From: a virus
DNA length: 15,139 nucleotides
Reading direction: 5' to 3' (one strand)
IMG/VR virus record: IMGVR_UViG_3300045988_135748
Shown: piece after piece, positions 1-15,139 of the stretch
Layout: every line of letters starts with the position of its first letter
Position numbering within the stretch: position 1 is the stretch's first letter
The notes under the pieces: generated by a model
Seen by the model: only the letters and a program-made list of their open reading frames with translations
Told to the model about the DNA's origin: nothing
The model's database searches: none
Translations under genes and position numbers: made by a program

Positions 1-110
1 AGCATTCCGTTTGCAGAATTCAATCCGCTGGTCATCATGATCGTATCCGGACTGCTGTAATATGTACGCAACACACGGACACTTTTCCCCCATTTGTCCG
101 CCACACACGG

Positions 111-139
111 ACACTAGCACAAACCTGCGTAAATGTCAA
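111..139 (-). promoter_or_regulatory. Candidate outward-facing sigma-A promoter inside ITR-L (mirror of 15001-15029)
   Basis: On the minus strand the sequence reads TTGACA (134-139), a 17-nt spacer ending TGc, then TAGTGT (111-116). This is a perfect -35 with an extended -10. It points toward the genome end, with the predicted start near 104. Confidence 0.3.
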
Positions 140-245
140 TAGGCAATTTCAACAAATTTTAGCTTGAAACCTGCACGAAAATTGTGCAATTTAGACAATG
201 AATTATCAGACAATATTCGATTTCGACAACTGTTTTCAAAATATT

Positions 246-273
246 CTGACAATTCATAAAGATTTCTGATAAT
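246..273 (+). promoter_or_regulatory. Candidate inward-facing promoter inside ITR-L
   Basis: CTGACA (246-251), 16-nt spacer, GATAAT (268-273). The predicted +1 is near 280, inside the SOS-like box at 279-292. It is weaker than the three consensus promoters. The mirrored copy lies at 14867-14894 on the minus strand. Confidence 0.3.
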
Positions 274-278
274 AAATT

Positions 279-349
279 AGAACAAACGTTCGACTGTCCG
301 CGGGCGGCGAACAGCCGAGAAATGGAACATGTGTTCGAAATTATGTTCG
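279..349. promoter_or_regulatory. Cluster of three LexA/Cheo-type SOS-box-like sites
   Basis: AGAACAAACGTTCG (279-292), GGAACATGTGTTCG (324-337) and CGAAATTATGTTCG (336-349), compared with the Firmicute LexA consensus CGAAC-N4-GTTCG. Additional half-sites are CGAACA at 308-313 and TGTTCG at 354-359. Confidence 0.4.
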
Positions 350-361
350 AATATGTTCGCC

Positions 362-390
362 TTGTTTTTTTTTAAAATATGCGTTATAAT
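362..390 (+). promoter_or_regulatory. Candidate promoter for the terminal-protein/polymerase operon
   Basis: TTGTTT (362-367), 17-nt T/A-rich spacer, TATAAT (385-390). The predicted start near 397 would leave only an ~11-nt leader that begins inside the RBS, so the assignment is uncertain. Confidence 0.45.
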
Positions 391-407
391 GTATATGAGG
401 TGATTTT

Positions 408-974
408 ATGATAAGAGATTACAATGCGATTGAAATTGACGATTTTGACGAACACGGAAAAGTTGAACTTTTGAAAAGCCTTGTAAAAACCGCGAATAAA
501 CGTTTGCGGAATTTTAAAGCGCAAGACCTGTCCGCTCTTTCAGTGAAAAAAGCGAATAAATATTTAAAAGACGAAAATCGGAAATTCTTTTCAAGTTCAA
601 AGCGAACCGCGGAAAAGAATCTTGAAAAAGAACTTTCGCAAGTTTTGGATTTTTTACAATCTGAAACATCCACGCTTCGTGGCTACAAAGAGAAGGCTAT
701 CGAATATGGTAAAAGAATCGCGAAAATTAATAAGGTCAATTTACAAACAGACGAAGATTATCGTGACTTTTATGAGTTTGTACAGTCCGGTATGTATGAT
801 AAAATGAAAGGAGCTATAGGAAGTCCGATAGCAATTGATGACTATATTGCGAAACTCGGAAAAGGATTCACGGAAAAAGATATTCAAGCGGCTTTTAAAC
901 AGTATCAGTTGGGAAAAATAAGTAAATACGAATATATTACACTTGAAAAAAATTCTATAGCTTTTGGTGATTAA
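408..974 (+). CDS. Candidate terminal (priming) protein, 188 aa
   Basis: It has an RBS GAGGTGA 5 nt before the ATG. It sits directly upstream of, and is nearly coupled to, the protein-primed polymerase, as phi29 gene 3 is to gene 2. The N-terminal half is basic (LVKTANKRLRNFKA, compare phi29 TP LVKNTKAKIARTKK) and the C-terminal half is acidic/aromatic. Similarity to known terminal proteins is weak. Confidence 0.4.
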   Translation: MIRDYNAIEIDDFDEHGKVELLKSLVKTANKRLRNFKAQDLSALSVKKANKYLKDENRKFFSSSKRTAEKNLEKELSQVLDFLQSETSTLRGYKEKAIEYGKRIAKINKVNLQTDEDYRDFYEFVQSGMYDKMKGAIGSPIAIDDYIAKLGKGFTEKDIQAAFKQYQLGKISKYEYITLEKNSIAFGD

Positions 975-977
975 AAA

Positions 978-3095
978 ATGGAAATTATAAATGTACCTTT
1001 AAAAGACAATTCCATATCTAAAGAAATAGCATATAATATAAACGATTTTCCTTATAAAAATTTCGCAGACTGCGAAATTGTGACAAAAAAAGGTAAACAC
1101 GGATATTCTGCTTATAATATTCCGGTGGCTTTCGATATAGAAACATCCACAATAGAACCTCACTTTATCTATGATAATCACGGTAGAAAAGTTTATGACA
1201 CGCCGCCGTTCGGCTTTATGTATCATTGGCAATTCTGCCTAATTGATACGGTCATTTTCGGTCGCACATGGGAAGAATTTCAGATTTTCCTTGCGCGATT
1301 AAAAAAATACATGAGTTTGAATGATAAACAACGGCTAGTTATTTATGTACACAATCTTTCTTTTGAATTTCAGTTCATGCAGAACTTTATCACGGTTTCA
1401 GACCTTTTCGCTAAAGACGAACGTAAACCGCTTAAGCTGTCCGGCGGTGGCTTCGAGTGGCGGTGTTCTTATTTTTTATCGAATATGAGTTTGGCTAAAT
1501 TTTGCGAAAATTCTAAAACATGTACGCATGTGAAGCTAAACGGTGAAGAGTTTAATTATAAAAAAATACGTACACCGCGGACGAAATTATTAGAATACGA
1601 AAAAGGTTATTGCTATAATGATGTGCGCGGGTTGTGCGAATGTATCGCAGAGAAGTTAACGGAGTATGATATATTAAGGATTCCGCTCACTTCTACTGGA
1701 TATGTTCGCAACGATTTTCGGAACGCCGTGACCGCTAATCCTATGAACCGTACTATTTTTCTATCTTCTGCGCTATCACCGGAAGAATACACGCAATGCC
1801 GTGACGCGGTGACAGGTGGCGTAGCGCACGCAAATCGGTTTTATTCGAATCAGATTTTAAAAAATCTACGTAGTAGAGATATACAGAGTAGTTATCCGTA
1901 TCAGTCTGAAAGTAAACTTTTTCCGGTTGGTAAATGGTCAAAGATTTCCGTAGAATCGAAAAAAGAACTTGACTTTTTATGTGAAAATTACGCTTGTATT
2001 TTTACGGTTCGCTTTTTCAATATCGAGACAAAAGCAAACACGCCAATTCCATACATCTCTGTATCGAAATGCAAGGAACATTATGAAATTTTAAATGACA
2101 ACGGCAAACTCCTTTCCGCGAAAGAAATTATGACAACAATTACGAACGTAGATTATGAGATAATAAAAGAGGTTTACAACATATCTTCTTTTCAGATTAT
2201 TAAATTCATGTATTGCCGAAAAGAAAGAATGTCACTAGAATACAGACAACAGAATCTCGAATTTTACGAAGCGAAAACAAAATTAAAAGGAATAGAAACC
2301 GCGTACTATGAGTACATGAAAAGCAAAAATAAACTTAATGGTGCATACGGAATGGAAATTACAGATATATGCCATGATATTATAAATTGGAGTGGTGGTG
2401 AATGGTCAAGCGTAAAGGCTAACGCTGACAAATTAAAAAAAGACTTAGAAAGTTTTTATAAATCACGAAAAAATTTTCTCATATACCAGCAGGGTGTATT
2501 CGTTCCTGCGTATGGACGCGCTCAGCTTTATGACGCGATTCGAATAACCGGAAACGATACCGTTTATGTTGACACCGATTCCGATAAATATTTTAAGGAC
2601 CACGAACTAGCGTTCGAGGATTACAATAGAAAACTAATCGAAGAAGCAAAAAAGAGTAACACTTGTCTTGTGGCGAAAAATTCAAAAGGTCAACTGTGCT
2701 ACGCGGGAATATTTGAAAAAGATGCCGAATACAAGACTTTTAAAACGTTAGGTGCGAAAAAATATTGCTATGAAACTTTCGATAAGAAAAAAAATAAGTA
2801 TGTGTTCGGGATTACAGTTGCTGGAATGTCGAAAGAAAAAGGCGCGAAAGCCGTAGGAAATGTCGGAAATTTTAAAATCGGAAATACTTTTGAAAATGTT
2901 GGACGGTCGACAGCTTATTATAATGACACTGATAAAATTTTCAAGATAACCGTAAATGGTGATACGTTCACCACATCAAGTAATATTGGTATTGTGGAAG
3001 CCACATATACTTTAGGGGTAACGGACGAATATTCAAATATTATTATGAGTTGTCAGAAAATAAAAGATTCTGAAAAAATTGAAAAAAATAGTTGA
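978..3095 (+). CDS. Protein-primed family-B DNA polymerase (phi29 gp2-like), 705 aa
   Basis: Exonuclease motifs: ExoI AFDIETS, ExoII HNLSFEF, (S/T)Lx2h MSLAKF, ExoIII YCYNDVRGL. Polymerase motifs: A DIQSSYP, B KNKLNGAYGM, Tx2GR-like VPAYGR, C YVDTDS, and KxY GAKKYCY. Confidence 0.97.
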   Translation: MEIINVPLKDNSISKEIAYNINDFPYKNFADCEIVTKKGKHGYSAYNIPVAFDIETSTIEPHFIYDNHGRKVYDTPPFGFMYHWQFCLIDTVIFGRTWEEFQIFLARLKKYMSLNDKQRLVIYVHNLSFEFQFMQNFITVSDLFAKDERKPLKLSGGGFEWRCSYFLSNMSLAKFCENSKTCTHVKLNGEEFNYKKIRTPRTKLLEYEKGYCYNDVRGLCECIAEKLTEYDILRIPLTSTGYVRNDFRNAVTANPMNRTIFLSSALSPEEYTQCRDAVTGGVAHANRFYSNQILKNLRSRDIQSSYPYQSESKLFPVGKWSKISVESKKELDFLCENYACIFTVRFFNIETKANTPIPYISVSKCKEHYEILNDNGKLLSAKEIMTTITNVDYEIIKEVYNISSFQIIKFMYCRKERMSLEYRQQNLEFYEAKTKLKGIETAYYEYMKSKNKLNGAYGMEITDICHDIINWSGGEWSSVKANADKLKKDLESFYKSRKNFLIYQQGVFVPAYGRAQLYDAIRITGNDTVYVDTDSDKYFKDHELAFEDYNRKLIEEAKKSNTCLVAKNSKGQLCYAGIFEKDAEYKTFKTLGAKKYCYETFDKKKNKYVFGITVAGMSKEKGAKAVGNVGNFKIGNTFENVGRSTAYYNDTDKIFKITVNGDTFTTSSNIGIVEATYTLGVTDEYSNIIMSCQKIKDSEKIEKNS

Positions 3096-3127
3096 CACTT
3101 TATAGAATCTGTACTATTATAATTACA
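3092..3127 (+). promoter_or_regulatory. Strong sigma-A promoter P2 (early block)
   Basis: TTGACA (3092-3097, overlapping the polymerase stop codon), 17-nt spacer, TATTAT (3115-3120). An A-tract lies upstream. The predicted +1 is A3127, which starts AGAAATAAGAACAAG. Confidence 0.75.
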
Positions 3128-3168
3128 GAAATAAGAACAAGACATGATAGAAAGAGAGGTTACAAAAA

Positions 3169-3543
3169 ATGAACAAAACAATATACGAACTTAATGAGGA
3201 AGTAAAAAAGGCAAGCTGGAAAACCCCTACTTGCGAATTAGAACAGATAAAATTAGATATTTCTGAAAAAATGAATGATAATGGAATATCAGCTTTTACT
3301 TATATAGTATTATCAGAGTGGTATGAAAGAATACACCGTTTAACTTTTAAAGAAACAACTAATCCAGATTACATTATTAAAAATGAATTCGGCGAAAAAG
3401 TGGGTTTGATTAAAATCAATAATGTATTTGGAAAAAAAGTATTAGTTGATTTATGGCTTTACCATGAAAAAATAGGTTGCATGAGTATGGATAACGCGAT
3501 TAAAAAATGTAACGAATTATCTTTATACATAAAAGAGGTGTGA
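3169..3543 (+). CDS. Hypothetical early protein, 124 aa
   Basis: It has the consensus RBS AAAGAGAGGT 9 nt before the ATG and is the first gene after P2. I recognise no motif. Confidence 0.75.
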   Translation: MNKTIYELNEEVKKASWKTPTCELEQIKLDISEKMNDNGISAFTYIVLSEWYERIHRLTFKETTNPDYIIKNEFGEKVGLIKINNVFGKKVLVDLWLYHEKIGCMSMDNAIKKCNELSLYIKEV

Positions 3544-3548
3544 AAAAA

Positions 3549-3938
3549 ATGCAGACAACAATTATTAAGACAAATAGAAAATGGTATTTAGAAACAGTTG
3601 ATAATTTAAGATATTTATGTAAAATTCCAATGCGTTTATCAGTTGACAATCTGATTAGATTTGTTCCGCAATTCGAATATTTAGAAAGAACGAAACTTCT
3701 TTCGCAGGATATGAAAAATTTTATTTACAATAAAGGTATTCCGGTTTTATATATGGAAAACAGAGAGATAGTATACATGGATGAAATACGTTGGAGTGAT
3801 GGTACATACAAGTTTTATATAAACCGTAATTTATCAATCGGAGATAAAAATACTTTGACTTTATATGTGTACCATCCAGTATATGCAAGTGTTTATGATA
3901 TGATGCCGATTGGCGTTGTATTAGAAGACAGGTTTTAA
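3549..3938 (+). CDS. Hypothetical early protein, 129 aa
   Basis: I prefer the ATG at 3549 over the GTG at 3540 in the ORF track because the AAAAGAGG spacing matches other genes here. I recognise no motif. Confidence 0.7.
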   Translation: MQTTIIKTNRKWYLETVDNLRYLCKIPMRLSVDNLIRFVPQFEYLERTKLLSQDMKNFIYNKGIPVLYMENREIVYMDEIRWSDGTYKFYINRNLSIGDKNTLTLYVYHPVYASVYDMMPIGVVLEDRF

Positions 3939-3958
3939 ATGTTTCACGTGAAACATTT
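3937..3958. promoter_or_regulatory. CACGTG-core palindrome copy A (22-bp perfect)
   Basis: aaaTGTTTCACGTGAAACAttt. It overlaps the stop codon of the upstream gene. A -10-like TAAAAT follows at 3959-3964. Confidence 0.6.
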
Positions 3959-3994
3959 TAAAATAAAAAATAACAAGAAAGAGAGGTGAAGAAA

Positions 3995-4231
3995 ATGATT
4001 AGAACAATCACAAAATATCACGTTCATGAAGTAATTGACAAAGAGACGAAAAAAGTTCTCGGAGAATTACAGTTACCAAAGAACACTTATTCGCCGAAAG
4101 CCGCAAAAAAGATATTAGAAGAAAATGGATATATTACCAACGATTATGCGCTTGTTTATAAGTGCGCGGTGCAGGAAAAACGTGAACTTTCTGACGAAGA
4201 TTTCATCAAGTATTCAAAAGTAGTCGAGTAA
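3995..4231 (+). CDS. Candidate phi29 p6-like dsDNA-binding (histone-like) protein, 78 aa
   Basis: The start is the ATG at 3995, 8 nt after GAGAGG. The pattern RTITKYHVHEV...LQLPKNTY...EKRELSDEDFIKYSKV parallels phi29 p6 REITKTTVNV...EQLPSETF...EVYELPVEKFLEVATV as I remember it. It is adjacent to the SSB, as in phi29. Confidence 0.5.
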   Translation: MIRTITKYHVHEVIDKETKKVLGELQLPKNTYSPKAAKKILEENGYITNDYALVYKCAVQEKRELSDEDFIKYSKVVE

Positions 4232-4282
4232 TAACAGTACAGGAAAAAACAAAAAATTTAAAGAAAAAGAGAGGAAAATAAC

Positions 4283-4624
4283 ATGAAAATTACAAACACT
4301 TATAACATCACAGACAAAAAAGATTTTGTTCGCGCGAACAATGACGCGAAAGCAGTAACCGATTTTAAAAATACGACATTAAAAGTTTCCGGAATTATCT
4401 TCGGGACAACTACGAATAAGGACGGAGACGAAGTAAAGACCGTGGTCATTAAGACCAGTGACGGAGATTTCATTGGAACAATTTCTCCAACAATGGTGGA
4501 ATCTATGGAAGTTGTAGCTGACGTATTCGAGGATGAAATTACAGACGGCGCGAAAGATATGGACGTCATCATTAAAACCGGAAAGAGTAACGCAGGTCGC
4601 GAATATTATTACGCATCCATTTAA
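4283..4624 (+). CDS. Candidate phi29 gp5-like single-stranded DNA-binding protein, 113 aa
   Basis: TVVIKTSDGDFIGTISPTMVESMEVVADVF...IIKTGKSNAGREYYYASI parallels phi29 gp5 [31 protein letters not shown]...VVQGTSSKGNVFFSLQL as I remember it. The RBS is AAAGAGAGG. Confidence 0.55.
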   Translation: MKITNTYNITDKKDFVRANNDAKAVTDFKNTTLKVSGIIFGTTTNKDGDEVKTVVIKTSDGDFIGTISPTMVESMEVVADVFEDEITDGAKDMDVIIKTGKSNAGREYYYASI

Positions 4625-4636
4625 TTTATAAAAAAT

Positions 4637-4672
4637 TGTTTCACGTGATTCTTGAATGTTTCACGTGAAACT
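4637..4672. promoter_or_regulatory. CACGTG-core palindrome copies B1 and B2 (tandem)
   Basis: TGTTTCACGTGA occurs at 4637-4648 and again at 4657-4668, with centres 20 bp apart. B2 is a 14-bp perfect palindrome (4658-4671). In B1 the right half is degenerate. Confidence 0.6.
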
Positions 4673-4687
4673 TTTAAAGGTGATAAC

Positions 4688-5758
4688 ATGAAAAAAGAAG
4701 AACCGATGCACAATTATGACGAGGGTTTTTTTAATTTAATGGACTACTTAGAAATAACAGATAGAAATCATAAAAAACCGTCTATTCGTATATTTGCCAC
4801 TAATAGAAGTGGCGGAAAAACATACTCTTTATTGTGGTATTTTATAAGAGAATTTCGCGCCGGAAATGAACAATTTGTACTTGAATACCGTACGCGTTCG
4901 GAAATGCTAGGCGTGGATAGTATTTTTTCTTGCGTTGTAGCAGACAAGTTCCCAGATATGGAAATCACTTCGATACCGATTGCTTCCGGCATTATCCGTC
5001 AGATTATGAACCATGATGAAATTATTGGGTTTGCGGTATCAATTTCCGATTGTGACAAGTTAAAAAAATACAGTCCGATTTTTGACAAAGTAAAGCGCGC
5101 AGGCATGGACGAATTCCAGCTTGAAAAAACAGAAGACTATCTAAAAAATGAGGTTGACAAGTATCTGTCCGTTGCATATACTATTTCAAGAGGCGGCGGA
5201 AAACAAGGAAAAGAAGTTGAGTTTTTTTTACTCGGTAACTCTTTTTCGCAGATAAACCCTTATTTGTTACAGTTGGGATGTTATCGCGAGAAGCCGGACA
5301 AAAACGGAATAATACGCGGAGATTCATATATTTACGTTGAAACGGTAAACGAATCAGCGAAAAAGCAGACAAGTGAACTAGGTATTTCAAAAGCATTCGC
5401 AGGAAACCGCCATGTACAGTACGCCACGAAAAACATAGGAATTTATAATGATAATGAATTTATAGCGAATTTGTCTGGAAAAAGTACATACCTTTTAACA
5501 TTTGTGCAGAACGGTGAACGTTTCGCAATTCGCGAATGTCATAAGGACAATTTGCTTTATATTAATCAAAAAATAGATAAGGACGCGAAATGTTTTACCC
5601 TTGATAACGCCGACCATGGCGAAAATACAATACTTTTAACAAGGTTTAGTGGATTAGCGCAGACCTTAAAAGAAGCGTATTCACAAGGTCAGGTGCGTTT
5701 CTGTGATTTGAAATCAAAAGACGCTTTTCTTCATTTAATCGGTAGGGAAATTTTTTAA
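4688..5758 (+). CDS. DNA encapsidation (packaging) ATPase, phi29 gp16-like, 356 aa
   Basis: Walker A ATNRSGGKTYSL (phi29 GARGIGKSYAM) and Walker B AGMDEF (phi29 IVFDEF). Also NEQFVLEYRTRSEM (phi29 GEQFIYVRRYKPEL) and LLGNSFSQINPYLL (phi29 CLSNAVSVVNPYFL). The start is the ATG at 4688 after AAAGGTGA. The TTG at 4652 in the track lies inside the palindrome region. Confidence 0.9.
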   Translation: MKKEEPMHNYDEGFFNLMDYLEITDRNHKKPSIRIFATNRSGGKTYSLLWYFIREFRAGNEQFVLEYRTRSEMLGVDSIFSCVVADKFPDMEITSIPIASGIIRQIMNHDEIIGFAVSISDCDKLKKYSPIFDKVKRAGMDEFQLEKTEDYLKNEVDKYLSVAYTISRGGGKQGKEVEFFLLGNSFSQINPYLLQLGCYREKPDKNGIIRGDSYIYVETVNESAKKQTSELGISKAFAGNRHVQYATKNIGIYNDNEFIANLSGKSTYLLTFVQNGERFAIRECHKDNLLYINQKIDKDAKCFTLDNADHGENTILLTRFSGLAQTLKEAYSQGQVRFCDLKSKDAFLHLIGREIF

Positions 5759-5765
5759 AAAATAG

Positions 5766-5802
5766 TTGACAAAAGATAAAAACAAGTGGTATTGTATATA
5801 TA
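5766..5802 (+). promoter_or_regulatory. Strong sigma-A promoter P3 (only visible promoter ahead of the lysis/structural genes)
   Basis: TTGACA (5766-5771), 18-nt spacer ending TGg, TATTGT (5790-5795). It shares the upstream sequence AAAAATAGTTGACA with P2. The predicted +1 is A5802, which starts AGAAACAAG. Confidence 0.75.
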
Positions 5803-5840
5803 GAAACAAGAAAACAACAGCACAGAAAAGGAGAAAAAAC

Positions 5841-6074
5841 ATGACATCACATGAATTATTAAAATTAACAACCGAAGAAAATTTGAAAAAACTAACAAAA
5901 GAGAAAGAAAATGAATGTGATAAATTCGAAGTTTACGCACATTTAAAAATATTAGAAAAAAGGTTAGCACAAGCGGAAGTTATAGAAAAAGACATTGAAA
6001 TTAAGTATCTTTTAGAGGCAAGATACGTATCTCTAACCGGATTTATTTTTAACTATATTCGTAACTTATACTAG
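5841..6074 (+). CDS. Hypothetical small K/E-rich coiled-coil protein, 77 aa
   Basis: The start is the ATG at 5841 after AAAAGGAG. The TTG at 5766 in the track is the -35 box of P3. The C-terminus is hydrophobic (VSLTGFIFNYIRNLY). Confidence 0.6.
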   Translation: MTSHELLKLTTEENLKKLTKEKENECDKFEVYAHLKILEKRLAQAEVIEKDIEIKYLLEARYVSLTGFIFNYIRNLY

Positions 6075-6075
6075 G

Positions 6076-6195
6076 TATATACCGCGTAGCAAATTTCAAT
6101 CACGTGGGAAAACACGTTTTAGCCGGAGTGATTACCGGACGCGGTTTATATAAAACAGCGGCGCGGTGGCAATCTTAAGCCACCGTAAAACCGCG
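6076..6195 (+). other. GC-rich structured intergenic element (candidate RNA leader/switch or pRNA-like ncRNA)
   Basis: A three-way junction is formed by stem 6076-6087/6139-6152 (12 bp with a 2-nt bulge), hairpin 6102-6106/6113-6117 and hairpin 6123-6126/6135-6138. A further hairpin is 6163-6170/6179-6186, extended by 6158-6161/6191-6194. Four CCGCG/CGCGG segments allow alternative pairings. Confidence 0.4.
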
Positions 6196-6214
6196 AAAAA
6201 ATAGGAGAGTGGAA

Positions 6215-6622
6215 ATGAAAACAGAATGGAGTATTTTACTAAGTGGATTAGTAGGGATTTTTAGTCAGATTTTTGGCGGGTTCGATAACTTGTTTATCGG
6301 TTTACTTGTAATTATGGCAGTCGATTACGCAACCGGAATTATAGCCGCAGTTCTTGGAAAAAGTGGCAAAACAAAAAACGGTCACTTGTCAAGCAAGGCA
6401 GGTTTTAAAGGAATTTTGAAAAAATTGACAATGTTACTTTTCGTGTGTATGACAAAATATGCAGGTGAAATGCTTGACATAAAAGGATTGCGCGATATGG
6501 TTATCACATTTTTCGCGGTGAATGACTGTATTAGCGTTTTAGAAAATACCAGCAGAATTGGTGTAAAATATCCGAAAAAACTGAAAAACATGTTAGAGGA
6601 TTTATTAGAAAGAGAGGAATAA
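6215..6622 (+). CDS. Holin (Phage_holin_4_1 / TcdE-like family), 135 aa
   Basis: Family signature: DYATGIIAAVL...SSKAGFKGILKKL...NDCISVLENTSRIGV..PKKL. It has predicted transmembrane segments and a charged C-terminus. The start is the ATG at 6215 after AGGAGAG. Confidence 0.9.
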   Translation: MKTEWSILLSGLVGIFSQIFGGFDNLFIGLLVIMAVDYATGIIAAVLGKSGKTKNGHLSSKAGFKGILKKLTMLLFVCMTKYAGEMLDIKGLRDMVITFFAVNDCISVLENTSRIGVKYPKKLKNMLEDLLEREE

Positions 6623-6625
6623 AAA

Positions 6626-7390
6626 ATGAAAATACTTGTAATTGCGGGACACGGCGCAGGGGATTGCGGAGCAGTTGGAAACGGTTTCAGAGAAGCAGAC
6701 TTGACAAGAGAGTTAGCAGGATATGCAGTAAATGCGTTAAATGAGATAGCTGACGTGATAATATATGACACGGCTAGAAACTGTTATCGTGATATTAAAA
6801 ATAATGCAAACGGCGCGAAAGAACTATTAAAAAGCGTTGATTTTGTGTTAGAGCTTCATCTTAATTCTTTTTCAAGTAACAACGCGCAGGGCGTGGAAGT
6901 CTTATGCAAGCGCGATAGCGTATTTTCTCGGACACTTGCGGAAAAAGTATCGAATTGCGGATTTTCTAATCGTGGCGTAAAACTTAGAAAAGATTTATTA
7001 AACATGAATTACTGTGACAGCATTGATAAGCCTTATGTATTATTAGAATGCGGTTTTATTACGAATTATCATGACGTTTCAGTTTTTAAAAATTCGCAGG
7101 AAAAAATCGCGCAGGCTATTGCACAGTCTTTTAAAGTATGTTATAATTTAGAAGAAAAGAAAAGTAATTCTAAATTATACAGAGTACAGGTTGGAGCGTT
7201 CGCAAGGAGAGAAAACGCGGAAAAGTTAAAAAAACAGCTTGCTACAAAAGGTTTTAACTGCTTTATCACCTCGAAAGAGGACAATTTTTATCGTGTTCAG
7301 TGTGGCGCGTTCGAATCAGAAACTAACGCGATTAATTACCGCAATCAAATTATCAAAGCAGGATTTGACGCTTTTGTAAAAGGTTTCTAA
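6626..7390 (+). CDS. Endolysin: N-acetylmuramoyl-L-alanine amidase (Amidase_3) with C-terminal SPOR domain, 254 aa
   Basis: Amidase_3 motifs: IAGHGAGDCGAVG..READL, ELHLNSF, GVE, LLECGFITN. The C-terminal SPOR signature is YRVQVGAFARRENAEKLKKQL...FYRVQCGAFESETNA. Confidence 0.93.
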   Translation: MKILVIAGHGAGDCGAVGNGFREADLTRELAGYAVNALNEIADVIIYDTARNCYRDIKNNANGAKELLKSVDFVLELHLNSFSSNNAQGVEVLCKRDSVFSRTLAEKVSNCGFSNRGVKLRKDLLNMNYCDSIDKPYVLLECGFITNYHDVSVFKNSQEKIAQAIAQSFKVCYNLEEKKSNSKLYRVQVGAFARRENAEKLKKQLATKGFNCFITSKEDNFYRVQCGAFESETNAINYRNQIIKAGFDAFVKGF

Positions 7391-7392
7391 CT

Positions 7393-7986
7393 ATGTGGCA
7401 TTACGTTGAAACAAATAAATTTGGTGCGCTGTCACAATCTGAAATGCAAGACAATGTTGACGAGATTTATCTTATCTTAAAGGACGAATGGACACTAGAA
7501 GCGATTAGTGGCATGCTAGGAAACGCACAGCAAGAGAGCGGAATGAATCCGGCTCAATGGCAATATGACTATCCTATTGGAACAACGATAGGTGGCTACG
7601 GACTTTATCAGTGGACACCCTCCACGAATTATACAGATTACGCGACTGCAAACGGTTATGACTGGAAAGACGGAAAAGAGCAGGTTAAAGCTATGAATAA
7701 ACCGATTCCGTCTGACCAGTGGTCAGAAAAAAACAGCGGCTACACGTTCGAAGAATTTAAACAATTGACGAATGTTGACACCGCTACACAAGCGTTTTAC
7801 GCAGGGTTCGAGCGCGCCGGTATTCCGGCTACAGAACAACGTCTACAGTATGGGCGCAACTGGTATATATATTTAAGCGGCAAGCCGCCATCACCGACCG
7901 AAGTAGTCAGCGTTTTAAAAAACGTTTTTTACGGTAATAAGAAAATTTTATACCGTGGAAAAATAAATAATTTTTTAAAAAAGTGA
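7393..7986 (+). CDS. Second peptidoglycan hydrolase, phage tail lysozyme-fold domain, 197 aa
   Basis: EAISGMLGNAQQESGMNP...GGYGLYQWT matches the phage tail lysozyme domain signature (GN..ES, G..QWT). It is translationally adjacent to the amidase. Confidence 0.7.
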   Translation: MWHYVETNKFGALSQSEMQDNVDEIYLILKDEWTLEAISGMLGNAQQESGMNPAQWQYDYPIGTTIGGYGLYQWTPSTNYTDYATANGYDWKDGKEQVKAMNKPIPSDQWSEKNSGYTFEEFKQLTNVDTATQAFYAGFERAGIPATEQRLQYGRNWYIYLSGKPPSPTEVVSVLKNVFYGNKKILYRGKINNFLKK

Positions 7987-7995
7987 GGTAAAAAA

Positions 7996-8250
7996 ATGAC
8001 ATTTGAAGAAGCTATTAAAAAGGTCGCGGAAGTCTTAGACGTGACGGAAAATGATGAAGTTTTCGAAGCGTTAAAAGGTGGAGAAGCAAATTCCGGAGAA
8101 TGGGAGCAGAAATACAATGAATTAAAAAAGAAGTATACAGAAAGATTCATTGAAGAAATCACGAAAAAACCGGAAGAGAAGAAAGAAGAAAAAGAAGAAA
8201 AAGAAGAAGTCAAAATTGAAGATTTAGATTTTGACGGTTCTACAGAATAG
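7996..8250 (+). CDS. Scaffolding protein (phi29 gp7-like), 84 aa
   Basis: It is a small, acidic, helical protein immediately upstream of the capsid gene. Its C-terminal VKIEDLDFDG resembles phi29 gp7 ITIEDLEAK. It has an E/K-rich tract. Confidence 0.65.
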   Translation: MTFEEAIKKVAEVLDVTENDEVFEALKGGEANSGEWEQKYNELKKKYTERFIEEITKKPEEKKEEKEEKEEVKIEDLDFDGSTE

Positions 8251-8268
8251 AAAGAGAGGTTTTAAAAA

Positions 8269-9546
8269 ATGGGAAATGTAAAAGCTACAAATCTTAATGT
8301 TTTAAACGCTATGCGAAATAGCGGACTTCTTCCGGCTGACAGATTACCGGAAGTTACACTTGAAAATATCGCGTCCGTTTATGAACAGATTTTAAATGTG
8401 GAAGTAATTCGAAGCGCGTTCGCTTCGGCTTTAATTGAACAGATGGTGCAAGGGCGTATTAATTCCGCGTACTTTAGAAACCCGCTTGGAATGTTAAAAA
8501 GTAATCCAATGCGATACGGTGCAACCGAGCAAGAAATTTTTGTAAATATGGCAAAAGCGCAGGTATTTGACGGATTCGCTGACGCGTCCGTACTTTATAA
8601 ATACTATGAGGGTGAAGTCTTGGCGGCTTATCATCATATGTCACCGGCTTTACAGTATCCTATCACGGTTACTTATGACAATATGAGAAATGCTTTTCAG
8701 ACAGAATACGGAATCATGGACTTGATTCGTGCAAAAGTAGAATCTACTGTTTCCGGCGCGGAATGGGATGAATATTTAAGCATGAAGCAGTTAGTTGTTT
8801 CGGCGTACAATTCTTCACAGCTTTTCCCGGTGCAGGTAGCCGAACCAACTGACGAAGCAAGCGCGAAGGCGTTAACCATTGCTATGAAAACATGGATAGG
8901 AAAAATGAAGTTTCCGAATAAAAATTTGAATATTGCAGGTGCTGACAGTAACGCCCTTCTTGACGGTATCTATTACATGGTGACGCCTGAAGTGGACGCG
9001 GTCCTTGACGTTGACGTATTGGCTTACGCATTTAATATGAACAAAGCGGATATTGAAGCGCATAAAATTGTAATTGATTCTTTCGGAAATGACGATATTA
9101 AGGTAGCCTTATTCGATATGCGTTGGTATCGAGTGCGCGAGCAGTATCGTGTGATGTCAGATAGTAAGAACGGTGCGGCTTTGACTTGGACATATTTTTA
9201 TAATATCAAGAATATGTATTCATATAGTCCATTCTTCCCGTGTATCGCGTTCACCACAAAAAGTGTTAGTATGAAGCAGATTGACGTTACACCGATTGCG
9301 GACGCAAAAAAAGGTAGCGAGTACAAGATTACCGCTTTAGCCGCACCAAATACCGTAGGTGATTACGTTTTACAGACTTTCGATTATGAAGTCAGCGGAA
9401 ACACATCCACACACACGGCTTTTGTCCCTGGTAGCAACGTCTTAATGATTGCGAATGACGAAAAAGCGGAAAGTCTTACCGTGACCGTTAAAGCGCATTG
9501 GGACAATTCAATCACCGGAACAGCTACAGTAACAATCACAGGTTAA
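8269..9546 (+). CDS. Major capsid protein (phi29 gp8-like) with C-terminal Ig-like domain, 425 aa
   Basis: LNAMRNS, NPLGMLK..G.TEQEIF, AEWDEYLSMKQLV and LDVDVLAYAFNMNKADI...VIDSF parallel phi29 gp8 VNAIRNS, NPLKKFK, AEVDEYEYMKLLV and LDVDVLAKAFNMNRTDF...VIDGF. The C-terminal ~90 aa looks like a BIG2-type Ig domain. Confidence 0.93.
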   Translation: MGNVKATNLNVLNAMRNSGLLPADRLPEVTLENIASVYEQILNVEVIRSAFASALIEQMVQGRINSAYFRNPLGMLKSNPMRYGATEQEIFVNMAKAQVFDGFADASVLYKYYEGEVLAAYHHMSPALQYPITVTYDNMRNAFQTEYGIMDLIRAKVESTVSGAEWDEYLSMKQLVVSAYNSSQLFPVQVAEPTDEASAKALTIAMKTWIGKMKFPNKNLNIAGADSNALLDGIYYMVTPEVDAVLDVDVLAYAFNMNKADIEAHKIVIDSFGNDDIKVALFDMRWYRVREQYRVMSDSKNGAALTWTYFYNIKNMYSYSPFFPCIAFTTKSVSMKQIDVTPIADAKKGSEYKITALAAPNTVGDYVLQTFDYEVSGNTSTHTAFVPGSNVLMIANDEKAESLTVTVKAHWDNSITGTATVTITG

Positions 9547-9547
9547 T

Positions 9548-9563
9548 TGTTTCACGTGAAACA
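9548..9563. promoter_or_regulatory. CACGTG-core palindrome copy C (16-bp perfect)
   Basis: TGTTTCACGTGAAACA lies 2 nt after the capsid stop codon and 8 nt before the RBS of the next gene. Confidence 0.6.
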
Positions 9564-9587
9564 TTAATATAAAGAGAGGTAAGAAAA

Positions 9588-11177
9588 GTGGAAAATTTTA
9601 TTGAAATGCCGACACAACATGAAATAATAGGCATATCCCCGGAAACTACAATTAATTTGTGTGCCGGAATACCGTGGGATAACGGTTATAAAAATATAAG
9701 GTTGTTTAATTCGGTTTCAGAGTTGGACACTTTTCTTCTCTCAAAAACTGTGAAAACAGAAGTGAATGCAAGTCCAGTTAAAATCGGACAATTGACTGTT
9801 AGACTTCCCTATAACGAAATCGAGCCGCTTAATTGTAACTATCTTTATTTCTCAAATAAGCCACTTGAGCGGAAAAACCACTACGCTTTTATCACCGGAG
9901 TGACACCTCTTAGCGTGAATAGTTGTCTAATCACTTTTGAGTTAGACGTTTGGCAGGAGAACTTTTCAAAAATCGAAATTAACCCCTGTTATATTGTGAG
10001 AAGCCACATACCGAAAAGCGCGGACATTATTGGAAATTATACTTTTCCGGAGAGTTTAGAAGTTGGACAGTATGTCTATAATTTACCGGATTCGTCAGAA
10101 TTTACAGTATCGGTTGACGGTACATATCCAGACCCCGCCACATCTTTCCGAGTGAGTGAGGGGTTATTCCCGCCAGTGCGAAACGGTTATAGTCCAACGG
10201 ACAAGGAATCTAATTTTTATTTTTTAATGTACTGGAATACAAAAGAAGATGACAAAACAAAACAAATTATTAACGGTATTTATTACGGTTGTAATTATGA
10301 CAGATATGTCACTTCTACAGACATTCAGACAAAAATTAATAATATGACCGCCGAAGAAGCTAGCAACATTATCGCGATTGGTCTTGCACCTTATATTTTC
10401 TTAGGAACTGAAAAATGCACGGTATCTCTTAAAAAGTATAGCGACTTTATCGGAACATATAAACCGAAAAATAATAAGTGTTTCTGTTACCCTTATAATT
10501 TTATCGGACTAAATAACGGTCAGACCACGTTGGAAAGTTTAAAACTTGAATATTTTAACGGAGATAATGCGCCTTTTGAAATATTCATGCCACCGGACAC
10601 GATTCCGACCATGTTAGTTACTCCGAGAAATTACTGTAACTTAGCAGAGAATAGACAGTATCAGATTTCATTTAATGACTTCCCAAAACTAGGAGTTCCA
10701 ATTGATTCGCTTAAGGCGTATATCGCTAATAACTCAATAGCAATCGGTGCACAAGCTGCAACAACGGCTTTTCACGCTTATAGTGGAGATATTGTGGGGG
10801 CGGGAAAGGGTGCGTTAAACGTTATCACCGGACTGCAAAAAGCCGATACCGCAAGCGATTCGTCATTCACAAGCGCGGGCGGATATACTAGTTTTTGGGC
10901 GAAAAATATGGGAATCCGGCTTGTTAGAATCCATTGCGCGGAAGAATACATTCAGAAAATAGATAATATATTCACAGTTTACGGCTACAGAATAGAAGAA
11001 CTCGGAAAACCGAATATTAAAAGTCGTGCTTCGTGGAATTATTTACAAGCAAAGGACGTTACATTTAAAGGTATCACAGAACCGCAGGCAAGGGAAAAGT
11101 TAACTTCAATTATTGAAAATGGCGTGTTCTTTTGGCACACGAATGACGTTGGAAACTTTTCGCTTGAAAATAATTAA
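9588..11177 (+). CDS. Tail knob / distal tube protein (phi29 gp9-like), 529 aa
   Basis: The start is a GTG, 8 nt after AAAGAGAGG. IPWDNGYKNIRLF, HYAFITGV...ITFELDVWQENF, YIVRSHI and the C-terminal YGYRIEELGKPNIKSRASWNYLQAKD...NGVFFWHTNDVGNFSLEN parallel phi29 gp9. Confidence 0.9.
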   Translation: MENFIEMPTQHEIIGISPETTINLCAGIPWDNGYKNIRLFNSVSELDTFLLSKTVKTEVNASPVKIGQLTVRLPYNEIEPLNCNYLYFSNKPLERKNHYAFITGVTPLSVNSCLITFELDVWQENFSKIEINPCYIVRSHIPKSADIIGNYTFPESLEVGQYVYNLPDSSEFTVSVDGTYPDPATSFRVSEGLFPPVRNGYSPTDKESNFYFLMYWNTKEDDKTKQIINGIYYGCNYDRYVTSTDIQTKINNMTAEEASNIIAIGLAPYIFLGTEKCTVSLKKYSDFIGTYKPKNNKCFCYPYNFIGLNNGQTTLESLKLEYFNGDNAPFEIFMPPDTIPTMLVTPRNYCNLAENRQYQISFNDFPKLGVPIDSLKAYIANNSIAIGAQAATTAFHAYSGDIVGAGKGALNVITGLQKADTASDSSFTSAGGYTSFWAKNMGIRLVRIHCAEEYIQKIDNIFTVYGYRIEELGKPNIKSRASWNYLQAKDVTFKGITEPQAREKLTSIIENGVFFWHTNDVGNFSLENN

Positions 11178-11199
11178 AATGTTTCACGTGAAACATTTT
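11176..11199. promoter_or_regulatory. CACGTG-core palindrome copy D (24-bp perfect)
   Basis: aaaaTGTTTCACGTGAAACAtttt overlaps the tail-knob stop codon. Confidence 0.6.
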
Positions 11200-11215
11200 T
11201 AGAAAGTAGGTATTT

Positions 11216-12103
11216 ATGAATCCATGTAAAGAGAAAAACACAATGAACCAAGGCGAACGCTACCAACAATATTATACGCGTTACTACTTTCTTTTAAGAA
11301 ATATATATACTTCTCGTTTTAAGTGGACTTTACCGGAAGAAATTCCGCCGCGATTTCTAGAAGAAATTCTATTAGATTATGGTGAAGCTATTTTTTTTAA
11401 GGATGATGTAACGGAATTGTATGCAGTAGCAAAGATTGACGAAGCTGGACGAATGGATAATTATAATCACGGAGAGATGCGATTCGCATATGCGAATAAC
11501 TATGTTGGAGAATACACAAAAGAAAATAGTGTATTAATATATGACAGTTACAGTCAGTACCCATACAATGACATTATCGTCATGCACGCTGAAGCACTAG
11601 CAACAATGCGATTGACACGTGACTTGAACTTAGTTGCGTTGCGCACGCCGTATATATGCGCTGGGAATCGAAATACAAAACTGACTGTTTCAAACCTTTT
11701 CAAACAGCTTGCGAATTTCATTCCATGGATAACGGTCAATGACAAGTTCGATATGAACACCTTAAAAGTCCTCAATCTTGACGTGCCATACAACGCTAGC
11801 AACATACAGGCATTGATGAAGCAGGAGATTTCTGATTTTTTAACAGAAATCGGAATTGCGAATAACGGCGACACAAAAAAAGAACGGATGATAACGGGAG
11901 AAGTTGAAAGTAATAACGGTATTACAGAAATTAATCTGAAAAGTGCACTTGAACTTAGAAAAAGAAGTTGCGTACAGATTCGAAAAGTGTTTAAATTAAC
12001 CGAAGAAGATGTGAATGTTGAGCCGCTTAGTAAGATTGATGTTAGCGGAATATATCAGCAGTTTGGCATGACTAACAGTGAGGACGGTGGAGAAAATGAG
12101 TAA
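11216..12103 (+). CDS. Portal / upper collar connector protein (phi29 gp10-like), 295 aa
   Basis: [30 protein letters not shown] parallels phi29 gp10 [46 protein letters not shown] parallels KKERMVTDEVSSNDE. Confidence 0.93.
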   Translation: [295 protein letters not shown]

Positions 12104-12851
12104 CATGGGTTATCCTACTACGTCAATAGGATTTTTACTAGCGTACTACGGCGGCGTAAATATGTACGCCGGAGAAAATACTGGATTTGATTTAGTAGAA
12201 AAATTCTATTCAAAACTATTTGATTTTGATTTTCCTTTTTATGTAGAAAATGAAAAAATAAAGGTTGAGTTTGAAAAGTATTTATGTTATACTTATTTCA
12301 ACGAATCGATTGGATTCGAAACGCCGGAGGCGTGGAAGTTTGCATTTAAACAGAAAATGCTTGAAATCATTCCGTATTATAAAGAATTATATCGGACAAC
12401 CCTTTTCGAATATGAGCCGCTTATAAATCGCGTGTTTACTTCTTCCGATAACGTGAACGAGACCGGAATTAGTGACTATACAAGTAATGGTAATACAACC
12501 GGAAAAAGCGAGAACAGTACAAACGGTAACGGTTCAAGTACAAGTGATTCGCAGAATATTACAAGTGACACGCCGCAGATTAATTTTTCTCAAAACGACT
12601 ATGCAAGTGGTATGACAAGGGGGCAGAATAAAAATTCTGTAGAAAATTCAGAGAAAAAAACAACTTCCGATTCCGGTACAAGCAGTACAGTTTCAAAAAA
12701 TATAAACGATAAAAACAGAATTTTAAAACACGAAGAAAAAGGGTTTTCCGGTAGTTATCAAGAGGAAATTCGGAAAATCAGAGAAAACATTCTGAACATT
12801 AATAAACTGATATGCGACGATTGTTACGATTTATTCATGTTGATTTATTAG
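12096..12851 (+). CDS. Probable lower collar protein (phi29 gp11 position), 251 aa
   Basis: The ATG at 12096 overlaps the portal stop (ATGAGTAA) and follows GGTGGAG. The call rests on synteny with phi29 genes 10-11. The central S/T/N-rich tract is low complexity. Confidence 0.55.
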   Translation: MSNMGYPTTSIGFLLAYYGGVNMYAGENTGFDLVEKFYSKLFDFDFPFYVENEKIKVEFEKYLCYTYFNESIGFETPEAWKFAFKQKMLEIIPYYKELYRTTLFEYEPLINRVFTSSDNVNETGISDYTSNGNTTGKSENSTNGNGSSTSDSQNITSDTPQINFSQNDYASGMTRGQNKNSVENSEKKTTSDSGTSSTVSKNINDKNRILKHEEKGFSGSYQEEIRKIRENILNINKLICDDCYDLFMLIY

Positions 12852-12867
12852 AAAGGTGGTTGAAAAA

Positions 12868-13665
12868 ATGGGCGGTTTTATTAATTGCGGCGGGGGGTTT
12901 CCGCCACAGCCGATAGTATATACGGATGATATGACATTGCTAGACCGTGTTATGATTATACGGAAAGAACTGACTAGACTTGATAATTATGTGAAAAATG
13001 GAGATTTTTTAAAGCCTGCTTATCAGTATACAGATAAAAAAATCACGGAATTAAGCAATGACACCGCGGAAAAATTAAAAGCATTAACTGGTACGGTAAA
13101 CAGTAATAAATCACAGATTGACGAAAGTATTATTCAAATTAATGCGAGTTTAAATAATATTTATTCGGATTTGTCAAAATTGGGAACAGAAATTGACACG
13201 AAAATAAAAAGTGCAATGCAAACGGTGCTTTATGACGTGGAACAGCTTCTAATCGGTTACAGTATTTATGTTATAAGTCCGGTTAGTGGTAAAAAAACCA
13301 CTATACAGAACGCGCTAAATGAGATTTACGAAGCTACCGCCTTAAACGCGCTAACAGCTTTAGAATATGAACAGCTAGGGTTAAACGCAGAAAATTACGA
13401 TAACCACATGATAACCGCGAATGACTATGACAGAAAAAGCCGCTTCATTTTCTTGAAAAAGTTATATTTTTCTGCTATATCACCTTTTACCGGATTAAAA
13501 AAGACATGCTGTGATATTGTGAATGAGATTGTAAATTATCTTAAAATTGACAAGGCAATCACGGCAACGGAATATGACGCTTTAAGTCTGAGCGCATCAG
13601 ACTATGACAATAAAAATATTACTGCATACAGTTATGACTGGAACGGTAAACAAATTTTAATTTAA
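12868..13665 (+). CDS. Tail fibre / appendage protein with internal repeats, 265 aa
   Basis: The start is the ATG at 12868 after GAAAGGTGG. The N-terminal part looks coiled-coil. Two copies of (L/I)TAxEY(E/D)xLxLxAxxYDNxxITAxxYD are present. It occupies the phi29 gene 12 position. Confidence 0.45.
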   Translation: MGGFINCGGGFPPQPIVYTDDMTLLDRVMIIRKELTRLDNYVKNGDFLKPAYQYTDKKITELSNDTAEKLKALTGTVNSNKSQIDESIIQINASLNNIYSDLSKLGTEIDTKIKSAMQTVLYDVEQLLIGYSIYVISPVSGKKTTIQNALNEIYEATALNALTALEYEQLGLNAENYDNHMITANDYDRKSRFIFLKKLYFSAISPFTGLKKTCCDIVNEIVNYLKIDKAITATEYDALSLSASDYDNKNITAYSYDWNGKQILI

Positions 13666-13683
13666 GAAAGAGAGGTTATAAAA

Positions 13684-14358
13684 ATGAGTGCTTCACAAAA
13701 AACAACCCATTATAATTTACCAATTTACGCAGGAACAGACGTTACTGGATGGTTATCCGGTTTTAACCCTGCTATGCAGGCAATTGACACCGCGTTATTC
13801 ACTATCAATCAGACCGCAGAGGACGCGAACGGAACAGCGGCGGGCGCAGAATCAGACGCACAGCAGGCTATTAATTCGGCGCAGGCTACCGCTAACTTAT
13901 TAGCACAGACTAACAATACTGTTACCGGCTTAGTGAATAAGCTGACATTTTCAAGGCTTGAATTTGCAAGACCGAACACCGGCGCAATTATTATTGGTGA
14001 AACTAACGGCGACAATAGCATTACTACAATAATGATTAACTTAACATCAACAGACGGATTACCGTCGCCATATACGGTAAACGGAACTAACTTCCATGAG
14101 TTTGGAAGTTGTGACGCGAAAGTCTGTAATAATGTGTTAAGCGGCTCGGAAACTACTGGATTTACCGGAACAATGAAACAGATTGGATATTTAGCAGTAT
14201 CAAGCGGGGGACGTGAGGAAACTTTCGGTTTCACTTGTTTCTATGACAATGCCGCTAAAAAAACAAGGTTCGGTATCCGGTCAGGCAATGACATAAAAAT
14301 AAATTCTAGCGGTACTAGTAGCGCCAATATTACTTTTACAAACGTACAGTCCATATAG
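13684..14358 (+). CDS. Tail fibre / receptor-binding protein, 224 aa
   Basis: The N-terminal THYNLPIYAGTD....GFNPAMQAIDTAL is typical of Gram-positive phage fibre/RBP N-termini. An A/Q-rich helix and a beta-rich C-terminus follow. It is the last structural gene before the terminator. Confidence 0.5.
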   Translation: MSASQKTTHYNLPIYAGTDVTGWLSGFNPAMQAIDTALFTINQTAEDANGTAAGAESDAQQAINSAQATANLLAQTNNTVTGLVNKLTFSRLEFARPNTGAIIIGETNGDNSITTIMINLTSTDGLPSPYTVNGTNFHEFGSCDAKVCNNVLSGSETTGFTGTMKQIGYLAVSSGGREETFGFTCFYDNAAKKTRFGIRSGNDIKINSSGTSSANITFTNVQSI

Positions 14359-14368
14359 TTAAAAAAGG

Positions 14369-14403
14369 TTTTCTAGGGAATTGATTCCCTAGAAAATTTT
14401 TTT
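14369..14403. terminator. Rho-independent, probably bidirectional terminator
   Basis: A 12-bp stem TTTTCTAGGGAA/TTCCCTAGAAAA (14369-14380/14385-14396) has the loop TTGA and is followed by T7. The upstream A-run gives a T-run on the other strand. Confidence 0.85.
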
Positions 14404-14423
14404 GTGAAATTTTAAAATATATG

Positions 14424-14460
14424 TTGACATTTTTATAGAAGGCGTGGTATTATAATTATA
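14424..14460 (+). promoter_or_regulatory. Strong sigma-A promoter P4 (right-end gene)
   Basis: TTGACA (14424-14429), 18-nt spacer ending TGg, TATTAT (14448-14453). The predicted +1 is A14460, which starts AGAAACAAG. Confidence 0.75.
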
Positions 14461-14501
14461 GAAACAAGGAAATGATAAAACAGAAAAGAGAGGTAGAAAA
14501 A

Positions 14502-14798
14502 ATGTATACTTACAAGGCAAACGGAAACTACACACAAGAAATCTTAGAAAACGGCAACGTGCTTAGAACTTTTGAAACTGACGTAGCAGGTGTATATATC
14601 TTAGCAGAATATACAATGTTAAAATGTGGCGCAACATTGACCGCGCACTATAGCTTAGTAGCCGCGAAAACACAAAACTTTCAATCGAGAAAGTCAATAA
14701 AAAACGACCCTATCCATGGAACATATGAAATGGCTTCAACTATAGTGTATGAAGAGATAGACGGAGATATTGAATTACCGGAATATCTCGAACGGTAA
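14502..14798 (+). CDS. Hypothetical right-end early protein, 98 aa
   Basis: The start is the ATG at 14502, 9 nt after AAAGAGAGG; the track's ATG at 14472 lacks an RBS. It has its own promoter. The stop codon lies 1 nt from the ITR boundary. I recognise no motif. Confidence 0.7.
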   Translation: MYTYKANGNYTQEILENGNVLRTFETDVAGVYILAEYTMLKCGATLTAHYSLVAAKTQNFQSRKSIKNDPIHGTYEMASTIVYEEIDGDIELPEYLER

Positions 14799-14802
14799 TT
14801 TT

Positions 14803-14861
14803 CGAACACGTGTTCCATTTCTCGGCTGTTCGCCGCCCGCGGACAGTCGAACGTTTGTTCT
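14803..14861. promoter_or_regulatory. Right-ITR copies of the SOS-box-like sites
   Basis: CGAACACGTGTTCC (14803-14816) contains the perfect palindrome GAACACGTGTTC. The second site is CGAACGTTTGTTCT (14848-14861). Confidence 0.4.
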
Positions 14862-15000
14862 AATTTATTATCAGAAATCTTTATGAATTGTCAGAATATT
14901 TTGAAAACAGTTGTCGAAATCGAATATTGTCTGATAATTCATTGTCTAAATTGCACAATTTTCGTGCAGGTTTCAAGCTAAAATTTGTTGAAATTGCCTA

Positions 15001-15029
15001 TTGACATTTACGCAGGTTTGTGCTAGTGT
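15001..15029 (+). promoter_or_regulatory. Candidate outward-facing sigma-A promoter inside ITR-R
   Basis: TTGACA (15001-15006), 17-nt spacer ending TGc, TAGTGT (15024-15029). The predicted +1 is near 15036, which would give a ~104-nt run-off to the genome end. Confidence 0.3.
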
Positions 15030-15139
15030 CCGTGTGTGGCGGACAAATGGGGGAAAAGTGTCCGTGTGTTGCGTACATATTACAGCAGTCCGGATACGAT
15101 CATGATGACCAGCGGATTGAATTCTGCAAACGGAATGCT

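Follow-up and report, generated by a model that had tools for sequence, protein, structure and literature searches.

ParB-binding sites in bacteria and phages

ParB proteins bind their parS sites as dimers, close around the DNA as CTP-dependent clamps, slide over kilobases and bridge DNA, and they recruit SMC and are moved by ParA. Plasmids and plasmid-prophages, such as those of the P1, N15 and mycobacteriophage RedRock type, carry parABS cassettes with a ParA and a ParB of their own. Repeated short binding sites are also known from the cluster A mycobacteriophages: their stoperators, 13-mers without symmetry that follow the direction of transcription, are recognised by a repressor that the phage itself encodes. 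The chromosomal parS site has the consensus TGTTNCACGTGAAACA, of which TGTTTCACGTGAAACA is the optimal form in B. subtilis (PMC4333373). For phi29, PMC2731898, citing Meijer et al. (2005), describes five parS sites and a contribution of Spo0J to the segregation of the phage genome into the prespore (forespore); the effect published there is Spo0J-dependent entrapment of the genome in the spore, and not a manipulation of the host.

When searched here, phi29 yielded four TGTTTCACGTGGAACA sites, and sites were also recovered in Nf and B103. Among 16 cultured phi29-like phages, sites with at most one mismatch were found in eight of the 12 from endospore-forming hosts and in none of the four from non-spore-formers, a split (Fisher one-sided p = 0.038) that comes from a small and phylogenetically non-independent sample. 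The C. perfringens phage phiZP2 carries six such sites; four cultured phages of spore-formers have none, so parS is not obligatory. Neither parS nor Spo0J is mentioned in the C. perfringens phage paper or in a 2024 review of phi29-like phages, and the near-universal presence of perfect, mostly intergenic parS sites among the phi29-like phages of the gut and of clostridia appears to be unreported.

A phi29-like genome with repeated palindromes

The window, i.e. the whole stretch of 15,139 nt analysed here (IMG/VR record IMGVR_UViG_3300045988_135748), comprises the complete genome, 15.1 kb long, of a phi29-like phage and has terminal repeats (ITRs) of 340 nt. Phi29_MCP, gp9, connector, gp16 ATPase and protein-primed PolB domains were all found in its proteins using Pfam and PHROGs, an SSB-like gene and a protein-primed family B polymerase are both encoded, and the capsid protein shares only about 27% identity with that of phi29. 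The phage is a virulent phi29-like podovirus whose linear genome carries host-type parS sites. The closest matches of the amidase/endolysin in 185,579 genomes were weak ones to Clostridia MAGs, at 32–48% identity, and looking up exact protein matches yielded one ENA metagenome scaffold and no host. Scanning the whole window against Rfam (E ≤ 1) returned two spurious eukaryotic matches only, and no pRNA.

None of the 19 window proteins showed a ParB, HTH or repressor domain in Pfam and PHROGs, the ParB_N, HTH_ParB and ParA domains were absent from every one of them, and Listeria ParB used as a tblastn query had no match at E ≤ 1 in 81 genomes. The genome does not fit a self-contained parABS cassette, parA and parB genes not being found on it, and the Pfam and PHROGs searches of the window proteins detected no candidate phage DNA-binding regulator of the palindrome.

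Five copies of a CACGTG-centred palindrome, three perfect, one near-perfect and one degenerate, are distributed over 7.3 kb of the 15.1 kb (Table 1). At up to three mismatches the 16-mer TGTTTCACGTGAAACA occurs five times in the window (0.13 expected), and CACGTG eight times (2.08 expected), a number reached in 0 of 200 shuffles. The four perfect palindromes reported in the original prediction were confirmed at the lengths given in Table 1, and the copy at 4637–4650 keeps its left half only, as had been claimed. The copies had been assigned to five intergenic gaps; there are actually four, the copies at 4637 and 4657 sharing the gap between the SSB-like and ATPase genes. Seven of the eight CACGTG hexamers are indeed non-coding, while their stated position just ahead of the next RBS applies to the five parS copies only, and not to the other sites.

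Table 1. Copies of the parS-like palindrome in the window
Copy	Coordinates	Strand	Sequence	Match and palindrome	Position
parS-A	3940..3955	.	TGTTTCACGTGAAACA	perfect consensus; palindrome extends to 3937-3958 (22 bp)	1 nt past the stop of gene 3549-3938, upstream of gene 3995-4231
parS-B'	4637..4652	.	TGTTTCACGTGATTCT	degenerate, 3 mismatches; left half-site intact	4 nt upstream of parS-B
parS-B	4657..4672	.	TGTTTCACGTGAAACT	single mismatch, the last base; 4658-4671 forms a perfect palindrome of 14 bp	downstream of the SSB-like gene (stop 4624), ahead of the gp16-type packaging ATPase gene (ATG 4688)
parS-C	9548..9563	.		perfect consensus parS; 16-bp perfect palindrome	1 nt past the stop of the major capsid gene (9546), ahead of the tail-knob gene (GTG 9588)
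parS-D	11180..11195	.		perfect consensus parS; palindrome extends to 11176-11199 (24 bp)	2 nt past the stop of the tail-knob gene (11177), ahead of the connector gene (ATG 11216)

The hexamers outside these copies were rejected as relatives of parS. That at 11616 is coding, in the connector gene, and has no flanking symmetry, as had been noted. The site at 6094–6112, previously listed as related, has six mismatches to the 16-mer outside the core; its CACGTG (6101) is one stem arm of a conserved structured RNA (6075–6206), and in the relative L123 this arm reads CATGTG, the opposite strand of the stem having changed to compensate. The other site thought to be related (14804–14815, hexamer at 14807) proved to be a different element, a LexA-box-like GAAC-N4-GTTC sequence in the terminal repeat, whose arms are invariant in relatives while the centre is ACGT, ATGT or ATAT.

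Identity with the chromosomal parS site

Letter for letter, the 16-mer of the window is the optimal chromosomal parS of ParB/Spo0J, three copies matching the consensus exactly, one at one mismatch and one at three mismatches. Of the 27 papers containing the 16-mer string, all those listed are on ParB/parS or origin regions. A megablast search with the whole window gave a sole match, to 34 nt of a Listeria contig, overlapping copy A; the matching segment adjoins a parA-parB operon, just upstream of it, and the parB gene has a second perfect copy. We estimate a probability of about 0.75 that the palindromes are functional parS sites, on which ParB (Spo0J in Firmicutes) nucleates, and that the phage, which is without a ParB, uses the host partition machinery.

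The palindrome being the chromosomal parS of ParB/Spo0J, its binder would therefore be the host segregation protein, rather than an RNA-processing factor or a regulator of the phage acting at an operator. This agrees with the earlier suggestion that the site is probably read by a dimeric protein binding DNA in a sequence-specific way. The two more specific proposals made with it found no support: the motif is the ParB/Spo0J site of the host segregation protein, which speaks against both an RNA-processing factor and a phage operator or roadblock, for which no phage regulator was detected either.

Conservation in related phages

The motif was followed in 80 genomes (1.11 Mb) picked by capsid homology alone, at 36–97% identity; the locus search was seeded with a narrower capsid alignment, the wide alignment being too divergent to seed the scan. 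Perfect parS was present in 70 of the 80 relatives, with 242 perfect and 44 one-mismatch sites, while 839 composition-matched control palindromes built from permuted half-sites had 0 occurrences each. The identical 16-mer occurs in phages of only 25–40% protein identity and in bacterial chromosomes by parAB. The phage contigs with sites have a G+C content of 29–41%, and G+C values of up to 72% are found among viral contigs holding the motif.

The ATPase gene is closely preceded by a parS in 40 of 78 related genomes. Sites were called coding or non-coding after trimming the 5' ends of the ORFs, as ATG followed by TTTCACGTG opens a reading frame and leads to over-calling of “coding”. By this approach, 245 of 290 sites (84%) were located within non-coding or gene-edge DNA, which makes up 13.5% of the relatives' sequence, and their flanks lengthen the palindrome, with an A at −1 in 237 and a T at +1 in 238 of the 245. 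Neither the strong intergenic bias nor the A/T extension of the palindrome is explained by ParB binding alone.

A syntenic search showed that the copies are retained to a varying degree in the four close relatives L121–L124. parS-A is present at the syntenic gap in all four, with the core CACGCG in L123. The tandem of degenerate B' and perfect B is kept in L121, L122 and L124, parS-B being perfect in all three, and L129 (about 42% capsid identity) has the same left-half remnant of B' followed by a perfect site. parS-C is perfect in L121, has decayed in L122 with no changes that would restore the pairing, is missing in L123, where an indel of 21 bp between TTAAT repeats accounts for its absence, and is affected by a 1-nt deletion in L124, while parS-D is kept in L121–L123 and present as a 1-nt deletion variant in L124. 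The site pattern varies between these close relatives while the gene order stays unchanged, and a search for a replacement repeated palindrome in parS-less relatives found none. The non-compensatory decay and loss (L122 and L123), with no replacement hairpin, thus indicate that the sequence is selected and not the fold. The original prediction, according to which the letters rather than the pairing potential are conserved, is borne out by these cases; when the relatives were checked for unrelated hairpins at these positions none were found, either the exact 16-mer or nothing being kept.

Alternative explanations

The placement of the sites raises the question of whether the palindromes act as RNA, in a sole or second role: hairpins at cistron 3' ends could terminate transcription leakily, attenuate it, stabilise the 3' end or mark a processing site, and so set how strongly adjacent genes are expressed relative to each other. 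The copies of the window sit 1–32 nt 3' of stop codons, within operons; stretches of 4–5 T follow copies A, B and D; and the tandem pair (4637–4672), whose arrangement is conserved, can form as RNA an 11-bp stem (−17.8 kcal/mol) with UUUU behind it, which is borderline as a terminator. The gene-edge location of most sites in the relatives and their A/T flanks would also fit such a role. However, the single-site RNA hairpins have only −6.8 to −9.5 kcal/mol and two G:C pairs, compared with −21.7 kcal/mol for the genome's real terminator at 14369–14403, a difference that had been anticipated from the letters, and no palindrome copy passed a terminator scan of the window. Moreover, selection for a hairpin does not need the same 16 letters in each gap and across phages of 25–40% identity, it does not account for non-compensatory decay or for deletions without a replacement hairpin, and the exact match to parS would need to be a coincidence. 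In the clade of L125, L127 and L131 a canonical terminator hairpin already precedes the site, by about 15 nt, which also argues against a proposed role in gene timing or stoichiometry, as does the loss of single sites in close relatives without replacement. Because the letters are conserved everywhere and the losses are non-compensatory, the RNA hairpin was rejected as the primary role, and we regard an RNA function as quite unlikely. The same conservation of letters rather than pairing weighs against hairpins extruded on the displaced strand during protein-primed replication, for instance as pause or loading sites. The protein-primed polymerase and the SSB-like gene provide the setting for such structures and the palindromes can fold as ssDNA, but the single-site DNA folds are marginal (−3.9 to −7.0 kcal/mol) and the motif is common in replicons that replicate otherwise, making this explanation extremely improbable.

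Two further explanations involve protein binding to the DNA. The sites could be operators or roadblocks for a phage-encoded dimeric regulator, of the stoperator or p4 type, that times early and late genes; they are dyad-symmetric, multi-copy and intergenic within operons, several of the small phage proteins lack a functional assignment, and in some relatives the site is found just past a TATAAT-like element. A regulator and its operator should co-diverge, yet the motif is identical in phages of 25–40% identity and in bacterial chromosomes; no conserved protein emerged as a candidate DNA binder, and close relatives differ in their sites at the same gene order. Copy A had been proposed to occupy the −35/spacer position of a promoter, but it is not among the sigma-70-like sites listed, and a phi29 p4-like promoter architecture was not found there. 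A phage operator is highly improbable. Alternatively, ParB would bind the sites as decoys: on phage DNA replicated to high copy number, parS sites in the hundreds to thousands would titrate host ParB, dissolving the partition complexes, disturbing SMC loading and releasing, to the benefit of the phage, the control of ParA/Soj over DnaA and sporulation entry. The density of perfect-consensus sites, presumably of highest affinity (3–5 per 15 kb), and the lack of any phage ParB or ParA among the proteins searched are in line with this idea, and in B. subtilis loss of Spo0J deregulates Soj and blocks entry into sporulation. Titration, however, would work equally well with intragenic sites and would not lead one to expect the placement observed, ParB on phage DNA would still form a ParB–parS complex that could stimulate ParA, and the Spo0J effect published for phi29 is entrapment. 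Decoy function is very doubtful.

Proposed role and implications

If the palindromes are host-type parS sites, host ParB would load on them after injection and coat essentially the whole phage genome, and the covalently attached terminal proteins may stop the clamps from running off its ends. Following the phi29 precedent, the ParB-coated phage DNA may join the origin-proximal partition complexes of the host and be carried along with the chromosome, into the forespore if the infected cell sporulates, or into the daughters in a delayed or carrier infection; the phage genome could then survive in the spore or daughter cell until lytic growth can resume. The sites would be mutually redundant, being gained and lost through small indels in non-coding DNA.

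The phage is integrase-less and repressor-less, and each terminal repeat has two conserved GAAC-N4-GTTC boxes, just upstream of the leftmost early promoter, which drives the first early gene (408–974) and the polymerase. The tectivirus GIL01 follows a strategy that relies on the host LexA. It is conceivable, though unlikely, that the present phage has a latent plasmid-like or carrier state run entirely by host proteins, in which ParB–parS partition of the linear genome, capped by terminal proteins, is combined with LexA acting on the GAAC-N4-GTTC boxes to block replication until SOS. If this were true, the GIL01 strategy would extend to a tailed phage and be joined to hijacked chromosome partition, and many “virulent” gut phi29-like phages would not be strictly virulent.

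With host-type parS on a virulent phage, the cell could handle the phage genome like part of a chromosome origin, and in phi29 parS gives access to the spore, the most durable vehicle of a gut Firmicute. The presence of parS in 70 of 80 related contigs, several of which have their nearest database relatives from human faeces, and in a cultured C. perfringens phage suggests that these small and abundant phages may, as a rule, persist in spores or daughter cells, in which case such “lytic” phages could persist and be transmitted between hosts in ways not currently assumed, with a bearing on phage therapy against clostridia. The annotation of parS-like palindromes in viromes should change accordingly, an orphan consensus parS being a simple sequence marker for predicting a spore- or daughter-cell lifestyle.

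Comparison with known systems

The cluster A stoperators resemble the present sites in that many copies of a short sequence occupy short intergenic gaps near stops in operons; the motif described here, in contrast, is a perfect palindrome identical to the site of a host protein, and no phage repressor was found. Like this phage with its predicted ParB sites, the elements with P1, N15 and RedRock-type cassettes are extrachromosomal replicons on which a centromere sequence for ParB is repeated, but they use a private centromere sequence clustered beside the par genes, whereas the phage has the universal chromosomal consensus in dispersed form. The chromosomal parS sites of Firmicutes (B. subtilis, the Listeria parA-parB locus) have the same 16-bp sequence as the phage sites, although they are grouped around oriC beside parAB, while the phage sites occur without par genes at about one per 3–4 kb.

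The phages phi29, Nf and B103 share with the present phage the character of a virulent phi29-like podovirus with protein-primed replication, no ParB and scattered host-type parS sites. In phi29, Spo0A boxes at early promoters partner the parS sites, as the second arm of its spore strategy. The present genome has one perfect Spo0A box (TGTCGAA) per ITR (222–228 and 14912–14918), but these boxes are not enriched, neither in the window (3 vs. 2.78 expected) nor in 81 genomes (85 vs. a mean of 122 for permuted 7-mers). The phi29 copies are the one-mismatch variant TGTTTCACGTGGAACA and lie mostly inside genes, while those described here are perfect, A/T-extended and intergenic. The phi29 copy at 17243 is found directly 3' of the packaging ATPase gene, a position that is also occupied in many of the gut relatives.

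Identity of the repeated palindromes

The window contains eight CACGTG hexamers against 2.08 expected. The palindrome coordinates of the original prediction proved correct on rechecking, and its five copies stand, although they occupy four intergenic gaps rather than five. The copies match a 16-mer, TGTTTCACGTGAAACA (20-mer form: AATGTTTCACGTGAAACATT), with zero to three mismatches, while 0.13 matches at up to three mismatches are expected in the window, and they sit 1-32 nt past the stop codon of the preceding gene. Letter for letter, this 16-mer is the optimal parS, the nucleation site of chromosomal ParB/Spo0J (PMC4333373), and, among the matches listed, all papers containing the string deal with ParB/parS or origin regions. 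We consider the window palindromes to be parS, with a probability of about 0.95.

An independent check of this identity was provided by the sole megablast match of the whole window: copy A, over 34 exact nt, in contigs labelled "Listeria phage" (UNVERIFIED_ORG). This stretch directly precedes a ParA gene, after which comes a ParB gene with ParB_N, HTH_ParB and ParB_C domains and a second perfect parS inside, which is the classic chromosomal soj-spo0J arrangement. In the Listeria locus compared (OR846716.1 29717-37750, GenBank "Listeria phage LM 4-11-1", UNVERIFIED_ORG) the perfect parS are at 2422 and 4004, and the 34-base identity of one of them to copy A covers more flank than the 16-bp site explains.

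Genome context

The window looks like a complete linear phage genome, with inverted terminal repeats of 340 nt that differ at one position (330/14810), every gene on the + strand and a phi29-type gene set (Table). Its capsid protein shares only ~28-32% identity with the nearest cultured relatives (Bacillus and Clostridium phi29-like phages), and human-faecal uncultured phage records are equally close by this protein. The three near-identical promoter-plus-leader modules, each comprising TTGACA, a 17-18 nt spacer, TATTATAAT or TATTGTATAT and a conserved leader ATAGAAACAAG, suggest coordinated transcription units.

Table. Features of the window
Feature	Position	Strand	Remark
parS copy A	3940		perfect 16-mer
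parS copy B'	4637		three mismatches, left half intact
parS copy B	4657		one mismatch
parS copy C	9548		perfect 16-mer
parS copy D	11180		perfect 16-mer
phi29-SSB-like protein	4283-4624	+	weak likeness
gp16 packaging ATPase	4688-5758	+	
Holin	6215-6622	+	
Endolysin	6626-7390	+	Amidase_3 + SPOR
Tail lysozyme	7393-7986	+	
Capsid protein	8269-9546	+	Phi29_MCP
gp9 tail knob	9588-11177	+	
gp10 connector	11216-12103	+	
Lower collar	12096-12851	+	
Sigma-70-like promoters	near 3092, 5766, 14424		strong
Promoter-plus-leader modules	3092-3171, 5766-5830, 14424-14504		
TTATAAT element	383-389		
Canonical terminator	14369-14403		-21.7 kcal/mol
Structured RNA candidate	6075-6206		between gene 5841-6074 and holin gene
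Outer GAAC-N4-GTTC boxes	280-291, 14849-14860		mirrored
Inner GAAC-N4-GTTC boxes	325-336, 14804-14815		mirrored; GAACATGTGTTC at 325-336, GAACACGTGTTC at 14804-14815
G+C-rich hairpins	290-318, 14822-14850		12-bp stem
Direct 24-mers	60-83, 92-115		mirrored in right repeat; contain ACACACGGACACT
TTCG(A/C)(A/C)(A/T) repeats	334-362		TTCGAAA, TTCGAAT, TTCGCCT; 10-12 bp apart

Conservation among relatives

An exact 16-mer scan of IMG/VR returned at least 120 loci, including, among the matches listed, ~27 small phi29-like relatives of the window. Because circularity was to be avoided, 80 loci were chosen by capsid-protein homology alone (36-97% identity). Perfect parS was present in 70 of these, usually in 3-5 copies, so that 1.11 Mb held 242 perfect sites and a further 44 with one mismatch, while all 839 control palindromes built from permuted half-sites had zero occurrences. 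The palindrome continues into the flanks: of 245 sites, 237 are preceded by A (-1) and 238 followed by T (+1). No BLAST-detectable ParB was found in 81 genomes, and among the matches listed only one of 120 motif-bearing loci had one within the limited flanks covered. Arrays of 3-5 perfect parS within ~0.8-2.4 kb were also seen in five unrelated IMG/VR viral contigs of 50-72% G+C (L021, L061, L073, L023 and L088), and in a 17-kb relative (L133, 1305-1460) two perfect sites flank a stretch with a tRNA-like T-arm sequence, GGTTCGATTCC.

Turnover was followed through the four gaps in four close relatives (L121-L124; 94-97% capsid identity). Site A is retained in all four, and the tandem pair B'/B in three, having decayed in L123. 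At site C, L121 has a perfect copy, L122 carries mutations that break pairing, L123 has lost the site through a 21-bp deletion flanked by TTAAT repeats, and L124 lacks one base. L124 shows the same one-base deletion at site D, which is retained in L121-L123. The 15-nt variant TGTTCACGTGAAACA, whose left arm lacks one T, recurs at L123 site B and L124 sites C and D, and could represent true decay or homopolymer assembly errors. No substitute repeated palindrome was found in relatives lacking parS, and in one clade parS lies ~15 nt past a canonical terminator hairpin. Together these observations indicate that the letters are under selection, that single sites are dispensable and that no hairpin is required there.

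Other CACGTG sites

Two further CACGTG sites, originally thought to be related to the palindromes, turned out to be different elements. The one at 6101-6106 is no relative of the 16-mer but a stem arm inside a 130-nt conserved non-coding stretch with a fold common to five genomes. L123 alters both arms of this stem together, an RNA-pairing signature that is absent from the five palindrome copies. RNAalifold on the five genomes gave -45 kcal/mol and 33 pairs, two with compensatory changes, for this structured RNA candidate, which had no Rfam match, phi29 pRNA included. As genes for the gp16 ATPase and gp10 connector are both present, it is a candidate packaging RNA.

The second site is one of the GAAC-N4-GTTC boxes, two per terminal repeat, of which the window holds five against 0.23 expected. 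Across the four relatives the arms do not change, unlike the spacers; the L123 version reads GAACATATGTTCG, the core of the LexA consensus in B. subtilis. The sole repeat mismatch, 330 T versus 14810 C, falls at the centre of the inner box, so that CACGTG is read at the right-end copy only. The leftmost promoter has its -35 ~25 nt downstream of the inner box, and the boxes may place the early operon under SOS control. A G+C-rich hairpin separates the two boxes of each repeat, the right-end one being terminator-like for the last gene (14502-14798). A replication-initiation protein may recognise the direct 24-mers close to either end of the genome. The TTCG repeats adjoin the leftmost promoter at its -35 region, and the first alone comes within one mismatch of a Spo0A box.

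Possible function and alternative explanations

The palindromes are consensus ParB sites in phages without a detectable ParB of their own, and their sequence has been selected lineage-wide. ParB bridges DNA and recruits SMC, and its movement is driven by ParA. After nucleation at parS it forms a CTP-locked clamp that slides and spreads over kilobases, escaping at free DNA ends where no block is present (PMC7053999). Host ParB loading at four positions spanning 3940-11195 would cover the 15-kb genome, and covalently bound terminal proteins could block run-off at its ends. The coated genome might then coalesce with origin-proximal ParB complexes of the host and be co-inherited, either into the forespore upon sporulation, as in phi29, or into daughter cells in a delayed infection. 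Binding by host ParB in vivo is very probable; spore entrapment as the specific selected benefit has perhaps slightly better than even odds. A host-run latent state combining parS with the LexA-box-like elements of the terminal repeats appears improbable.

Three features do not follow from ParB binding: Spo0A boxes, which partner parS in phi29, show no enrichment; non-coding or gene-edge sequence makes up 13.5% of the total but holds 245 of 290 sites; and the conserved tandem pair ahead of the ATPase gene folds at -17.8 kcal/mol and is followed by UUUU. This is explained most simply if a small insertion outside protein-coding sequence is the only way in which a perfect 16-20-bp palindrome can arise, with which the TTAAT-flanked indel agrees. 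A secondary RNA-level role is conceivable, above all at site B. As sole function, an RNA hairpin or terminator is unlikely, given that the letters are selected, that losses break pairing, that no palindrome takes their place and that parS can stand beside a separate terminator; with no compensatory signature either, the initial view that the sequence is conserved, and not just the ability to pair, is upheld. The operator of a phage-encoded binding protein is also unlikely, since the phage proteins all diverge but the site does not vary, and a hairpin on single-stranded DNA during replication, the alternative proposed originally, would reach just -3.9 to -7.0 kcal/mol and is likewise unlikely. 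Titration of ParB, deranging host segregation or entry into sporulation, is possible but unsupported.

Comparison with cultured phi29-like phages

phi29 carries four copies of TGTTTCACGTGGAACA, three intragenic and one directly after the packaging ATPase gene. In Nf and in B103, a single perfect site is accompanied by one variant. The C. perfringens phage phiZP2 (NC_018084) has six sites (5836, 5861, 7736, 9810, 9835 and 12862), three perfect and three TGTTTCACGTGAAACG, all intergenic, with tandem pairs 25 bp apart in two gaps; its genome paper does not mention them. CI130P1, a [C.] innocuum phage, has one perfect site, and CI461P1, CI644P5 and DK1 a single one-mismatch site each. The scan of cultured phages found no parS in PumA2, CpV1, phi24R and susfortuna, nor in Cp-1 (Streptococcus), Av-1 (Actinomyces), BadAztec1 (Bifidobacterium) and Reje (Curtobacterium). 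The presence of parS in 8/12 phages of spore-formers versus 0/4 of non-spore-formers (one-sided p=0.038) is suggestive of a link with spore-forming hosts in this small, phylogenetically non-independent sample.

A 2024 review of ~2000 phi29-like genomes leaves parS, Spo0J and spores unmentioned. Host parS sites were already known in 2005 from a virulent phi29-like phage. Within the searchable literature, what appears to be new is the scale, parS being near-universal in a large phi29-like clade with mostly unassigned hosts and habitats; the form, namely perfect consensus, 3-5 copies and intergenic placement; and the occurrence of parS in a cultured C. perfringens phage.

Follow-up and report, generated by a model that had tools for sequence, protein, structure and literature searches.

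The window, by which we mean the whole stretch of DNA analysed (IMGVR_UViG_3300045988_135748, 15,139 nt), is the complete linear 15.1-kb genome of a phi29-like podovirus with inverted terminal repeats of 340 bp. It encodes a protein-primed PolB, a gp16-type ATPase, a phi29-type capsid and upper-collar and lower-collar proteins, and PHROG profiles were matched for the upper collar, the lower collar, the major head protein and PolB. The sequences of its clade derive from human-gut metagenomes and the host is not Bacillus; for host assignment, an ATPase scan of genome contigs returned no relative. A blastn search of phage genomes gave no DNA relative of the window, the sole match being a 34-nt palindrome shared with Listeria phage contigs, and a tRNA/tmRNA scan of the window returned zero.

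The element under study is a ~120-nt non-coding stretch that lies 317 nt 3' of the ATPase stop codon, on the same strand and with one small ORF between. The features of the region are as follows, with the basis of each in brackets.

4652..5758, + strand: gp16-type DNA-packaging ATPase gene (PF05894 and PHROG 2150)
5766..5795, + strand: sigma-A-type promoter, TTGACA-18-TATTGT with an upstream TG (promoter scan, 10/12 matches plus TG)
5841..6074, + strand: small 77-aa ORF with a strong SD
6075..6087, + strand: P1 5' strand (A-helix analogue), GUAUA.U.ACCGCGU (MFE and compensatory pairs)
6088..6097, + strand: single-stranded junction linker AGCAAAUUUC (variable in length and sequence in relatives, from alignments)
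6098..6103, + strand: AAUCAC, candidate 'right-hand' loop (invariant; overlaps hairpin 1 from the 5' side)
6102..6117, + strand: hairpin 1 (E-like), ACGUG-GGAAAA-CACGU (MFE; C6103U+G6116A in L004)
6123..6138, + strand: hairpin 2 (D-like), CCGG-AGUGAUUA-CCGG (MFE; invariant stem)
6139..6151, + strand: P1 3' strand, ACGCGGU.U.UAUAU, then AAAA (MFE and compensatory pairs)
6158..6194, + strand: hairpin 3 (z = -4.1; U6167C+A6182G; G-C to G-U in L105 and L106)
6215..6622, + strand: holin gene (Pfam PF05105, E 5e-31)

The product of the ATPase gene, whose true start is probably a few codons 3' of 4652, matches Pfam PF05894 Podovirus_Gp16 (E 1.8e-17, profile positions 24-319 of 331) and PHROG 2150 (E 2.5e-43). 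The promoter at 5766 is one of three paralogous promoter-leader regions belonging to the repeat families D3 and D4, which connect 3099-3171, 5786-5830 and 14432-14504, and the operon around the element runs from this promoter to a terminator at ~14369-14396. Within it about 270 nt and one ORF separate the promoter from the element downstream; the UAG stop of the small ORF abuts the first base of P1, and the holin SD, AGGAG at 6203-6207, is 8 nt past hairpin 3. Neither a promoter nor a terminator of the element's own was found, and no U-tract follows it. A possible promoter just 5' of the element, with TATACT at 6067-6072, was rejected: relatives do not conserve it, and it lacks a proper -35.

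The predicted fold of the element

On the + strand, 6075-6194 is predicted to form a three-way junction of P1, hairpin 1 and hairpin 2, followed by a third hairpin, which divides the element into a 77-nt core and a 37-nt hairpin 3. The MFE fold of 6070-6215 is exactly this junction plus hairpin 3, at -47.3 kcal/mol (z = -4.3), an energy matched by 0 of 200 shuffles, and the MFE and centroid structures of the element are the same; taken separately, the core has a z-score of -3.2 and hairpin 3 one of -4.1. The GC content is 48%, against 36.5% for the genome, which places the element in the top 3.4% of 120-nt windows. The features listed for this gap in the initial annotation, namely its GC-richness, the junction, the hairpins and the lack of a T-tract, are all present. 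The closing stem of 12 bp was likewise there, although its coordinates had been given one base off: the 12 pairs lie between 6075-6087 and 6139-6151, around a U6080-U6146 mismatch.

Hairpin 1 pairs ACGUG (6102-6106) with CACGU (6113-6117) beneath a purine-rich, invariant loop, and hairpin 2 has a 4-bp stem of two CCGG strands (6123-6126 and 6135-6138) with an 8-nt loop. Hairpin 3, with the sequence GCGG(6158-6161).C.GCGGUGGC-AAUCUUAA-GCCACCGU.AAAA.CCGC(6191-6194), consists of a GC-rich 12-bp stem and the loop AAUCUUAA, without a U-tract; it sits where relatives have a terminator, or where phi29 has domain II.

The hairpin 2 loop contains GUGAUU (6128-6133), the candidate 'left-hand' loop, and this segment is complementary to AAUCAC at 6098-6103 over six contiguous Watson-Crick pairs, for which the chance probability is about 0.0015. 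These two segments had been overlooked in the initial annotation, where no obvious complementary loop pair was seen. Two of the six candidate kissing positions, A6102 and C6103, also belong to hairpin 1, where the pair C6103-G6116 covaries. The loop of hairpin 3 carries AAUC too, which makes the partner of GAUU ambiguous.

Conservation and covariation in the clade of the window

Comparison of 13 distinct relatives, sampled from an ATPase cluster of 203 members, with 500 shuffles as the covariation control, found 99.3% of the cells of the structure paired. Four pairs show compensatory double changes: C6083U+G6143A and C6085U+G6141A in P1, C6103U+G6116A in hairpin 1 and U6167C+A6182G in hairpin 3, hairpin 2 being invariant. 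The observed pairing together with four compensated pairs was reached by none of the 500 shuffles, and the structure goes well beyond chance. It is only on the + strand that G-U pairs are maintained or arise (6075-6151, GU/AU; 6163-6186, GU; 6169-6180, GC to GU), and since these would be C-A on the other strand, the + strand is the functional one.

No other 100-nt stretch of the genome is as conserved as the element, which has an identity of 0.97 against a genome mean of 0.78; hairpin 3 has an identity of 0.98. AAUCAC is invariant in 13/13 distinct relatives, as are the hairpin 2 stem and GUGAUU (13/13), only the last loop base varying, from A to G in L113. Both candidate kissing segments are thus without variants that could show covariation in the 13 distinct sequences. 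Loops that stay invariant while stems change point to a binding partner rather than to a simple stability hairpin. The adjoining ORF at 5841..6074 evolves fast, measuring 49-77 aa in relatives, with an identity of 0.80 compared with 0.95 for the RNA element. Judged from these alignments, the element is a folded + strand RNA under very strong purifying selection.

A GC-regressed MFE scan combined with the conservation profile revealed no other comparably ranked conserved structured non-coding region outside the terminal repeats. A covariance model of the window clade, R1, was run on 93 sources and matched the close clade alone, and a degenerate DNA pattern gave 12 matches in metagenome contigs, of which those in L009 and L017 are real and the rest chance. 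L105 and L106 carry an extra gene of 106 aa between the element and the holin gene, which indicates that the element travels with the ATPase side.

The CCGCG and CGCGG repeats had been taken as a sign of mutually exclusive, switch-like helices. The repeats exist, but the alternative helices show 0 compensatory changes and 7 broken cells among the relatives, no better than shuffles, and the switch reading is unsupported. Neither an anti-SD sequence nor a terminator was found at the element, and there was no Rfam riboswitch match.

ATPase-linked RNAs in distant relatives

We fetched 79 distant relatives whose ATPase is 30-35% identical to that of the window. In 79/79 the strand of the gp16-type ATPase gene encodes, just 3' of it, an RNA of ~115 nt; the covariance model R2 matches 77 of them (E from 1e-18 to 7e-4) and a further model, R3, adds the last two. 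These RNAs are built alike: a helix closes the ends, one arm carries an internal loop, and the loop of a second hairpin covaries with that internal loop. Covariation in the helices is strong: pairing is kept in 93% of cells against 68% in shuffles, and double-change cells number 497 against 141. The covariation of the internal loop 5' of the E hairpin with the D-hairpin loop is seen in the kissing pairs 43-107 (AU38/UA13/GC5/UG3/CG2) and 44-106 (GC51/CG9/AU6). The transcription unit ends with the RNA, after which come a strong terminator and convergent genes. Four of these genomes (L025, L034, L039 and L068) have a small ORF between ATPase and RNA, as the window does.

Apart from phi29-like phages, no kind of phage is known to require a pRNA (PMC5066667), and a pRNA is defined by the order A-C-loop-E-C'-D-A' and by covariation of the right-hand loop with the left-hand loop (PMC5066667, PMC12670572). 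By the evidence of its alignment, the distant family reproduces both this order and this loop covariation. Within the searchable literature, pRNA has been reported from Bacillus and Cytobacillus phages only (PMC5066667, PMC11476376, PMC12670572), in agreement with the remark in the initial annotation that it was described only in Bacillus relatives of phi29, and we found no description of the ATPase-linked family in Rfam 15 or in that literature. An Rfam scan of nine distant loci and of L073 8640-8800 likewise gave no relevant family, but two tRNAs in relatives.

Counterparts occur in cultured phages. CS229P1, a Clostridium symbiosum phage, belongs to the R2/R3 family (OP172772 10552-10668). 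R2 and R3 miss the Bacillus pRNAs and also HM2, CI461P1 and CH17P1, yet a pRNA-like design is common to the Clostridium phages HM2, CS229P1 and CI461P1 and the Hungatella phage CH17P1. The HM2 RNA, unannotated, lies right after the ATPase stop (LT600745, about 6091-6200), has the loops GUAGU/ACUAC and shows 3 compensatory changes against L117; in CI461P1 and CH17P1 the RNA comes upstream of the ATPase, and its loops are ACCA/UGGU and GCUA/UAGC.

The element resembles the R2/R3 family in several respects. Both start at or just after a stop codon and have 5' GGUAU and AUAUAAA 3' ends; both carry an NNNCA-C motif before a hairpin whose loop contains GAAA, a second hairpin with a CGG/CCG-type stem and a loop UGNNN complementary to NNNCA-C, and a stable hairpin after the core. 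AAUCAC aligns by position with the RWWGCA-C internal loop of the family, and where the family has AAGCA-C and UGCUU the element has AAUCA-C and UGAUU, a swap of G-C for U-A with respect to the family consensus. The purine-rich loop of hairpin 1 and the 4-bp stem and 8-nt loop of hairpin 2 are further points of likeness. The helix order and loop complementarity of the family are present, whereas the C helix is absent and the junction linker variable; the element is short by about 38 nt, corresponding to the inner closing helix and the C helix, its next hairpin has no U-tract, and its loops are invariant where those of the family covary. A C helix of AAA/UUU within the element was considered and discarded, as the linker is not conserved. 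With filters off, R2 aligned only the terminal motifs GGUAU...AUAUAAA of the window (6074-6154, 8.7 bits, E 2.8), and R3 found nothing in it at E up to 5.

HM2 offers a similar comparison. Its gene order (TP, Pol, small ORFs, ATPase, RNA, late genes, on one strand) is that of the window, and its RNA shares with the element the GGUA...UAUAAAA ends, the three-way junction and the complementarity of internal loop and D loop, which in HM2 read GUAGU and ACUAC. The HM2 RNA differs in having a C helix, in directly following the ATPase stop and in being followed by a true terminator and then a promoter, and there is no sequence similarity between the two.

A probable compact packaging RNA and its alternatives

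In phi29, domain I of pRNA is a discrete transcript of about 117-120 nt with its own promoter and terminator; the RNA is bound to the prohead, is required for packaging of DNA-gp3 and is missing from mature virions, and a three-base CCA bulge in its A helix is needed for ATPase docking. To our knowledge, pRNA is alone among RNAs in serving as a structural component of a viral DNA-packaging motor, and it has become a workhorse of RNA nanotechnology.

The element, too, belongs to a phi29-like protein-primed podovirus with a gp16-type ATPase. As in phi29 pRNA, the 5' and 3' ends pair into the helix that closes a two-armed three-way junction, 4-6 nt on the 5' side of the first arm are complementary to the second arm's loop, and an extra 3' hairpin follows the core, comparable with phi29 domain II, for a total of ~120 nt when hairpin 3 is counted. 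Unlike phi29 pRNA, the element has a core of only 77 nt, where phi29 and the gut family have some 115-120 nt, and no C helix, its P1 carries only the 1x1 U-U mismatch 6080/6146 in place of a 3-nt (CCA-type) bulge, and it lies inside an operon beside the ATPase rather than forming a separate promoter-to-terminator gene near the genome end.

The Infernal scan against Rfam suggested in the initial annotation was negative for the pRNA family: RF00044 'Phage_pRNA', which represents the system of the Bacillus phages phi29, PZA, M2/Nf, B103, SF5 and GA-1 and newer Bacillus/Cytobacillus phages, had no match at the gathering score or at E up to 10 in the whole window or in 6050-6220. This is a weak test, as the same model finds phi29 pRNA (145 bits) and misses the annotated pRNA of GA-1. 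Other Rfam scans of the window and the element gave only spurious miRNA and snoRNA matches. A hammerhead or other ribozyme, in which a three-way junction is combined with a loop contact, was dismissed for want of an Rfam match and of core motifs at the junction.

We favour the reading, at a probability of about 0.6, that the element encodes this phage's counterpart of phi29 pRNA, a packaging RNA of compact, pRNA-like form. In favour of this reading are the position, topology, terminal motifs and loop logic that the element shares with the ATPase-linked RNAs. A functional analogue of phi29 pRNA had been the third of the three hypotheses in the initial annotation, offered with the reservation that no obvious complementary loops were seen; the comparative evidence favours it among the three. 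What stands against it is the lack of statistical homology to Rfam pRNA or to the R2 and R3 models, the short core, the missing C helix and P1 bulge, the lack of a promoter and terminator of its own, the overlap of AAUCAC with hairpin 1 and the second AAUC in the hairpin 3 loop.

Packaging could then proceed as follows. The RNA would be cut out of the polycistronic transcript begun at the 5766 promoter; lying inside the operon and 8 nt from the holin SD, a discrete RNA would need processing. Copies may join head-to-tail through AAUC(A)/(U)GAUU pairing, the strand 5' of hairpin 1 in one with the hairpin 2 loop of another, and the joined copies would encircle the portal of the empty prohead as a ring. 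P1, perhaps lengthened by hairpin 3, would dock the ATPase, which would pump in the terminal-protein-linked DNA, and the RNA would depart from the particle once packaging is done. The N-terminus of the portal protein was checked for an RKR-type RNA-binding motif and showed none clearly, which is uninformative.

An alternative is that the element acts in cis on the late and lysis transcript, as a leader, a put-like processive antiterminator or an RNase processing or stability structure, and would set the level or timing of the holin, endolysin and structural genes read from the 5766 promoter. Its place in the 5' part of that operon is compatible with such a role, as are the lack of a U-tract after it, its end 8 nt before the holin SD, the high stability of hairpin 3 and the failure to find a dedicated promoter or terminator. 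A leader that times lysis, one of the earlier proposals, is made less plausible by the 106-aa gene that parts the element from the holin in L105 and L106, by the absence of an anti-SD sequence, by switch helices that substitutions break uncompensated, and by the pattern of invariant loops and changing stems. A put-like element would resemble the put RNA of HK022 and other cis-acting processive antitermination RNAs in that stem-loops made from a strong promoter lie upstream of a long hairpin-containing operon. However, put works on the very RNA polymerase transcribing it, just 3' of its promoter, whereas ~270 nt and an ORF lie between the element and its promoter, and the GTTTCACGTGAAAC palindromes proposed as its terminator targets also occur upstream of it, at 3941 and 4658. 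Moreover, the RNAs of the same architecture in relatives close their transcription units, directly before a strong terminator and convergent genes, and cannot regulate downstream genes. Taken together, we regard a cis-acting role as unlikely.

The element could instead be a trans-acting structured RNA outside packaging, such as a phage sRNA or a decoy for a host or phage protein, its resemblance to pRNA being convergent. Strong sequence-level conservation in all three loops would suit this, and neither the databases nor the models of the ATPase-linked family recognise the element; but the element agrees with the ATPase-linked RNAs of relatives in position, topology and loop complementarity, and a gp16-type phage whose genome has no comparable conserved structured non-coding region outside the terminal repeats would, on this account, lack any candidate for a packaging RNA. 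We hold it to be decidedly improbable. That the locus is a DNA-level signal (a cruciform, a protein-binding site or a site of replication or recombination) or a chance fold in a GC-rich spacer is very hard to credit: the region is indeed GC-rich and its reverse strand also folds well (z = -3.6), but the G-U pairs maintained or gained are confined to the + strand, compensatory double changes preserve the pairing, and no shuffle reached the observed energy or covariation. Terminal-protein-primed genomes, furthermore, need no internal pac or cos site.

Beyond this phage, we see even odds that the element, the R2/R3 family and the RNAs of HM2, CI461P1 and CH17P1 together make up an ancient, since diverged pRNA superfamily that is genetically linked to the gp16-type ATPase gene in all phi29-like phages of gut Clostridia. 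The RNA ring would then be ancestral and general for the lineage, and its smallest natural form would be that of the clade of the window, where the core has 77 nt and a separate hairpin may stand in for part of the A helix. The candidates are a strongly conserved RNA of 77+37 nt from an uncultured gut phage and a well-supported family of ~115 nt with covarying kissing loops in 79 relatives, and the unannotated counterparts in cultured CS229P1, HM2, CI461P1 and the Hungatella phage CH17P1 make experiments possible. If the proposal is true, the element would define the minimum size of a pRNA, dozens of natural variants of the kissing loop and three-way junction would become available for study, and RNA-dependent packaging would be ancestral to the phi29-like lineage rather than an oddity of Bacillus phages.

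Genome context, fold and conservation of the element

Perfect inverted terminal repeats of 340 bp (1-340 and 14800-15139) identify the window as a complete linear genome of 15,139 bp, in which all genes lie on the + strand and a long operon ends at an intrinsic terminator at about 14369-14396. On the basis of gene content and order the phage is a phi29-like podovirus. Its nearest DNA relatives come from human-gut metagenomes; a DNA search of phage genomes and an ATPase scan of genome contigs found no cultured relative, and the latter scan found no host.

Features of the genome and of the element (helices as in the MFE and centroid fold)
First in gene order, + strand: putative terminal protein
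978-3095, + strand: protein-primed family-B DNA polymerase
Between the polymerase and ATPase genes, + strand: small ORFs, one weakly phi29-SSB-like
4652-5758, + strand: gp16-type packaging ATPase (PF05894, E 1.8e-17)
5766-5795, + strand: consensus-like promoter
5841-6074, + strand: 77-aa ORF, directly before the element
6075-6087 / 6139-6151, + strand: P1
6102-6117, + strand: hairpin 1
6123-6138, + strand: hairpin 2
6158-6194, + strand: hairpin 3
6215-6622, + strand: holin, after the element
After the holin, + strand: amidase endolysin
After the endolysin, + strand: phi29-type major head, tail, upper-collar and lower-collar proteins

The MFE and centroid folds of 6070-6215 (+ strand) are identical, comprising P1 and hairpins 1-3 with a folding energy of -47.3 kcal/mol (z = -4.3); folded separately, the 77-nt core (P1 with hairpins 1 and 2) gives z = -3.2 and hairpin 3 gives z = -4.1. 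The GC content of the element is 48% versus 36.5% for the genome. These are the helices described in the initial annotation, all of whose features are present in the sequence, and hairpin 3 indeed lacks the T-tract that was reported missing there. Covariation and conservation among relatives, the proposed check on that reading, support the structure. Fourteen further copies from phages with ATPases >90% identical to that of the window yield 13 distinct sequences, whose alignment has standard pairs in 99.3% of cells and both-sided changes at four pairs, two in P1 (C6083U+G6143A and C6085U+G6141A), one in hairpin 1 (C6103U+G6116A) and one in hairpin 3 (U6167C+A6182G). None of 500 shuffles attained these pairing and covariation values, and slid controls brought pairing down to 24-47%. 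The G-U pairs 6075-6151 and 6163-6186, plus 6169-6180 in the close relatives L105 and L106, are compatible with the + strand only. In a whole-genome alignment of the window with three near-complete relatives, identity is 95% for the element and averages 78% over the genome, and the most conserved 100-nt segment of the genome begins at 6101 (97%); the corresponding values are 80% for the upstream 77-aa ORF and about 86% for the ATPase, capsid and polymerase genes. The loops and hairpin 2 are invariant among the 13 sequences, and the junction linker 6088-6097 differs in length and sequence. These data show the element to be an RNA structure of the + strand that is more strongly constrained than any protein-coding segment in the genome.

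A switch between mutually exclusive helices had also been proposed, pairing CCGCG at 6082 with CGCGG at 6162 and CGCGG at 6140 with CCGCG at 6191. The words exist, but their pairing is unsupported, as relatives show no double changes and seven unpaired cells, no different from shuffles; their substitutions are compensated in P1 only and break the alternative helices. Conversely, the complementary loop pair described as absent can be found: AAUCAC (6098-6103), which adjoins hairpin 1 on the 5' side and extends into its first two pairs, exactly complements GUGAUU (6128-6133) within the 8-nt loop of hairpin 2. The chance of at least six contiguous Watson-Crick pairs between random 7-nt and 8-nt segments of matching composition is 0.0015. 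AAUC is present in the hairpin 3 loop too.

Some close relatives carry an extra gene of 103-106 aa between element and holin (L105, L106; 2713-3033), which shows that the element keeps its place beside the ATPase even where the locus has a gene inserted before the holin.

Several other features of the genome were observed. Each terminal repeat contains a GC-rich hairpin (290-318 / 14822-14850), with sub-repeats at 60-115. Three paralogous promoter-plus-leader regions (3092-3171, 5766-5830 and 14424-14504) have TTGACA and an extended -10 in common, along with 45-73 nt of similar sequence downstream. They precede the early block of small ORFs and ATPase, the late block and the last gene, respectively, which suggests common regulation. 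A long near-perfect hairpin within the polymerase coding sequence (1636-1709) ranks first in the genome for GC-corrected folding energy and gives a spurious match to Rfam mir-2763 (31.6 bits, E 0.0034).

An ATPase-linked RNA family in distant relatives

The next relatives by ATPase, sampled as 79 phage contigs from IMG/VR, reach an identity of only 30-35%. In many of these the ATPase is the sole gene on its strand, and in 62 of the 79 a gap of 120-300 nt, ORF-free by a crude mask, directly follows its stop codon. Folding of the gaps gives an RNA of ~115 nt, after which comes a strong intrinsic terminator. The covariance model R2, for which 42 of these RNAs were used, matches exactly one site per locus in 77/79 (E 1e-18 to 7e-4), in every case just 3' of the ATPase gene on the same strand, and the refined model R3 picked up the remaining two (79/79). 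In the model-derived alignment of 71 distinct rows, 93.4% of cells pair versus 68.1% in shuffles, with 497 versus 141 double-change cells and a covariation score of 0.625 versus 0.153; slid controls pair at 30-44%. The family has no entry in Rfam 15. Members include L073 8658-8775, L046 9966-10083 and, in the cultured Clostridium phage CS229P1 (host C. symbiosum), L102 4030-4146 (OP172772 10552-10668), an unannotated gap after the packaging gene that R2 matches with 83.8 bits.

Read 5' to 3', the family RNAs begin with a long closing helix (GGUAUCU.../...AGAUAUAAA), which carries a 3-nt bulge, and a three-way junction. Next come the C helix, an asymmetric internal loop with the consensus RWWGCA, an E hairpin whose loop contains GAAA, C', a D hairpin and the returning closing strand; this is the helix order of phi29 pRNA, the prohead packaging RNA (PMC5066667). 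Covariation also joins the internal loop to the D loop like an additional helix, at pairs 43-107 (AU 38, UA 13, GC 5, UG 3, CG 2), 44-106 (GC 51, CG 9, AU 6) and 45-105 (CG 62, UA 4, GC 1). Examples are UAGCA/UGCUA, UUGCA/UGCAA, AUGCA/UGCAU, CUGUA/UACAG, GUCUG/CAGAC and AACC/GGUU, the last being the pair of phi29 pRNA itself.

RNAs of the same design occur in further cultured phages. In Clostridium phage HM2 (LT600745), whose one-strand gene order is that of the window, the RNA lies directly 3' of the ATPase stop (L101 6091-6245), ends in GGUAAG...CUUAUAAAA, and has a C helix, an E hairpin and a D hairpin, with GUAGU as the internal loop and ACUAC as the D loop; a terminator and then a promoter come next. 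A 92% relative has three compensatory changes and keeps both loops. In CI461P1 (L114 about 1380-1470; loops ACCA/UGGU; promoter TGcTATAAT) and Hungatella phage CH17P1 (L115 about 1300-1405; loops GCUA/UAGC) the RNA lies upstream of the ATPase gene, between it and the polymerase gene. Neither R2 nor R3 detects these three RNAs, and the Rfam pRNA model (RF00044) finds phi29 pRNA but misses the annotated GA-1 pRNA; a missing covariance-model match therefore says little against kinship in this class of RNAs, whose known members have only about 12% sequence identity (PMC5066667).

Among the distant loci, the family member in L067 (8219-8324; 51.7 bits) has a U/C-rich stretch in place of the C/E arm and retains the closing helix and D hairpin; the cause is either a natural deletion or an artefact of assembly. 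Two ~15-kb genomes carry tRNA genes (L032 13594-13674; L079 13934-14049), the latter unusually long at 116 nt, which may contain an intron or insert. In L025 and L039 a Cys-rich ORF of ~52 aa (CPYV...CQCCQC) separates the ATPase stop from the RNA, a position parallel to that of the 77-aa ORF.

A perfect palindrome, GTTTCACGTGAAAC (core of AATGTTTCACGTGAAACATT), lies at gene boundaries of the window at 3941-3954, 4658-4671, 9549-9562 and 11181-11194, four copies versus 0.01 expected. The identical 14-mer was found in 40 of 116 fetched loci at 1-7 copies per genome, including phages with ATPases only ~30% identical as well as HM2 (L101) and CS229P1 (L102); other carriers are L023, L027, L031, L032, L033, L041, L044, L047, L048 and L077. 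It often flanks the ATPase-linked RNA, between ATPase stop and RNA or just past the terminator, and the sole phage-database DNA match of the window is a 34-nt identity at this palindrome in unannotated Listeria phage contigs. Possible roles are that of an operator bound by a conserved regulator and that of a hairpin for processing or attenuation of RNA.

A candidate packaging RNA and its alternatives

Like the family RNAs, the element is linked to the ATPase gene, lying 317 nt downstream with a small ORF between; in L025, L034, L039 and L068 the family RNA likewise follows a small ORF, 190-250 nt after the ATPase stop. Both begin directly after a stop codon (UAG|GUAUAUACC in the window, UAG|GUAUCU in L056, L073 and L088) and the two ends of both read GGUAU...AUAUAAA. 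AAUCA|C occupies the site of family AAGCA|C, and UGAUU that of UGCUU. The loop of the first hairpin is rich in purines, the second hairpin combines a CCGG stem with an 8-nt loop, and the stable hairpin 3 stands where relatives have a terminator. Unlike the family, the element has a core of 77 nt rather than ~115 nt, no C helix or inner part of the closing helix, no 3-nt bulge, no U-tract on hairpin 3 and no promoter of its own. R2 aligns only the terminal motifs (6074-6154, 8.7 bits, E 2.8, not significant). Because it fails to match in covariance model, size, bulge and transcription unit, we do not class the element as a phi29-type pRNA.

We nevertheless consider it probable (roughly 0.6) that the element is a compact pRNA-like packaging RNA, a proposal that rests on its architecture, on synteny and on the covariation seen across the family of RNAs in relatives. 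The main rival, that it acts in cis as a leader, antiterminator or processing element, agrees with its position in the operon and with the missing terminator, yet leaves unexplained the invariance of the loops, the failure of the switch test, the gene inserted before the holin in L105 and L106, the palindromes upstream and the fact that equivalent RNAs end their transcription units in relatives; we regard it as unlikely. That the element is some other trans-acting RNA appears quite improbable, and a DNA-level or chance origin very unlikely.

A review from 2016, one on phi29-like phages from 2024 and a structure-based search from 2025, which contributed 12 further pRNAs, place these RNAs only in Bacillus and Cytobacillus phages (PMC5066667, PMC11476376, PMC12670572). 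In the full-text literature searched, whose coverage is partial so that earlier work is possible, pRNA-like RNAs are not described for phi29-like phages of Clostridium or the gut; the ~115-nt family and its CS229P1 copy are previously unannotated. As a packaging RNA, and by analogy with phi29, the element would be freed from a transcript that begins at the 5766 promoter or reads through from promoters further upstream, and its copies would multimerise via AAUC(A)/(U)GAUU pairing, probably with 4-5 loop-loop pairs as in phi29, since hairpin 1 claims A6102 and C6103 (covariation 6103-6116). The RNA would then be seated on the portal, holding the ATPase through P1 and perhaps hairpin 3.
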